The notes beneath the pieces are model-generated. The model searched no databases, was not told the DNA's origin, and was given only the letters and a program-made list of their open reading frames with translations. A DNA stretch of 64,000 nucleotides, taken from the IMG/VR virus record IMGVR_UViG_3300023116_000009, positions 64,001 to 128,000 of that record; one strand, written 5' to 3'. Of this stretch, positions 1-64,000 are shown in pieces. The number at the start of each line of letters is the position of its first letter. The first letter of the stretch is position 1. The position numbers and the translations under genes were made by a program. This DNA comes from a virus.

Positions 1-226
1 AACCACCAGGACCCTGGAAGGCATGGGACCAGACCTTTGCCCATGGCAGTTCATTGCCCTCTGCCACAGGGAGGAAGCGAATTACAGCACTACCGACGTT
101 ATCTTTGCCCATGGCAGGTTTCCAGATGCGATCGTCGATATAACCTGATTTACCTTCAGTTTTGTTCAGTTCTGCGGTCAACTTGCTGAGCAGGGAACCT
201 TTGGACTTCAGGGATTCGAAAGACAT
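1..226 (-). CDS. gp32: ssDNA-binding protein gp32 (5' part, truncated by window edge)
   Basis: Hand translation MSFESLKSQGSLLSKLTAELNK...IDDRIWKP...VIRFLP...PWAKVWSHAFQGPGG matches the T4-type gp32 N-terminus; follows gp59. Confidence 0.9.
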   Translation of the reverse strand, partial: MSFESLKSKGSLLSKLTAELNKTEGKSGYIDDRIWKPAMGKDNVGSAVIRFLPVAEGNELPWAKVWSHAFQGPGG

Positions 227-279
227 TTGTATTCTCCGTATTAGTTGGATTGGTTGGATTGTGTCGTATTGACTGGATT

Positions 280-308
280 ATCATAGCAAGGGGGGAGGGT
301 CTTGTCAA
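280..308 (-). promoter_or_regulatory. sigma70-type promoter for gp32
   Basis: TTGACA-N17-TATGAT on minus strand. Confidence 0.7.
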
Positions 309-652
309 CCCTCTTCTGCTTCAAGAGTTTCTCTGAGGGAATCGACCGCTTGCTTGGCAAGACGAAACACCTCTGGTCCTACTTGACTGGTAGGTATTCC
401 CATTTGCTTGGCAGCAATTCGGAAATTCTCCTTCACCATTTCACTGTCATCATCATCTGAAAGCATGACCCTAGTATATAGTATCTGTTGTTTTTCGACA
501 AGAGTATCCATGTCGTCAAACATTTGCAACTTCTCTTCCTTTGAAAGATCTGCAAAGCGATACATTTTTTGAGTCACATCTCGATACAATCGATACATGA
601 CTTCTGCTTCTCTTTTAACTATCTCCGAAGAGAATAAATTCTTATCATTCAT
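305..652 (-). CDS. conserved cyanophage protein (DUF1825-like)
   Basis: FSSEIVKREAE...EEKLQMFDDM pattern recalled for DUF1825; usual position between gp59 and gp32. Confidence 0.55.
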   Translation of the reverse strand: MNDKNLFSSEIVKREAEVMYRLYRDVTQKMYRFADLSKEEKLQMFDDMDTLVEKQQILYTRVMLSDDDDSEMVKENFRIAAKQMGIPTSQVGPEVFRLAKQAVDSLRETLEAEEG

Positions 653-1230
653 AAGTGTTCTGCTACAATTTGTTTTGCTTTTGAAGTTTCATAGTTGACG
701 AAGGGATCATACTTCTTTATCATTTTTGACATGCGTTTCCAAATCACATCATCACCAATAATTGTATCATACCTACTGGCAAAATTGGTAATCCTATTTA
801 AAAGAACCAATGTCTCTAGCATAATATGACCACCAAGGTACATCCTCAATGCCTTTGAATGAGTGCCCCTCTCACATTGAAGCGACTTATTAAGGGACTC
901 ACATTCATTCATAATATTTTCCAAATCCGTCTTGAACAAATAAGTTATACTCTGCTGCCTTCTTTTCCACTCAACTAAATTTGAGGGATTCATATTTTTA
1001 ATATAGAAGTTAGAGTTAACTACAAAATTTGATACAAAAAATTCTACGACATCATTTTCATTGTACTGTCCACCAAGACGTTCAAAGAAATAGATGTCGT
1101 TTCTTTTTTGAAAAGATTCTTTTGAAACTCTGTTGAGTTTAGTTTTTTCATACCGAAAATAATCGTACCTGTCCGTTGTAAAATGTGTTTTAATTGCAAC
1201 GTAGGTAAGATACACTTCAAAAGCAGACAT
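649..1230 (-). CDS. gp59: helicase loader gp59
   Basis: AFEVYLTYVAIKTHFTTDRYDYFRY N-terminus; synteny gp33-gp59-gp32. Confidence 0.85.
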   Translation of the reverse strand: MSAFEVYLTYVAIKTHFTTDRYDYFRYEKTKLNRVSKESFQKRNDIYFFERLGGQYNENDVVEFFVSNFVVNSNFYIKNMNPSNLVEWKRRQQSITYLFKTDLENIMNECESLNKSLQCERGTHSKALRMYLGGHIMLETLVLLNRITNFASRYDTIIGDDVIWKRMSKMIKKYDPFVNYETSKAKQIVAEHL

Positions 1231-1232
1231 AA

Positions 1233-1505
1233 TTAAATAGGAAGTACACCTCTGGTTGTTTTCTTGATGTAGTTGAGGCGGGTTGCCTCTGCTTTAATTT
1301 TTTCTTTCAATGACGGTGCGATCAACTTAACAACGGACTCAACTTCAAGGTCTTTTGCCTCACAGAAATCTACGATAGCATCAATATAGTTGAGTGTTTT
1401 ATTGCTGTCTTTCACAATGTTTTCAATTGTCATTGAAAACTTATTCTTATCCATAAAGTTGTCATCAATTAACTGATCAATGTTTTTGTTTGGTTTAATG
1501 GGCAT
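1233..1505 (-). CDS. gp33: late transcription coactivator gp33
   Basis: FSMTIENIV...YIDAIVDFCE...LKEKIKAEATRLNY; start uncertain. Confidence 0.85.
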   Translation of the reverse strand: MPIKPNKNIDQLIDDNFMDKNKFSMTIENIVKDSNKTLNYIDAIVDFCEAKDLEVESVVKLIAPSLKEKIKAEATRLNYIKKTTRGVLPI

Positions 1506-2154
1506 CTCTGTACTCTGCAATGTAATCTTTTAGCAGAGGCACATAATCGTCAGGATTTTTGATGAACACTTGGGTCTCCCCGTTTTGGCATGTAATTAGG
1601 GTGACAATTTGCTCGACCCTAATGCCAGACCTTTCTTCATACATCTTAGCATACCCTGTCTCTTGAACAAAGTAGTTCTCAATCCAGGATTCTTGCTTCT
1701 CTTTTGATGATGTCTTAAAGTCAATGATAGACAAGACATCATCAAATTCAGCAATGCAATCTACTCGTCCAGCAATACCAAACTCGTGACTGTATAAAGG
1801 TGCCTCTTGAAAGTGAATGTTGTTAATACGATTAAACATGGACTTTGCCTGTTTAAACAGTAACAACGCAAGATACTTATCTTTGTACCTTTCTAAGTCA
1901 AGATTATTGTTTAGATAATCTTCCACAATACTATGTAGCGAGGTTCCAACTAACGCTGCACGAGTTGAGATCTTGTTTGCTTCTTCTGCACCTACTCTAC
2001 TCCTCCACTCTGCAATTGATTTGCGTTTGCGGAAGGAGCAGATGGTGGAGATTGAAGGATAATTCTCTTCACCTACGGCATACACCCTTTTCCCTTCGAC
2101 AGTAGTTGCTTTAATGTCTTCAAGGATGACGCCCATATCAACGTGATTAAACAT
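1495..2154 (-). CDS. PD-(D/E)xK exonuclease (Cas4/RecB-like, cyanophage exonuclease A)
   Basis: YPSISTI, GTSLH, GRVDC...IIDFKTS, Q-x-x-x-Y motifs. Confidence 0.8.
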   Translation of the reverse strand: MFNHVDMGVILEDIKATTVEGKRVYAVGEENYPSISTICSFRKRKSIAEWRSRVGAEEANKISTRAALVGTSLHSIVEDYLNNNLDLERYKDKYLALLLFKQAKSMFNRINNIHFQEAPLYSHEFGIAGRVDCIAEFDDVLSIIDFKTSSKEKQESWIENYFVQETGYAKMYEERSGIRVEQIVTLITCQNGETQVFIKNPDDYVPLLKDYIAEYRDAH

Positions 2155-2909
2155 TAAGCAAACCCCAAATGCATTTTACTAAGAATGTAACTCTTGATGA
2201 GACCACTTCTCACAATATCATTGACATCAAATTCAATGCTTGCAAACTCATCCATAACCTCAAGAATCTTCATGAAATCAAGGATGCCATTCTTTTCGTT
2301 GGTCTTAACCAAGTCAGTTTGAAGTGCATCACCTGCAAAAATAATCTTACAATCAGTACCCACACGAGTGATGATTGAATCTAATTCATGGAAGTTTAGA
2401 TTCTGTGCTTCGTCCACAATGACAATAGCATTGTCTAAAGTTGTGCCACGAAGGAATGAAGTGCTCCAGAATGAGACAGTTTCCTGTGCCTTTAGATTAT
2501 CATACAGCATATTGTACGCTGGATCATCAGGCATCTTGAACATGTGTTCAACCATGTTCTTGTAAGGAATTTGATACAAGTTTGACTTGTCATCATGATC
2601 TCCTGGAAGGAAACCAATCTCTCTAGTAGGAACCAAAGAGCGGACAATGTACAGTTTTTCATAAGGAGAAGTTCCTGAGAGAATCTCCTTCAATGCAAGG
2701 TACATAGCAATAAAGGTTTTACCAGTACCAGCACAACCATACAGGAACAAATGCTTGCCTGCTTCATATGCTTCATATGCCTTTTCCTGATTCTCAGTAA
2801 GAGGTGGTAGATCCTTAAGTTGATCAATGTTGATGGGTTTCTTACGTCTCATTTGCTTAGGAGTACTATTAACAAAATCGAACTGGTTGTCCTTTCTTCT
2901 TCTGGGCAT
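2154..2909 (-). CDS. phoH: PhoH-family ATPase
   Basis: GCAGTGKT Walker A, FLRGTTL, VDEAQN, GDALQTD. Confidence 0.95.
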   Translation of the reverse strand: MPRRRKDNQFDFVNSTPKQMRRKKPINIDQLKDLPPLTENQEKAYEAYEAGKHLFLYGCAGTGKTFIAMYLALKEILSGTSPYEKLYIVRSLVPTREIGFLPGDHDDKSNLYQIPYKNMVEHMFKMPDDPAYNMLYDNLKAQETVSFWSTSFLRGTTLDNAIVIVDEAQNLNFHELDSIITRVGTDCKIIFAGDALQTDLVKTNEKNGILDFMKILEVMDEFASIEFDVNDIVRSGLIKSYILSKMHLGFA

Positions 2910-2915
2910 ACGTGT

Positions 2916-3149
2916 TTAAGGAGGAGTAATAGTAGAACCGTAGTTTGCTTTCTTGATTGACTTCAGAACATCTCTGAAACCATCAGGAACTTTGTTTCGG
3001 ATACCTGCATCAGCAACAACTCCAGGGAAGTTTCCATGATACTGTTCCAGATGAGGATTATCTTGCTTGTATTTATCGAGCTCAGTGAAACTCATGCGAA
3101 CTTCAATGATCTCTCCTGTTTCCTTGTTCCTAAAATCATACAGGGGCAT
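2916..3149 (-). CDS. FmdB-like small regulatory protein
   Basis: MPLYDFRNKETGE...VPDGFRDVL; typical neighbour of phoH. Confidence 0.55.
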   Translation of the reverse strand: MPLYDFRNKETGEIIEVRMSFTELDKYKQDNPHLEQYHGNFPGVVADAGIRNKVPDGFRDVLKSIKKANYGSTITPP

Positions 3150-3798
3150 TGTTTTCTCCGTGTGTTGTCCACCCCATTGCCTCAGCAACAATAGGGAATT
3201 GACCTGCAAAGATGCACTTACATTCGTTTGCAATGTCCATATGTTCTTTCTGTGTACCGTGAGCAGAACGCAACTCGATATAATGGATCCATGAACGCAC
3301 AGATCCCGTCATGTAAATACGAGTTGGCGTTGCCAAAGGCAATACAAAACGGGCACACTCTTTTGCAATTCCTTTGTCAAGCATGTTCTTGTAGAGATCC
3401 ATAGCAGAAGCAAAGTGCTTCTGGATCTCAATCTGAAACTGCTGCTTTGTAAAGTCGTCGATGTCGTCAATAGAATTCTGACGGTTCTTTGTATCCTGAC
3501 GACGAAGATCAAAGAGAGGAATCTCTTCAGCAAGCAGAGAAGAATCTGCGTAGCGTTGTGAGAATTCTTGATATGTAAATGAGCGATGTCGGAGTATCTG
3601 AGCTGCCAGTCCCCTGGTGGTCTCGATCTCAAGCGTCATATGCGCCTGCTCAAAGACGCTCCAATGCCCGTGTTTAATGCAGTAGGACAAAAGACCCGCA
3701 ACCTTTGGATTATCCTGGTTGTTGGGGTTGCTAACACGTGCTACATACCCCATCGTCTTTTCAGCATCAGGGGTAACTGAAATCAATTTAACTTGCAT
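3136..3798 (-). CDS. thyX: flavin-dependent thymidylate synthase
   Basis: HWSVFEQ, QILRHRSFTYQEFSQRY ThyX motif. Confidence 0.95.
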   Translation of the reverse strand: MQVKLISVTPDAEKTMGYVARVSNPNNQDNPKVAGLLSYCIKHGHWSVFEQAHMTLEIETTRGLAAQILRHRSFTYQEFSQRYADSSLLAEEIPLFDLRRQDTKNRQNSIDDIDDFTKQQFQIEIQKHFASAMDLYKNMLDKGIAKECARFVLPLATPTRIYMTGSVRSWIHYIELRSAHGTQKEHMDIANECKCIFAGQFPIVAEAMGWTTHGENNAPV

Positions 3799-4003
3799 AA
3801 TACGTTTGATAATACTTTACAATACCATTAGGAAGTGCATGTCCTTGGGAAACCCAATCATTACAGCATTCAGTAATTGACTGCATACTGTAACGGGGTT
3901 CACCGTTTTCATCGGTCAACCCACCAAATCGATTGAGAAGGATGTTGTAAACTTCTTGGCGTAATTCCATACGCTCATCGTTGTAGCGCCAATCTTCATT
4001 CAT
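3788..4003 (-). CDS. hypothetical protein
   Basis: MNEDWRYNDERM...; ATGA overlap with the upstream gene's stop codon. Confidence 0.6.
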   Translation of the reverse strand: MNEDWRYNDERMELRQEVYNILLNRFGGLTDENGEPRYSMQSITECCNDWVSQGHALPNGIVKYYQTYYAS

Positions 4004-4383
4004 TTTTTCTTGGGTTTGGAGTTGTTCCATAACTTCGGGTTTATCATACCATACCATGGATCCATATGCAAGATCTTTCCACCAATAGGATTTAGCATAT
4101 CATAGTAGGCATCAAAAACAATGACCATCTTAGGTCCCCTTACGTGGTCATGGATAACTCTACCATCCAGTTCATACGTAATAAGAATAGCGTCTGATGG
4201 CCATTGTTTTTTATTAATATCTGACGGAACGCATTGATGATTGAAAATTTCCACGCCATACCTAGAGCGTAGAAATTTCTTATCAGATTCAGTCAGTCCT
4301 TGTTGCATTGATGAGTTCTCTAATTCTGTTTTCACAGAATCCTGGGTTTGATAGTCGGACTCTGTGGAAAGTTTCTTGGACAT
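4000..4383 (-). CDS. hypothetical protein
   Basis: ORF in gene-dense minus-strand run; start MSKKLSTE. Confidence 0.55.
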   Translation of the reverse strand: MSKKLSTESDYQTQDSVKTELENSSMQQGLTESDKKFLRSRYGVEIFNHQCVPSDINKKQWPSDAILITYELDGRVIHDHVRGPKMVIVFDAYYDMLNPIGGKILHMDPWYGMINPKLWNNSKPKKK

Positions 4384-4449
4384 TGTGCTCCTCCTGAATG
4401 CACTTTTCAATCATATAAATCACTCTGTCTTCATTGACAATACTAACCA

Positions 4450-4875
4450 TTATTCACTCCATTTGATTTCAGGAAATGCTTCTTTAACTACGGCATGAGT
4501 AATTCTAAATTTTGTCTGAAGGCAACCGTCCTTAGCAAGACATACAATGTCTGCTTCTGACTCATGAAGTCCTTCCAGGAGTTGAATGAACAGTTGCTCT
4601 CTCTTCATGCGAGAAAGGGTATTTGCTCCTTTAATGAATCGCCATAGATTACGTGCTTCCCTTTCAAGAACAGTATGTTCTGTACCAATAGGAGCATCGT
4701 TTCTATTAAATGGCACTTCACCTTCAGGAAGATCAGAACTAATGTTAGGATCAAAATTCCATTTCAAAATGGAGCGAAGTGCTTGTGAATTATTATCCCT
4801 AAGGATTTTAATCTTTTCTTGTTTGGTCTTGGCATTAGATGCCTTTTTAATAACTTCAGAAATCAAGAGTTTCAT
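4450..4875 (-). CDS. conserved T4-like hypothetical protein
   Basis: LPEGEVPF...REQLFIQLLEGLHESEA pattern; TAAATA-type element at about 4901. Confidence 0.7.
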   Translation of the reverse strand: MKLLISEVIKKASNAKTKQEKIKILRDNNSQALRSILKWNFDPNISSDLPEGEVPFNRNDAPIGTEHTVLEREARNLWRFIKGANTLSRMKREQLFIQLLEGLHESEADIVCLAKDGCLQTKFRITHAVVKEAFPEIKWSE

Positions 4876-4903
4876 AAGTAATACAAAGTGTCGTGTGTTT
4901 TAT

Positions 4904-5176
4904 TTAGTCGTCAGGGAATGGATCAGAATCAAAGGCGTCTGTAGGATCAAACTCTACGCTAATTAATTTAGCAACTTGGAATGGAATAGTATTGCCATCT
5001 TCATCCATCATCTCTGGATGTGGTGTAAAGGTGACTTCCTCTTCCTCCTCCTGATTTGCTAAGGTCTCCATAAACGTAGTGAAATATGCATGACCAAACC
5101 ATCCAAATAAAAATCCAATTAGTGCGCTTCCAACCGTAAATAACGTGGAAAATACTAGGATAACTGCTGTCGTCAT
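4904..5176 (-). CDS. hypothetical membrane protein
   Basis: N-terminal TM helix MTTAVILVF..., acidic tail with PHPEMMDEDG. Confidence 0.6.
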   Translation of the reverse strand: MTTAVILVFSTLFTVGSALIGFLFGWFGHAYFTTFMETLANQEEEEEVTFTPHPEMMDEDGNTIPFQVAKLISVEFDPTDAFDSDPFPDD

Positions 5177-5255
5177 CTTCTTGTCTCCTTCCTGGGATTT
5201 ATCCTCTATGGGTAAGTTAGGTTTCTTCCTCCTAAGACGCATGAACTCATCACCT

Positions 5256-5630
5256 TTATTTATGGGCAATTCCTGACTTTCGCTTTTTGATTGTGGTTCC
5301 AGGTTTTCTTCCTGGTCTTCGTTCTTTTTCATACTTCCATGCGTCTGTGAGAATTTTGTAAAGATAGTCCTTAATCTTTCTTGCTTGTGGTTTTGAAAGA
5401 TGACCGTATGCTTCCTTTGCGATTTTATCTTTACCCTTAATGTAAAGTTCTAACTCCAGTACGATGTTAGAAATACTGACAGCAGTAGGACTTTCAATAA
5501 ATGCGGTCACTTCTCTACGAGTGAACTTAGATGATTTCACATATGTGTAGAGATTAAATAGAAACTTTCCGTCAAAGGCAGCATCGATTGACTTTTCGAC
5601 GAGGACGTAAATTTCTTCGGTGGGTTCCAT
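5256..5630 (-). CDS. conserved hypothetical protein
   Basis: EAYGHLSKPQARKIKDYL motif, basic C-terminus. Confidence 0.65.
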   Translation of the reverse strand: MEPTEEIYVLVEKSIDAAFDGKFLFNLYTYVKSSKFTRREVTAFIESPTAVSISNIVLELELYIKGKDKIAKEAYGHLSKPQARKIKDYLYKILTDAWKYEKERRPGRKPGTTIKKRKSGIAHK

Positions 5631-5866
5631 TAGATAAGTTCGTTTTCTTGAAGGTAATGCAGTGTGTCTTTGAATCCTCCGATGTGTTTGGTGTTAATAG
5701 AAATCTGAGGGAACGTAGCACCCTCACCAAACTCAGCGTAAAACTCTTTCTTAGTAAAGTGTTTTTCGTACTTATACTCAGTGTATTTAACAGATAAATT
5801 ATCAAATAACATCTTGGCACGGTCGCACCACTGACAATTATCTTTTGAATAAAGAATGACTTCCAT
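5630..5866 (-). CDS. nrdC: glutaredoxin (NrdC-like)
   Basis: CQWC active site and TFPQI motif. Confidence 0.85.
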   Translation of the reverse strand: MEVILYSKDNCQWCDRAKMLFDNLSVKYTEYKYEKHFTKKEFYAEFGEGATFPQISINTKHIGGFKDTLHYLQENELI

Positions 5867-5890
5867 GACCTCCAGGGGTAACTTCAAACA

Positions 5891-5925
5891 AGTATACCAA
5901 TAAAAAAGGGGGGTGTCAACCCCCC
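5891..5925 (-). promoter_or_regulatory. sigma70 promoter overlapping a terminator hairpin
   Basis: TTGACA-N17-TATACT; the -35 hexamer is the loop of a G/C hairpin followed by T6. Confidence 0.7.
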
Positions 5926-6122
5926 AGATCATTGACGATGCGTTTACATTCGTCTATGTTCTTTTTGCAAAAATTGCGAACATAAGAATCAGTATCTACT
6001 TCCATACTATGGTGAGCATGTGTGTGTATCAATTGAATAAAACAAAGAGACCCAAAAGTTATCAATACTAAATGACAAACTGGACTGCTTACACAACAGA
6101 ATAGATTCTTTTTAAAGTTCAT
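5916..6122 (-). CDS. hypothetical protein
   Basis: Small ORF with hydrophobic segment and C-terminal Cys pair. Confidence 0.4.
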   Translation of the reverse strand: MNFKKNLFCCVSSPVCHLVLITFGSLCFIQLIHTHAHHSMEVDTDSYVRNFCKKNIDECKRIVNDLGG

Positions 6123-6147
6123 AAAAAAAGGGGGTCATAAGACCCCC
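6123..6147 (-). terminator. intrinsic terminator
   Basis: GGGGGTC-ttat-GACCCCC followed by T7. Confidence 0.75.
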
Positions 6148-6155
6148 AACAGAGA

Positions 6156-6521
6156 TCAGAAGGAGTACTTCAGACCAACCTTGGTTCCATAGTTGTTGTC
6201 ACCACCGTCAACGGTAGCGAATGAGATCTCACCATAGATACCCAGGGATTCGGTAGCAGCAACGCCAACACCTGCCTTACCAGAGAAAACAGTGCTGGTT
6301 TCACCACCATCAGGAGTGGCGATAGAAGGACCTGCTTGAGCGTACCAGGAAGCGGACTCACCCAGAGCACCTTCGTAACCGACGTGAAGGTCGGTGGTGG
6401 TGCCAGAGTAGTTGCTGCCGCTGAAACCAGAATTAGCTTCAACGTTCACATAAGGACCTGCCATTGCAGCGCCAGCGAAAAGGGGAGCAGCAGCCAGAGC
6501 TGCGAATGCGGATTTAATCAT
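6156..6521 (-). CDS. small outer-membrane beta-barrel-like exported protein
   Basis: Signal peptide MIKSAFAALAAAPLFAGAAMA, alternating beta pattern, C-terminal GLKYSF; GAGG RBS. Confidence 0.65.
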   Translation of the reverse strand: MIKSAFAALAAAPLFAGAAMAGPYVNVEANSGFSGSNYSGTTTDLHVGYEGALGESASWYAQAGPSIATPDGGETSTVFSGKAGVGVAATESLGIYGEISFATVDGGDNNYGTKVGLKYSF

Positions 6522-6725
6522 TTGAAAATACCTCGTAGAATTTTTACTTGTGGAATGGTTACCCACAGATGTTGGTCGGATCGACTTCCAACGCTTGCTA
6601 ATCATAACAGATCCCGTTGCGAGTAATTGAGGCATTGGTGCTGTTATCCAACTGGCACATGTGACAGTTGTAATATATGTATACAAAAAGTATACAAATG
6701 TTAGGTAGTGATAACCACCTAACAA

Positions 6726-6810
6726 CGGAGAGTCAGGGATTCGAACCCTGGGAGGTGTGACCCTCGCTGGTTTTCAAGACCAGTGCCATAAACCACTCGA
6801 CCAACTCTCC
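6726..6810 (-). tRNA. tRNA-Ser(TGA)
   Basis: Cloverleaf GGAGAGT...ACTCTCC, anticodon arm CTGGT-CTTGAAA-ACCAG, long variable arm, GGTTCGAATCC. Confidence 0.95.
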
Positions 6811-6812
6811 AG

Positions 6813-7049
6813 TCAGCGACGACTACAATAGTAACCGCCGCGAGGTTTGTCGGCACAAATCCAAACGTTTGTACCTGTATTGTTCCAATGTCTTACTGCG
6901 TTTGCAACAATGAAACAGTTAGTGACAAAATAAGTGAGAAGTATAAGAGTGCGTATACCAGCAACGATATTCGCCTCTTTGTCACTTCGTCCTTCTTTTC
7001 GTCCGAGTGCATAACTCCACAATCTCCATGCATTAGTCAGGATACCCAT
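6813..7049 (-). CDS. hypothetical membrane protein
   Basis: WRLWSYALGRKEG...VANAVRHW, one TM helix. Confidence 0.6.
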   Translation of the reverse strand: MGILTNAWRLWSYALGRKEGRSDKEANIVAGIRTLILLTYFVTNCFIVANAVRHWNNTGTNVWICADKPRGGYYCSRR

Positions 7050-7197
7050 CATCATCGTCAAAGATTGGGGTGCATTTTGTGATGTCATCATAAGAAAGAT
7101 ACGATGTCTCATCAGAATAAACTTCTGATTCAATCTCGCTCACCAGTCGCTTAAGTTCTTTAAGCAACTCCTTTAATCTTACTCGATCCATGCCCAT
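7033..7197 (-). CDS. hypothetical protein (54 aa, below ORF-track cutoff)
   Basis: Hand translation MGMDRVRLKELLKELKRLVSEIESEVYSD...DDDDGYPD. Confidence 0.6.
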   Translation of the reverse strand: MGMDRVRLKELLKELKRLVSEIESEVYSDETSYLSYDDITKCTPIFDDDDGYPD

Positions 7198-7200
7198 TTG

Positions 7201-7878
7201 TCAACCCCCCTTGAGGAATCCATTTTCCTTCAACCACTTTCGAGTCAGTGGTGTTGGTTCGTAGTCAGTCCACATTGTACCAGAAGCACACGATTCAAGT
7301 GCTTTCATAGTCATACCTTCAGTTCTACCTGCCCATTGTGCTTCTGCCTCCCAAGGAACTGCAGAACTAGGATACGTCCTTTCTGCTAACGTGCGCCAAA
7401 GCATGGGCACTTTCTCTTCTGGCATAATGATAGCGATCATCGAGTTCTTGATGCTACCTGCCATGCAATCCTGAGCAGCGTGCCATCCTTCATGACGCAT
7501 TACCATCATTAGTGTGCCAGGTTCATCCATGTATCTCTTGTTGAGATAGAAGTTATTAGTTACAGTATGGTATACACCACGGTGCATCACAGGAAAATAC
7601 TTACTATCCGCTAGAAACACCTTAACTCCGATTGAATTAAGGGAAGAGAGCATGTTGTTAAACTCAGCAGCAAAAGGAGTATACTCATCAGTATTGGGAT
7701 ACTGAGAAGAAATATCAAGAATGCTGTATACCTCTTTGACTCCATCTGTACATTCCCTGACTATCATACAACCCATGGAATCCATAGAATTGTATCCTTT
7801 AATGTGACCTTTTGTATGGTCCGCAAGTGCAGGGGTAGCAAGAAGAGATGCTGCTAACGCTGCTAAAATCCTTTTCAT
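7201..7878 (-). CDS. exported HExxH putative metallopeptidase
   Basis: Signal peptide plus RHEGWHAAQDC and a downstream E-x-E-A motif. Confidence 0.55.
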   Translation of the reverse strand: MKRILAALAASLLATPALADHTKGHIKGYNSMDSMGCMIVRECTDGVKEVYSILDISSQYPNTDEYTPFAAEFNNMLSSLNSIGVKVFLADSKYFPVMHRGVYHTVTNNFYLNKRYMDEPGTLMMVMRHEGWHAAQDCMAGSIKNSMIAIIMPEEKVPMLWRTLAERTYPSSAVPWEAEAQWAGRTEGMTMKALESCASGTMWTDYEPTPLTRKWLKENGFLKGG

Positions 7879-8204
7879 TTACGTAATACTCCATCAATAA
7901 ATGTAATGTTTATTCTTGGGAATGCTGCGTAGTGGCAATCCCATTTGGAAGGATAAACTTCTATGGTTCTAGTTATGTAAACTGGTTTAACTTTACCATG
8001 AGATCCATTAGGAACTGCATCCCAACCAATCGCACCATTCAATTCAAAATCTTGAGTTCCTGAATAATCAATCTCAAATAACTGACCAGCAGGATCGATC
8101 CAGTATGTCATCATTGAACATTCAAGATCCTTTGTCTGTAAATCTCTATGCCAAAAACTAGGACCCAAATCAATGGAAGACCTAATCGTATCAAACATTC
8201 CCAT
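7875..8204 (-). CDS. hypothetical protein
   Basis: MGMFDTI...QTKDLEC N-terminus typical of phage hypotheticals. Confidence 0.6.
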   Translation of the reverse strand: MGMFDTIRSSIDLGPSFWHRDLQTKDLECSMMTYWIDPAGQLFEIDYSGTQDFELNGAIGWDAVPNGSHGKVKPVYITRTIEVYPSKWDCHYAAFPRINITFIDGVLRK

Positions 8205-8224
8205 GTTAGATTGCGGTTATACTA

Positions 8225-8260
8225 ATTATACCGAAAAAAAGAGAGGGTGTCAACCCTCTC
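8225..8260 (-). promoter_or_regulatory. sigma70 promoter overlapping a terminator hairpin
   Basis: Perfect TTGACA-N17-TATAAT; GAGAGGG-TTGACA-CCCTCTC followed by a T run. Confidence 0.75.
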
Positions 8261-8274
8261 TGTCTACAAGTAAC

Positions 8275-8439
8275 TCACTTATTATAAGTGTGACCACGAT
8301 AACAGAATGTACCGTGGGTCTCATCGACTCCTTGCTTACACTCATACTTGACACCACGATAGGATGTCATGTGAATTTGTGCATCATGAAGTGCAGATGC
8401 CTTTTGGATCTGCTGGCGAATGAGGTTAAGTGTGTTCAT
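8275..8439 (-). CDS. DUF4278-like small protein (54 aa)
   Basis: Hand translation MNTLNLIRQQ...MTSYRGVKY...GTFCYRGHTYNK with repeated YRG; AGGAG RBS. Confidence 0.7.
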   Translation of the reverse strand: MNTLNLIRQQIQKASALHDAQIHMTSYRGVKYECKQGVDETHGTFCYRGHTYNK

Positions 8440-8472
8440 GATTTTACTCCTAAAAGAATGGGTGAATTAACT

Positions 8473-8692
8473 CCCGTTCCTTCAGTCGTTTGCGTCCTAT
8501 GCCTCTAAAGAAAAGCATACAGGATCAGTATGATCCATCCATTTAAAGATAAGTTCGACCTTTTCAGATGGACTAAAAAGTTCGGACTCTAATATTCCTT
8601 GAGATAACCACTCAAAGTCCTCACACTTTAAATAATCTGAAGATGGGACATGAGTAGCGAGTAGTAAACTGAGAAATAGCATAGGATGAACG
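8473..8692 (-). ncRNA. glutamine-riboswitch-like element 2 (split by a nested ORF)
   Basis: CGTTCATCCTATGC ... GCATAGGACGCAAACGACTGAAGGAACGGG; P1 CGUUC/GAACG; upstream of a DUF4278-like gene. Confidence 0.6.
8497..8682 (-). CDS. hypothetical 61-aa protein nested in an RNA motif
   Basis: ORF track; hydrophobic N-terminus. Confidence 0.55.
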   Translation of the reverse strand: MLFLSLLLATHVPSSDYLKCEDFEWLSQGILESELFSPSEKVELIFKWMDHTDPVCFSLEA

Positions 8693-8694
8693 CT

Positions 8695-8754
8695 CCGTTC
8701 CGCGACTTACTTGCGTCTCATTCGCTATTCGCAAACAGCGAATGGGATGAACGA
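8695..8754 (-). ncRNA. glutamine-riboswitch-like element 1 (glnA/Downstream-peptide class)
   Basis: TCGTTCATCC-[11-bp hairpin]-GAGACGCAAGTAAGTCGCGGAACGG; P1 CGUUC/GAACG. Confidence 0.6.
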
Positions 8755-8797
8755 CAGGTCTAGTATAGACCACATCAACTATTTAGTCAAGTGGTCT

Positions 8798-8905
8798 TTA
8801 TTTTTTCTTCCCCCCGTTCTTAGCTTTCTTCGCAGTCGCGTTGCCCTGGTTCTGCTTCTTGTTGTTCGCAGTGCCCTTCTTGCCCTTGTTTGGTGACTTG
8901 GACAT
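8798..8905 (-). CDS. 35-aa lysine-rich peptide
   Basis: Hand translation MSKSPNKGKKGTANNKKQNQGNATAKKAKNGGKKK. Confidence 0.5.
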   Translation of the reverse strand: MSKSPNKGKKGTANNKKQNQGNATAKKAKNGGKKK

Positions 8906-9041
8906 CAGTCATCTCCTTAAAAGATATATTCAATATGTATGCAACATAATACAAAACTCCCGCCAATAATATGACGAGAGAAATGATTACAGACCAAGTT
9001 GGGTCATTAACGTCATTCAGAGGGCGAAGAAACAAGTTCAT
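8820..9041 (-). CDS. small membrane protein
   Basis: LRPLNDVNDPTWSVIISLVILL single TM helix. Confidence 0.55.
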   Translation of the reverse strand: MNLFLRPLNDVNDPTWSVIISLVILLAGVLYYVAYILNISFKEMTDVQVTKQGQEGHCEQQEAEPGQRDCEES

Positions 9042-9265
9042 GGATTCTTTGGATCAATTCCTAAACTAGTTAGGTAATCAATCCACCATTGAGGATCTTT
9101 ATTTCTTTTCCAGTTGGGAACCTCTTGACCCTTATCGAAGTAGTACTTCCAGAGTGCCTCATCGATAATCTGTGCGGTCTCCATACTCCTCTTCCTCTTC
9201 ATCAACGTCTGCATACGGATTTTCCACAAAGGGTCCTCGTTTTCGTAGAGGTTCTTGTCTGACAT
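9038..9265 (-). CDS. hypothetical protein
   Basis: IIDEALWKYY...VPNW...DPQWWIDYL; start uncertain. Confidence 0.55.
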   Translation of the reverse strand: MSDKNLYENEDPLWKIRMQTLMKRKRSMETAQIIDEALWKYYFDKGQEVPNWKRNKDPQWWIDYLTSLGIDPKNP

Positions 9266-9368
9266 AATCCGTCTCAGCATTAACAGCGTCTATCCAAACA
9301 GCAAGTTTCATCACAATAAACATAATCACAAGTGGAAGAAAACATGCAATTAAAATTAGTGATTTCAT
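9159..9368 (-). CDS. small membrane protein
   Basis: N-terminal TM helix, ENPYADVDEEEEEYG tail. Confidence 0.55.
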   Translation of the reverse strand: MKSLILIACFLPLVIMFIVMKLAVWIDAVNAETDYVRQEPLRKRGPFVENPYADVDEEEEEYGDRTDYR

Positions 9369-9526
9369 CTGTGCTTTCTGGTAAAAGGTTCCCAGTGCTC
9401 CCATTTGTATTTATGTACTGCCCACATTCCTAAGATAGGAAAGAAGACCAAAGAGAACCCCATGACGCCTAAGCACCAGGGGGTTTCCATTACCATTCTT
9501 GCTATGTGTCCTGCTTCGTGCATCAT
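9365..9526 (-). CDS. small membrane protein
   Basis: MMHEAGH...WAVHKYKWEHWEPF. Confidence 0.55.
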   Translation of the reverse strand: MMHEAGHIARMVMETPWCLGVMGFSLVFFPILGMWAVHKYKWEHWEPFTRKHR

Positions 9527-9590
9527 TGATCTGATAGAATAGAAACTAAAAAAATAAAGATACCAAACGAAAGCATAAAAACTGCGATTA

Positions 9591-9752
9591 CTACTTGCGA
9601 GAAATCCATGTTGCCCAGGGGTCAGCGTTGTGTAAACATGATTTTGGATGTTTCCAATCATTGTCTCTAAGAATCTTTAACTCAAGGTTGAGACGTTCTA
9701 CCTCAATTTTGAGCATATGATTTTCTTCTTCTAATTCTTTGATTCTGTCCAT
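9591..9752 (-). CDS. small coiled-coil protein (53 aa)
   Basis: Hand translation MDRIKELEEEN...WKHPKSCLHNADPWATW. Confidence 0.5.
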   Translation of the reverse strand: MDRIKELEEENHMLKIEVERLNLELKILRDNDWKHPKSCLHNADPWATWISRK

Positions 9753-9925
9753 AGTTTTCTAAAGTATCTATCAACATGATTTAAACAATCAAGGGGTGCT
9801 ATCTCTTCACCCAATGCCCAAACAAAGCAAAGGTCAGACATCTCTTGAGTGACATGTGGCACCCCAAATATTCTAGAAAAAGATGATAGGGCAAAATCAT
9901 ACCGCCTCTTAGTGGGCGGTTCCAT
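9731..9925 (-). CDS. hypothetical protein
   Basis: MEPPTKRRYDFALSSFSR...VDRYFRKLW. Confidence 0.5.
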   Translation of the reverse strand: MEPPTKRRYDFALSSFSRIFGVPHVTQEMSDLCFVWALGEEIAPLDCLNHVDRYFRKLWTESKN

Positions 9926-10040
9926 TTCCCTTGTACATATCGGTGTCATAGTATCCACCCTTTCTAGAACCGAAGTAAAGTGTAGTTAAAACAAAAGGCA
10001 CCGCTATGATAACTAGTGCCCGTCCCAATAAATGCTCCAT
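9909..10040 (-). CDS. small membrane protein (43 aa)
   Basis: Hand translation MEHLLGRALVIIAVPFVLTTLYFGSRKGGYYDTDMYKGNGTAH. Confidence 0.5.
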   Translation of the reverse strand: MEHLLGRALVIIAVPFVLTTLYFGSRKGGYYDTDMYKGNGTAH

Positions 10041-10301
10041 GTTTTTTTATCCTCTATATGAGAAATGACTGAAGTTAATACAAACCATTCGGATGCTGTG
10101 GAATAGACCACATGCTTCTTATCGTTTACTGTAACGATATACTTTCTCATTTAAATAAATCTTCTATTTGTTTTCTAGTGTCTGCCATCTTTTGTTTCTC
10201 ACGTTCTGAATGTTTGTATCCATGCTTCCCGTGGAAAATAAAGTGACCTTGACAGATCATAGTCATACCAAACAGGAACAGGGCGATTACCCCTGCCCAC
10301 T

Positions 10302-10526
10302 CTATAATGTGATGTTCAACCATGGCACCAGGGGAGGGATCACTCCGATAAGTCGAAGCAAACCCTCAGCAAAAAGTGCAAGAACAACCCACCCAACACA
10401 CATAGAGATAATTGAAGCATTACGATTATGTTTTCGTATGGCATCATCAATCATCTCCTGTACTCGTTCTTCTGTTAATCTTTCGGGGGGTTCTACACCT
10501 TCTCCCCAGTTTTTAAAGTTCAGCAT
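10302..10526 (-). CDS. small membrane protein
   Basis: IDDAIRKHNRNASIISMCVGWVVLALFAEGLLRL. Confidence 0.6.
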   Translation of the reverse strand: MLNFKNWGEGVEPPERLTEERVQEMIDDAIRKHNRNASIISMCVGWVVLALFAEGLLRLIGVIPPLVPWLNITL

Positions 10527-11172
10527 TAGCAGCGTCCCAATCTTTTTGGAATAGTTCTAGACCCTTATCAGTAAGAATATGATCATACATCTTCCAGAAA
10601 ACTTGAGGAGGCATGGTTACTACAGCAGCACCGTTATACCAGGAGCGAACTGCCCTATGTACTTCACGAATAGACGCTGCAAGAACCTTTGTCTTAACGC
10701 CGTGAACGCGATAAACTTCGGAGATAGAACGAACTACCTCAAGACCTGCAATTGAGTTGTCATCAAGACGACCAACAAAGGGAGAAACATATGTTGCTCC
10801 TGCCTTTGCAGCAAGGATTGCTTGAGCAGCATTAAAGATCAAAGTAATATTGGTATTAATACCTTTACTATTAAGAACTTTGCACGCTTTCAATCCTTCA
10901 ACTGTACACGGAAGTTTGATAGTAATTGCAGGACTACCAAGAGCAATAAACTGCTCTGCTTGACTGAGCATTTCCTCAGCAGTATCACCCACAACCTCAG
11001 TAGAAATACTTTCAAAGTTTGGGAACTCATCCACAAGTTGCTTAGCAACTGCTTGAAGAGTTCTTCCACTACGAAGAATCAATGTAGGGTTGGTAGTAAC
11101 ACCATCAATCAAACCAGTTTTGTTTGCTTCACGGATCTCATTGAGATCAGCAGTATCAAGATAAATTTTCAT
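10513..11172 (-). CDS. talC: transaldolase family protein TalC
   Basis: MKIYLDTAD, GVTTNPTL, IKLP Schiff-base Lys, YVSPFVGRLDD, LAASIR. Confidence 0.95.
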   Translation of the reverse strand: MKIYLDTADLNEIREANKTGLIDGVTTNPTLILRSGRTLQAVAKQLVDEFPNFESISTEVVGDTAEEMLSQAEQFIALGSPAITIKLPCTVEGLKACKVLNSKGINTNITLIFNAAQAILAAKAGATYVSPFVGRLDDNSIAGLEVVRSISEVYRVHGVKTKVLAASIREVHRAVRSWYNGAAVVTMPPQVFWKMYDHILTDKGLELFQKDWDAANAEL

Positions 11173-11192
11173 CAGGTTGTGAGTGTATGTTT

Positions 11193-11312
11193 TCATGGAT
11201 TGTGATTTCTAGAATCTTTAATTTTATTAAATGCCCAGACGCCAAGTGCGCCTGCTCCTAATCCGACAATGCAACAAACGATCATGTGAATAAAATGGGT
11301 AGTGTGGTTCAT
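11193..11312 (-). CDS. 39-aa membrane peptide
   Basis: Hand translation MNHTTHFIHMIVCCIVGLGAGALGVWAFNKIKDSRNHNP. Confidence 0.45.
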   Translation of the reverse strand: MNHTTHFIHMIVCCIVGLGAGALGVWAFNKIKDSRNHNP

Positions 11313-11414
11313 CCAAAATACATTACAGAAAGTGTGAAGATCACAAAAATCATGACAGTAAAGATCATCAGTCCTAGACCTGCCCAGGCAACCCAGTCAG
11401 GCATATGTTCGTGT

Positions 11415-11738
11415 TTATGAGACATGAACGGTTCCGATCATACCTGCTCCTTTGTGGGGGGCACACCAATAAGTATAGTCCCCTGGTTCAGGAAATGCAA
11501 CCTCAAAGTTTTCGCCTGGTAACATTGCGAGACCTTCGTGTGACCACTCAGGATGATTCTCAACAATCACATTATGAGGAGGAAGCATGTTGTTAATAAA
11601 GTGTACTGATTCTCCAGCAGCGATACTAACCTCTGCTGGTTCAAATACTAATTGCCCATTGGCACCCATTTGAACATCTACTGCCCAAGCAGGAAGAGCA
11701 AAGAATAAAACTGCGAAAAGAGAAAGAATAAATCGCAT
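11415..11738 (-). CDS. petE: plastocyanin
   Basis: Signal peptide; PHNV and YWCAPHKGAGM copper ligands. Confidence 0.95.
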   Translation of the reverse strand: MRFILSLFAVLFFALPAWAVDVQMGANGQLVFEPAEVSIAAGESVHFINNMLPPHNVIVENHPEWSHEGLAMLPGENFEVAFPEPGDYTYWCAPHKGAGMIGTVHVS

Positions 11739-11804
11739 TAGGTATTTGCAACTACTCTATCTATTTTTCAAAGACCAATTGTTACAAAGAAATGTCAGCG
11801 ATTA

Positions 11805-12020
11805 CTAATCTTTTGGGTGATCGTTCTCAAGATCATTCAATCTCTTTGCCCACGTATCACCAAGTTCAGATCCTCTACAAGGATTGATACATCTGTCATC
11901 TCCAAACTTATTGCAGACAAGACCAGCAAGGTCATGTTCATTTCCAGGTTTTCCAGTTGCCCAGAAATGCTGATCATCTACCCACTTTGCTTCACATTTT
12001 GGACAGATACGAATGTTCAT
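11805..12020 (-). CDS. Cys-rich hypothetical protein
   Basis: CPKC...DLAGLVCN...CINPC. Confidence 0.6.
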   Translation of the reverse strand: MNIRICPKCEAKWVDDQHFWATGKPGNEHDLAGLVCNKFGDDRCINPCRGSELGDTWAKRLNDLENDHPKD

Positions 12021-12079
12021 GTTGTTACTTAAAAAGGGGTCTAAAAATTATTTAGATTTTTAACCATTGCTTAAGCATT

Positions 12080-12104
12080 AAAAAAGAGGGTCATTTGACC
12101 CTCT
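12080..12104 (-). terminator. intrinsic terminator downstream of psbA
   Basis: GAGGGTCA-aa-TGACCCTC followed by a T run. Confidence 0.75.
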
Positions 12105-12208
12105 CATTTTTAGTATTCAATTTTGATGGAGGTTTCCAATCTTTGGGTGGACGGTACAAGTTGGGGAAAGTATCTTGGATAATCTCCGCCAACTTGTAGT
12201 TATCCGTA

Positions 12209-13291
12209 TCAACCAACGGCAGGTGCCTTGAGGGCGACGGGAGTTGCTTCGACACTTGCAAGATCCAGAGGGAAGTTGTGTGCATTACGCTCGTGCATTA
12301 CCTCAAAACCGAGGTTAGCACGGTTGAGAATGTCTGCCCAAGTGTTGATGACACGCCCTTCGTTGTCAAGGAGTGACTGGTTAAAGTTAAACCCGTTGAG
12401 GTTAAATGCCATCGTGGAGACACCCAGTGCCGCGAACCAAATTCCCACGACAGGCCATGCTGCGAGGAAGAAGTGTAGCGAGCGAGAATTGTTGAAGGAT
12501 GCATACTGGAAGATCAGACGACCGAAGTAACCGTGGGCAGCGACGATGTTATACGTCTCTTCTTCTTGACCAAACTTGTAACCATAGTTCTGGGACTCAG
12601 TTTCAGTGGTTTCACGAACCAGCGAAGAAGTAACCAGAGAACCGTGCATTGCACTAAACAGAGAACCACCAAAGACACCAGCAACTCCAAGCATGTGGAA
12701 GGGGTGCATCAGGATGTTGTGCTCTGCTTGGAAGACAAGCATGTAGTTAAAAGTACCAGAGATGCCAAGAGGCATTGCGTCAGAGAAAGAACCTTGACCG
12801 AAAGGATAGACCAGGAATACAGCAGATGCAGCAGCAACAGGTGCAGAGTATGCAACGCAGATCCAAGGACGCATACCCAGGCGGTAGGACAGTTCCCACT
12901 CACGTCCCATGTAGGCATAGATGCCGATCAGGAAGTGGAAGACAACCAGTTGGAAAGGACCACCATTGTAGAGCCACTCATCCAGAGATGCCGCTTCCCA
13001 GATGGGATAGAAGTGAAGACCAATAGCATTGGAACTGGGGACAACAGCACCAGAGATGATGTTGTTTCCATACATGAGTGAACCAGCAACGGGTTCACGG
13101 ATACCATCAATGTCCACAGGAGGAGCACCGATGAAAGCGATGATGAAACAAGTTGTAGCAGCAAGCAGGCAAGGAATCATCAGGACTCCAAACCAACCAA
13201 CGTAAAGACGATTGTCAGTGCTGGTAACCCAGTTGCAAAACTGTTCCCAAGTGTTATTCGATTGTTGTTGACGTGAAAGAGTAGCAGTCAT
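12209..13291 (-). CDS. psbA: photosystem II D1 protein
   Basis: Full-length 360-aa D1 sequence; no intron. Confidence 0.99.
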
Positions 13292-13294
13292 TGT

Positions 13295-13405
13295 TTTAAA
13301 AAAAAGTAAGTAAGTCCATCAGGGAAATGGTGGAGGTACTTATTTCTCTGTCACCCTCAGACAGAGATATGAGAGGCATCTTTTACTTGTGTAGCCTCGG
13401 TAAGG
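13295..13405 (-). ncRNA. PhotoRC-II-like structured psbA leader
   Basis: TCTCTGTC-tgagggt-GACAGAGA hairpin and CCATttccctgATGG hairpin directly 5' of psbA; family assigned from memory. Confidence 0.55.
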
Positions 13406-13475
13406 TGGTTAGACCCTTTGCCACAAGTTTGTTACAACATCTTAAAGAATCGTTACATTCCTTAACGTGTTGATG

Positions 13476-13509
13476 TATTTATAATACTACGGATTTCCGT
13501 GCCTGTCAA
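13476..13509 (-). promoter_or_regulatory. overlapping sigma70 and late promoter for psbA
   Basis: TTGACA-N17-TATTAT running into TATAAATA. Confidence 0.7.
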
Positions 13510-13694
13510 GTCCCAGAGACAGTTCCAGAAGTGTCCTCGTTGTACCAGAAGTCATCCCAATCCTCATCTGTCGCTTCATAGATGGGGCATGGTTCTTCCA
13601 TTAAGAGATCGTTCTTTGCCTTTGCAACACGTTCTCTCAGTTTTCTGTAGTCATCTTCATCCATGAGGTTGTCAATGAAATCAAGATCTTTCAT
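13506..13694 (-). CDS. acidic hypothetical protein
   Basis: DLLMEEPCPIYE...DWDDFW. Confidence 0.55.
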   Translation of the reverse strand: MKDLDFIDNLMDEDDYRKLRERVAKAKNDLLMEEPCPIYEATDEDWDDFWYNEDTSGTVSGT

Positions 13695-13826
13695 TCTCGA
13701 TACTCCTGAAGAATTTCAAGTACTTTACCCAGTGCATAGTGAGCACCATCATGCCAATCTCCATTCTTGTCTTCATGTTGTCCATTGAAGAGTGCTGTTT
13801 TTAACTTATACACTCTTGGTTCAATG

Positions 13827-14063
13827 TCAATCTTTCTCATGTGATTTCTTGGCATTGATCTCCTTTAATAACTGATTGGTTTCACTAAGCAATTGCTTCT
13901 TAAGTTTACGACCCATTCTCCACATAATAAATCTAATGTACGCATATTTAATTTGAAGTTCCAGGTAAACAAAAACTCTCATTGTTCCCTCGAACCCTGC
14001 ATATGCAATCATCATCATTAATATAATGATGAGTACATAAAACTCAATTAAGAATGATGTCAT
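13827..14063 (-). CDS. small membrane protein
   Basis: TM helix plus YAGFEGTMRVF; preceded by TTGACA-N16-TATAAT at 14084-14111. Confidence 0.55.
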   Translation of the reverse strand: MTSFLIEFYVLIIILMMMIAYAGFEGTMRVFVYLELQIKYAYIRFIMWRMGRKLKKQLLSETNQLLKEINAKKSHEKD

Positions 14064-14112
14064 AAACTTAGAGCGTAGTACTAATTATACAAGCAGTATC
14101 AAAGTTGTCAAC

Positions 14113-14340
14113 TCAAAGTTCGTGTCTCCTAACAGAACCTTTAATTTCATTCTCTTTGATAAATGCCTTTGCTGCTCGTTGGGTATCGAACATTTTTGCG
14201 AATCTAGGATCAAGATTCCATTTGTGGGCGGACATCAAGTACTCAGTCCTACCATCATTTTTTCTTGTGACTCTCCACAAGATGTTATTCTCTGCATCAG
14301 TTGCCATAGTAATTAATAATTCGGTAGAATTATTTATCAA
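14113..14340 (-). CDS. hypothetical protein
   Basis: ORF track; chained with neighbouring ORFs. Confidence 0.5.
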   Translation of the reverse strand: MINNSTELLITMATDAENNILWRVTRKNDGRTEYLMSAHKWNLDPRFAKMFDTQRAAKAFIKENEIKGSVRRHEL

Positions 14341-14507
14341 TAACTAGCATCCTGATAATCTTCTTCGGTAAAACATGGTTGGACTTCCCATCGATCCCAG
14401 TCAACATCCCTGGCAGCAATCATGTTTTCCATCTCTTCTACAGTCAAACTGTGCTTAACTACTTTGTTAGTTTCCTTAGTGTAGATATGAAACAGTTGAG
14501 TAATCAT
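14337..14507 (-). CDS. hypothetical protein
   Basis: MITQLFHIY...WEVQPCF...DASY. Confidence 0.5.
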   Translation of the reverse strand: MITQLFHIYTKETNKVVKHSLTVEEMENMIAARDVDWDRWEVQPCFTEEDYQDASY

Positions 14508-14834
14508 AGACCTCTTTGTAAACAATAAAAAAGGGACCGTTCTGTTATTTGGCAGAGGTCCCTTTGGCATAGCGCCGACGATATTCAGTTTTATTTATAA
14601 GGTGGCGGATTAGGGTATGACTGGGGCAAGGATCGCCCAACTGAAAAGAGAAGTTACTGTTCCTAAAAGAAGTGTAGTCGTGGTGAAGTTCATAGATCTT
14701 CCATCAGAGTACATATTATATATCAGTTTTGTATCATAGTGATACAATTTGGTATCATTCGTCACCAGGTTTTGTCAGGAAAGCAGCACCTGCAAATGTT
14801 CCCAAAAGAATTGCTGCAACTGCTATCAATTCCA

Positions 14835-14954
14835 TCACCATACTCCAGGAATGACTTGACCAGTAGTGAAGTAAGCACCAATAGCAGCAACAAAACCAAT
14901 CATTGCCAGACGTGCGTTGAGGATCTCTGCCTCAGGGGTAAACAGTTTTTTCAT
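14835..14954 (-). CDS. hli: high-light inducible protein (39 aa)
   Basis: Hand translation MKKLFTPEAEILNARLAMIGFVAAIGAYFTTGQVIPGVW; ExxNxRLAM and TGQxIPG motifs. Confidence 0.9.
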   Translation of the reverse strand: MKKLFTPEAEILNARLAMIGFVAAIGAYFTTGQVIPGVW

Positions 14955-15100
14955 TGTTGTTCCTCCAAAGTTTTGTTTTTGATGATGACCCTGCCATTTT
15001 CATGAGTGAACACTAGTTCATCATCATGTGCCCAGCAGAGTTCTTCGTAAAGGGCATTGAGTTTCTCCATGTCTTCATAGAGAGCATTGGGATTAGGCAT
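14951..15100 (-). CDS. conserved 49-aa cyanophage protein
   Basis: Hand translation MPNPNALYEDMEKLNALYEELCWAHDDELVFTHENGRV. Confidence 0.55.
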   Translation of the reverse strand: MPNPNALYEDMEKLNALYEELCWAHDDELVFTHENGRVIIKNKTLEEQQ

Positions 15101-15380
15101 ATTGTTCTACTAAAGTTCTAATGTTCTGTGTGATTTGCATTCCACCAACCTTCTCTTCCAGTTTTACACCGTCAGCATCAGTAATAATAAGAACAGGTGT
15201 AGCAGTTACACCATACTTCTTAGCGAGATCTAGATTCTCTTGTGGAATAGGTACATCACTAAAATCTTCAAGGTCAATCTTTTCAATCATACTGGTATCA
15301 ACTTTAATTGATTTAAAGTATTTGTCTACCAGGGCACAGGGACCACAAGAAGTTTTAGAGAACAAATAAAACTTATTCAT
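15093..15380 (-). CDS. thioredoxin/glutaredoxin-fold protein
   Basis: CGPC motif and YGVTATPVL cis-Pro loop. Confidence 0.8.
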   Translation of the reverse strand: MNKFYLFSKTSCGPCALVDKYFKSIKVDTSMIEKIDLEDFSDVPIPQENLDLAKKYGVTATPVLIITDADGVKLEEKVGGMQITQNIRTLVEQYA

Positions 15381-15582
15381 TTGGTTTACTTGGTTCAAAC
15401 GGTGTACGACTGTTATTCTTAATTACAATGAAGGCATCCTTGTTGTATTTACGGGTCCCTTTGGTGGGTGCCCACTTACTACCGTCACCTTCAATACCAT
15501 AAACTGAAGTACCTGCAATTTGAATTACAATATCGTCCTTGGGATCCCATCCCAAGGTATCAAACGCTTCGTAAATGTTCAA
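15373..15582 (-). CDS. hypothetical protein
   Basis: [21 protein letters not shown]. Confidence 0.55.
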
Positions 15583-15869
15583 AGATTTTCCTCTTGTTCA
15601 CTCAGAATAACACAATCACTAGTGGGGTATGCAACACAGGTCAAGATAAACCCATCTGCAATTTGATCATCATCAAGGAAGGATTGCTCATCATTATCTA
15701 CGGTGCCAGAGAGGAGTTTTCCTGCACAAGCTGAGCAAGCACCTGCTTTACACGACGAAGGGAGGTCAACACCTGCCTCTTCTGCTGCCTCAAGAATGTA
15801 CTGATCATCAGCACACTCAAAGGTAGTTTCAGTGCCATCGGGGGTTTGGATAGTAACGTTGAATGCCAT
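15579..15869 (-). CDS. petF: plant-type [2Fe-2S] ferredoxin
   Basis: [13 protein letters not shown]...LTCVAYP. Confidence 0.95.
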
Positions 15870-15969
15870 TAGTAAGTTTCGCAAAGTTTTTCTACGGATG
15901 CTGCCAGGAGGACGAACCAGGCAACGGAAGTAATTATACCTACTAGTTCTGCCATTGTCAAATCCTTTG

Positions 15970-16173
15970 TCAGAAAATGCCAAAAAAGAGTTTGCCCGTG
16001 GCAGCGTAGGAGATGGCACCGAAGATGATTCCCATCATCGCCCAACGTCCATTGTAATTTTCAACACGCTCCATAGGAGTCATGAGACCTTTGCGATGAT
16101 ATGATTCAACTACCATCTGTGGTTCTTTCGCCCACATGTTTTGTTGACCACGATCATTAGTTGTTACTGTCAT
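15970..16173 (-). CDS. hli: high-light inducible protein
   Basis: [11 protein letters not shown] and TGKLFFGIF; NMWAKEP N-terminus. Confidence 0.9.
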
Positions 16174-16196
16174 TTGTAAAGAATTGTTACTAACCA

Positions 16197-16225
16197 AGTA
16201 TATAGGAAATATTAAGGAATGTCAA
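16197..16225 (-). promoter_or_regulatory. sigma70 promoter for the hli/petF run
   Basis: TTGACA-N17-TATACT. Confidence 0.7.
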
Positions 16226-16524
16226 CCCTTGAATTTTAGGACATCCTCATAAAGGACTTCAGGATTGTATCCTTGATCACAAAGATCCACATGACGGTGA
16301 CCCATCATCAACATTTTAAATTCTACCCAGCGATCCATATTGTTCTTATGGTAGTCAATCCACTCTTGAGCAGATGCCAGGATCTCCTCGTAGCACTGCC
16401 TGGGGTCTGTCTTAGTGTCATCGTTCAGATACTCAGCAATGGCATCGTCAAGGCGATCACGACGCTGCTTGCGAAACTGTGCTTCCCAGTCAACTTGGAG
16501 GTCTGGGCGTCCTTCAATAGTCAT
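16222..16524 (-). CDS. hypothetical protein
   Basis: ORF track, 100 aa. Confidence 0.55.
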   Translation of the reverse strand: MTIEGRPDLQVDWEAQFRKQRRDRLDDAIAEYLNDDTKTDPRQCYEEILASAQEWIDYHKNNMDRWVEFKMLMMGHRHVDLCDQGYNPEVLYEDVLKFKG

Positions 16525-16533
16525 GAGTCAAAT

Positions 16534-16566
16534 AAAAAAAGACCCCTGCATCGTAGCAGAGGTCTT
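16534..16566 (-). terminator. intrinsic terminator
   Basis: AAGACC...GGGTC hairpin followed by T7. Confidence 0.65.
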
Positions 16567-16574
16567 GGGGTCTG

Positions 16575-17186
16575 TCAACTAACTCGCATGATGAAAGCGA
16601 GAGCAAAGTATGGCGGGAGGTTTGCATTAGTTCCAGCACTACCTGCATTGTCAATAGAGATTCCTGTAGTTGCAGAATCAATGGTAATTCCTGTAACAGA
16701 TGACCCACTAGTGTTCGATTCTGCAATATCATTATCACCAGATCCAGAACCTGCCTGGTCTTGACCACTGGAATCTCTCGAACCCTCTTCTGTATGAGTG
16801 TGACCAGGGTCAGTAATATCATGACTATGACCGTCATCGGTAATAGTGTGGGTGTGACTAACTACAATCGCATCTTTTGATCCACCTGTTGCAGTGTCTG
16901 TACCAGTGATATTTGTTTGCCACTCATTATCATTATTATCCTCATATGCTTGTGCTGCAATGACAAACTTGTTTCTCAGGTCTGGAGTTCCATTAGTACC
17001 ATCACACAAACTCCAGTTAGCAGGGACTTCTGATGCTGTACCAGAGAACATAATAATTCCTTTAACAGGAACTAATGCATTAGTCAGTGAGGATGCCGCT
17101 TGATTAAGAGTAACTGCAGCAGTATCAATTTTATCTGTAGTTACTGCCTGGTCTTGTAATCCAGGTGTGTCTATCTTGTATACCAT
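16575..17186 (-). CDS. tail-collar-domain fibre protein (paralogue 2)
   Basis: GIIMFSG...WSLCDG.NGTPDLRNKF...HTH...NLPPYFALAFIM. Confidence 0.75.
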   Translation of the reverse strand: MVYKIDTPGLQDQAVTTDKIDTAAVTLNQAASSLTNALVPVKGIIMFSGTASEVPANWSLCDGTNGTPDLRNKFVIAAQAYEDNNDNEWQTNITGTDTATGGSKDAIVVSHTHTITDDGHSHDITDPGHTHTEEGSRDSSGQDQAGSGSGDNDIAESNTSGSSVTGITIDSATTGISIDNAGSAGTNANLPPYFALAFIMRVS

Positions 17187-17187
17187 T

Positions 17188-17841
17188 TTAGTTAATCCTA
17201 ATAATGTATGCTAATGCATAATATGGTGGGAGGTTTTGGTTCGTTCCAGCAGAACCTGCACTGTCAATAGTGATTCCTGTAGTTCCAGAATCAATGGTGA
17301 TGTTTGCCGAAGCACCATTAATAGCAAAGTTATTAACACGAGTAGCACCTTGGCTTCCTGGTCCCATACTGAAAGCACCTCCACTGACTTGAACATTATA
17401 TCCATCAAGATTTGAGGTGTGAGTGTGATCAGTTTGAGTAATACTATGACTGTGACCGTCATCAGTAAGAGTGTGATTGTGATCAACTACAATCGCATCT
17501 TTTGATCCACCTGTTTGGGTATCAGATCCAGTAATGTCAGTTTGCCATTCCGCACCAGTATCATCATAAGTACCTGTACCAATAACAAATCTGTTAACTA
17601 AATTTGGTGTATTTGAACCACTCAAAGTACCAGAAGTAATGGCACTTCCGTCACACAACTGCCAGTTGGGGAATCCTGCAAGTGCATCTGCAGTGCCACT
17701 CCACAAAATAATTCCACCAATAGGAACTAATGCACCAGAAACTTCGGATGACAACCTGCTAATACTAATCGTAGCAGTGTCAATTTTATCATCAGTAACT
17801 GCCTGGTCTTGTAGTCCAGGCGTATCTATTTTATATACCAC
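17188..17841 (-). CDS. tail-collar-domain fibre protein (paralogue 1)
   Basis: GGIILWSG...WQLCDG...TPNLVNRF...HNH...NLPPYYALAYII; GTG start. Confidence 0.75.
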   Translation of the reverse strand: MVYKIDTPGLQDQAVTDDKIDTATISISRLSSEVSGALVPIGGIILWSGTADALAGFPNWQLCDGSAITSGTLSGSNTPNLVNRFVIGTGTYDDTGAEWQTDITGSDTQTGGSKDAIVVDHNHTLTDDGHSHSITQTDHTHTSNLDGYNVQVSGGAFSMGPGSQGATRVNNFAINGASANITIDSGTTGITIDSAGSAGTNQNLPPYYALAYIIRIN

Positions 17842-17864
17842 TTGTATACAAGTATTCTACTGTT

Positions 17865-18290
17865 TTATTTATCCTTATCAAAATAGAAAGGTCCGTTCTC
17901 AGAACCCCATTTCTGTTCTCCAGTTTCAGGATCAAATCCAGCGTCAATAACTTTATAAAAATCAGGACCCATTTGTATTTTACTTACCAATACAGTCCCT
18001 TTGAATATGCATCCTGGAACAGTTTGTCCCCAATACAATCCCCCTCGTTTAACAAAGATCAAATTACATTGATCATTCTCTACTATCAGATGATCTTTCT
18101 TATCAACAACTTTAATTAGTTTATCTCGATAGGGTTTATCATCATGTTTATATCTCTGAGTCACATGAAATTCATTATGAGAAATCTTTTCATGAGTCAA
18201 GATGATATGAGCAAATCTTGTCGGACGACTTGATGCTTGTTTCCAATTATTGTAACTGCCTTCAAACCAGTTGATAAATTCTTCAAACAT
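17865..18290 (-). CDS. cpeT: CpeT/CpcT-like bilin lyase
   Basis: FEGSYNNWKQA...PYR...WGSENGPFYF. Confidence 0.8.
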   Translation of the reverse strand: MFEEFINWFEGSYNNWKQASSRPTRFAHIILTHEKISHNEFHVTQRYKHDDKPYRDKLIKVVDKKDHLIVENDQCNLIFVKRGGLYWGQTVPGCIFKGTVLVSKIQMGPDFYKVIDAGFDPETGEQKWGSENGPFYFDKDK

Positions 18291-18306
18291 TTTAAGTATT
18301 CAAATA

Positions 18307-18378
18307 AGCGGGTGATCGGAATCGAACCGACGACATCTAACTTGGAAGGATAGCGTTCTACCGCTGAACTACACCCGC
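18307..18378 (-). tRNA. tRNA-Gly(TCC)
   Basis: GCGGGTG...CACCCGC acceptor stem, loop CTTCCAA, GGTTCGATTCC. Confidence 0.95.
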
Positions 18379-18411
18379 AGGAAAGGGGGTGGTCAGACCC
18401 CCAAGGACACA

Positions 18412-18627
18412 TGCACGCCACCTGTTTTAGTTTCAGTTGCAAAACAGGAAATCAACCACACGGAAGGGGTCGTTTGGATCCACCACTTGCTCTTTGACTG
18501 GAAGCAAGAAACCAGGCGGGGAGAGATATCCCATCCGCACCACTTGTTCTTATGGAAAAACAAGAAACCCGAGGGGTCGTTAAACCCATCCCGACCAGGG
18601 CGCTTTTAGCGTCATCCCGAGACGTTT
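18412..18627 (-). ncRNA. manA-like structured RNA
   Basis: Three repeats of UUUCYUG-hairpin-CARGUGG, intergenic and directly 5' of a tRNA; family assigned from memory. Confidence 0.6.
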
Positions 18628-18630
18628 CAT

Positions 18631-18858
18631 TTAGGCATAAACACCAGATTCAATAAGATCTGCTTCAACCTGATCGAGAATTACATTATAATCATCTTCA
18701 GGATCATCGTACAATTGTACTCCTTGGTCTTCATAGAAACGAATAAGTTTCTGATAAAGTTTAGGGTAATCTTCATCAAGGGAAATATTACCCTCGATTG
18801 CTGCAGTCAGTTTTTTGAGATCGTTTTTGAACTTTGAATGAAATTTAGAACGAGACAT
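18631..18858 (-). CDS. conserved hypothetical protein
   Basis: YPKLYQKLIRFYEDQGVQLYDDPEDDY. Confidence 0.65.
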   Translation of the reverse strand: MSRSKFHSKFKNDLKKLTAAIEGNISLDEDYPKLYQKLIRFYEDQGVQLYDDPEDDYNVILDQVEADLIESGVYA

Positions 18859-18901
18859 TGCCTTTGCAATTTAGTTGTAGGAATGGAGGGGGAACCTCCA
18901 A

Positions 18902-18975
18902 TCGGGACGACAGGATTCGAACCTGCGACATCTCGCTCCCAAAGCGAGTGCTCTACCAAACTGAGCTACGTCCCG
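18902..18975 (-). tRNA. tRNA-Pro(TGG)
   Basis: CGGGACG...CGTCCCG acceptor stem, loop TTTGGGA; TTGACA-N17-TATAAT promoter at 18990-19018. Confidence 0.95.
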
Positions 18976-19022
18976 TTGTTGATGCAAGTATTATACTGGA
19001 TAATACTTGCGGTGTCAAGAGG

Positions 19023-19205
19023 TCAGCTGAAAAATTCTTCGTTCCGCCTGCGATCCAAGTACTCAATGATCTCACCACGCCATTCTAGCAGTTCGTGGTA
19101 GCACTCCTGTTCGTGTGCAGTTTGACGCAGTTCATGATCTGGTTTGAGAACACTCTCATAGAAAATAAAAAATGCGTCTTTGCGTTTGGTTTGTTTAGGA
19201 TTCAT
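19023..19205 (-). CDS. hypothetical protein
   Basis: FYESVLKPDHELRQ.AH...ELLEWR. Confidence 0.6.
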   Translation of the reverse strand: MNPKQTKRKDAFFIFYESVLKPDHELRQTAHEQECYHELLEWRGEIIEYLDRRRNEEFFS

Positions 19206-19450
19206 CTTTCCTCGAAATCAAGTTTGCGGACACGTCGTTTCCTCCGTGCCTCCTGGTATTCTAACTCTTGATTTGAGAAAACACTTCCTTTCTTAAGGAT
19301 TTCTTCTGAATTAATCATGATAACCTGAGCGAGGTCCACTGCCGTAATTTTATCTTCGGTTACTGTTGTTTGATTTGGGCATCCACATATCTGTGGTCTC
19401 GTACTGCTGGTCAATTCCTTATTGCAACACTTGCATCTGACTGATAGCAT
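19202..19450 (-). CDS. Zn-finger hypothetical protein
   Basis: CKCC...CGCPN, LDFEER tail. Confidence 0.65.
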   Translation of the reverse strand: MLSVRCKCCNKELTSSTRPQICGCPNQTTVTEDKITAVDLAQVIMINSEEILKKGSVFSNQELEYQEARRKRRVRKLDFEER

Positions 19451-19490
19451 AATTTAACATTCCTTTATCTTTCAAGTTCCTATTCTTCAT

Positions 19491-19721
19491 TTATTTATTT
19501 GGGTTATGGTCTTTCATACCATCGTGATTACCGTCCTTTGGAAGTTCACCCAAAGTAATATACTTAACAACCTGAATAGATCCTTCAAGTCGAGCAATAC
19601 TCCTTTCGCACTTTATATACTCTTCATAAGCAGGTCGAAGTTCTTCCAACTTACCCTGAAGTTCTATTGTTCTTTTAGTAAATCTTTGTAGAAGTTGTTC
19701 GTTAGATTCTATTGGTTTCAT
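19491..19721 (-). CDS. coiled-coil hypothetical protein
   Basis: ORF track. Confidence 0.55.
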   Translation of the reverse strand: MKPIESNEQLLQRFTKRTIELQGKLEELRPAYEEYIKCERSIARLEGSIQVVKYITLGELPKDGNHDGMKDHNPNK

Positions 19722-19739
19722 TTCTTTAGTTGTAACTAA

Positions 19740-19811
19740 TGGGCGAAGAGGGATTCGAACCCCCGACTGCCTCGGTGTAAACGAGGAACTCTACCGCTGA
19801 GTTATTCGCCC
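19740..19811 (-). tRNA. tRNA-Val(TAC)
   Basis: GGGCGAA...TTCGCCC acceptor stem, anticodon arm CCTCG-TTTACAC-CGAGG. Confidence 0.95.
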
Positions 19812-19888
19812 TGGCGTCTCAGGAGGGACTTGAACCCCCGACCAACTGCTTAGAAGGCAGATGCTCTATCCAACTGAGCTACTGAGAC
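19812..19888 (-). tRNA. tRNA-Arg(TCT)
   Basis: GTCTCAG...CTGAGAC acceptor stem, loop CTTCTAA, encoded CCA; abuts tRNA-Val. Confidence 0.95.
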
Positions 19889-19902
19889 AGGAAAGGTGGG
19901 AC

Positions 19903-20523
19903 TTATGCCCACACAAGTTTCTTAGTATAATCGTAAGCATAGTGCTCACGATATCCTTTAATACCCCAACCTAACCAGTAATATGCAGCAACCATATACT
20001 GACTAACAGGTCTACCATGACCCTCAAACTCTGGAAGAACCTTTTGGAAATTGTATTCGTTAATCAGGTATGCTGTCTGACCCTCAAGTGTAGAGGGATC
20101 ATAACCATACTTTTTAGAGAAACGACCTAACCCCAAATAACGGTTCGTAGAGGTCCACTGAATGAGTCCGTAACCACCGCTATAGCAACGATCGTAAGGA
20201 ACTCTAGCACCTCCTTCGCAAATATTGGGATGGAAGTTGCTTTCAGATTTAATGTTTCCCATGATCGTTGCCAAGGCATTGCGATCAGAGATGTTTGTTT
20301 TTTGTTGAAGTTTTTCAAGGACGTATTGTTCATTGTAATTGCACCCTGGGCACTTCCAGGACTTCTCTACCACTTCAATAGGAGTAACTTTTGGTTCTTC
20401 CTTCTTAACTTCTACTACAGGTGTAATAGGAGCAGGTGGTGCTGCAATCTCACTGAGTGTGGGGTAAGCACAAGCAGCAGGAATGACAGTCAAAAGAGGC
20501 AGAACAAACAATTGTCTTAGCAT
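19903..20523 (-). CDS. lysozyme-fold cell-wall hydrolase (Phage_lysozyme2-like)
   Basis: MGNIKSES catalytic Glu, GYGLIQWT; N-terminal signal. Confidence 0.75.
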   Translation of the reverse strand: MLRQLFVLPLLTVIPAACAYPTLSEIAAPPAPITPVVEVKKEEPKVTPIEVVEKSWKCPGCNYNEQYVLEKLQQKTNISDRNALATIMGNIKSESNFHPNICEGGARVPYDRCYSGGYGLIQWTSTNRYLGLGRFSKKYGYDPSTLEGQTAYLINEYNFQKVLPEFEGHGRPVSQYMVAAYYWLGWGIKGYREHYAYDYTKKLVWA

Positions 20524-20554
20524 GAAAAAAATAGAACTCTACATTCACCTCTCG

Positions 20555-20992
20555 CTAAAGCGATGGTGATTCAAAGTAATCCTTGCGGTAATAACGACCG
20601 AGGATGTTGCTATTATAGTAGGCAGGAGTGCCATTTGTCAAGCCCTCTACCAAAACGTTGTTTAGGAACAACTGACGGGTCTCTTCGTAATTGCATTTAC
20701 CTAGAGTGGTATGCAAACTTAAGATTTCCCTTTTGAAGTTTTGTTTACCAAACTCCTTAATGTCTTCTTTTAATTCTGGGCAAGAACCATAATACTTTTT
20801 CCAGTCAGATTCTTGCCTTTGCCTTCGCTTTTCTCCTTTCTTTTTCCTAAAAGACCAGAAGTATTTTCTTCCTATGTATCTTCTGCTATTAACAGTATTA
20901 GTTATTAAGTATACAAAACCATAATAACCATTGATACTATCGGAATCAAATACTTCACCTTCATACCACCATGGATTATCGTACATACACAA
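20555..20992 (-). CDS. GIY-YIG endonuclease (T4 endonuclease II-like)
   Basis: GFVYLITN...RYIGRK, YYGS, YYNSNI. Confidence 0.85.
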   Translation of the reverse strand: MCMYDNPWWYEGEVFDSDSINGYYGFVYLITNTVNSRRYIGRKYFWSFRKKKGEKRRQRQESDWKKYYGSCPELKEDIKEFGKQNFKREILSLHTTLGKCNYEETRQLFLNNVLVEGLTNGTPAYYNSNILGRYYRKDYFESPSL

Positions 20993-21159
20993 GACATCAC
21001 TGTCTTATATATCAACTCCACGGATCTGGTATTTCAATTTTAGTGCTTGGAGTTGGAATGCTTGCCCCAAGGTCTGTGGACCCAGTTTTAATAGAGTCCA
21101 CTCCCTGTCTGACAGATTTGGATCTGCCAATGCTCTCATCTTCCAAGGTGCTGGATTTG

Positions 21160-22329
21160 TCACAGCGAAAAACCAGCGAAAGTATTTTCTGTAACATCCT
21201 GCTTGATACCACCACTAATGTAACTTTCAACTTCTGTTTCTTGAGGAGCAACTTGAAGACCTTTAGATGAAATCCAATGCTCAGTCCAAGGAAGAGGATT
21301 GTTCTTGGCGGGGATATCATACTCTGGTTTGAGACCAATCGCTTTCATACGACGGTTTGCAATCCACTCCACATAATTGTAGAGAAGTTTGTCATTCAAA
21401 CCAATCATAGAACCATCTTTAAACAGATACTGTGCCCATGTCTTTTCCTCATCGACACAGCGTTTAAACATCTGTCTAACTACTGGTTCCTCTTCCCTAG
21501 CAATTTCTTGCATCTCTGGGTCATCTCCTTCACGCCATTTGTTGAGGATGTTTTGAGTAAGGACAAGATGCTGGCTTTCGTCTCTGGCGATGAGAGAGAT
21601 AATTTTAGCGGATCCCTCCATAAGTTTGAGTTCACCAAACGCAAACGAGCAAGCAAACGAGACATAGAATCGAATTCCTTCCAGGATGTTGACATTAGCA
21701 ACTGCTCTGTAGAGTTTACGCTTCAGAGCATAGCGTTCAGATAGACCGAGGTCAACCCCATCGTTAGCAAACTCCCACAAACTCCCATTACCATACTCTT
21801 GTGCAGAGTGAATAAAGTCGTTGTAAGATTCAGTTACAGAAGAGGCACGAGATAGAATCTTCTCGTCATCAAGAATTGTATCAAATACTTCAGACGGATC
21901 TGAATATACATTCTTAATGATATATGTATATGAACGAGAGTGGATCATCTCCATAAACTCCCACACAGTCATAGCAGATTCAAGTTCTGGAAGTGAACAG
22001 TATGGAACAAATGCCATACCAGGACCACGACCTTGAACAGAGTCCAGCATGATCTGATATTTCAGATTAGAAGTAAAGATATGCTTCTGCTCTGGACGAA
22101 GAGTTTGATAATCTCCACGATCTTTCTGGAGGGAGACCTCCTCAGGTCTCCAAAAGTATCCCAATTGTTGTTGTGTAAGTTTTTCAAAGACGGGGTACTT
22201 TGCCCCGTCATATCTCTGAACTCCCAGTGGTTGCCCAAAAAACATTGGTTGCTTTTTAGTATCTACTTTGTTGGTATTAAATACCGTCATACCTTTGATT
22301 TTCTTTGGTTCAGATTTTACAAGATTCAC
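21160..22329 (-). CDS. nrdB: class Ia ribonucleotide reductase beta subunit
   Basis: FWRPEEV, DSVQGR, EMIHSRSY, EGIRFY, RDESQH; probable GTG start after GAGGAGG. Confidence 0.97.
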   Translation of the reverse strand: MNLVKSEPKKIKGMTVFNTNKVDTKKQPMFFGQPLGVQRYDGAKYPVFEKLTQQQLGYFWRPEEVSLQKDRGDYQTLRPEQKHIFTSNLKYQIMLDSVQGRGPGMAFVPYCSLPELESAMTVWEFMEMIHSRSYTYIIKNVYSDPSEVFDTILDDEKILSRASSVTESYNDFIHSAQEYGNGSLWEFANDGVDLGLSERYALKRKLYRAVANVNILEGIRFYVSFACSFAFGELKLMEGSAKIISLIARDESQHLVLTQNILNKWREGDDPEMQEIAREEEPVVRQMFKRCVDEEKTWAQYLFKDGSMIGLNDKLLYNYVEWIANRRMKAIGLKPEYDIPAKNNPLPWTEHWISSKGLQVAPQETEVESYISGGIKQDVTENTFAGFSL

Positions 22330-24604
22330 AGTCGTCCTCCTCTTCTGCAATTGACATGAGTTGCTCTAATTGATTGCGCTTTTCTTCTAATTCCTCTTCT
22401 CCTTTTCCATCATAGGTGTTCTGGTAATAAGATGTTTTCCAACCGTATTTGTATGTAGTCAGTAGATCTTGTGCCCATACTGAGATAGGAATTTCCTTAT
22501 TAGGATAGTTCTCAGGATTGTAAGACCAGTTGCCAGAGATTGCTTGGTCAAAGAACTTCTGCATCACCGCCAAGATCTTAATATATCCTTCATTGGATTC
22601 CATATCCCAGAGAAGAGTGTAATTATTCTTAAGCGAAGAGTACTGAGGTACGACTTGCTTAAGGGTTCCCTTCTTGCTCTTCTTAACGGACAGATATCCT
22701 CTAGGGGGTTCAACTCCATTTGTGGCATTTGACACAACGGAACTGCTCTCCGATGGCATCTGTGCGGACAACGTTGAATGTCGTAGTCCATGTACTTGGA
22801 TCTCGGTACGTAGAGTTTCCCAATCATAATTGTACTCAGGTACTACCAGTTCATCAACGTCCTTTTTGTATGTATCAATTGGAAGGATTCCGTCATAATA
22901 CTTGGTACGATGGAATGCTTCACATGGACCTTTCTCTTTAGCAAGTTGATTGGATGCCTTCAACAGATAATACTGGAATGCCTCACTAAGATCATGAACC
23001 AATTTCAAAGCACCAGGATCATCATAATGTTCTCCATGGCGTGCCAAATAATGAGCAAGACCGATGAAACCCACTCCAAGCGATCTACGTGCCCTTGTAG
23101 CACGTTCTGCTGCCCTTACAGGGTATCCCTGATAGTCGATCAACTCTTCCAAGGCACGAACGGAAAGATCGCAAAGTTCTTCCATTTCCTCTAGTTTGTG
23201 AATCTTACCTACGTTAATAGCAGAAAGAATACACAAAGCAATCTCGCCACCCTCATCATCAATGTGTCGAATGGGATCTGTAGGTAGGGTAATCTCCTGG
23301 CAAAGGTTAGACATACTCACCTTATCCTTAAAGGAAGAATGAGTATTGCAGTGGTCGATGTTCATGATGTAGATACGACCCATCTCTGCCCTCTCCTTCA
23401 GCAGATTCAAAATCAATTCTTGAGCACCAATGGTTTTCCTAGGGACCTTCGTGTCTCCTTCGTACTTTCTATAAAGGTTATCAAACTCAGGAGTGCCGAA
23501 AGCATCATAAAGCCCAGGCACATCGTGAGGACTAAAGAGAGTAATGTTCTCGTTAGCAATAAACCGTTCGTAGAATAGTTTAGAAATCTGGATGGAGTAG
23601 TCAAGTTTGCGGACACGGTTGTCTTCAGTACCTTTATTGTTCTTTAGAACGATGATGTCTTCGATTTCTTGGTGCCAGATTGGGAAGTGGACAGTTGCTG
23701 ATCCACCTCGGATGCCATTTTGAGTGCAGCATTTGACAGTTGCTTCAAACTTTTTGAGGAAAGGGATAACACCTGTGTGCTGAACTTCTCCACCTCGGAT
23801 CTTACTGTTGATGCCACGGATTCTGCCTGCGTTGATGCCGATTCCCGCCCTTTGTGCAACGTATTTGCCAATTGCCATATCAGAGCTAAAGATAGAATCG
23901 AGGGTGTCATCAACGTCAACAAGAACACAGCTAGCAAATTGTCGAAGTGGAGTTCGCACTCCCGCCATGATAGGTGTGGGAATGTTGATTTTGTGTTTTG
24001 AGATTGCATTGTAGTATCTACGGATGTAAGACAGACGAACGTCTTTATCATAGTTAGCAAAGATCGTCACTGCAATCATCATGTACATGAATTGTGGTGT
24101 TTCATATACTTGCCCAGTGTTACGATCCTGAACCAAATACTTATCAACTACCTGGCGAAGACCAGCATATGTAAACAAGAAGTCACGATCATGATCAACC
24201 CACTCACCAATGGTATTAAGTTCTTCTTCTGTATAGTTATTAAGAACTTCAGAGTCATAAACTCCCCATTCAATACAACGAATGATTTGAGCATAGAATG
24301 AAGGATGGTCCCAACAAAGACCATAAATTTGCTTACGAATCCCAAACAAGAGGAGTCGTGCAGCAACGTATTGATAATTAGGATTCTCCAAAGAGATCAA
24401 ATCAGCAGCAGATCTTACAAGAATCTTTTGGATTTCATCTGTAGTAATCCCATCATAAAATTGAATTCCAGATTGGATTTCTACTTGACTTGCAGAAACC
24501 CCTGAGAGACCGTCACAAGCGGCGTCAACCATCTTGTGCATCTTGTCAAGATCAATTGCTTCAACTGTGCCGTTTCTTTTCTTTACTTGAATGCCGTTGC
24601 TCAT
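22310..24604 (-). CDS. nrdA: class Ia ribonucleotide reductase alpha subunit
   Basis: ATP cone, PTPIMAG, SNLCQEI, CESCKI tail; no intein. Confidence 0.97.
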   Translation of the reverse strand: MSNGIQVKKRNGTVEAIDLDKMHKMVDAACDGLSGVSASQVEIQSGIQFYDGITTDEIQKILVRSAADLISLENPNYQYVAARLLLFGIRKQIYGLCWDHPSFYAQIIRCIEWGVYDSEVLNNYTEEELNTIGEWVDHDRDFLFTYAGLRQVVDKYLVQDRNTGQVYETPQFMYMMIAVTIFANYDKDVRLSYIRRYYNAISKHKINIPTPIMAGVRTPLRQFASCVLVDVDDTLDSIFSSDMAIGKYVAQRAGIGINAGRIRGINSKIRGGEVQHTGVIPFLKKFEATVKCCTQNGIRGGSATVHFPIWHQEIEDIIVLKNNKGTEDNRVRKLDYSIQISKLFYERFIANENITLFSPHDVPGLYDAFGTPEFDNLYRKYEGDTKVPRKTIGAQELILNLLKERAEMGRIYIMNIDHCNTHSSFKDKVSMSNLCQEITLPTDPIRHIDDEGGEIALCILSAINVGKIHKLEEMEELCDLSVRALEELIDYQGYPVRAAERATRARRSLGVGFIGLAHYLARHGEHYDDPGALKLVHDLSEAFQYYLLKASNQLAKEKGPCEAFHRTKYYDGILPIDTYKKDVDELVVPEYNYDWETLRTEIQVHGLRHSTLSAQMPSESSSVVSNATNGVEPPRGYLSVKKSKKGTLKQVVPQYSSLKNNYTLLWDMESNEGYIKILAVMQKFFDQAISGNWSYNPENYPNKEIPISVWAQDLLTTYKYGWKTSYYQNTYDGKGEEELEEKRNQLEQLMSIAEEEDDCESCKI

Positions 24605-25581
24605 ACCTTTTTCCACTGTGTAAATTTGAGAGTTGCTTCTAGTCCTTGGTAGGTGTTCGATTCTACCATACTTTGAACGTCATGTCCAGCAAGAACCATG
24701 TCGTTCAGATCTTTTTGAGTTACAGAAGATGGAAATATTACCACCTTGTATCCCTCTTGGATGGTCTTATTAATTTTAGAACAGATTTCTCTGTTTCTCG
24801 GTTCGTTGTCGTAGACGAATACGTGTCGATTATCAAAATTGCTGTTGTTAACATCGCTACCGCACATAGCAATAGCATTCCGCAAGAAATGGGAGTCGAA
24901 GGGTCCTTCGGTGACATAGATGGTCTGCTCTTGGTTTACTTTGTCCATACCATACAGTTTAAGTTTATCCTCGTCAAGCATCACTGTAATATAACGTATT
25001 TGCGCTTGAGGATACAAAGATCTACCCTGGTATCCAAAGACACCATCTTTATCCCGAAGAGGAATAATTATTCTTGACTCATCATACCTTGCATCTTTGA
25101 AAACTTTCTTATGTTTGTTTGTCCATTCTTTAAATTTCGGGCAGAAATAGAATGGTTCAGTTGGTAACTTGCGTGCTTCAAGGAACCGACGAGCGATGTG
25201 TGTTTTATTTAGATCTGAGATCTTTTGCAGGTCTGAGAATATGTCGATTTGGAAACGTGGTGGTTCAAACTTAAATTTTGGTAGTGGAATTTTAGTTCCC
25301 TTACCAGTAGAACCTTCCTTGTATGCTTCCAGAACATACTCACCATACAACTGAGCATCATGATCTTTCAGAAAGTTTGGTAATGTCCTTCCTACTCCAC
25401 AGTTGTGGCATTTAAAGATGTAAGAACCCTTCTTCTGAAAGAAATAACCCCTAGCACGATTCTTGTTCTTTTGAGAATCGCCACAATAGGGGCATCTGAA
25501 ATTGTATGTATTCTCGGACTTTTTAAACTTCTCTAAACGTAGAGAAACCAGGGAGATGTACTTCCTGTCGAGATGCAACAT
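24601..25581 (-). CDS. gp61: DNA primase gp61
   Basis: CPYCGD...CHNC Zn finger, EGPFD TOPRIM; TTGACA-N17-TAGTAT at 25602-25630. Confidence 0.95.
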   Translation of the reverse strand: MLHLDRKYISLVSLRLEKFKKSENTYNFRCPYCGDSQKNKNRARGYFFQKKGSYIFKCHNCGVGRTLPNFLKDHDAQLYGEYVLEAYKEGSTGKGTKIPLPKFKFEPPRFQIDIFSDLQKISDLNKTHIARRFLEARKLPTEPFYFCPKFKEWTNKHKKVFKDARYDESRIIIPLRDKDGVFGYQGRSLYPQAQIRYITVMLDEDKLKLYGMDKVNQEQTIYVTEGPFDSHFLRNAIAMCGSDVNNSNFDNRHVFVYDNEPRNREICSKINKTIQEGYKVVIFPSSVTQKDLNDMVLAGHDVQSMVESNTYQGLEATLKFTQWKKV

Positions 25582-25999
25582 AATCAAAAGACGTTTTATC
25601 AATACTAACAGAGGAACCCACAGGTGTCAACAGTTTGATAATAGGAGGGACCACTTGTAACACTGCCACAAGGGTAGCAAGAACAGCACCAGCACCAATG
25701 ACAAACTTAGCATTGGTATCTACTCTCTTCTGCAACTGAGAAACTCTCTGGTGCATTACTTCGTGGTCCTTATCCACCTTGGTTTTCAGATCCTCAATCA
25801 TTTTGATGATGAGTTTATCTGATTTTTCACTGTCTTCTAAGCGTCCTTCATGGCGCTCTAAGATTATAGCAATCTTATTGCTATTGTCAGAGATGGTTCC
25901 AACTGCTCTTTCAAGTTTGTCAAGCATCTCTTTGGAGAGATCTTCATAAATGTCCAGTTTACTTTCTAAAACTGCTAATTTACCAAGACCAAACGCCAT
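25523..25999 (-). CDS. coiled-coil protein with C-terminal TM helix
   Basis: LESKLDIYEDLSKEMLDKLE..., FVIGAGAVLATLVAVL. Confidence 0.65.
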   Translation of the reverse strand: MAFGLGKLAVLESKLDIYEDLSKEMLDKLERAVGTISDNSNKIAIILERHEGRLEDSEKSDKLIIKMIEDLKTKVDKDHEVMHQRVSQLQKRVDTNAKFVIGAGAVLATLVAVLQVVPPIIKLLTPVGSSVSIDKTSFDYVASRQEVHLPGFSTFREV

Positions 26000-26640
26000 T
26001 AGAGGGTCTCCACAAACTCCGCTGCTCTGTCGAAGTTTTCTGAGATCATATCAGTAAACTTATCTTGATTAGATTCACTCATTTCCATCCAAGTAAAAAG
26101 AAACTTTTCCTTTTGCTCTGGCGAAAGAGTTGCAAACTGTTCATTAAGTTCAGTAAATGCACCTTCCCAGTCAAAAGAATTGTTCTGCTGCTTTCTTTCG
26201 GAAGATGCTTTACTTACATCCTTAGCAACTTGCTGTTGGCGAGCACCTGCTTTCTTTGCATAGTCCTTTGCCTTTGCTTTAGATAATGCTTGAATCTCTT
26301 GCTTGCGATTTGCAGCACGCTTCTCACGCTCTTGCTTCTTTTGCAGTTTGCGTTTTGTCTGAATCATACGCATTGCTGCGGATACTTCAGTATTTTTATT
26401 ATCTTCTTCGTGAATGACAGTTTGGTCTTCCATGGTTTCTTCTTTTAATCTAGCGTTTCTAATCCTTTGAAAAATATCGGTTTTGAACTTGCGCTTCCGT
26501 TTCCTAACAGGGGGTGAGTCAGGGGGAAGACCAGCAATCGCACCAGAAGATGCATTGTTGGTAGGAACTTCCTCAGTATATACTCTACCATTCATTTTTA
26601 GAGTTAACACCTTCATAGTTTTTGAAGTTCCTGAATACAA
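25999..26640 (-). CDS. hypothetical protein
   Basis: EEVPTNNASSGAIAGLPPDSPPV motif; start uncertain. Confidence 0.55.
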   Translation of the reverse strand: MYSGTSKTMKVLTLKMNGRVYTEEVPTNNASSGAIAGLPPDSPPVRKRKRKFKTDIFQRIRNARLKEETMEDQTVIHEEDNKNTEVSAAMRMIQTKRKLQKKQEREKRAANRKQEIQALSKAKAKDYAKKAGARQQQVAKDVSKASSERKQQNNSFDWEGAFTELNEQFATLSPEQKEKFLFTWMEMSESNQDKFTDMISENFDRAAEFVETL

Positions 26641-26975
26641 AATTGATCGATTTGAATCGTATCATTATTTATTTGCGGATATCGATTCAAGTAAATCATA
26701 AAACTTTTTAGAACTGTCCAATACTCACTAGAAATTTTATAGAAAAGTAATGGAGTTGCCGCTTCACCAAAAACATTATAAATGATAATCATATGATTTA
26801 ATATCAAGTGTAGTTTGAGGTTGCCCGTCTTTAAATAAGTTTTGAGCAACCTCTTTAGATACTTAAATCTTTTAAGATCATCGTAGAAGTCATCCTTAGT
26901 TACTGCCTGAGGATTATCATAATGTTTAATTGCAAAGAAGAGGTAGTTATCCTCATTCAATTCAGTAAACTTCAT
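26613..26975 (-). CDS. conserved T4-like hypothetical protein
   Basis: FAIKHYDNPQ...RFKYLKRLL...LILNHMII.YNVFG. Confidence 0.75.
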   Translation of the reverse strand: MKFTELNEDNYLFFAIKHYDNPQAVTKDDFYDDLKRFKYLKRLLKTYLKTGNLKLHLILNHMIIIYNVFGEAATPLLFYKISSEYWTVLKSFMIYLNRYPQINNDTIQIDQFCIQELQKL

Positions 26976-26981
26976 AGATTA

Positions 26982-27560
26982 TCATGCAATAGTGAGAGTA
27001 AGGTCATCACCAGAACCACCTGCACCCAGGATATTGGTGTAAGTAAGTTCAGATGCAACAGAGGTGCCCTTATCAAAGATAGTACCACCGTTCAGATCAA
27101 TTGGCAATCCAGGCAGTGACAGATCTTCTGCTTGTGAAGGAACAGTGAAGTCAAACTCAAGACGGTTTGATCCAGTTCCACGTGCATATGCTGCATTGAT
27201 GTTACCAGTTACACTACCAACAAGGGTAAATTGTGGTGTTCCAGTAACGTCAACTTGCTCGTTGTAGACAACAACAACGGTTCCAGTATCGCCCTGTGCC
27301 AGTGCTTCTTGCTCAAAGAATACAGCAGTGATGTCTGCCTCTCCAAGAGCAGCAGCAGGATCAGTTCCACCAGCAAGACCACCAATCGCTACCAGGACTT
27401 CATCCCAGTAACGTGCAGTATTCTTATCAGCACCCTTGTAGTGACGCAGAACCCATCCTTGCTCTGTTGCAAAGCAATCTTCAGCAAGACCTACCTTGTT
27501 TACATTATCTAACCACTTTGGTTTTGATTCGTCAGTTTCTGTTTTTCCCCAGAGAGGCAT
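26982..27560 (-). CDS. probable virion structural protein
   Basis: MPLWGK N-terminus, beta-rich body; TATAAATA at 27602-27609. Confidence 0.65.
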   Translation of the reverse strand: MPLWGKTETDESKPKWLDNVNKVGLAEDCFATEQGWVLRHYKGADKNTARYWDEVLVAIGGLAGGTDPAAALGEADITAVFFEQEALAQGDTGTVVVVYNEQVDVTGTPQFTLVGSVTGNINAAYARGTGSNRLEFDFTVPSQAEDLSLPGLPIDLNGGTIFDKGTSVASELTYTNILGAGGSGDDLTLTIA

Positions 27561-27638
27561 CGTTAAACTCCTGTATAATACTATTTGATTGCGTATAAAG
27601 ATATTTATAAAAAAAGGAGGGTTACCCCTCCTGGTAGA

Positions 27639-27833
27639 TTATCGTTTGGGAGGGAATAGTGCTTTCTCTAATTCCGCTACCAAACGATCATCAATTTTAT
27701 TGTCAGTTCTTGATACTGCCTTTTTGGCAAGTTCAAGCATGAATCTCTTGATGAGATCATCAAGGTTGTCGGGGATTGCATCAACTGCAGCGTTGATGAT
27801 TTTGATTGCAAGTGGTACTAAAAAGTTTGCCAT
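27639..27833 (-). CDS. small amphipathic protein
   Basis: AVSRTDNKIDD motif; followed by a terminator at 27609-27631. Confidence 0.6.
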   Translation of the reverse strand: MANFLVPLAIKIINAAVDAIPDNLDDLIKRFMLELAKKAVSRTDNKIDDRLVAELEKALFPPKR

Positions 27834-27861
27834 GATTAAAACAGCAAGGTCAAATTATATA

Positions 27862-29076
27862 TCACTTTTTAGCGTTTTTATTGGCAGTAGCATACATGAC
27901 TTGCTTCGCCTTGTCACCATAACGTGCCTTAAGGTCACCCATATTCTTCTTCATGCCCTTGACAATATCTTCTTTCTTCTCTTTGTCAACTTCTTCGTTG
28001 ACACCATCTTGATACTTACGACGCTTGACTTTAGATGCTTTCTTTGCAAGGCATTTCTCACATCCACAATCTTCGCCTGAGCATGTTTCACACTCTTCTT
28101 TCATGTTGTTAGCACCTTTCAGTTTCTTATTCTTATCAAAGACACTCTCAGGATCAGTAGCATCTTCAATCTGAGGATTAACTACTACACCCTTAACATC
28201 CTTCTCAAGAAGTTCAGTTCTCCAATCAGAGTACTCTTCCTTCTTAGTTCCTTTCTTTGCTTTAATTGCAGCAGAGACCGTAGCACGTCTCTTGAGAAGA
28301 TAAGAATCAGATGCGTCCTTGTCACCGTCATTATCTACATCACCATCTTCTTTACCAACGGGATCCAGTTTCTTCTTCTCTTCAATCATTTCACCTTCTG
28401 CCTCAAATCCTGCCTTGACACAGTTATCAACAGTTTTACCACCCTTTTGTTTGGTGCCAGCAAGTTTGTATCCTTTCCAACATGCCTTACCATCAAGACC
28501 CTTTGCCTTACCTTCACTGATGATTTCAATGTATTGAACTGCAAGATCCTTCATACGCTCAGTGCCAAACTGAGCATCAATTGCTTCAATCAGTTCTTCA
28601 TCTGTCGAATTCTCTACAATAATTCTATCAACTTTAGATGCAATCTCTCTTTGCTCAGAGACATTCAATCCAAGCATCCACGCTGATAATTCTACAGTGG
28701 TATTCATCTTCTCTTCTTTAATCGGTTTAGTTTTATTTATACGCTGCTTAACTTCGGAAGGTTTCTTCAACATGTCATAATCAGATCCAGGTGCCATGTC
28801 AGATGCTAACTTACGATACGCATCAGTTCCAACTAAACGTTGATCAGAACTAACAGTAGATCCTGATTTGTTCCACTGTTTATATTCTTTAATATCAGTC
28901 ACCCAAGACCTAAACATTGTACCTTCTTCTGTAATAGCAATAACATAGTTAGGACCACGACGATGTACTTTCCCAACTACACCTTCACCATTCTGCACAT
29001 ACGAACCAACCTCATACAGGTTTCCATGCCTGTATGAGGTCTTTGTTGCATTTGAACTAAACTGTGAGAATTTCAT
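27862..29076 (-). CDS. modular hypothetical protein
   Basis: SH3/KOW-like N-terminus, CWKGY...VDNCVK, DVDNDGD, MYATA modules. Confidence 0.65.
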   Translation of the reverse strand: MKFSQFSSNATKTSYRHGNLYEVGSYVQNGEGVVGKVHRRGPNYVIAITEEGTMFRSWVTDIKEYKQWNKSGSTVSSDQRLVGTDAYRKLASDMAPGSDYDMLKKPSEVKQRINKTKPIKEEKMNTTVELSAWMLGLNVSEQREIASKVDRIIVENSTDEELIEAIDAQFGTERMKDLAVQYIEIISEGKAKGLDGKACWKGYKLAGTKQKGGKTVDNCVKAGFEAEGEMIEEKKKLDPVGKEDGDVDNDGDKDASDSYLLKRRATVSAAIKAKKGTKKEEYSDWRTELLEKDVKGVVVNPQIEDATDPESVFDKNKKLKGANNMKEECETCSGEDCGCEKCLAKKASKVKRRKYQDGVNEEVDKEKKEDIVKGMKKNMGDLKARYGDKAKQVMYATANKNAKK

Positions 29077-30225
29077 TTAATCTTCTTCTGATGAAACGTC
29101 TATGGACATTGATCTACTTTGTATATATTCATCCGAAAATACTCCAGCACGAACTCCTCTGACTACACTACCTTTATACTCTACATCATCAGATAAAGAT
29201 GGGTCTTTATAAGAAACGGTTCTGTATTCTTCACCTTGTCTAGCAAACAAAGTTGGTTCATAAGTGCCGTTCAAATCATTAATTTGACCCCTGTCAAGTA
29301 ATTTAGTTGTAAAATCCATACGAAGTTTTGCCCTTTTTCTTTTAGTTGCTCGTTCTATAATAGTTAAATTTACCTGCCCTTGAGCAAACAAATTTATATT
29401 ATTAGACGACAATCTATCTGCACCATTGTCAAAATCTTTACCAAACACAGCACGTTGTTTGAGGTTAGTGTCTTTGATTTTCATGTAGTATCCTCTACCA
29501 TAAAAATCAGTTTCTTGCTTTTCAGAAATTATTTTTCTAAATTCAACTACTTGTTCATGATCATGAATGGAATCTCCAGCACGACTAGAGATTCCAGAAT
29601 ACTGTTGGAAAGATCTAGCAGTATTTCCATCTTTATGTGAGATGAAAAATTTAGCAGCGCCGTTTACATCTATTCCAACAAAATCTGCTTTATGCCCAAA
29701 AGGACCAGGAACCATTCCAATAATGTTTTGATACAAATCACCTTTAATTAACACATGTACTGGAGATCCTCGCCCAAGATCTTCTAGTTTATCATTAAAC
29801 TTTTTGATAATCTCATACTCAGTTGCATTGTCTGGAGTTCCGTTAATATACGTTGCTTGAGGATTATTATTCTTAAAATTCTCAAGCAACGTATTTCTAA
29901 ATCCAGTTTTTAACCACGCATTTCCTATAAGAGGTTTAATTAAAATCCTAGTGAGTACAGATAAACCCTTTATCTCAAACGATAGAACCGTACTAGATCC
30001 TTGGGTACTCCATTCCCATGGGATCCCCTTTGTGTTTAAGAACTCTTGCATAGAATCATGAAGAGAGGTTCTATCTTTTGTTCTCATAACTATGTTATGA
30101 AGGGCACTAGAACTTTTTGGAGCAAAAGCTCCAGTCGATGGAATGCCAGATGTTCTTGGATCGTATCGACTAGAACTTATTGTACTCGAAATCAAACTCC
30201 AAAGTTCTTGGGGAGTGGTTGGCAT
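29077..30225 (-). CDS. hypothetical protein, possible PD-(D/E)xK nuclease
   Basis: KADF...FISHK...FQQY. Confidence 0.5.
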   Translation of the reverse strand: MPTTPQELWSLISSTISSSRYDPRTSGIPSTGAFAPKSSSALHNIVMRTKDRTSLHDSMQEFLNTKGIPWEWSTQGSSTVLSFEIKGLSVLTRILIKPLIGNAWLKTGFRNTLLENFKNNNPQATYINGTPDNATEYEIIKKFNDKLEDLGRGSPVHVLIKGDLYQNIIGMVPGPFGHKADFVGIDVNGAAKFFISHKDGNTARSFQQYSGISSRAGDSIHDHEQVVEFRKIISEKQETDFYGRGYYMKIKDTNLKQRAVFGKDFDNGADRLSSNNINLFAQGQVNLTIIERATKRKRAKLRMDFTTKLLDRGQINDLNGTYEPTLFARQGEEYRTVSYKDPSLSDDVEYKGSVVRGVRAGVFSDEYIQSRSMSIDVSSEED

Positions 30226-30237
30226 TTTTACTTTTAT

Positions 30238-30648
30238 TTATCTGTCGCCTTGCTTACGATTCTCTGAGAAGTAAACATCAAAGGCACCTTCAGGATAACG
30301 TTTCTGAAGTTTATTGACGTTAGTTTCAACCACTTCATCAAAAGAAACTTCTAGTGCCATACATGCTTGAGCAACGTACCACATAAGGTCACCCAACTCA
30401 ATAATAAGATGCTCTCGATTATCGTCGTTCCAAGGTTTACCTTGGAAAACCATCTTCTTAATGATCTCAAGGAACTCACCACCTTCAGCATTAATACCAA
30501 CCCCAGCAGTAAGCAGTCGTTCAATATTGGCACCCTGACGATCCAACTCGCCAATTCGATCAGCAAAATCAACAAAATTTGTTGAGCACTTAGAAGTAAC
30601 TGCTGCCACAAATTCTGCATAACGATCAAAATCAATATGCTTAGTCAA
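30238..30648 (-). CDS. mazG: MazG nucleotide pyrophosphohydrolase
   Basis: GINAEGGEFLEIIKK, ELGDLMWY; probable TTG start overlapping the gp41 stop. Confidence 0.9.
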   Translation of the reverse strand: MTKHIDFDRYAEFVAAVTSKCSTNFVDFADRIGELDRQGANIERLLTAGVGINAEGGEFLEIIKKMVFQGKPWNDDNREHLIIELGDLMWYVAQACMALEVSFDEVVETNVNKLQKRYPEGAFDVYFSENRKQGDR

Positions 30649-32008
30649 AAGTAAATCCTCCAAATTTGTTTTTGTTAGTAGGGGTTTCGTCGTCATTATC
30701 ACCTGCATCCAGGATGTCGTTCTGGGCAGATTGCTCACAATCATACAACCTCATCTTGGATCTGTCAATACCTATGGCAAACCTCTTATTGACAGTGATG
30801 TCGTTGTAACGATTCTTTAATTGTTTTACAAGTATCTGCCCGAGTTGCTCCGATTCTTCAGTGCTAATAAGGGCAAACATAAGATCAGCAGTAGCAGGGA
30901 GACCAAAGGACTCAGAAGTGTCAGTAAGGTCAACATCAGTGCTGCCATAACCGCTGCGAGTGGTTTGAGTAGCAGAGACGATTGGCACATTTTGTTCCAC
31001 AGCAAGACCACGAAGTTCTTCTGCAATTCCCTTAACCAAGGTGTACGAGTTAACAAAACTTGCCTTGAATCTTTGTGAAGTACAGATATTAAGGTAATCC
31101 ACAAATATAATATCGGGTCTAAAACCTTTCTTGAGAGACAGATCACTAATAAGAGACCTAAAATGTCCCACATGGGCAGATGCAGTAGGATATTCTTTAA
31201 TGATAAGTTTACCATTGGTCTTCTTCATCAAGTTAGTAACCTTACTCTCATACATTTTATGAGGTAAAGTAGCAAGATCTCGAATAGGAACACCAAGCAA
31301 GTTAGCATCAATACGTTCTGCAATCCTTTCTTCTGCCATCTCACAAGTAATGTATAGTACATTCTTACCTTGGAGAAGACATGCTGCTGCTACGTGGCAC
31401 ATGAACAAAGATTTACCCACACCAGTACCAGCGAGGGCAATGTTTAATGATTTATTAGGAAGACCACCCTTAGTGATCTTATTAAACATTGCTAAATCAA
31501 AAGGCATCTTTGCTTCTACAGTATTGTAGAAATCATATCTCTCTTGATAATCCCCTAAGTAATCGTGACCAATCCTATTATCAAAAGAAACAGCAATAGC
31601 ATCAGAAAGAATAGAAGGTATAGAACCTTTATCTCTTTCCTTATCATCACCATCAGCAATTTTAATACTATCAAGTAATGCAAGATAGATGGCACGATTA
31701 CGACACCACTCTTCTGTTGTATCTAGCAACCATTGGAAATCACATTGCTCATCTTCTAAGTTTTGTATGGACGCACTGACATTCTTGAAAGTGTCATCAC
31801 TCAGATGAGATGCTGCTTGGAGATCAACCTCCAGAGATTCTTTGGTTGGGCACTTTTCATACTTCTCAATGAAAGTTTTGATCAATTTGAAAAGTGTTAC
31901 GTTAGTGTCCGACTCAAAGTAAGACACCTTCAAATATGGAAACACTTGACGACGATATTCGTCGTTACATACAAGGTTTTTTAAAATTGTAAATTCAAGT
32001 GAATTCAT
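30641..32008 (-). CDS. gp41: replicative helicase gp41
   Basis: AGTGVGKS, VDYLN, SESFGLPATAD, KQLKNRY. Confidence 0.95.
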   Translation of the reverse strand: MNSLEFTILKNLVCNDEYRRQVFPYLKVSYFESDTNVTLFKLIKTFIEKYEKCPTKESLEVDLQAASHLSDDTFKNVSASIQNLEDEQCDFQWLLDTTEEWCRNRAIYLALLDSIKIADGDDKERDKGSIPSILSDAIAVSFDNRIGHDYLGDYQERYDFYNTVEAKMPFDLAMFNKITKGGLPNKSLNIALAGTGVGKSLFMCHVAAACLLQGKNVLYITCEMAEERIAERIDANLLGVPIRDLATLPHKMYESKVTNLMKKTNGKLIIKEYPTASAHVGHFRSLISDLSLKKGFRPDIIFVDYLNICTSQRFKASFVNSYTLVKGIAEELRGLAVEQNVPIVSATQTTRSGYGSTDVDLTDTSESFGLPATADLMFALISTEESEQLGQILVKQLKNRYNDITVNKRFAIGIDRSKMRLYDCEQSAQNDILDAGDNDDETPTNKNKFGGFTFD

Positions 32009-32556
32009 AAGTAATGCAAATAAGTGCTTAGAATGTATTTGTCCTCACTTATTGTAGGGTTTCCCCTGTGAGGTATCATCCATAGCGGAGGGAACACGAT
32101 CATTCTACCACGCTTTGGTCTGATAAATTTATTGATTCCAGCAAAATAAGTTTCTCCACCCTTCTCTACATCATTTAAGTAGATCAGGAATGTAAGAAAC
32201 CTTCTTGCGGATACATGATCCCCAACATCGACATGGGTATCAAATTGATCTGTAGTGCCTTTCCTATATTTCTTTACCCGTGGATACTCATATGTGTACC
32301 TCCCAGGTAACCATTCATCACAATCAACTTGATCCACGTACTTGTCTAGGAATGGATTGAGTTTATGAATACATTCTTGAACCATTGATTCATCAAACAC
32401 GTATTCATGAAATCTTGGTTTCAATTCATGGTCTATGAATTTTGCCTTTCCAGAATCAATACCACTATTGATATATTCAATCAAAAAGTCGCAGTAAGAT
32501 TCTGAAAAGACATTATCATATACTCTAATGAAATCTTCAATACTACTCAATGCCAT
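32005..32556 (-). CDS. 2OG-Fe(II) oxygenase
   Basis: HVD...YLNDVEKGGET...PHRG...KY. Confidence 0.85.
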   Translation of the reverse strand: MALSSIEDFIRVYDNVFSESYCDFLIEYINSGIDSGKAKFIDHELKPRFHEYVFDESMVQECIHKLNPFLDKYVDQVDCDEWLPGRYTYEYPRVKKYRKGTTDQFDTHVDVGDHVSARRFLTFLIYLNDVEKGGETYFAGINKFIRPKRGRMIVFPPLWMIPHRGNPTISEDKYILSTYLHYL

Positions 32557-33550
32557 ACTTAAACTCCTGCTCTGCTGCCCAATCAAGTTTCTCCATTATT
32601 TCTTCGGTGAAATATTTTTCGGGATCAGCAAGTACAGCAGAAGGATAAACAGAGGATTCGTTAATAACGACACGATTGCCCTTGCGCTCGAATACTCCGT
32701 ACTTCTCACCCAGTTCCAATAATCCATAGTACTTGTCAAGACCACGGGCATCGAAGAAGAGTCGAGTTGCAACTTGGGAGTTCTCCTTTGTAAAACGAGA
32801 TTTGTTTGCTTTAACTTTAATAATATTTCCTACAACATCAGTGCCATCTTTCTCTTTCGATTTAGAAAGATGAATGATTGTAGAAGCAGCATACTTAAGA
32901 CCACTGCCGCCCCCCATGTCGGTTTGTTCTCCATAGGGATTCATCGTTTTATATGTATGATTGGTTACAATCATAGGAACTCTCAGTTTACCAAGTTTAC
33001 TGGTAATGATTCTGAATACTGACTTAATGACTTGAGATTTAGTCATGTCTCGAACTTGTTTATCAGACAAGGCATCATCAAGTTCTTTTGCTGATGCCAA
33101 CATGCCAAGAGAATCCAAGATAATCAAAAGAGGTTTACGATCCTCTTCCTTTGTCTTGAGAAGATTATCAAGGATGCGAATGATTTGAGTACGAAACTCT
33201 TCAATAGTGTCTACTGGAAAGTGCCATGCACGCTCTGGATCAATACCCCTGTTCTTGAAAAGATCTGAAGTTGCTGCTGCTTCACTATCAAAATAGAAAA
33301 CTGCACCATCAGGATTATTGTCAAGGAAGTTCTTAGCAATAGCAATTGCATAAAAAGTTTTGCCAGTTGCCTGTTCACCTGCAATAGCAGTGACTCGGTT
33401 GTCAGGTATTCCACCATGAATACTGCCACTCAACATGGCGTTAAGGATATAAGATCCCGTAGGAATGTATCCCTGTTCGGTAGATGATTCCGAAACTACT
33501 TTAGCATATTCATTCTTTGCCTCTTTGGCAAGTGTTTCAAAAATACTCAT
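32543..33550 (-). CDS. uvsX: RecA-like recombinase UvsX
   Basis: GEQATGKT, FDSE, DSLGML, GGSGLKYAAS. Confidence 0.95.
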   Translation of the reverse strand: MSIFETLAKEAKNEYAKVVSESSTEQGYIPTGSYILNAMLSGSIHGGIPDNRVTAIAGEQATGKTFYAIAIAKNFLDNNPDGAVFYFDSEAAATSDLFKNRGIDPERAWHFPVDTIEEFRTQIIRILDNLLKTKEEDRKPLLIILDSLGMLASAKELDDALSDKQVRDMTKSQVIKSVFRIITSKLGKLRVPMIVTNHTYKTMNPYGEQTDMGGGSGLKYAASTIIHLSKSKEKDGTDVVGNIIKVKANKSRFTKENSQVATRLFFDARGLDKYYGLLELGEKYGVFERKGNRVVINESSVYPSAVLADPEKYFTEEIMEKLDWAAEQEFKYGIE

Positions 33551-36042
33551 GCGAATAGAAACTCCAAGTTAACTTCTTTTTCTGTTTTCCAACCAATCAC
33601 GTCAAGAATAATCTTGAGTGGATCCAAGAATGATTTTTGAAATTGCATCTTGTAATCGATGTTCTTGCTTATGTTAATTTCACCAGGGAAATTAGAAATA
33701 AACGAGATGACATTTTCACCAAGAATGTTAGGTGTTTGCAGATATACAAACTTAATCTTTTCCCCCTCTTGGATCAAAGGATACTTGTGAATAAGTTTGT
33801 TCTTTTTGAGTTGGAAGTTGTAGAGGAGAGAACCTCGTACATGGATTGGGCAACTCTTCTTATACAGGGTAGCATCTCCCTTCCACTTTGTCAATCCATT
33901 CACGCTCCGAGGGAACGCAATCTGCTCAGGTGGCATTTGATAAAAGTCACTTTTAAATTTGTCAATGAACTTAATCAAATCCTCTTCCGTTCGAGTCATG
34001 ATAATATTGAGTGCTTCTTTAATCTTAGTCCTACAAGGTGCAGGAGTGGAAGATTTAACTGCTTCAATACCCATCATCTTCAGTTTAGGTTCTGCATAGC
34101 GGACACCTTCACTGTCCCAAACATTTAGAATGTAGCGTTTCTTTGCTGTCCAAATTCCTTTGTCAGCAATGTTCTCACGCTTCATAATCATCTTTTGCTC
34201 ATATGCCGAAACATAATCCGCAAGTTCCTGATAACTGGATTCGATGAACGGTTCCAATTTGTCCTGACAGATCTTATCCAATATGGAAACAATTGCTGCT
34301 TTATCGCCAGACCTAGCACTAAAGAATTTATCAACAAGAGGTCCAAGATTAAGATAGATTGAGTCGGTATCGCTAGCGATAACATAATCGACTTCCTCCG
34401 TTTTTAACAGGTTATTTAGGTAACCATTCATCTTATTCTCAATCCAGCGGATTGATACCTGACCAGAGAGCGTAATCGCTTCTGCATTGGCAAGCTTGTA
34501 ATACCTGAAATACTGGTTGCCAATAGCACCATAAGCACTGTTAAGTTGAATCTTACGTGCCATCTGGATGTTATTGAATTTAGAAATGTCCTTAATAAGT
34601 TGAGGATCTTTCGTATTCTCATATTCTTGCTTGGCAACAAGCATCTTCTTTTTGTAAATCTTTCGTTCATTGTAAATCTTTTCCATCAATTCAGGAAGAA
34701 ATCCACGAACATCTTTCTTGTATTGTGCCCCATTAGCACAAACACAATTGTCACCATCAATTTCAACCTTCTTATTAAGAATGCGATCTACTGTTGCTGA
34801 TGGGTGTCTGTTTTCAAGTAACGTCTCTGGCGAGATGTTGTACTGCATAATGAGGTGAGGGTATAGGGAGTTGAGATCAAAAGAGACCACCCATTCATAA
34901 AGACCTGGAACGGGTTCTTTAACATACGCCCCAGCGTACTTTGAATCTTTGTCATTTTTTTCATTGGGAGGAACAACAATACCTTTCGGTGTAAGATAGT
35001 TATAAATGATACTATCCCACATACGTACCTGATAGTAAACATCTTCAAAATTAACCTTAGCATCATATGCAAGATTAATTGCAAGATCAATTAGTTTCAT
35101 CTTGTCTTCCAAACGGTCAACAAGTTCCACGTCATGAATGTTATACGTAACAAACTTCTGCCAATTCTGAGTATAAAAATCCCTAAAGGTTTCAAACTCA
35201 GAGTGATCTAGTTTCTGCTCGCCCAGTTCGACATTGGCGATATGGTCAAGTCGATAGGATTCTTGGTTAGTGTATGTAAACTTTTGATAAAGATCAAGAT
35301 AGTCAAGGACACTGACACCAATGATATCGTAAACAATATTAACTCTGCCTTTAATTTCAACTTCCTTTTCATAAACCTTGTTCCAAGGAGAAAGAGATTT
35401 CATGTGTTTTGTAGAAAGAATCCTATCAACCCTCCTACAAATATATGGAACGTCGAACAGTTTGACGTTCCACCCAGTCAAAATATCTGGGGTATTCTGT
35501 GCCCACCATGCAAGAAAATCTTTCAGCATGTCTTCTTCTTTCCAGAAGACACGATACTCAACGTCACTCCGAGAGTTTTCATACTCACGGGTTCCCCACA
35601 CAATTAATTTCTTGGAAGAGAAATCTTTTACAGTAAGGCAAAGAATTTCTTCTGAGGTTTCTCTAATATTTGGAAATCCATTCTCAGAAGATGTCTCAAT
35701 ATCAATCGTATAAATCCTCAGCAAAGAAGAATCATAGTCGATTTGTTCTTCAGTAAAATTGTCACTGATGTATTGATACAGAAACTTATCGTTACCGTAG
35801 ATTTTGAAATTGTCTACGTCTTTATACTGATCAATAAACTCTCTGGCATCTTTTACTGATTCAAAATTAATCTTTTGGGCATATCTACCCTCAAGAGTTT
35901 TGTATTCTGTTTGCTTATTTGTTGGAGCAAACAGAACTGGAGAGAAAGATTCTTCATATTGAACACGTTCATCGTTTTCATATCCAATGTAGAGAATCTT
36001 ATCTCCACTCAAAAACACATTACTGTAGAAGTTCTTCGTCAT
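33547..36042 (-). CDS. gp43: family B DNA polymerase gp43
   Basis: DIET exonuclease motif, SFDLNSLYP, KIQLNSAYG, SDTDS; no intein. Confidence 0.97.
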   Translation of the reverse strand: MTKNFYSNVFLSGDKILYIGYENDERVQYEESFSPVLFAPTNKQTEYKTLEGRYAQKINFESVKDAREFIDQYKDVDNFKIYGNDKFLYQYISDNFTEEQIDYDSSLLRIYTIDIETSSENGFPNIRETSEEILCLTVKDFSSKKLIVWGTREYENSRSDVEYRVFWKEEDMLKDFLAWWAQNTPDILTGWNVKLFDVPYICRRVDRILSTKHMKSLSPWNKVYEKEVEIKGRVNIVYDIIGVSVLDYLDLYQKFTYTNQESYRLDHIANVELGEQKLDHSEFETFRDFYTQNWQKFVTYNIHDVELVDRLEDKMKLIDLAINLAYDAKVNFEDVYYQVRMWDSIIYNYLTPKGIVVPPNEKNDKDSKYAGAYVKEPVPGLYEWVVSFDLNSLYPHLIMQYNISPETLLENRHPSATVDRILNKKVEIDGDNCVCANGAQYKKDVRGFLPELMEKIYNERKIYKKKMLVAKQEYENTKDPQLIKDISKFNNIQMARKIQLNSAYGAIGNQYFRYYKLANAEAITLSGQVSIRWIENKMNGYLNNLLKTEEVDYVIASDTDSIYLNLGPLVDKFFSARSGDKAAIVSILDKICQDKLEPFIESSYQELADYVSAYEQKMIMKRENIADKGIWTAKKRYILNVWDSEGVRYAEPKLKMMGIEAVKSSTPAPCRTKIKEALNIIMTRTEEDLIKFIDKFKSDFYQMPPEQIAFPRSVNGLTKWKGDATLYKKSCPIHVRGSLLYNFQLKKNKLIHKYPLIQEGEKIKFVYLQTPNILGENVISFISNFPGEINISKNIDYKMQFQKSFLDPLKIILDVIGWKTEKEVNLEFLFA

Positions 36043-36283
36043 CAGGGGGAACAAGTTTCTGGTACTTAGAGAGGATCTCTGGGTCTGGATCTGCCAGTGT
36101 AGCAAGGGATTCGGAATAAAGCAAGACATTCCTTTGCTTGGAATATCTTGGGAATTCCCTGAGTTCACCCTCTACAATCTCCATTGGGTCTGCCAAGAAG
36201 CAAGAGGGTTCCATCTCCATCTCCGAAATGTTAGAGATTAAATAAGTACCATTACGAAGTAGGATCAGTTTTATATCCATCAT
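36020..36283 (-). CDS. hypothetical protein (Sm-like fold suspected)
   Basis: IKLILLRNGTYLISNI. Confidence 0.6.
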   Translation of the reverse strand: MMDIKLILLRNGTYLISNISEMEMEPSCFLADPMEIVEGELREFPRYSKQRNVLLYSESLATLADPDPEILSKYQKLVPPDDEELLQ

Positions 36284-36681
36284 TATGCACTTTCAATAGG
36301 GGTTTCAGTAACTTCTGGAATTTCTGGGGCAGCAGGTTGATTCTGAGCAACTTCCTCATCAAGAGCAATGTTGTTCTTTGCACAATAATCACGCAGGATA
36401 TTATCATGCGGATCATAAATCGTAACTAACCAATCTGCAGGGATGATAAATGAACGCTGCTTAGAAAGAGGTGCCCAATGAGTATACCGAACAGAATACT
36501 TTGTACGTGGTGCATCTTCACCTTCTACCTGAAGTTCATCAGATTCTTCAGCGGTGAGTTGCATCACAAATGGATTTGAAAGATGATAGGCAACGATACC
36601 TTTATTTTCAGTGTCCAAAATTTCTCTGGCGTCGGAGATAACATCCTCGCCAGATTTCAACAGCATAACTTTAACGGTCAT
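36283..36681 (-). CDS. hypothetical protein (Sm-like fold suspected)
   Basis: VMLLKSGEDVIS...WAPLS...WLVTIYDP. Confidence 0.65.
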   Translation of the reverse strand: MTVKVMLLKSGEDVISDAREILDTENKGIVAYHLSNPFVMQLTAEESDELQVEGEDAPRTKYSVRYTHWAPLSKQRSFIIPADWLVTIYDPHDNILRDYCAKNNIALDEEVAQNQPAAPEIPEVTETPIESA

Positions 36682-37385
36682 AGCGATAACTTAGTGTCTT
36701 CTAAATGTCTAATGTGGTTTGAAAGTTTGTCAAGGTATCCACGATTGCGTAACTCTTTGAATACAAGATTCTCAAGTGCAAACTCTCCACCTTGTTGAAT
36801 GGCAGACGCCCTCATATCACGAATTCTTTTTTGAAGTTTTCTAAGAACATCAGCATCATTTGCATCGCTCTCAATGAGGTCGTCAATCTTTGCCATCATA
36901 TCACGAACCTTGCGAATAAGCAAGGGGTCTGCAAGGTCAACCTTGACTTTGTTTGGTGCCATCAACCATTTGTCTTGAGTGAGTGAATACACACCCTGGT
37001 TAGCAGGCAGTGGATCACTCTCATCTTGAGCATACAACTCAACTGGATGAGAGTAGATCTTAATGTCGTGGACAAGTGCCCACAATTTCTTTTTATCTCT
37101 TAGATAATCATCTAAGAGTTCTGGACAGTCAGCAATCTGACTCTTATCAACAACCAAATGAAGATCAAGATCAGAGAATCTGGTGTAATTATAGTTAGCG
37201 TTACCACCAACCAGAATCATATCCTTTACAGCAGTAGCAGGAATCTTAGCAAACTCCGCCCACTTAGTTCCAATTTGTAAAAGTTTATCCTTTACTTCAG
37301 GTCTGAGTCCACCTTCATCCCAAAACTTAATATTCAATTTGTTGTGGTACATCAGGGTTAACCTGAGAGATTGGAACGTTTTCAC
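36678..37385 (-). CDS. Pol-beta-superfamily nucleotidyltransferase
   Basis: LVGGNANYNYTRFSDLDLHL, VELY, ENLVFKELR. Confidence 0.7.
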   Translation of the reverse strand: MKTFQSLRLTLMYHNKLNIKFWDEGGLRPEVKDKLLQIGTKWAEFAKIPATAVKDMILVGGNANYNYTRFSDLDLHLVVDKSQIADCPELLDDYLRDKKKLWALVHDIKIYSHPVELYAQDESDPLPANQGVYSLTQDKWLMAPNKVKVDLADPLLIRKVRDMMAKIDDLIESDANDADVLRKLQKRIRDMRASAIQQGGEFALENLVFKELRNRGYLDKLSNHIRHLEDTKLSL

Positions 37386-37406
37386 TGTTCGACTGTCACT
37401 TTATTA

Positions 37407-37772
37407 TTATTTATCTTCTTCAGTTTCAGTCATCACTGTTTCTTCAGGTTGTGTCATCTTTACAAAACTCTCGACAATACTCATCATAGGATCTGAGATA
37501 GAGATAACCCAATCTGGATTTACTGCAATTTGATTATCAGGAGTAAAAGGATTCCAACGAGAAAGAAGAATTTTATACTGACCTTTGATACTTTGCCTTG
37601 CTTCAGGATCGTCAATATCAAATTCAAGTTCAGAACCTTCAAGAGGTTCGATCTTTACGCAATAAGGATTGTTAAAAACAAACGCCTGCCTGCGTTGTTG
37701 ATCGTCAACTGCTTCTTGCAATTCAGTCACAACATATTCCCCAGATTTAAGGGATACAATTTTTACCGCCAT
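37407..37772 (-). CDS. hypothetical protein, paralogue of 36283-36681
   Basis: VSLKSGEYVV...WNPFT...WVISISDP; TTGACA-N17-TATAAT at 37796-37824. Confidence 0.65.
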   Translation of the reverse strand: MAVKIVSLKSGEYVVTELQEAVDDQQRRQAFVFNNPYCVKIEPLEGSELEFDIDDPEARQSIKGQYKILLSRWNPFTPDNQIAVNPDWVISISDPMMSIVESFVKMTQPEETVMTETEEDK

Positions 37773-37839
37773 TTTGATACAAAGGTTGAATTACTATTAT
37801 AAAAGGGTCTCAACCATTTGTCAAGACCCTTAACATTAT

Positions 37840-38286
37840 TTATTGAATCTCATAAACCTTTCGCTTCTGGTGCTCAGGTACGATTCTATTCAATTCAATA
37901 ATCAACATACCATTCTCAAATTTAACTTCTCCGACTTCTACATCGTCAGATAAGTTGAATCCTCTAGCGAAGGTGCGAGTCGCAACCCCACGGTGCATGT
38001 ACTCACCGTCTCCTTTATCCTTCGCTGCCTTGGACGAGATGATTAGAACATTGGTTTCGGTGCTGACTTCAATGTCATCTTTTGACCATCCCGCAAGTGC
38101 TAGTTCGATCCTCCACTTTGTCTCTGAATCTTTTACCAGATTATAAGGGGGATACGAATTCTGTGGTGTACCCATTCCATACGAATGAAGTCGATAGAAA
38201 AGGTCATCGTAACCGACACTGAATCTTTCTACAGCATCGACAATGGCACCCAAATCTTTGGTGCCGAACTTTCTAAGTCCAGTCAT
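37840..38286 (-). CDS. hsp20: small heat shock protein Hsp20
   Basis: YPPYNL, ELALAGW, HRGVATRTF, FENGML. Confidence 0.95.
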   Translation of the reverse strand: MTGLRKFGTKDLGAIVDAVERFSVGYDDLFYRLHSYGMGTPQNSYPPYNLVKDSETKWRIELALAGWSKDDIEVSTETNVLIISSKAAKDKGDGEYMHRGVATRTFARGFNLSDDVEVGEVKFENGMLIIELNRIVPEHQKRKVYEIQ

Positions 38287-38483
38287 TATGGTAGCTCCTT
38301 TAAAAGCGAGTTTGTGTTTTGAGGACCCCGAAGGCATCCATAGTATATATTACTCAATACAAAAATAGTGGCACAGTAATAACCGTACCACTATGTAGGG
38401 TGTTCCGACTTTCGTAGAGACCGCACGAAAGGTCTCAGAGTTATTTATGCCTAAATAATTTTAGTTGATACAAAGACCAAAAA

Positions 38484-38981
38484 ATGAAAAAAGCATTATT
38501 TGCTTTTGGAATGTTATTGATGACCGCAGGTGCAGCAAATGCTGGCGGACTTGTTACTAAACACGCTTCCAGTGTTCAACTGACTGTTGATGCTGCAAGA
38601 TCTACTGCAACCAGAGTTGGTAACTCCTACGCCATTTCTGGTGTTGGTATTGATACTATGTCTGGCACTGATGCAGATGTTGTTTCTACTGGTTCTATTA
38701 CCAGTGGCATCTATTCTCCTGGCACGATTGAAGCAACCCAACAAACTGCTGGCAACTCATTCTCTTTTAGCACATCCTTCACAGAAGGTGATGCAGTCCC
38801 AACCAGTGCTGCAACTACGGGAGCAATCCCTAACTTCTCCAATGTAACTTCTTACAGTGCTGGAACTGCTGGTTCTCTAGCTGGTACTGTTGGCACTACT
38901 GGTGCTGTTACGGTTACTGCTGGTGGAGCTGGTACATCTGCTACAGGACAATTTGTATCTGAGATTACTGTAATCGACTAA
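38484..38981 (+). CDS. exported Gly/Ser/Thr-rich beta protein
   Basis: Signal peptide MKKALFAF...AANA; CTAAATA at 38451. Confidence 0.7.
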   Translation: MKKALFAFGMLLMTAGAANAGGLVTKHASSVQLTVDAARSTATRVGNSYAISGVGIDTMSGTDADVVSTGSITSGIYSPGTIEATQQTAGNSFSFSTSFTEGDAVPTSAATTGAIPNFSNVTSYSAGTAGSLAGTVGTTGAVTVTAGGAGTSATGQFVSEITVID

Positions 38982-39418
38982 TGGATAGATTACAAGAAGC
39001 AATCGGTCTCGGGTTGGTTCTTGGTGCATTACATGGGACTGTCGCACAGGCAGTCCCAGTGGTCCCAAACTTTACCCAGGGAAGTATGACTAGTCATACA
39101 GAGACAACAACAAAAGTAACAGAAACTATTAACTCAATGGATTATAGCACAGGGTATCAATACTCTGTGACTGGTTCAGGAGTATCAGCAAGTGGGAACC
39201 TGTCCCCTGGAACAGGAACTAACAATGTAACTATAGACGGAGTGACTTCATCATGGACAGGAGTAACAAGCAAACCAACATTCACACAGACAACACCAGG
39301 AGCAGCGTTTCAGTTCACAGAAACATATCAAGGTCCTGGTTTAAGCAATCAAACGATAATTCAAAGAACCACAGAAATTCAAAGCGTCACAGACACTACA
39401 AGTATCTTCTCGCAGTAG
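38981..39418 (+). CDS. exported Thr-rich beta protein
   Basis: Signal ...AQA then VPVVPNF; translationally coupled to the previous gene. Confidence 0.7.
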   Translation: MDRLQEAIGLGLVLGALHGTVAQAVPVVPNFTQGSMTSHTETTTKVTETINSMDYSTGYQYSVTGSGVSASGNLSPGTGTNNVTIDGVTSSWTGVTSKPTFTQTTPGAAFQFTETYQGPGLSNQTIIQRTTEIQSVTDTTSIFSQ

Positions 39419-40137
39419 GACTTAATTGTGTATTCCCGTCTCAAGCATTCGCTGAGGTTGGTGGCGTTAGTGCTACCGCTGCTCCTGTTGCTAACTCTTC
39501 AGGTAGTGTTACTAATCAAGCAATACAAGTTTTACAAGGTCCGTACATCACAAACACTTACGGTGGTGGGGTCCAGTGTCAGGGACCAACTAGAAACTTC
39601 ACACCTTATGTAACAGGTTCTGCCTCGGCAACTAAACCTTATGAACCATATTATTGGGATCCTGTTTATGATATGCGGGATCTCGATGAGGATGGTGCTC
39701 CTGATAATCCTGGTTCTATTCTTTACACTGTTCCTGTAAGGACTGGACAGAAAGATAATTACAACCTGGGTGTAGGGTTCTCTATGACATGGAGCACACC
39801 TACAGATAAGAAGTTACAAGCACTGTGTAAGGAAGCAGCAACAGCACAAATTGAATTAAATAAACAACTCACTGCTAACAAGAGATTAGATTTTGAGATT
39901 GCCCGACTAAAAAACTGCGGGGAATTGATGAAACAAGGTATCATGTTTCATCCAAAATCACCATACTTTAAAGTATGTGCCGATGTCGTAGTAAACAACC
40001 CACCTGGACATCAGCATCCACACGTTCATAAGATCAACGTTTCTTCTTCCTCGGAAAAACAGAACGTAACTCACGAACAGCATAATTCATCTGCCGCTGC
40101 TCTGCTCGGCGCTCCCCTACAGACAGGACAGGAATAG
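39253..40137 (+). CDS. exported protein with Cys pairs (start uncertain)
   Basis: Internal signal-like segment KYLLAVGLNCVFPSQAFA; RLDFEIARLKNC. Confidence 0.65.
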   Translation: MDRSNKQTNIHTDNTRSSVSVHRNISRSWFKQSNDNSKNHRNSKRHRHYKYLLAVGLNCVFPSQAFAEVGGVSATAAPVANSSGSVTNQAIQVLQGPYITNTYGGGVQCQGPTRNFTPYVTGSASATKPYEPYYWDPVYDMRDLDEDGAPDNPGSILYTVPVRTGQKDNYNLGVGFSMTWSTPTDKKLQALCKEAATAQIELNKQLTANKRLDFEIARLKNCGELMKQGIMFHPKSPYFKVCADVVVNNPPGHQHPHVHKINVSSSSEKQNVTHEQHNSSAAALLGAPLQTGQE

Positions 40138-40831
40138 TTTTCTTCCTGATCGCTGCAATCTTTTTCATAACTTTCTTAACCGTTGGTTTGACTGCCTTTA
40201 ATAGGATGTCTGCCAGCGGTTTTGCTAATAGCGCCGACGACGTAGCAATGACAGCAATGCCGCCAACCTGTACGACTGAACCACCACTAGGGAGTCCAGC
40301 GACAATCTGTTGTGGTAATGGAACCGCTTCTGTAATTTGAACACATTCGTTACCTAGTAGTTTATACTCAATAACTTTTTTTCGGAAACCCTCTACATAT
40401 GTTCCGACTGGTTCTTTTGCGTTTTGTGCTGGTGTAGGACAGTCAACCTTAGCAGTAACAGGTGGTGCTGCTGGTGGAAGTTCTACCTGACCTGGTGGTT
40501 CTGGTTTCTCTTTCTGTCTAGTATCAACACCTGATGGTTTAGTAGGAATTATTTGTTCAGGTTCAAAATTAATAGGATTATAACTGGGAATGCCAGCGTC
40601 ACAAATTGTAAAAGTACCTCTTTGGTCATCAGATTTAATCTGATTGTTTTTAGAGTTATTGGTACTGTGAACTTCAACACATCCAGGAACATCAACAATA
40701 GGCACACCAATATTTACCACGACAGGGGGTGGAAGTGGTGGTGTTGTGTAATATTCTGTTGCAGTTATTACTTTTGGAATTTCAATCTCCCGAATTTCAA
40801 TATCGGGAGAAGATATAATTTGTACATCCAT
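40034..40831 (-). CDS. Pro-rich membrane-anchored protein
   Basis: VDVPGCVE...CDAG, TM helix near C-terminus, basic tail. Confidence 0.65.
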   Translation of the reverse strand: MDVQIISSPDIEIREIEIPKVITATEYYTTPPLPPPVVVNIGVPIVDVPGCVEVHSTNNSKNNQIKSDDQRGTFTICDAGIPSYNPINFEPEQIIPTKPSGVDTRQKEKPEPPGQVELPPAAPPVTAKVDCPTPAQNAKEPVGTYVEGFRKKVIEYKLLGNECVQITEAVPLPQQIVAGLPSGGSVVQVGGIAVIATSSALLAKPLADILLKAVKPTVKKVMKKIAAIRKKTIPVLSVGERRAEQRQMNYAVRELRSVFPRKKKR

Positions 40832-40969
40832 TAATCTTCAAATAATTTAAAAATACTAGTCCAAATAGAATGGAAGAACACATACAGAAAGAAAGTTTCC
40901 GTTGCTTCTTTCTTAGCTTTTCTTTTATACGTTGTCGGTGCCATAATGTTACCTCAAACTTTTAACTAT

Positions 40970-41599
40970 TTAACAATCATTAAAAACTGTTCCGATTTCA
41001 GAACCTAATTCCGATCCTGCTTTCTGCCCTAGGAGCAATGCCCAACCACCTGCCAACCATCCGATGTATGGGATGCTGGTAATTGCTGGGACAATTAGAC
41101 CAGCACTAATTGCGGTCCCTGCCATCGCACCTTGTGAGCGTGCTCCAGCGTCCGCCCTGATGCACTCTTCGCTTTTGGCAAGGGTCTTTCCCTCAGCATC
41201 TACTGAAGCGCCTCCTAGATTGCGTGTACCTTCTCTGGTGTATTCATCACGACGATATTCACTACGCTTTTCAGATCCACCACCAAACCATCCTTTCTTA
41301 TTTCTATCAACATCAAGAGATCTTTCGGACTCCAATACTTTAGGATCATCAGCACGGTATTCAATCTCATATCCATCCTTGCCAGCTTTGATTCTGTAGG
41401 ATGAGTATGGTCCCCTGGGGATGTTGAACGTAGGTGGTTGATGCACCTGAGTTTGTGGTCTCAATACATATCCAAGAAGACCGATGTGAGAAATACCCAC
41501 AACTGCACCCAATGCCAATGCAGCAATCTTAATTGGCGATTGTTTGTTGGTTGGCATTTGTGTTGGCATTTCTACCTCTGTCTTCTTAGAATTAAACAT
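40970..41599 (-). CDS. membrane protein with glycine zipper
   Basis: N-terminal TM helix; GAMAGTAISAG...IGWLAGGW...GSELGSEIG. Confidence 0.65.
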   Translation of the reverse strand: MFNSKKTEVEMPTQMPTNKQSPIKIAALALGAVVGISHIGLLGYVLRPQTQVHQPPTFNIPRGPYSSYRIKAGKDGYEIEYRADDPKVLESERSLDVDRNKKGWFGGGSEKRSEYRRDEYTREGTRNLGGASVDAEGKTLAKSEECIRADAGARSQGAMAGTAISAGLIVPAITSIPYIGWLAGGWALLLGQKAGSELGSEIGTVFNDC

Positions 41600-41601
41600 G
41601 G

Positions 41602-41850
41602 TTAGAATGGGATAGCAGGACCAGTTGTAGTAGGAACAGCAGGACCAGTGACTTCTGGCATCTTGGGCATAGCAGCGTCTAACATACTAGGAAGTGCAGA
41701 TTGAATTGATTCTACTGCTGCTTTGGTAATTTTACCTCTAGCATCCTCAATGAGGACATCTGCATTCTTATACAGATAAACCCCACCGCCGAGAACTGAT
41801 AGTGATACCAGTCCCGACAGCAGGGCAACAACGTTAACTAGTTTTTGCAT
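41602..41850 (-). CDS. single-TM protein with Pro-rich tail
   Basis: MQKLVNVVALLSGLVSLSVLGGGVYLY. Confidence 0.6.
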   Translation of the reverse strand: MQKLVNVVALLSGLVSLSVLGGGVYLYKNADVLIEDARGKITKAAVESIQSALPSMLDAAMPKMPEVTGPAVPTTTGPAIPF

Positions 41851-42160
41851 CTTTCTTAGGTTCAATAGCGGAAACAACTTCTGGTTCTTTCTTCGCCTGT
41901 GGTTTTACTGGAGCAGCACCACCAGATTTGGCAGGACTCAATCCAAATGCAGCAAGCGATCCAGAGAACACAGAGGCAATGAAGGTAGGATCAAAATCTA
42001 AAATCTTTTGTCCGTTAGGAAGTCGGACGTAACTAAAGGTGAGCAGAGAGGCAGACCAAATAAGGACAACAACTTTCACCAGATTACCAAGGACTTCACT
42101 TTTATCTTCATGATCGTGGTCTTTCTCTTCTACCTTTGCTTTGGTTTTATTTCCAAGCAT
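41834..42160 (-). CDS. two-TM membrane protein
   Basis: VVVLIWSASLLTFSY...DPTFIASVFSGSLAAFG; TATAAATA at 42185-42192. Confidence 0.65.
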   Translation of the reverse strand: MLGNKTKAKVEEKDHDHEDKSEVLGNLVKVVVLIWSASLLTFSYVRLPNGQKILDFDPTFIASVFSGSLAAFGLSPAKSGGAAPVKPQAKKEPEVVSAIEPKKDAKTS

Positions 42161-42193
42161 AAAAATAGAGGAGTTAGGCTCCTCTATTTATAA

Positions 42194-42625
42194 CTATGCT
42201 ACTGTCGAGGCAGTTTTCTTTTTTCCGATATTGTACTTTGATTCCAGTTCCCATTCGCCTTTTTCTTTGTACGACAGGACTTTGATCTGATTTAGTGGTG
42301 CGATGTCAAGAACACTATCAGTGTTAACAATACTAATCAAACCCCAATCGGAGAGAAGTTGGGCGATACGATTGCGACGCTGAACATCATTTTGAGTCAG
42401 GTTTGCTGTCTTGCCATCAAGGGCAAACAGTTCCTTAAAATGAACAATGTAATACTTACCTTGTTTGTGCAAAATGTGACAGGATTGATAGAGTTTTTTC
42501 TCTTTGCGTGATGCAACACCAATCCTTGAAAGTGTTTCTCTTACCTTAAGAAAGTCATCTGGTTGAGAGAGTTTTACCTCTACCATACTTTCACGAGTCC
42601 ACTGAACCTCAGCAACCTGAGTCAT
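42194..42625 (-). CDS. regA: translational repressor RegA
   Basis: DFLKVRETLSRIG...LYQSCHILHKQGKYYIVHFKELF. Confidence 0.95.
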   Translation of the reverse strand: MTQVAEVQWTRESMVEVKLSQPDDFLKVRETLSRIGVASRKEKKLYQSCHILHKQGKYYIVHFKELFALDGKTANLTQNDVQRRNRIAQLLSDWGLISIVNTDSVLDIAPLNQIKVLSYKEKGEWELESKYNIGKKKTASTVA

Positions 42626-43023
42626 TACGTTTTACCTCCACGATTTAATTTTGATTTAATATAATCAATTTGTTTACTATTTAGAATTTTCAAAACTGCT
42701 TGTGCCTTCTCAGTACTATAATTATAGTATTCTTTGATGACTTCAAGATTGTCCAGTTTGTCCTTCTTTTCCCAGGGCGAGAAACGCTTTCTCTTCCTAA
42801 CGGTATTTATATAGAAATCGTACTGCATACGATTGGGTATATCGTGGTAGGTATTCATCTCATTAGCGAACATAATTGTATCGTAAAAAGACGACATACA
42901 CTTATTGACGATCCAAGATGGGTAGTTCTTCTCCCACCCTGGATCATCAGTGTTCATCAAGTTGGTTTTAGTTTCATTAATGGACTTTAAATAGTCCGTC
43001 AAACTATGACTGTACTTGCTCAT
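42625..43023 (-). CDS. gp62: clamp loader small subunit gp62
   Basis: DYLKSIN...QYDFYIN..RKRKRFSPW; synteny. Confidence 0.9.
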   Translation of the reverse strand: MSKYSHSLTDYLKSINETKTNLMNTDDPGWEKNYPSWIVNKCMSSFYDTIMFANEMNTYHDIPNRMQYDFYINTVRKRKRFSPWEKKDKLDNLEVIKEYYNYSTEKAQAVLKILNSKQIDYIKSKLNRGGKT

Positions 43024-43832
43024 CAGTAATTTAAAAGAAGAAGTTCTTTACGTTTCTTTTGATCTTCAGTATAAGTTCCAGTAGATCTCATGGTGTAAGT
43101 AAGGTCCCAATCTTTTTGTGTCCAGTCAGGAAATCTTTCCTTAACAAAAAGGTCAGAATTGTAAGTGATCATACACTTATGTTCAGAGTTTCTACAATGA
43201 GCAGCAAACATCTCATGATTAAAACCTTTGTGCATATTGCCCTTCTTACCATACAAGTTATCCTTGATATCGTATGGAGGGTCTAGAAAAACAAAGGCAT
43301 CATCACCATAAAGAAACTCACTGTAATCCTGGTTGGTAATCTTCCAAAACTGAATGATCTCAGAAACTCCAGGTAACTTATCAATACCCCTGAAGGTAAA
43401 ATTCTGCACAGATGCCTGCTTACTAAATGAAGAGGACTCAGACAGACCACTAAAAGAACACTTGTTGATAATGTAAAAATTGAATCCAGTAGAATACAAA
43501 TCCCCATGATCAATCTGACTCTTAGCATTTAGAAACGCTTCTCTGTGAGCGTCTTCACTCTCGCCCAGTTCGGTCTTGAGTTCTCTCAAATCACTATGAA
43601 GACGGTCTCCATCCTGCTGTAAGGTCTTCCAGAAGGCATACAGTGGGTAGTAGAGGTCATTGACCCAAATATGAGTGCGAGGTCTTTCCTGGGTCACGTG
43701 GAGTGCCATAGAACCGCCACCAAGAAAAGGTTCTATGTATTTGTCAAACTTCTTTGGAAGGTGTTGATCTAAGTATTTGATCGCCCTGGACTTGCCACCA
43801 GGATATCGAAGAGGTGTTTTAATTTTTGCCAT
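43023..43832 (-). CDS. dam: DNA adenine methyltransferase (Dam family)
   Basis: LRYPGGKS, EPFLGGGS, DPPY. Confidence 0.9.
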   Translation of the reverse strand: MAKIKTPLRYPGGKSRAIKYLDQHLPKKFDKYIEPFLGGGSMALHVTQERPRTHIWVNDLYYPLYAFWKTLQQDGDRLHSDLRELKTELGESEDAHREAFLNAKSQIDHGDLYSTGFNFYIINKCSFSGLSESSSFSKQASVQNFTFRGIDKLPGVSEIIQFWKITNQDYSEFLYGDDAFVFLDPPYDIKDNLYGKKGNMHKGFNHEMFAAHCRNSEHKCMITYNSDLFVKERFPDWTQKDWDLTYTMRSTGTYTEDQKKRKELLLLNY

Positions 43833-44356
43833 CAGAGAATCCGCTCAACTCCATCAAGTATATCAGATGCCGTGATACTCTTGGGTGCTGGTGTAATACC
43901 AGTGAAAAGAACCGTAAAGTCCCCTGGTTGAAACTTCACTTTTGCAGTCGTTGATTTGGGAGTAAAGTACACACGTTTATTAACAGTATCCCAATCAGTG
44001 TAACCAATAGACATCCTTTCAGTATCAACTAAAAACATGTAATCAAAAGTTTTAGTTACAACTTTACTATCACCTGCAAAGTTCTTTAGAGTGATTACCT
44101 TTGTTGCTCCATTCTGTTGAAACAATTTAAGAGTTCCTTTCATTTCATAGCGAAGTTCATCTTCACCAATAAAATCAACTCCGTTCATATGATCACCAAC
44201 ATAACGGACTTGGTTGTCGCTCCACTTTGCAAACGACTTCTCTTGAAGATAAGTTCGGAAAGTTTTGAACGTGTTGGACTTCATCTCTTTGGTATTGGTA
44301 GCATTTACACAACCAAAGAACTCTTTCAAGTTGATGCGAGAAAAATCAAGATTCAT
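43832..44356 (-). CDS. hypothetical protein, possible restriction-endonuclease fold
   Basis: GVDF-x7-YEMKG motif; coupled to dam. Confidence 0.55.
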   Translation of the reverse strand: MNLDFSRINLKEFFGCVNATNTKEMKSNTFKTFRTYLQEKSFAKWSDNQVRYVGDHMNGVDFIGEDELRYEMKGTLKLFQQNGATKVITLKNFAGDSKVVTKTFDYMFLVDTERMSIGYTDWDTVNKRVYFTPKSTTAKVKFQPGDFTVLFTGITPAPKSITASDILDGVERIL

Positions 44357-45300
44357 TTAAATTCACACTCCACCATAATTTGAGTAAGGGCAGCAAGCAA
44401 GTTAATTTCCTGATCAGCAACAAATGCTGCTTTGTATTGATAGTCAGCAATAATCAATACTGCTTGAGGAATTGTACTTGGTTGAAGTTTAGAGTACAGG
44501 TTATCATAGATAGAACGAAAAATATGAGATGGTTCATTATCCATATTGTTCACAACCCATTTTTTCACAGTAGTAAACTGCTTATTCTTCAGTGCATCTA
44601 CGAGTTGCTCAAACTTAATGTCAGACAAACTAGCAAGAATGCCACTGTCAATTTGACCACCAACTGCATAACGTTGACACTCGTTAAGGGTACGACGCCA
44701 GTCAGGGAAGAACTTAAGAATTAGTTGGGGAAGAACCTTTTCATCATATTGTACGCCCTCATTCTCAAGTATAAACCTGAGACGGTCGAAAAACTTTCCT
44801 GCAAGGATTCGTTTGTCTGCTCCTGGGATGCCAAAGTCAACGACTGAGCATCTTGAGTGGAGGGGTTCAATGATTTTGTTTTTGAAGTTACAGGTGAAAA
44901 TAAACCGACAGTTGCCATGAAACGCCTCAATGTTCGCCCGTAGGGCGAGTTGAACATCGTGGGTCGTGTTGTCAGCTTCGTCAACAATAACGACTTTGTG
45001 TTTGGAGTCACTAGATAGTGATACGGTCGATGCAAAATTTTTGACCTTGTTTCGTACTGTGTCAAGATAGCGTCCCTCGTCAGATCCGTTAATGATAATG
45101 TAACTGGCACCAAGTTCCTCACAAAGTGCCCTGGCAACGGTTGTCTTACCAATGCCTGCGGTTCCATGAAGTAACAGGTTAGAAATCTGACCCGACTTCA
45201 AAAAACTTTTGAATGTTTCTTTGGTATTCTCTGGGAGAATACAATCTTCAATTGTCTTGGGTCGATACTTTTCAACCCAAAGAAATTCATCACGAGACAT
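44353..45300 (-). CDS. gp44: clamp loader large subunit gp44
   Basis: WVEKYRP, GTAGIGKT, VDEAD, SRC. Confidence 0.95.
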   Translation of the reverse strand: MSRDEFLWVEKYRPKTIEDCILPENTKETFKSFLKSGQISNLLLHGTAGIGKTTVARALCEELGASYIIINGSDEGRYLDTVRNKVKNFASTVSLSSDSKHKVVIVDEADNTTHDVQLALRANIEAFHGNCRFIFTCNFKNKIIEPLHSRCSVVDFGIPGADKRILAGKFFDRLRFILENEGVQYDEKVLPQLILKFFPDWRRTLNECQRYAVGGQIDSGILASLSDIKFEQLVDALKNKQFTTVKKWVVNNMDNEPSHIFRSIYDNLYSKLQPSTIPQAVLIIADYQYKAAFVADQEINLLAALTQIMVECEFK

Positions 45301-45305
45301 AAAAT

Positions 45306-45641
45306 CTACTCAAGAGGTCTTACAAATTCGTTAGCAACCATGTCATTAGCGTGCATAGTGCTAAACATATATCTTACTGCAGATTCAGGTGAAGTGTGAT
45401 CTCCACATGTAAAAACGTCACATACTGCCATACCCAGTTCTGGCCAAGTATGAATGCTAATATGGGACTCAGCAAGCATAGCAACAGCAGTTACGCCTTG
45501 CGGTTCAAACTTGTGCGACACAAGATCGAGCAAAGTGCTTTGAGCAAGTGTCGCAGCATTAACTAACATTTCCCTAATGTAGGGTTCATCATCAAGAAGG
45601 ACTGCTGAACAATCCTTAAGAGTAAAAAGAATGTGTTTCAT
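45306..45641 (-). CDS. speD: S-adenosylmethionine decarboxylase
   Basis: FEPQGVT...LAESHISIHTWPE...DVFTCG. Confidence 0.9.
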   Translation of the reverse strand: MKHILFTLKDCSAVLLDDEPYIREMLVNAATLAQSTLLDLVSHKFEPQGVTAVAMLAESHISIHTWPELGMAVCDVFTCGDHTSPESAVRYMFSTMHANDMVANEFVRPLE

Positions 45642-46315
45642 ACACCATACTTAGAATCTGGTTCAAGTGCAATAAAATATTCTAAGTCCTGAGTTTCTGC
45701 TTCAACAAACCTTGCTGCTTTAGTAGAGAGTTCTACTGTGTAAGAAGAAGGAATCAGTTTCAAGTTCTCTACTTTAAAGTTGAAAGAAAATGGTGTCTCA
45801 GAAGTTCCTACGTGATGAGTAACAGCGTTAGAAGTTTCATTCTCTTTGTCTTTAATCACAAGAGATACGTCACCATTAGAATCAGTTTCAACGCAGAGAT
45901 CGGGAAGGTTATAAATCGCTGCGAGTTTCCTGAGATTTCCAAAGTGCTCAGAATCTAAGTTAAAGGAGAAGTTGTAGTTAGGAATGTTCAATCCTTTATC
46001 AGGAGGTTTAACTACAACGTCTGGATCAGCAAAGAAATACTTTACCTTAGATCTACCAGAACTCATGGTAACATAAGAAGTGTTACCAAAATCAACATCA
46101 GGTCGATCCCAAACTCGAAGACCAACTAGAAACTCATGCAAATCATAAATTGCAAAAGAGATAGGAAACTCTTCCGTAATGTTTGCTTTTGCATAGATGT
46201 TATTTGTAACTGAGATTGTACTCAGGACAGAACCATTCCTAACATAAATTGAATTGTTGATGTTAGAAAAATTGGTTAAAAGATCAATAGTTCTTTGGGA
46301 AAGATGCATAATCAA
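45638..46315 (-). CDS. gp45: sliding clamp gp45
   Basis: LTNFSNINNSI...FAIYDL...YFIALEPDS. Confidence 0.93.
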   Translation of the reverse strand: MIMHLSQRTIDLLTNFSNINNSIYVRNGSVLSTISVTNNIYAKANITEEFPISFAIYDLHEFLVGLRVWDRPDVDFGNTSYVTMSSGRSKVKYFFADPDVVVKPPDKGLNIPNYNFSFNLDSEHFGNLRKLAAIYNLPDLCVETDSNGDVSLVIKDKENETSNAVTHHVGTSETPFSFNFKVENLKLIPSSYTVELSTKAARFVEAETQDLEYFIALEPDSKYGV

Positions 46316-46686
46316 TGAGGGTAGTTGCTGGTTTGTTTATGGAGACCTGAGAAGTGATACAGAAGAATGCAATAATGAATTGCTTTCAGGATGTCCATCT
46401 TGGACTTACCATCTTTCTTTCCAAATCGTGAAAGGTATTTAATAGCATTGCTGCGGCAGAATGCTTCAGCATCACCAATACTCTCAATCAAATCAAGAGT
46501 TTGGGTTTTAGAATCTTGGGAAGTATAGTGCTGACGATACGTGCCTGAAAGGTAATCTCGTACCTCTTTCATCGTCAGGTCTTCTTCATACTTCCAAAAT
46601 CCATTGGTGTTGTCCATGTTCAAATTGAATTCGTGTTTTTCGTCCATTTCAAGTACATCGTAAAGTAGGGACCAAGCATTAGGCAT
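46312..46686 (-). CDS. DUF3310-like protein
   Basis: FCRSNAIKYLSRFGKKDG...DILKAIHY. Confidence 0.7.
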   Translation of the reverse strand: MPNAWSLLYDVLEMDEKHEFNLNMDNTNGFWKYEEDLTMKEVRDYLSGTYRQHYTSQDSKTQTLDLIESIGDAEAFCRSNAIKYLSRFGKKDGKSKMDILKAIHYCILLYHFSGLHKQTSNYPH

Positions 46687-47365
46687 AATTAAAAAGAAAA
46701 TCGTGTACAAGTGACTTGGATTTCTCCTTGCCAAACTTACTGTCAAGGTATCCACTCACGGGATCTAACTTCGTCATGTATCTGTCGAAGTCACCGTAAG
46801 TAGAGTGTACCGCAAACCCGCTGGGTTTCTTAGATTCTAGCATGGATTTGTACACTTGTAAATAGGCACGGAAGTCATCAAGGTAATTGTCAACTTCGGA
46901 CATTGTGCATTTACGAACATACACATTCTCTGAGAAATGGTTTCCAGGTTCAAAGAATCTAAATGTTCCTTCTGCTTTTGGAAGTTCAGGAACAGAGAAG
47001 AAATAGTTCTCTACAGGATGCTGAAAGTCAAATACAATAATGACTTTCTTTTCAAAGAACCCCATCAAGTCCATACCAAAGCAAGGTAGATTTTCTCCTG
47101 TCTTTGGATAGATAATGTTGTTGTATATACAGGACTTCTCATCCCATATATCAACTTCTCTGGACTTAATAATGTACTTGTTGCTGTAGAGTTTGGCAGA
47201 AAGGTTTGCACCGTTGTCAGACCAATCTGCCCATATATCAGTGTTCTCTAGATCAGGAAACGTTTCCCACAGTACCTTCTTGTACTGGTTCCAGAGATTC
47301 TTCAAGTTGGATTTCTGCATCGACTTTATCGTAGAGTTCAAGGAAGGATTGTTTGGTTTCGTCAT
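46679..47365 (-). CDS. pebS: phycoerythrobilin synthase (ferredoxin-dependent bilin reductase)
   Basis: IIYPKTGENLPCFGMDLM, VIIVFDFQHP, RFFEPGNHFS, LDPV; start uncertain (47365, 47320 or 47305). Confidence 0.85.
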   Translation of the reverse strand: MTKPNNPSLNSTIKSMQKSNLKNLWNQYKKVLWETFPDLENTDIWADWSDNGANLSAKLYSNKYIIKSREVDIWDEKSCIYNNIIYPKTGENLPCFGMDLMGFFEKKVIIVFDFQHPVENYFFSVPELPKAEGTFRFFEPGNHFSENVYVRKCTMSEVDNYLDDFRAYLQVYKSMLESKKPSGFAVHSTYGDFDRYMTKLDPVSGYLDSKFGKEKSKSLVHDFLFNYA

Positions 47366-48368
47366 CGAAACGATTCAGGCAAACTTGAATTGCCTTTGCT
47401 TTGTCACCAAAGATGCTGTAAGCACGGATGATGTGAACAAGACGGCGGGTGCTGATGATCTCATCAATGCCACCATCATAGAAGGTCTTACGGATGATAC
47501 CTGCCCAGTCAACAAGGTGCTTGCAGAAGTCACGATCCTCCACACCAAGGTCCAGAGAGTTGCCCTCAAGGATGCGTTGCTCAACGCTGGCAGCAGGATA
47601 CTCCTGCTCAAAGGTTACGGGGAATCGCTCAAGGAATGCTTCGTTAAGGACGTTGGTGCCGATGAAGCGCCCATCATCAGAACCCTTTCCTTTAGTGTTA
47701 GCAGTAGCAAATACATTGAACCCAGCAGCAGGACGGACATACTTACCAGTTTTTTTGAGGAATACACCTTTGCCTTCTAGAATGGATTGGAGGCAAAGGA
47801 TCTTGTTAGAGGCAAGGTCGATTTCATCGAGAAGAAGGATTGCTCCCCGCTCAAGTGCATCAATAACGGGACCATTATGCCACACAGTGTTCCCATCCAC
47901 AAGGCGGAAACCGCCGATGAGGTCATCTTCATCAGTTTCAATAGTAATGTTTACACGAATCATTTCACGATTCAGTTGAGAACATGCTTGTTCAACACCA
48001 AAGGTCTTGCCGTTACCAGAGAGACCAGTGATAAAGCATGGATAGAAGATACCAGATTTGATAATCTTTTTGACATCAGTAAAGTTCCCGAACGGGATGA
48101 AAGTGTCATCCTTACTAGGAACGAGGTCGATATCTTCCCGTTCGGTAACGCGAACTTGATCTTCAAGTTTTTCACGAACTTCTTGAACAGTCAGGTCCCA
48201 CTTGCCACGACCAGTTTTGTACATCTCAAGACGTTTGCAAATGGTAGGATAGGAGACATCAAACACATCAGCAGCAGCAAGAACTGCCTCGGTGTTCACT
48301 TGAGTGCCATAGTTTTCAGTCAGGTAGTGAGTGACTTCTTTGACGTTGAGGTTAGACATGCGAGGCAT
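47253..48368 (-). CDS. cobS: MoxR/CobS-like AAA+ ATPase
   Basis: GLSGNGKT, DDLIGG, LDEID, TANTKG, AFLERF. Confidence 0.9.
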   Translation of the reverse strand: MPRMSNLNVKEVTHYLTENYGTQVNTEAVLAAADVFDVSYPTICKRLEMYKTGRGKWDLTVQEVREKLEDQVRVTEREDIDLVPSKDDTFIPFGNFTDVKKIIKSGIFYPCFITGLSGNGKTFGVEQACSQLNREMIRVNITIETDEDDLIGGFRLVDGNTVWHNGPVIDALERGAILLLDEIDLASNKILCLQSILEGKGVFLKKTGKYVRPAAGFNVFATANTKGKGSDDGRFIGTNVLNEAFLERFPVTFEQEYPAASVEQRILEGNSLDLGVEDRDFCKHLVDWAGIIRKTFYDGGIDEIISTRRLVHIIRAYSIFGDKAKAIQVCLNRFDDETKQSFLELYDKVDAEIQLEESLEPVQEGTVGNVS

Positions 48369-48440
48369 TGCGATGGGAATCAATAACAAAGTTAGTATAG
48401 GGGGGGATGATCGGAAAAAATCCGATCTTGTGCCAGTTTT

Positions 48441-50585
48441 TCAAGCGACCATAGTCGCAAAAGAAGAAAGGATCTTCTTGTTTGCTGCCTTGGACTTTAG
48501 TGACTTCTTAAATGCTGCACGAATCTGTGCCTTAGTAGCATCTTCAGCAACAGTGAAGTCACTTGATTGATTCAAACTAGATGAAGCAATGGCATACATG
48601 ACATCATAACCACTAGTATTTAATATAGCAGATTTCTCTTTAGACCATTGCTTTTTGTTGATATCAGTATAAACACCCGTGTAGTAATTAAAAACATTCG
48701 ACACATCTTTACCTTCAACTACACGATAAGAAATAAAGTTGATGTTGGGGAACTTGTCTTTAAGATTCCTCATGAGAATATTCGTGGTTCCATTGTACCA
48801 ATTGTAATTGTTGAATTGTGGGTAGGTCGCACCAATTTCAGTATCACGAAGTTGACAATGAGTTCCAATAGAAATCTTTCCATAGCGACCAAGAACCTCG
48901 CTGTACTTGTTCTTCAATTCAACAACCCTACCGATAGTGTTAGATTCACCATCGGTAAGAAATACCGTGTTGACCTTATCGACACCAGTTTCCTTAATGA
49001 ACTTAGGAAGGAGGTGATGGAGAGTAACGATGCTTTCGTTAAGAGGAGTTCCAGAAAGAGAGAACCCAGGAGGAATCATTGCACTACCCCAATGGTTACG
49101 AACATTGTAAGCAAGACGCCAGATGTTACGGCAATCCTTTTCAAAGTCAGAACTAGACCTTTTGTGAGAAAGAAGATTCAACAAACGGAATGATTTGTTC
49201 AAATACATTTCATTCTCAGCAAGTTCTTGAACCTCACAAAGATGATTGTCCTCATCAAAATCAGAATCTTGAGGAGGGAACTCGTAGGTAAATGCATAAA
49301 CCTCAAAAGGAATGTTTACCTTTCGGCAGAACCAAATAAGGTTAAGAAGTTGCTTAACCGTATCCAACATCACGTTAGACATAGAACCAGACCAGTCAAG
49401 AATAAAAACAAGACCATGGTTCTTACCTTCAGGAAGGACAGTAATCTTTTTAAAGATGTCTTCACTGAACTTGTAGTTATGAAGTTTGGTCGTATCAAGA
49501 GATCCAGTTTTAGATACTGCAGCACGAGAATATGCTGCAGCAGATTTCTTCATCTCAAACTCCTTAACGAGATAGTTCACACCCTTAGCAGCATCCTTTT
49601 TGTAAGAAACATATTCTGCATCAGTGTGCTTGAGGTGTTCAGATTCCCAACGAGTGTGATTGAAAACACTCTCGTTTACATAGTACTCAGACATCATATT
49701 TTGAATCCAAGCACAATCAATCACAATGCGATCAAGATCAATCTTTGCAGGAATCTTCAGATAGACAGTTTCGAATGAACTGTGATTGATCAGATCTTGT
49801 TGGTTTTCAGTAAACGCAGAATCAGTAGAAGATTCAAACTCATCAGGAATAAACTCTTCTCCGCCACCATGACCCCCAAAGGACTCTTCATCGCCCTCTG
49901 AGGCGTCTCCAGGAGCGTCTCCAGGGGCACCGTCGCCTTCGTCCGAGGGTTCGATATCTACAGTTTTGTTTTGCTGTTCTTGCCCTTGACCTTGCTGCAG
50001 ATCTTTGCTGTCAAATTTCTCTTTCTTAGCATTGTCTTCTTTCTCTTTCAGGTACAAATAAATGTCTTTGCTGATGTCAAGGACTTCATCAAAAGTTTCT
50101 GATTGACCCACACGATGAACAAAAGGTTTCTCTTCTTCAGAAAACTTGAATACATGATACGCACCAATTTTGTAGTAGAGATTGATGCGGTCAATAAACG
50201 ACATGCTGTTGATATCTTCACCATCAAGAGAGAAGAAATCTTGGTCATGAAGTTCTTGATAACCTTTGTAAAAAGTTTTACCCAGACCTGCATAACGACG
50301 CTTCATTAGTTTCTCAATGCGAGCATCCTCAACAACGTTAACAAAGGAGATGGGGACACAAGCATAGTCATCAACTTTCCAGTTGAGGTTAGGAGTGTAA
50401 AGAGCATGACCAACCTCATGACCAACAAGCAAATCATACACACGGTTGGATGCTTTCTCCCACATAGGCAGAGTCAGCACACGCTTCTCCACATCAAAAG
50501 ATGCAGTAGAAACCTTGCGGTGCTCAACGATCAAGTTCTCGGTAGCAAGCAGGCGGGCGAGAGTGTCTTTGATTTCAAAGTTCAT
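48441..50585 (-). CDS. HExxH plus vWA-domain protein (CobT-like)
   Basis: HEVGH, NVVEDARIE; MIDAS DWSGS...GTPL...TDGES. Confidence 0.75.
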   Translation of the reverse strand: MNFEIKDTLARLLATENLIVEHRKVSTASFDVEKRVLTLPMWEKASNRVYDLLVGHEVGHALYTPNLNWKVDDYACVPISFVNVVEDARIEKLMKRRYAGLGKTFYKGYQELHDQDFFSLDGEDINSMSFIDRINLYYKIGAYHVFKFSEEEKPFVHRVGQSETFDEVLDISKDIYLYLKEKEDNAKKEKFDSKDLQQGQGQEQQNKTVDIEPSDEGDGAPGDAPGDASEGDEESFGGHGGGEEFIPDEFESSTDSAFTENQQDLINHSSFETVYLKIPAKIDLDRIVIDCAWIQNMMSEYYVNESVFNHTRWESEHLKHTDAEYVSYKKDAAKGVNYLVKEFEMKKSAAAYSRAAVSKTGSLDTTKLHNYKFSEDIFKKITVLPEGKNHGLVFILDWSGSMSNVMLDTVKQLLNLIWFCRKVNIPFEVYAFTYEFPPQDSDFDEDNHLCEVQELAENEMYLNKSFRLLNLLSHKRSSSDFEKDCRNIWRLAYNVRNHWGSAMIPPGFSLSGTPLNESIVTLHHLLPKFIKETGVDKVNTVFLTDGESNTIGRVVELKNKYSEVLGRYGKISIGTHCQLRDTEIGATYPQFNNYNWYNGTTNILMRNLKDKFPNINFISYRVVEGKDVSNVFNYYTGVYTDINKKQWSKEKSAILNTSGYDVMYAIASSSLNQSSDFTVAEDATKAQIRAAFKKSLKSKAANKKILSSFATMVA

Positions 50586-50594
50586 GGGACCGTT

Positions 50595-50762
50595 TCAGTG
50601 ATGAACGTATCCTACAAAAAAAGACCCCCCTTTACGGGAGGTCTTGTGACAGTTCTTCAAGTGCCTGAGGGACTGTTTGCTTGCACGGATTCTTCCTTTG
50701 CAAGTCCCCTTGCCGTTCTTGTCTTTCTTACTGTGGTGTTGCCAGTTCGGTAGTTGTGCCAT
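50595..50762 (-). CDS. 55-aa basic protein
   Basis: Hand translation MAQLPNWQHHSKKDKNGKG...; reads through a terminator at 50616-50645. Confidence 0.45.
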   Translation of the reverse strand: MAQLPNWQHHSKKDKNGKGTCKGRIRASKQSLRHLKNCHKTSRKGGSFFVGYVHH

Positions 50763-52479
50763 TGGTCTGGAATGGTTTAGAAAAGTTTTTGACCTTCTTG
50801 AACTGTATCACATTATCAAACTTATCGTGCAGCATGTCCTCTTTGTGTGAGATCACAAACACATTGTTACCATCGGTAACAGTTCTGAGAATGTTAATGA
50901 AATCAGCAGTTCCACTACTATCTAGCGAACTATCAAAAATTTCGTCCAAGATAAGAATGTTGGTATTGACTGAGTTCTTCAGTTTAGCAACCTCTCTCCA
51001 AGTGAATAGAAGTGCCAGGTCAATCCTCATCTTCTCACCTTCAGAGAAAGAAGCATAAGAGAACTCATCTCTAAATCGTGACTTGATTGTTTCGTTGAAC
51101 GTATCATCAAGATTGAAGTTAACATAGAACTCAAGTTCTTGAAGATACTTATTGATCAACGTGTTCATCACAGGAAGATACTTTCTGATGATGCTGGATT
51201 TGACTCCACCATCTTTGAGGATCTCAGCAATAATTTTAAGTTCAGTATTTCTCTTGGCAATCTGACGACGCTGCAATTCTTGTGACTTGCCCTGCTCAAT
51301 CAGAGTTTTGGTCTTCTCAGTTTCATCCACAATAAGAGAATCATTTGAGTTGATTGCTCCAATCTCAGCAAGAGTATCAGCAACACGCTTCTCGTTCCAT
51401 TCTACTTCTTTGAAGCACTCTCTAATTTTAGATTGCACTTCGCTGATAGAATCTAAGATCTCTTTCTTTTCAGAAAGAACCTTATTAACTTCCTTTTGAT
51501 CCCCCTCCAGTTTCTCAAGTGCTTCTTTGAACTTCTCAATCTTACCAGAGGTTTCGGAGATCTTGGATTGTTTAAGATCTTCGCTGATCTCCTGGTTGCA
51601 GGTAGGGCAACTGGCGTTGTTAGTGAAGAACTTCTGTTCCTTGGTTAGTTCTTTGATTTTACCACTAAAGGTAATATCATACTCTCTGAGTTTGTTGACC
51701 TTAGCATCCACATCAGAATACTTCTCAACTTCCTCGTTCAGTAAATCCATACGAGACATGTAGGATTCAACCTCATCTCGCTTAAGTCGAATGTTTTCCT
51801 CAAGAACAGAAATAATATTTTCTTTCTCTTCAACGTTCTGTTGACTTTGATCTTTGAGGTTCTGAATGTACTTACGTTGAACGTCTACCTTCTCTTTGAG
51901 AATTGAAATGGAATAGTCAATATCAGACATCGACTCTTTATTCTCTTTGACCCTATCTTTTAAAATAGTATTCATTGTAGAGAAGATACTGATATCAAGG
52001 ATGTCCTCAATAACTTCTCTACGACCAGCAGCAGGTAACTGCATAAAGGGAACAAACGTAGATGACCCAAGCACCACAATCTGAGTGAATGATTTGTAGT
52101 TAAGTTTCAGTACGTTCTGCTCAAACCACTTCTGCTGATCAGCAGCAGAAGCACTCTGATCCAATTGAACTCCATCTTTAAAGATCTCAAATACCGTTGG
52201 TTTTATACCACGATTAATTTGCCAATTGATCTTACCAATAGAAAATTCAATCTCAACTCTACAGTCAGCAAGATTAATAGAGTTGACTAGTTGTGGTTTA
52301 TTAATCTTTCGAAAAGGTTTATTGAACAAACCAAAGCACAGGGCATCTAAGATCGTCGATTTGCCTGCACCATTTTCACCAACGATTAATGTCTTATTAT
52401 GATCATTGAGATTAATCTCAGTAAAGTTATTTCCTGTGCTCAGGAAATTTTTCCATTTAATAGTTTTAAATTCAATCAT
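50728..52479 (-). CDS. gp46: recombination ATPase gp46 (SbcC/Rad50-like)
   Basis: GENGAGKS, CPTC hook, FSEGEKMRIDL, LDEIFD. Confidence 0.95.
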   Translation of the reverse strand: MIEFKTIKWKNFLSTGNNFTEINLNDHNKTLIVGENGAGKSTILDALCFGLFNKPFRKINKPQLVNSINLADCRVEIEFSIGKINWQINRGIKPTVFEIFKDGVQLDQSASAADQQKWFEQNVLKLNYKSFTQIVVLGSSTFVPFMQLPAAGRREVIEDILDISIFSTMNTILKDRVKENKESMSDIDYSISILKEKVDVQRKYIQNLKDQSQQNVEEKENIISVLEENIRLKRDEVESYMSRMDLLNEEVEKYSDVDAKVNKLREYDITFSGKIKELTKEQKFFTNNASCPTCNQEISEDLKQSKISETSGKIEKFKEALEKLEGDQKEVNKVLSEKKEILDSISEVQSKIRECFKEVEWNEKRVADTLAEIGAINSNDSLIVDETEKTKTLIEQGKSQELQRRQIAKRNTELKIIAEILKDGGVKSSIIRKYLPVMNTLINKYLQELEFYVNFNLDDTFNETIKSRFRDEFSYASFSEGEKMRIDLALLFTWREVAKLKNSVNTNILILDEIFDSSLDSSGTADFINILRTVTDGNNVFVISHKEDMLHDKFDNVIQFKKVKNFSKPFQTNGTTTELATPQ

Positions 52480-52732
52480 CAGCGGTAGGGGGAATGATAA
52501 TGTCGTCAGGAGTTACAATGCAGTATGAGTAACCATTCTCTTTACAAATACCAATGGCAACGTCATCGTCTACTTCAGTTACAACCATCTCAGGATAATC
52601 GTCTGCTGCTAAAAGACCAGAGTGTCGTTCAGCATCATCTTCATCAATAAAAAGATACAAGATGTTTTGTTGATTAAAACTAGGAGCATACGCTCCTTCA
52701 TCTTCTTTTCCTTTAACGGTGAGTATGTACAT
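52472..52732 (-). CDS. conserved hypothetical protein
   Basis: KEDEGAY...LYLFIDEDDAERH...DDIIIPP. Confidence 0.65.
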   Translation of the reverse strand: MYILTVKGKEDEGAYAPSFNQQNILYLFIDEDDAERHSGLLAADDYPEMVVTEVDDDVAIGICKENGYSYCIVTPDDIIIPPTADD

Positions 52733-53772
52733 TATTCCAACTGTAGAGATTCTGCATAAATTGAACCAATAATCGATTTCAAAGTATCTTTGTCTTCGTA
52801 GTCAATTTCTTCTATATATTTTTCAAGAAAGGAAAGTGTACCTTCAACCTCAATATCTCCACTAGGATTAATTTCTTCCTGAGTGTTGTCAATAATCTTG
52901 AGATCATGAGTCCCAGATTGATAGAGGCGCTCTACAATATTATCATATGCGTAGTAATTACTACGCTTCTCCACAATGAGTTTTACAAACTTATTTGAAT
53001 ACTCATTAGTATCTACAGAGTCAGGGTCTGTAACCGTATCGTTGTAGTAAATCTTCTCAAACATGTTGAAAGGATTCTTGATAAACTTCAGGTTTGTTGT
53101 CTCTGTATCAAATAAATGAAACCCTCGTACATCTCCAAAATCGTTCCAATACATTTGATAAGGATTTCCTAGGTAATATACATTACCATAATTAGAGCGA
53201 TGGTGGAAGTGACCAGATAATACTTTCTTGAACTTAGAGAACACATCAGCACTCATCCCATGTTCCATAATGTATCCAGGGTGTGCTTCAAATCCTGACA
53301 ACTCAAGATGTCCCATTGCAACTGTTGCTTCGGTATTGGCAATCTCTTCAAATGTCTCCGTCTCATTATCGACACAGATCCAGGGGATGAAGCAGATTGG
53401 TAAATTCCCAATCGTGATTGTTATTGGTTTAGTGATGTGAAAAACATTTTCATATTCACTCAAGAGCATGTTGACTGCGTTTAAGTCAAGAGTGTTCTTG
53501 TAATAAGAAGTGTGGTTTCCCACTACCGTGTATACAGAGATATCTCGTTCAGCAAGTTTGTCATAATAATTTTTCTTTGCCCAATCTAGTGACCAAAAAT
53601 CAATCGACTTACGATTGTCAAAGGTATCACCAAGATCAAGCACAACAGAGATGTTGTTCTTATCTAATGTCGGAAAGAATACTTCATCATAAAACTTCTT
53701 CATGTAGTCATGAAAAATCTGACTACCCTTCCTCATGCCGAAGTGCTGGTCAGTAATAATAGCAACTTTCAT
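52732..53772 (-). CDS. gp47: recombination nuclease gp47 (SbcD/Mre11-like)
   Basis: TDQHFG, GDTFD, GNH, SGHFH. Confidence 0.95.
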   Translation of the reverse strand: MKVAIITDQHFGMRKGSQIFHDYMKKFYDEVFFPTLDKNNISVVLDLGDTFDNRKSIDFWSLDWAKKNYYDKLAERDISVYTVVGNHTSYYKNTLDLNAVNMLLSEYENVFHITKPITITIGNLPICFIPWICVDNETETFEEIANTEATVAMGHLELSGFEAHPGYIMEHGMSADVFSKFKKVLSGHFHHRSNYGNVYYLGNPYQMYWNDFGDVRGFHLFDTETTNLKFIKNPFNMFEKIYYNDTVTDPDSVDTNEYSNKFVKLIVEKRSNYYAYDNIVERLYQSGTHDLKIIDNTQEEINPSGDIEVEGTLSFLEKYIEEIDYEDKDTLKSIIGSIYAESLQLE

Positions 53773-54236
53773 CAATACCTCATTTTCTGTTCAAGAGAAT
53801 TTTTAATCTGTTCGTATGAAGCGTCACACCCGTATTCATCACCAGTGAATACTTCACTGTATCCCGACTTCTCAATCATCTTGTTCTTAATGTCTACCTG
53901 CTTCTTCTCCTTCTGAATCCTCCGAAGGAATGCGTAGTAGATGATTTGAGTAAAGTATGCAAACGGATTCTGTGACTTCTCTGGATTGAAGTTATCAATA
54001 TATGTAATGCAGTTCTCGATCCCGTCACCAATCATGTCATCCTTAAACATGTAGTTGACGAAGTTAGGTTTGTACGATAAGTGCTGGGCGATCTTCAGGA
54101 AGCACCCACCGATGTATTCACCGACAGGTGGTTTTGGATCTCCATTCTTTGCCGCGATCTCCACTTTTTTCTTGTATTGAACGATGGCATGAAGGAAATC
54201 CTTGTTGTTTACATAGTGTTCCTTTTCTTTAGGCAT
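53772..54236 (-). CDS. gp55: late sigma factor gp55
   Basis: HYVNNKDF...PNFVNY...NPFAYFTQI..AFLRRI. Confidence 0.95.
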   Translation of the reverse strand: MPKEKEHYVNNKDFLHAIVQYKKKVEIAAKNGDPKPPVGEYIGGCFLKIAQHLSYKPNFVNYMFKDDMIGDGIENCITYIDNFNPEKSQNPFAYFTQIIYYAFLRRIQKEKKQVDIKNKMIEKSGYSEVFTGDEYGCDASYEQIKNSLEQKMRY

Positions 54237-54354
54237 GTTAACTAGATTGGATTTCTCACCATATCATAACACAATATTGATGGCTTGACAAGGGTCTGGA
54301 ATCTGTGTATAATAACTCGGTCAGAGTTCAGAAAACAGCTTTAAGTACTTAGAG

Positions 54355-54807
54355 TTATTCTTTATTATCTTTAGAATATGACTCTGAGTTCCACATATTT
54401 TCTAGAAGGTTTATAGCATCATCAAGATCAGAGATAAATCCCATGTCTCTATCTAATGGTACTTGACCTTCTTTCTTTTTTGGTGTGGGCGGTTGTCGTC
54501 TCTTCAGTTCCTTTCTGATCTCATTGTGTTCCAATTTTGCCAAACTGTGGTGGTAGAACTTGATGACTTCTCCTTCAACTTCTTTGAATGTAATGATGTC
54601 ACTACCGTTAATAACGAATTCATTTTGGTGGGCGATTTTCATCCACGATTTAATTTTCATTCCCTGGAACATGCCAGGGATTTCAATCTCTTCAATTCCG
54701 ATTGGATCTTTGATTGAGATGTAATCATCCTCTGGGCATGTTTCTGTAACAATGCAAATTAATTCTTCACCACATTTTAATTTAATACTTGCGTAAAACT
54801 CTTGCAT
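54355..54807 (-). CDS. hypothetical protein (Sm-like N-terminus)
   Basis: ASIKLKCGEELI; usual position between uvsW and gp55. Confidence 0.65.
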   Translation of the reverse strand: MQEFYASIKLKCGEELICIVTETCPEDDYISIKDPIGIEEIEIPGMFQGMKIKSWMKIAHQNEFVINGSDIITFKEVEGEVIKFYHHSLAKLEHNEIRKELKRRQPPTPKKKEGQVPLDRDMGFISDLDDAINLLENMWNSESYSKDNKE

Positions 54808-54808
54808 A

Positions 54809-56275
54809 CTACTTTCTGAATTTAATGTTTACAATTTCGTAGTCGAAATTTTCCTGGTTGTAAATCTTAATTCTTTCAAACAAATGATTTAATGTGTAGT
54901 TCGGTGACTTATCATTATTGCTAATGTCGTCAGCGATGTCATAAAGCACAGCACTGTTTTTATTTTCCCCCTTCCTTAAGACCCTACCAATTGACTGGAG
55001 GTTTCTTACTCTTGATTTTGAAGGTGATGCAAAAATAATGTTGTGTAATTTTTTAATATTAATGCCTGTAGAAAATGTCCCATAACTTGCGATGATGATT
55101 GCGTTGGACTCCTGCTCAGTGATTGCTCGGATCTCTTCTCGGTCCTTTACATCAACACCACCGTGTACAAAGAAAATCTTTCTATCAGGTTTAGCATTAT
55201 TATTTATTAATTCATAAAGTGGTTCGCCATGCTTCTCCACGTAGTTAAAAAGAATCAAAGTATTTCCAGCAAGATCTAATGATAGATTCTTGATAAAATT
55301 ATTTCTCTTTTCATGGGTGACGAGATATTCAATCTCATCTTGATACGTTTCAAATTTTTGATGCTGGTGTTTCAGTACAAGCACCTTGATTTTTAATCTT
55401 GAAAGATGCCCCTGTTTAATTAGGTCATTAGTGTTTGTAATCTTTTCGTAAGGACCGAACAAACCTTCAAGAACTAGTTTGTTTGTCTTACTACCATCTA
55501 GAGTACCTGTAAAACCAATACGATACTTTGCTTCGTAACACTTGGTGAGAATATCTGTCAGGGACTTTGCTTTAAATAAATGTGCTTCGTCACCAATAAC
55601 AGCAGTAAACTCTTCAAAGAATGATTTTTTCTGTTTGTATACAGATTGCCAAGTGGTAATAGTTACTGGTTTAGGAGATACCTTTTCATATCCAGCATAT
55701 ACCTTATGGCAATGCTCTTCTGAATTCCATCCATAATCTTCAAAATCCTTATACATCTGTTCAACAAGAGATGTAGTGGGGACTACAATCATAATTTTTT
55801 GTCCAGTTTCTTGGAGAAACCGAACAATAGAATAGATCATAAATGACTTCCCAGACCCTGTAGGGGATACAATTAATTTACGCTTTTTTCTAAGTGCTTC
55901 GTAAATTGCTTTGTATTGGTAATCCCTTGCTTTTAAAGAAGTAAATCTTTTTACAAAGGATTTGACACCATCAAAAGATACCAGTTCGTCCTCAGCATCG
56001 GGCATTCCATAATACTGATTGTCAGCAAAATCATAAACATAACCCCGCTCCTTACAGAATTGTTCTACGTATTCTCTAAGTCCGCAATATAACTCTCCTG
56101 TACCAGGAGAGAACAATCTAATTTTACCATCCCAGTGGCGCTGCCTGTAGGCAGGCATGAACTTTGCACCTTCTACTTCAAATGTAAAATGGTCTGTTAA
56201 TTCGTAAGCAATGTGTGGGTGCGTTTTGATTTGCAAGTATACTTCATTTTTCTTCTTGATAATGACATCACTCAT
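54809..56275 (-). CDS. uvsW: DNA helicase UvsW
   Basis: PTGSGKS, GDEAH, TGT, LQSIGRVLR. Confidence 0.95.
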   Translation of the reverse strand: MSDVIIKKKNEVYLQIKTHPHIAYELTDHFTFEVEGAKFMPAYRQRHWDGKIRLFSPGTGELYCGLREYVEQFCKERGYVYDFADNQYYGMPDAEDELVSFDGVKSFVKRFTSLKARDYQYKAIYEALRKKRKLIVSPTGSGKSFMIYSIVRFLQETGQKIMIVVPTTSLVEQMYKDFEDYGWNSEEHCHKVYAGYEKVSPKPVTITTWQSVYKQKKSFFEEFTAVIGDEAHLFKAKSLTDILTKCYEAKYRIGFTGTLDGSKTNKLVLEGLFGPYEKITNTNDLIKQGHLSRLKIKVLVLKHQHQKFETYQDEIEYLVTHEKRNNFIKNLSLDLAGNTLILFNYVEKHGEPLYELINNNAKPDRKIFFVHGGVDVKDREEIRAITEQESNAIIIASYGTFSTGINIKKLHNIIFASPSKSRVRNLQSIGRVLRKGENKNSAVLYDIADDISNNDKSPNYTLNHLFERIKIYNQENFDYEIVNIKFRK

Positions 56276-56681
56276 CTAAACCCTTTGCATATTTCATCCA
56301 ATCAATTGCATTCTTAATTTGGAATGAACGATTGTTAATATTATTTATTATCTCTTTTAATGTGTTCTCTAACTTATCATAGTAATCCACTATAGCTAGA
56401 GAGTTAATTACTTCTTGGTCTCCTTTGATGTAAATAGGAACTTCTGTTTTAATGATCCTATCATCAGGAGCAGTTTCTTCTCTTCCCATATAAAAACTGT
56501 ACTTCTGTAAATACAGTTGGTTGTGGGCATATTCTTTTTCTTTTTTTAGTAGTTGAATCTTTAAATATTTTTCCAACCACTTTGCATGAAGTATTGGGAT
56601 CCTACGTGCTTCTTCAAACAGATCATCTCCCATTGCAGCATCTTCACGCCACTCATTAATAAATTTATCATGTAAGTTCAT
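56268..56681 (-). CDS. uvsY: recombination mediator UvsY
   Basis: IPILHAKW...NRSFQIKNAIDW. Confidence 0.88.
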   Translation of the reverse strand: MNLHDKFINEWREDAAMGDDLFEEARRIPILHAKWLEKYLKIQLLKKEKEYAHNQLYLQKYSFYMGREETAPDDRIIKTEVPIYIKGDQEVINSLAIVDYYDKLENTLKEIINNINNRSFQIKNAIDWMKYAKGLDE

Positions 56682-57217
56682 AAAGTCAAATTCTTGTCAG
56701 TGGTATCGGTTAGTTTAAAATAAACATATCTAAAAGTCACTTCTGCAGTTAGATATTGTACATCAGATTGCTCGGTGCTAAACTCTAAAGTACTTAATGA
56801 AATTGGAGCAGCATCTAAAAATTTACATTTAAACGCAGTATTATAATTGCTGGTTAGAATTCTTAGAGTCAGATCAATGGTGTCTGGATCGTCTGTTTTG
56901 AAATCTTTATCTTGCATCTCCTGTTTAAATTCTTTCCACTGCTCTAAGTATTGTGGATAGGTAATTCCAACCATCCAATTATGAATCAATGCATAGTTTG
57001 CACAATATTCATCAACAAGAAATCTAACAGTAAGATTATCATAACTTAATTTGTCGGCACTCAATTGAAAATCATTAAATGGAGTTGCTTGTTGAGGACC
57101 ACCCATACTAATTCCAGGAATATTAGCACTGACGCAATGAAATCCTATACTAGAAAATCCAGGAATATCTAATATAAATCCTGTTGGAGATAAAAAATTG
57201 TCGTTACATTGGGTCAT
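56678..57217 (-). CDS. gp3: tail tube terminator gp3
   Basis: NFLSPTGF...LTVRFLVDE...AEVTFRY. Confidence 0.85.
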   Translation of the reverse strand: MTQCNDNFLSPTGFILDIPGFSSIGFHCVSANIPGISMGGPQQATPFNDFQLSADKLSYDNLTVRFLVDEYCANYALIHNWMVGITYPQYLEQWKEFKQEMQDKDFKTDDPDTIDLTLRILTSNYNTAFKCKFLDAAPISLSTLEFSTEQSDVQYLTAEVTFRYVYFKLTDTTDKNLTL

Positions 57218-57972
57218 GGGAGATCTCTAAACCAGGGGTGTGGAACAATGCCATAAAGAAAACAAGAACTTAATCTGTATTCAACGTCTTCTGGTATGTA
57301 GGCAACATGAGGGCGTTTAAATTCATAGATGGTCATTTTCCAAGGATCTGCAGGTGCTTCACCTTCATATGTAAATCCAAATCTACTTAGAGTTGCCTCA
57401 TCTAAATTTGGAAAAGTATTACATGTTGCCTTTCGCATCCTTTCAAATTCTGGATTCAATGGATGAAACGGACGACATGCGAAATCAAAAAATGCATTCC
57501 AATTTCCATTTGGTTCTTTAATGTACTCACCTTCCCAACTATAGAATTTAGTAGAACTGGTTTGAATATTCTCGCTCATCCAAAAATTAGCAACAATACC
57601 TTCTATCATTTCTTGACAATCATTATGTGGGATACCAGCAGTACCTTTACATATTACATTTGATTTTTCATATTTGTTGATCCACCCCATTACACCATCT
57701 TTTTGTTTAGGTCTTTTGGATTCCCCAACAACATGCTTGTAAAAATCTCTTAAAAATACCCACGAAACATATTCCGTCTCTTCCCAAAATTGACTATTGA
57801 TAACTTGAAACGGATTATTACTTGCTCCTTTATTTTCGTTAGTGTAGTTCTTTTGAGATTCTACTTTTTTAACATACTCATCAACACCTGCGGAAAATGG
57901 ATTATGAATCACCCAGTATCCTGGTTCTTTATATTCATACCTAAGTTCATTGGGATGTGTCAGTTCAAGCAT
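57214..57972 (-). CDS. probable 2OG-Fe(II) oxygenase-like protein
   Basis: PHND...RPH...RLS pattern; TATAAATA at 57992-57999. Confidence 0.5.
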   Translation of the reverse strand: MLELTHPNELRYEYKEPGYWVIHNPFSAGVDEYVKKVESQKNYTNENKGASNNPFQVINSQFWEETEYVSWVFLRDFYKHVVGESKRPKQKDGVMGWINKYEKSNVICKGTAGIPHNDCQEMIEGIVANFWMSENIQTSSTKFYSWEGEYIKEPNGNWNAFFDFACRPFHPLNPEFERMRKATCNTFPNLDEATLSRFGFTYEGEAPADPWKMTIYEFKRPHVAYIPEDVEYRLSSCFLYGIVPHPWFRDLP

Positions 57973-58004
57973 AGCAAATACCAGTTTTAATTATTTATAG
58001 ACAT

Positions 58005-58029
58005 AAAAAAAGGACCCCCGAAGGGGTCC
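58005..58029 (-). terminator. intrinsic terminator after gp23
   Basis: GGACCCC-ttcg-GGGGTCC followed by T7. Confidence 0.85.
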
Positions 58030-58046
58030 AGTAAGATGTGAATGGA

Positions 58047-59510
58047 TCACATGAGGTTTGCAACAGAAACTCTTCTGTAGTAAACGTTGGAGCTGAGGTT
58101 TGCTGCAGCAGCAGGATCAGCATCAGCGAGGTGGGAATCATAACCCTTAGCGAATGGGTTCAGGACCATGCCATAGCGGGTCTTGAATCCGATACGTGGC
58201 TGGAAGTCATCCTGACCAACGCTACGTACCATCTGCAGAGGTACATATGGGCAGTAGAACATACCAGCGTCATAAGGTGAAGTACCCTTATAACCGATGA
58301 CGTAGTACTGGTTGCCTGACTGACCCGAAGCAGCAGAACCACCACGGGTGATGGTTGCATAAGGATCGATATAGACGCGATAGCGACCGTTCAGAACACC
58401 AGCGAAGGTGTTACCAGTTTCGTCAACTGCAAGGCGGTTGTTGCCTTCCAGAGCAGGGGTGTAATCAAGTACGCCTGCCATTGCCAGTGCCGAAGCAACG
58501 TCAGCAGAGCACATGATCATGTTGCCCTTTCCTCTACGAGTTTCGCGTGCGATTGCGTTCGCATCACGCTCGATTTGGAACAGAAGACCCTTGAACTTCT
58601 CAACCGACCAACGACCATTGGAGTCAACGTCCAGGTCGAAAGTACCAGCGGTAGCGGTATCGTGCTGAGCACCACGCTTAGCGGACTTATAAATGGTACG
58701 AACAACTTCGCGGTTGATTTCAGCAAGGATCTCAGAGGACAGAATGTTTGCCAGCTCTGACTCAGCATCAAGACCGTGGATAGCACGCAGGTCTTGTGCG
58801 AGTTCGATGCTGTACTCTGCCTTCAGAGCACGTGACTTAGCGGTAACAGCAATCTTTTCGATGCTGAAACCCATCTCACGGAAGTCAGGAGCGTTACCAT
58901 CGCTATCCAGACCTTCCGAAACTTCAGTGCCCATAGCGCCAGGAGCACCATAGTAACCTTGAACGGTTGCTTCGTTAGAACCAGTGAATCCGTCGTTCAG
59001 AACTGCAGGGTTGTCTCCAGTCAGTGCATCAGCAGCACCAGAAACATCGTTAGCACCCTGAGCACCAGATTGGTTAGGATTAACTTCGTTGAAGAATGCT
59101 TCAGCGTTGGTGGTTGCCTGACCGTCATAACGGGCACGCATTGCGAAGATCAGTCCAGTAGGACCAGACATTGGTTGAACGCCAGCGAGGTCATATGCGA
59201 CCAAGTTTGGCATTGAGCGGCGGATCAGTGAGATCAGAACTGGGTCGAAACCAGCAACAGGACCAGCAGCAGTTGCATCAGAACTGAAACCAGCAACGCC
59301 TACACCAGCGCCAGCAGCAGCATTAGAACCAGTGCTCATGGTGGGGATTGCTTCAGACAGGATCTGACGCTCCTCACGGATTACACGCTCTTGGTTTTCC
59401 AGCAGGATGGAAGTGACAGCTCTCTTGTAGTTATCTTCAATCTTAGGAAGATCACCGTGCTCAAGAACAGGTGCCCACTTCTCCTGGAGTTGTTGGGACA
59501 TGCCTAACAT
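58047..59510 (-). CDS. gp23: major capsid protein gp23
   Basis: LIRRSMPNL..GVQPM, KSRALKAEYSIELAQDL, FQPRIGFKTRYG. Confidence 0.98.
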   Translation of the reverse strand: MLGMSQQLQEKWAPVLEHGDLPKIEDNYKRAVTSILLENQERVIREERQILSEAIPTMSTGSNAAAGAGVGVAGFSSDATAAGPVAGFDPVLISLIRRSMPNLVAYDLAGVQPMSGPTGLIFAMRARYDGQATTNAEAFFNEVNPNQSGAQGANDVSGAADALTGDNPAVLNDGFTGSNEATVQGYYGAPGAMGTEVSEGLDSDGNAPDFREMGFSIEKIAVTAKSRALKAEYSIELAQDLRAIHGLDAESELANILSSEILAEINREVVRTIYKSAKRGAQHDTATAGTFDLDVDSNGRWSVEKFKGLLFQIERDANAIARETRRGKGNMIMCSADVASALAMAGVLDYTPALEGNNRLAVDETGNTFAGVLNGRYRVYIDPYATITRGGSAASGQSGNQYYVIGYKGTSPYDAGMFYCPYVPLQMVRSVGQDDFQPRIGFKTRYGMVLNPFAKGYDSHLADADPAAAANLSSNVYYRRVSVANLM

Positions 59511-59547
59511 TTGTTTTTCTCCTAGTAAGTAAGTAGTAGTTTAATAA

Positions 59548-60585
59548 TTATTTCCAACGGGAAATTGCCTGTACATAGGCAGCCATTGGACCCTCTACGG
59601 GCGATGCAACTTCACCAGTTGCAATGTCTTCCTTCAGTTCAACTTTTGCCTTGGGGAAATAAGATTCCTTGATGGTTTCGAGTTTGGACTTAAAGGACTC
59701 CTCGGTTTCGAATTCAACACCTTCTGCGAGTGAAGCGAACTTCTCTGCTTGGGTGTCAGCGAGACCTTTGGAAACTTCAGCAACAATCGATTCCTTTACA
59801 AAGGTCTTGATTGTGCCATTGAGTGACATATTGGTTTCAATCTGCTCATTGAGCTTTGCTTCCATCTCATCAAGTTTGTCTGTCATCTCTTGCATAACAT
59901 CATATTTTTCTTCAGGGAGTTGTACATAATTTTCTTCAAAAAGATTCTTCATGCCGTCCATGAAGGACTGCATCATCTCAAGTTTAATGCCGTTGTGGAG
60001 TTCGATTTCATTCTCTTTCTTCCACTCTTCAGCAACATAGGTGAGGAACTTGTCCATCTTCTCAGCAAGTTCCGACTTAACGGTTTCGACTTGCTCAGTA
60101 AGACGTGCCTCGTAGGACTCTTCAATCTTCTTGGTCTCTTCAGCAAGTTTCGACTTGACTGCTGCCTCAAAGATTGTCTTGGTCTTTTCTTTAAATTCTT
60201 CGGAGAGTTCTTCGCCAGTCAGAAGTGCTTTAACATCCTCTTCAACACTGAACGCTTCAGTTTCAGTAGTTTCTGCAACTACTTCTTCTGTGGTCTCTTC
60301 TTCTTCCTTCAGTTTGCCAGGTGCTGCATCGCCTGGTTTAGCAGATTTGGTTACGTGACCATCGCTAACCTTTGATGTGCCCTTATTGGCAATCTTAGCA
60401 GAATCATTATCCTGCTTGTAATTCTGATTTGTAGGACCGCCGAGATTATCCTTAGCGGTGTCTTGAGGACCAGGAATAGATGCAGCAACCATGCCGTCTG
60501 CCCCTTTGGCACCATCAGTTGGCGCTTTTTCCTCAAGAGTTTCTTCTACGAAGGTTTCAAATTTCTGGTCAACTGATGCTGACAT
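59548..60585 (-). CDS. gp22: prohead core scaffold gp22
   Basis: TIFEAAV...YVAEEW..EN; TATAAATA at 60629-60636. Confidence 0.92.
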   Translation of the reverse strand: MSASVDQKFETFVEETLEEKAPTDGAKGADGMVAASIPGPQDTAKDNLGGPTNQNYKQDNDSAKIANKGTSKVSDGHVTKSAKPGDAAPGKLKEEEETTEEVVAETTETEAFSVEEDVKALLTGEELSEEFKEKTKTIFEAAVKSKLAEETKKIEESYEARLTEQVETVKSELAEKMDKFLTYVAEEWKKENEIELHNGIKLEMMQSFMDGMKNLFEENYVQLPEEKYDVMQEMTDKLDEMEAKLNEQIETNMSLNGTIKTFVKESIVAEVSKGLADTQAEKFASLAEGVEFETEESFKSKLETIKESYFPKAKVELKEDIATGEVASPVEGPMAAYVQAISRWK

Positions 60586-60638
60586 GTGCTAGTTCTCCTT
60601 AATATAATCTGTTGTATTTGCTATAAGTTATTTATAAA

Positions 60639-61283
60639 TTATAATCCTTTTAAGAATTTTTCAAACGCGGAAACTTTGCGCTCCTGAAGGTTATGCCAAG
60701 TTGCTGCGTCTAATTCTTTCTTAATTGAACTGATATGGCGCTCTGTAAGAATGCCATTGTTCCATACCCATTCTTTTCCTTCCATAATACCTTCAACAAA
60801 AGCATCAGGTGCAGAAGGATCTGCTACAATATCAGCAGCAGTTGCAAGCATGAAATCATCACGGACATAATTTACTCCGCTTTTTTCTTGAAGCGAACCA
60901 ACTCCTCTGGACGAAACTCCTAACTTAACTCCTTCATCGATTAAAGATTTTGCAATCTTACCCATAGGGGTATCGAGAATTTTTGCTTTCCCAATAAAAT
61001 TAGATCCTTCTTTTTGAAGAGAAACAATTTTATGAGATACGCGATCTAAGTTTACAGTCGGACCTTCAGGGTGACCAAGTTCACCGAGAGCACGATCTTT
61101 AGAAATGTAAGATTCAGTATATCTTTGAACTTCTTTTTCAAGAACGTTCATTGGATACACTCTTCCATTTCTATTTTTAATGTCAGATTGCAAGAAGATA
61201 CCCTCAATGAAGTGATTCTTTTTAGAACCATTTTCTTCAATGAGAAATTCTACTGCTTCAATCTGTTCCGTGATCAGTTTCAT
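60639..61283 (-). CDS. gp21: prohead protease gp21
   Basis: GELGHPEG, GVSSRGVGS, DIVADPSAPDA. Confidence 0.95.
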   Translation of the reverse strand: MKLITEQIEAVEFLIEENGSKKNHFIEGIFLQSDIKNRNGRVYPMNVLEKEVQRYTESYISKDRALGELGHPEGPTVNLDRVSHKIVSLQKEGSNFIGKAKILDTPMGKIAKSLIDEGVKLGVSSRGVGSLQEKSGVNYVRDDFMLATAADIVADPSAPDAFVEGIMEGKEWVWNNGILTERHISSIKKELDAATWHNLQERKVSAFEKFLKGL

Positions 61284-61455
61284 CTTCGGTCTGTTCGGGT
61301 TCGTTTTCTAAATGGTTGAACATGTTAGCGCCAACCTTTTCTTTTTCAAGAGTAAGGATTTGCGCTGCTTTGTTCATAATCATATCTTTCACAGCATCAG
61401 AAGCATCAGAAAGTTGATCCTTCATAATCATATCAACAATTTTGGTTGGTTCCAT
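61258..61455 (-). CDS. small acidic prohead-associated protein
   Basis: Position between gp20 and gp21; CTAAATA at 61470-61476. Confidence 0.6.
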   Translation of the reverse strand: MEPTKIVDMIMKDQLSDASDAVKDMIMNKAAQILTLEKEKVGANMFNHLENEPEQTEDETDHGTD

Positions 61456-61468
61456 GATCTAACCTCTA

Positions 61469-63079
61469 TTATTTAGTGTTTGAATTTCCTGACGTTTTAG
61501 GTGCAGGAGGATTTTTCATTTGGTCAATCTGAACCTTCTTAGTTTCCATATCCAGTTCAGCGGATTGCTTTTCTTGAGCAACCGTATCAAGAGGATCAAT
61601 AACTTGACCCGCCTTAATCTCATTATTTATCTGCTCTCTCATTTCTTCAATTTCTTGCTCAGTAAACTGCAGCAGTTGACGCATTACATATTCTTGAGAG
61701 AAGTATTTACCAACATAGAGATCTAGTTTATCCAGAACATCCATTTTGGTTTGAAGCATCTCCAGTTGTGCCATTTCAGCAAACTGATTATCATAAAGAT
61801 AATCATACTGAATGTGCTCTTTCATTTCTTCCCAATCTTCAGGTGCAATGATACCTTTGAGGATCAGTTGAGTTTTGAGAAGATCATGGAGTAAATCAGA
61901 GAACTTCTTACGGAGACGACCGACAAACTTTGTAAATTTAATCTCATCTCTATTGATCTCTTCTGATTTACCGAGATCAAATGACTTGTCGCTCTCCAAT
62001 CTTGAAGGAGGAACGCCAAGTGCTTTGTAGAGTTGAGTTTGGAAATACTTAATGTCAGTCAGTTCTCCAAGATTCTGACCGCCAGGCAGAGTGGTAATTT
62101 CTGTACCACGACCACCTTCACGACGAGGTAACCAGAAATCTTCAAGCATACTCATATGCTTTTTGTCATCACGGATCTCTCCAGTATTGGAGTCATATAC
62201 CATCTTATTTCTATAGCGTGACATCACATCACGCAGGTATTGTTCCGCTTTAATCTTAGGAAGATTGCCAACGTCAATATAGAAAATACGACGCTCAGGT
62301 GCTCTTGACAAACGATAGATAACAATGCTGTCCTCAAGCATTCTCAACTGGTTGAGATATTTAATTGCTTTGTGAAGATAACTCAGGGTCATGTTTCTAC
62401 CCTGGTCAGTTATTCCAGACGCTACATGTGAAATAGCATCCTTTGCAATTTTAATTCCTTGGTTAGTATTGTTTACTCCTTTGGCATTATATACATAAAA
62501 CTCTGTGACTTTTCCGTAGTCATACTTGTTAAATTGATCTGCATCAACTGGAGGTTTTTCTACCAGACGTACCTTCTTAATTTTAAGAGGATCAATATAA
62601 CGGAGTTCTAGTAGACCCTTAGATGGATCTTCTAAATCAATAACTTTATGATAGAATAATCTGCCATCGACGTACCAACGTCTAAAGATCTGATGAGCAG
62701 ATTTATCAAAATCAAGAAGACGTTTGATATGATCAAACTCTTCTCTCATTCTATTTTTAATTGATTCTGATACTTCCAGATTAGACAGTTCTAATTCTAC
62801 TGGACTATCATCTTGATCAGTAACAATTGCTTCGTTTGTAATATCTTCAATAGCACTATCAACTTCTGGTTGTAATGCCATTTCTCTATAGCGTCTAATG
62901 AGATTGATCTCATCACGCTTCTTAGTATCATCAAGATCTACATAATGACCAAACCATCCACCATATGGAGTAATGGTGGATGATGCATCATTGTCAGTAG
63001 GTGGAACAGGGGACGTGGCTGCCCTCGCCCCCTTCTTGAGATCTTCATCTTTAATTGAAAATCCAAATAGTTGCGCCAT
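61469..63079 (-). CDS. gp20: portal protein gp20
   Basis: RAPERRIFYIDVGNLP, EDFWLPRREGGRGTEI. Confidence 0.98.
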   Translation of the reverse strand: MAQLFGFSIKDEDLKKGARAATSPVPPTDNDASSTITPYGGWFGHYVDLDDTKKRDEINLIRRYREMALQPEVDSAIEDITNEAIVTDQDDSPVELELSNLEVSESIKNRMREEFDHIKRLLDFDKSAHQIFRRWYVDGRLFYHKVIDLEDPSKGLLELRYIDPLKIKKVRLVEKPPVDADQFNKYDYGKVTEFYVYNAKGVNNTNQGIKIAKDAISHVASGITDQGRNMTLSYLHKAIKYLNQLRMLEDSIVIYRLSRAPERRIFYIDVGNLPKIKAEQYLRDVMSRYRNKMVYDSNTGEIRDDKKHMSMLEDFWLPRREGGRGTEITTLPGGQNLGELTDIKYFQTQLYKALGVPPSRLESDKSFDLGKSEEINRDEIKFTKFVGRLRKKFSDLLHDLLKTQLILKGIIAPEDWEEMKEHIQYDYLYDNQFAEMAQLEMLQTKMDVLDKLDLYVGKYFSQEYVMRQLLQFTEQEIEEMREQINNEIKAGQVIDPLDTVAQEKQSAELDMETKKVQIDQMKNPPAPKTSGNSNTK

Positions 63080-63126
63080 TCCAAATATAGAGTATTAACC
63101 GTTGCTACTATTTAGACGATTTAAAA

Positions 63127-63741
63127 TCAAGCACCTACGGACTGACTTGTAAGGTCGCCACTTCCAACAGAGAAGTTCTTACCGCCTACATCCATATACT
63201 GATATTGGAACTCAACGTCAAACTCTTCAATCTGATCGTTGCTATCATAAGCAAGGTTAATTGCACCAACATTAGTTGGCCAAGCACCAACTAATCTGTA
63301 CTCTCTAAGTACATCTGTGGTTGCATCCTTTGCTTTTTGTTGAACAATCATGTCACAGAAATAGTTTCCGTTTCCACCGATTGCACCAAAATCTAATGTA
63401 CCAATGTTTTCATCAGTTTTGTTACCAGCGTTAATCCACAACTCAAATGCTTTTCTGAGATTGAAATCTTTTGTGTTGTAGAATGTTGCTGTCCATGCTT
63501 CAAAGGTTCTATCACCAGGGATCTTCAGGAAGCGTCCTCTGAAAGGAACTTCAATTAATCCCTGAGTGCTAGCAGGAAGTTGTGCTGATCTGCACAGGAA
63601 CGAAGATTGATCCTGCAAAGTGTTACCGCCAACAGCAGTAACAATTTCACCAGGGAAATTGATAACTACGTTGAACAGGTTGGGGCGGACGCCGCCCCTT
63701 AAAGTATTTTTAAAATCTTCGATTTTGCGTGTTGCTGCCAT
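63127..63741 (-). CDS. gp19: tail tube protein gp19
   Basis: GGVRPNLF...VPFRGR.LKIPGDRTF..W, IEEFDVEFQY. Confidence 0.95.
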   Translation of the reverse strand: MAATRKIEDFKNTLRGGVRPNLFNVVINFPGEIVTAVGGNTLQDQSSFLCRSAQLPASTQGLIEVPFRGRFLKIPGDRTFEAWTATFYNTKDFNLRKAFELWINAGNKTDENIGTLDFGAIGGNGNYFCDMIVQQKAKDATTDVLREYRLVGAWPTNVGAINLAYDSNDQIEEFDVEFQYQYMDVGGKNFSVGSGDLTSQSVGA

Positions 63742-63783
63742 TTTTTTAAGTTCTCCCGTTGTTTATTTAGTAACTACCAATGA

Positions 63784-64000
63784 TCATCTAGCGATGACTT
63801 CAGAGAAGTCGATACCAGTTCTAGTAGCAGTAAATGTGAGAGTAATGAAGTTGATAGAACGGGCAGGTTGAATATAAATTTCTGCAACAAATTCATTGTT
63901 GTCAATGACGTTTGCAGTGTTGTTTGTCTCGTCGCAAACAACTAAGAAGTCGGTGATGCCTCTTCTTGACTGTACATCGCGGAGGAATGGTTCAACGATT
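63784..64000 (-). CDS. gp18: tail sheath protein gp18 (3' end only)
   Basis: Hand translation ...VCDETNNT..VIDNNEFVAEIYIQPARSINFITLTFTATRTG. Confidence 0.93.
   Translation of the reverse strand, partial: IVEPFLRDVQSRRGITDFLVVCDETNNTANVIDNNEFVAEIYIQPARSINFITLTFTATRTGIDFSEVIAR

Follow-up and report, generated by a model that had tools for sequence, protein, structure and literature searches.

The leader of a small cyanophage operon described here is, on covariation evidence, a three-way junction of the glnA type in which a second, permuted glutamine-like core lies within the P2 stem. We consider it probable that this RNA serves as an interlocked double glutamine-riboswitch leader, glutamine-ON for a downstream DUF4278 gene, in which folding of the sensor and translation of a gene nested inside it exclude each other. 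The DNA analyzed (the window, 64,000 nucleotides) is part of a 186-kb record of a T4-like cyanomyovirus. The element and its transcription unit are made up of the following features, in order of transcription:

8762-8790, minus strand: sigma-70-type promoter, -35 TTGACT at 8790-8785, 17-nt spacer, -10 TATACT at 8767-8762 (10/12)
8749-8753, minus strand: outer P1 5' strand, CGUUC ("a"), partner 8479-8475
8717-8747, minus strand: P1a hairpin of the outer core, 11-bp stem with UGCG loop, strong covariation in relatives
8708-8716, minus strand: J1, ACGCAAGUA, E-loop side of the outer junction, C8713 being the proposed linchpin partner of G8474
8703-8707, minus strand: shared P2 5' strand, AGUCG, partner CGACU at 8488-8484 (Rfam CM placement)
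8688-8700, minus strand: inner P1' hairpin, GAACG 8700-8696, loop GAG 8695-8693, CGUUC 8692-8688
8679-8686, minus strand: inner P1a' 5' strand, UCCUAUGC, with the AUG (8682-8680) within it, partner 8502-8495
8497-8682, minus strand: nested protein-coding gene, 61 aa (phrog_13397, E=2.4e-23; open frame, dN/dS)
8495-8502, minus strand: inner P1a' 3' strand, GCAUAGGA, with the UAG stop (8499-8497) within it
8489-8494, minus strand: J2, CGCAAA, inner-core junction, C8492 being the proposed linchpin partner of G8695
8484-8488, minus strand: shared P2 3' strand, CGACU (CM placement, covariation)
8474-8483, minus strand: GAAG (E-loop side), outer P1 3' strand GAACG (8479-8475) and linchpin G8474
8447-8485, minus strand: predicted expression platform, CUGAAGGAA at 8485-8477 with UUCUUUUAG at 8458-8450 (RNAfold, -14.3 kcal/mol)
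8275-8439, minus strand: DUF4278 (IF17-like) gene, 54 aa, two YRG motifs, SD AGGAG at 8451-8447 (phrog_545, E=3.5e-32)
8240-8261, minus strand: intrinsic terminator, 9-bp stem then T run, closing a transcription unit of ~520 nt

Evidence of wide distribution is apparent. The locus was matched by blastn in 419 cyanophage records, and exact-pattern scans of IMG/VR gave at least 120 matches in each of two scans, placing the arrangement far beyond chance. Covariation was judged on a base of ~300 related phage loci. A first set held 160 unique elements among the matches listed, including 146 unique ORF-bearing ones; a second, less biased set, chosen solely by the junction GGAACGGAUCGUUCAUCC, held 173 unique elements among the matches listed; and a 40-sequence alignment, deliberately enriched for variant sequences, had members related by descent. 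ORF-free, one-ORF, and two-nested-ORF versions all exist among the related phages: among the matches listed in the second set, 45 elements have no ORF, 87 have one in the second hairpin, 17 have one in the first, and 24 have both. Compact relatives carry a 6- to 21-nt hairpin loop in place of the ORF. In contigs from RNA libraries (runs X15 and X19; region 8495-8686), the core halves are only 6 to 27 nt apart. These metatranscriptome contigs derive solely from relatives, and they attest to occurrence in RNA libraries rather than to transcript starts or levels; those with closely joined halves are ORF-free relatives from the same waters and not products of splicing.

Read along the minus strand, the RNA opens with CGUUCAUCC at 8753-8745, an 11-bp hairpin, and ACGCAAGUAAGUCGCGGAACGG at 8716-8695. 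After a 2-nt linker, AG, comes a second CGUUCAUCCUAUGC at 8692-8679, whose CGUUCAUCC strand occupies 8692-8684, and then, beyond the nested gene, GCAUAGGACGCAAACGACUGAAGGAACGG at 8502-8474, containing the second 3' half, GGACGCAAACGACUGAAGGAACGG, at 8497-8474. An earlier note on this DNA had placed the motifs, the 61-codon ORF (8682-8497), and the DUF4278 gene (8439-8275) on the minus strand exactly where we find them, and had interpreted the motifs as a tandem pair of aptamers, an interpretation that the pairing does not support. In the swapped pairing proposed here, outer P1 joins the first CGUUC (8753-8749) to the last GAACG (8479-8475), the first GAACG (8700-8696) forms a hairpin with the second CGUUC (8692-8688), and the helix AGUCG/CGACU (8707-8703 / 8488-8484) is shared by both halves. 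The swapped closing pairs are kept in 40/40 sequences of the variant-enriched alignment, with 5 and 9 double changes and one U-G, whereas the closing pairs of a tandem arrangement are broken in 9/40 and 10/40 of the same variant-enriched sequences. The outer P1 closing pair is C-G in 34, U-A in 5, and U-G in 1 of the 40 (broken, 0/40), and that of inner P1' is G-C in 31 and C-G in 9 of the 40 (broken, 0/40). Among the matches listed, the 160 unique elements tell the same story: the first GAACG becomes CAACG solely alongside a change of the second CGUUC to CGUUG, and the last GAACG becomes AAACG solely alongside a change of the first CGUUC to CGUUU. The inner flip co-occurs with several nested-protein types and linkers, a pattern suggestive of recombination or of more than one event; the outer P1 change is seen in one lineage, with one wobble intermediate. 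The junction hairpin GAACG-GAG-CGUUC, previously proposed as an alternative structure sequestering the P1 strands, is real and never broken in the 40 sequences, but with the swapped pairs kept in all of them, it is the native inner P1' and not a sequestering alternative.

The remaining helices vary in the same manner. Changes in P2 occur in concert on the two strands (AGUCA/UGACU, GGACGG/CCGCCC, and AGCCAACU/AGUUUGCU), and the duplex energy with an element's own partner averages -4.07 kcal/mol, versus -2.28 for cross-partners; one common P2 variant, with AGCCGACU on both strands, can pair only with two A-C mismatches. P1a shows 14 to 24 double changes per pair in 50 sequences. Inner P1a' carries compensatory changes that span ~190 nt, its fourth pair being C-G in 27 and U-A in 13 and a UCC/GGA stretch changing to GUC/GAC, so that the covariation looked for in orthologues of the start/stop helix is indeed present. 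Enclosure of the ORF by an aptamer stem, as the earlier note had it, is thus borne out, although the helix corresponds to P1a and not to P2. RNAalifold, run on 50 compact elements with no guidance, predicted outer P1, P1a, the inner hairpin, and P1a'.

As described in PMC6212724, which cites Ren et al., the type 1 linchpin is a long-range G-C pair, G23-C60. Cellular type 1 switches, all of them single aptamers, read ACGG...GAACGC in 33/33 cases from 151 Cyanobacteriota genomes; the phage reads ACGC...GAACGG, so that in phage elements the linchpin orientation, at a position assigned by alignment and not by structure, is nearly always reversed, C...G instead of G...C. Four unique elements, among the matches listed, combine J1 ACGG with GAACGC at the outer 3' end only; in the same four, the inner junction ACGC and the inner 3' end GAACGG are unchanged. 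Confinement of this change to the outer core fits a conserved pair, the proposed long-range linchpin following the swapped topology. The inner linchpin C...G is present in nearly all of the 173 unique elements among the matches listed, with A instead in three. The inner core is a circular permutation that shares P2, has junction strands resembling those of type 2, and is devoid of E-loop sequences. Given this absence and the three relatives without the linchpin C, glutamine binding may not take place there.

To place the element within known families, we compared it with Rfam models. At gathering thresholds, no glutamine match was found in the window; at relaxed thresholds, the first motif scores 15.8 bits against RF01739 (E=1.7, cut-off 35) and 13.6 bits against RF01704 (cut-off 33). 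For ORF-free orthologues, the RF01739 scores are 43.6 and 39.6 bits, exceeding the cut-off of 35, which makes the lineage a homologue of type 1 glutamine riboswitches; model scans miss the window copy because the nested gene splits the element. The relation to glutamine riboswitches suggested earlier accordingly stands, and the cmsearch comparison suggested with it succeeds for natural ORF-free orthologues and fails for the window itself. Compact relatives score 25.9 to 27.2 bits on RF01704, below its cut-off of 33, and neither the cut-off score of type 2 (RF01704) nor its 3' pseudoknot hairpin enclosing GGAACGG was found for the phage element. In the RF01739 alignment of compact copies, the CM links the opening 5' half (CGUUCAUCC, the hairpin, GGACGCAAGUA, AGU) with the closing 3' half (ACU, GAAGGAACGG) and treats 38 nt between them as an insertion in P2. 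Once the outermost halves are joined, the type 1 three-way junction is complete, with P1, P1a, P2, and the joining strands ACGNAAGUA and GAAG. The element derives from a glutamine riboswitch, a family relation that applies to the lineage and not to the window copy as scanned.

On the evidence of its reading frame and substitution pattern, the nested ORF is a real gene. Among the matches listed in the first set, a frame is open from the same AUG position in 146/146 unique ORF-bearing relatives, starting at +10 or +11 from the second CGUUCA and running into the 3' half; over both sets, the offset of the AUG from CGUUCA is +10 to +12 in 204/204 ORF-bearing loci among the matches listed. Loop lengths vary almost solely by multiples of three, the median dN/dS is 0.44, and mismatches by codon position (.47/.32/.57) make third positions the most variable. 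Aligned, the products form a single family that has a hydrophobic N terminus and two conserved Cys. An AF2 model of the protein is a small helical fold (pLDDT 86.6), for which nothing was found among PDB folds at E<=0.001; in a viral fold library only uncharacterised cyanophage proteins resemble it, and a search for homologous proteins returned four metagenomic relatives.

The signals of this gene are interwoven with the RNA core. The AUG lies in the 5' strand, and the UAG in the 3' strand, of the helix UCCUAUGC/GCAUAGGA (8686-8679 / 8502-8495). In 132/146 elements among the matches listed, the stop codon is an invariant core UGA (GACUGAAGG); the window-type ORF ends 15 nt earlier, at the UAG in the P1a' stem. 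The sequence GGAG, formed by the inner 3' end and linker, is found in 134/146 ORF-bearing versus 1/8 ORF-free elements, and the GGAG at 8696-8693, 10 nt before the AUG, is likely the SD of the nested ORF; an SD of its own inside the loop was seen in one relative only (L370). About one-quarter of the relatives have a second nested ORF inside the P1a hairpin, that is, the first hairpin, which is homologous to the nested ORF and again has its AUG at +10. In Synechococcus phage RN05-S (L010:499-1071), an HNH endonuclease gene sits between the first GGAACGG and the second CGUUCAUCC, a position that is the inner P1' hairpin loop of the orthologous element.

At the 3' end, the outer core would control the DUF4278 gene. 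The platform strand UUCUUUUAG overlaps the first two bases of the SD AGGAG (8451-8447), and an inner GGG/CCC stem forms between the two platform strands. In 103/112 unique relatives, CUGAAG(GAA) is fully paired to CUUCAG or UUCUUUAG directly 5' of the DUF4278 GGAG. The platform hairpin belongs to the unconstrained MFE of the whole leader and is incompatible with simultaneous formation of outer P1 and the E-loop. This arrangement is what a translational ON switch would have, in accord with the published glutamine-ON switch on gifB/IF17 and DUF4278 genes (PMC6212724), and the leader is predicted to be a glutamine-ON translational switch of the DUF4278 gene. Some relatives, L001:720-760, L016, L019, and L055 among them, contain an extra conserved module between GGAACGG and the anti-SD strand, consisting of AAACGGAUCC, a covarying 4-bp stem capped by a GNRA-like loop, and then GAGAAGGUUAAU; it is absent from the window.

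The window protein scores 22.2 bits against Pfam DUF4278 (PF14105; E=1.8e-4), slightly below the cut-off of 25.3, and 39/41 orthologues match PF14105 at E<=0.01 (best E=1.2e-9), in agreement with the DUF4278-like gene with an AGGAG RBS that had been noted earlier. Both YRG motifs are invariant among the orthologues, and comparison of a DUF4278 profile with PDB sequences gave no meaningful match. GUUCAU, at 8752-8747 and 8691-8686, is an exact complement of AUGAAC (8439-8434), with which the MNT-type DUF4278 gene begins, and in the window MFE the 5' end of the leader pairs with this gene start. As the match is not conserved where the DUF4278 gene starts MAKV, it may be due to chance.

In ~100/136 unique relatives, the -10 box ends 7 to 9 nt before CGUUC, and we infer a start near 8755, 1 to 2 nt before P1. 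The leader would open a two-gene mini-operon on a host-type (early) transcript. No NtcA box (GTAN8TAC, up to 1 mismatch) was found near the promoter, whose -10 box is flanked by an inverted repeat, GGTC TATACT AGACC. Just upstream of it (8798-8905, minus strand) is a 35-codon ORF for a very lysine-rich peptide, MSKSPNKGKKGTANNKKQNQGNATAKKAKNGGKKK, with no Pfam match. At the other end, the loop of the terminator hairpin (8225-8261, minus strand) contains a -35 box, TTGACA, with TATAAT beyond a 17-nt spacer (12/12), and this combined terminator/promoter cassette, which resembles the promoter-early stem-loops of T4-type phages, serves the next gene (8204-7875). Farther away on the minus strand are a wcaG RNA (RF01761, 86 bits) at 18472-18572 and five tRNA genes, at 6726-6810, 18307-18378, 18902-18975, 19740-19811, and 19815-19888.

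Comparison with known systems clarifies what is shared and what is distinct. The type 1 gifB/IF17 leader of Synechocystis (RF01739, PMC6212724) has the same CGUUC/GAACG P1, P1a hairpin, P2, and E-loop strands (A-C-G-N-AAGUA and GAAG); it too precedes a DUF4278 gene, and its 3' strand can likewise pair near the RBS, as befits an ON switch. In the phage, unlike type 1, P2 closes a whole second core instead of a hairpin, and a stem-loop holds a protein gene with its start codon in the stem; none of these phage features, including the reversed linchpin, was found in the 33 cellular type 1 examples. Type 2 (RF01704, the Downstream-peptide motif of marine picocyanobacteria) shares CGCA...GGAACGG and the C...G orientation, and like the phage inner core it has no E-loop, a helix-flanked GGAACGG, and DUF4278 "downstream peptides"; the phage inner core differs in its permuted strand order and in having no 3' pseudoknot hairpin of the type 2 style. 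Published tandem glutamine riboswitches (Weinberg 2010, PMC2864571; Sherlock 2022, PMC9481103) also have two aptamer-like units head to tail, but those units are independent and pseudo-cooperative, whereas the phage element has swapped, nested pairing and a single expression platform. Homing-endonuclease ORFs in the loops of group I and II introns likewise place a long-range helix around a functional ORF, with ORF-free versions coexisting; intron ORFs, however, have their own initiation signals in peripheral loops, in contrast to the phage gene, whose start codon and often stop codon are in the ligand-sensing core.

Outside phages, the arrangement was not seen in the collections searched. The junction GGAACGG-N2-4-CGUUCAYCC gave at least 120 matches in genome contigs, attributable to chance and mostly non-cyanobacterial, with no true element among the matches listed. 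Nor was the interlocking junction found in 401 Cyanobacteriota genomes, where 12 matches, about as many as in a reversed-pattern control, included none with aptamer context. Phages are generally regarded as poor in riboswitches. A survey published in 2017 recovered just two glutamine aptamers from cyanophage genomes (PMC5473149), and the literature mentions glutamine riboswitches of T4-like cyanophages in passing; we found no published description of strand-swapped pairing or nested genes in glutamine riboswitches.

How might such an RNA operate? Without glutamine, the outer-core 3' strand CUGAAGGAA would pair just 5' of the DUF4278 RBS, keeping translation of the IF17-like protein low. Glutamine would lock outer P1 and the E-loop and free the RBS region, so that the DUF4278 gene would be switched on in the manner of the Synechocystis gifB riboswitch. 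Initiation on the nested gene would require P1' and P1a' to be open, and in most relatives a ribosome finishing that gene would cross J2 and P2 and stop at the core UGA. Because initiation and termination there open core stems, folding of the sensor and nested translation should exclude each other, with reciprocal or gated output from a single RNA as the expected consequence. Energetics qualify this picture. The fully folded double core is 15.7 kcal/mol above the MFE in the nearest-neighbor model, and the ON state would consequently need tertiary and ligand energy or kinetic control. Since P1' and P1a' are already part of the MFE, which lacks the outer core, glutamine might contribute little to repressing the nested ORF, and after synthesis of the 3' strand the nested AUG may be occluded whatever the ligand state. 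On this modeling, the nested gene may be translated mainly cotranscriptionally.

A bolder version of the interlocked switch can be offered only tentatively: both cores would bind glutamine, sharing a helix in a pseudosymmetric strand-swapped fold with two outputs, as the commonest riboswitch of marine phages. Equally tentative is its second half, in which glutamine switches on a phage protein resembling an inhibitor of host glutamine synthetase and shuts off, or is gated by, nested translation. If true, the expression platform of this riboswitch would be a coding sequence in its own stem-loop.

It seems unlikely, on balance, that the riboswitch governs DUF4278 only and that the nested ORFs are passenger cassettes in tolerant loops with no regulatory link, even if all four ORF states are common (45, 87, 17, and 24 unique elements among the matches listed), an HNH endonuclease gene occupies the P1' loop of one relative, and P1a length is free in cellular switches also, ranging from 12 to 55 nt. 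Just as unlikely is the accompanying proposal that such cassettes are shuffled via recombination between near-identical repeated core sequences. Against this reading stand an AUG always 4 to 6 nt within the stem (204/204 loci among the matches listed), an SD inside the loop in L370 alone while the P1'-loop GGAG tracks the presence of the ORF, and the invariant core UGA as the stop (132/146 among the matches listed). With the AUG in the stem, the SD in the P1' loop, and the stop in the core, physical interference is unavoidable whenever the ORF is translated.

More doubtful still is nested translation as a timer or reset, in which a ribosome trailing the polymerase would hold the inner stem open and free the 3' core strand at the UGA. 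Release after the anti-SD strand had been made would, in this improbable scheme, let thermodynamics decide repeatedly between the aptamer and the anti-SD hairpin, where otherwise the decision would be made once, cotranscriptionally. The stop codon within the core in 132/146 elements among the matches listed, the anti-SD strand only ~30 nt downstream, and an ON fold much less stable than the OFF fold by nearest-neighbor energy are compatible with such a device. The scheme is, however, purely inferred, the window ORF ends 15 nt before the core UGA at the P1a' UAG, and ORF-free phages do without it.

That two glutamine aptamers simply stand in tandem as an independent, pseudo-cooperative pair, the second tolerating a long loop, is highly improbable: the halves are each aptamer-like (motif 2 taken by itself reaches 34.1 and 30.1 bits against RF01739 and 26 to 27 bits against RF01704) and 157 glutamine doublets are classed as tandem in PMC9481103, yet its closing pairs are the broken ones in the variant-enriched alignment (9/40 and 10/40, against 0/40 for swapped pairs), linchpin and P2 covariation fit the swapped topology, and halves only 2 to 4 nt apart leave no space for a first expression platform.

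The interlocked leader that we favor is present in more than 400 cyanophage records though model scans miss it. It represents a natural strand-swapped double aptamer in which the start and often the stop codons of a protein gene are part of the sensing core, making the interplay between translation and riboswitch folding directly testable. It suggests that, early in infection, cyanophages gauge host glutamine so as to set the dose of an IF17-like protein, and this phage protein may act on host glutamine synthetase.
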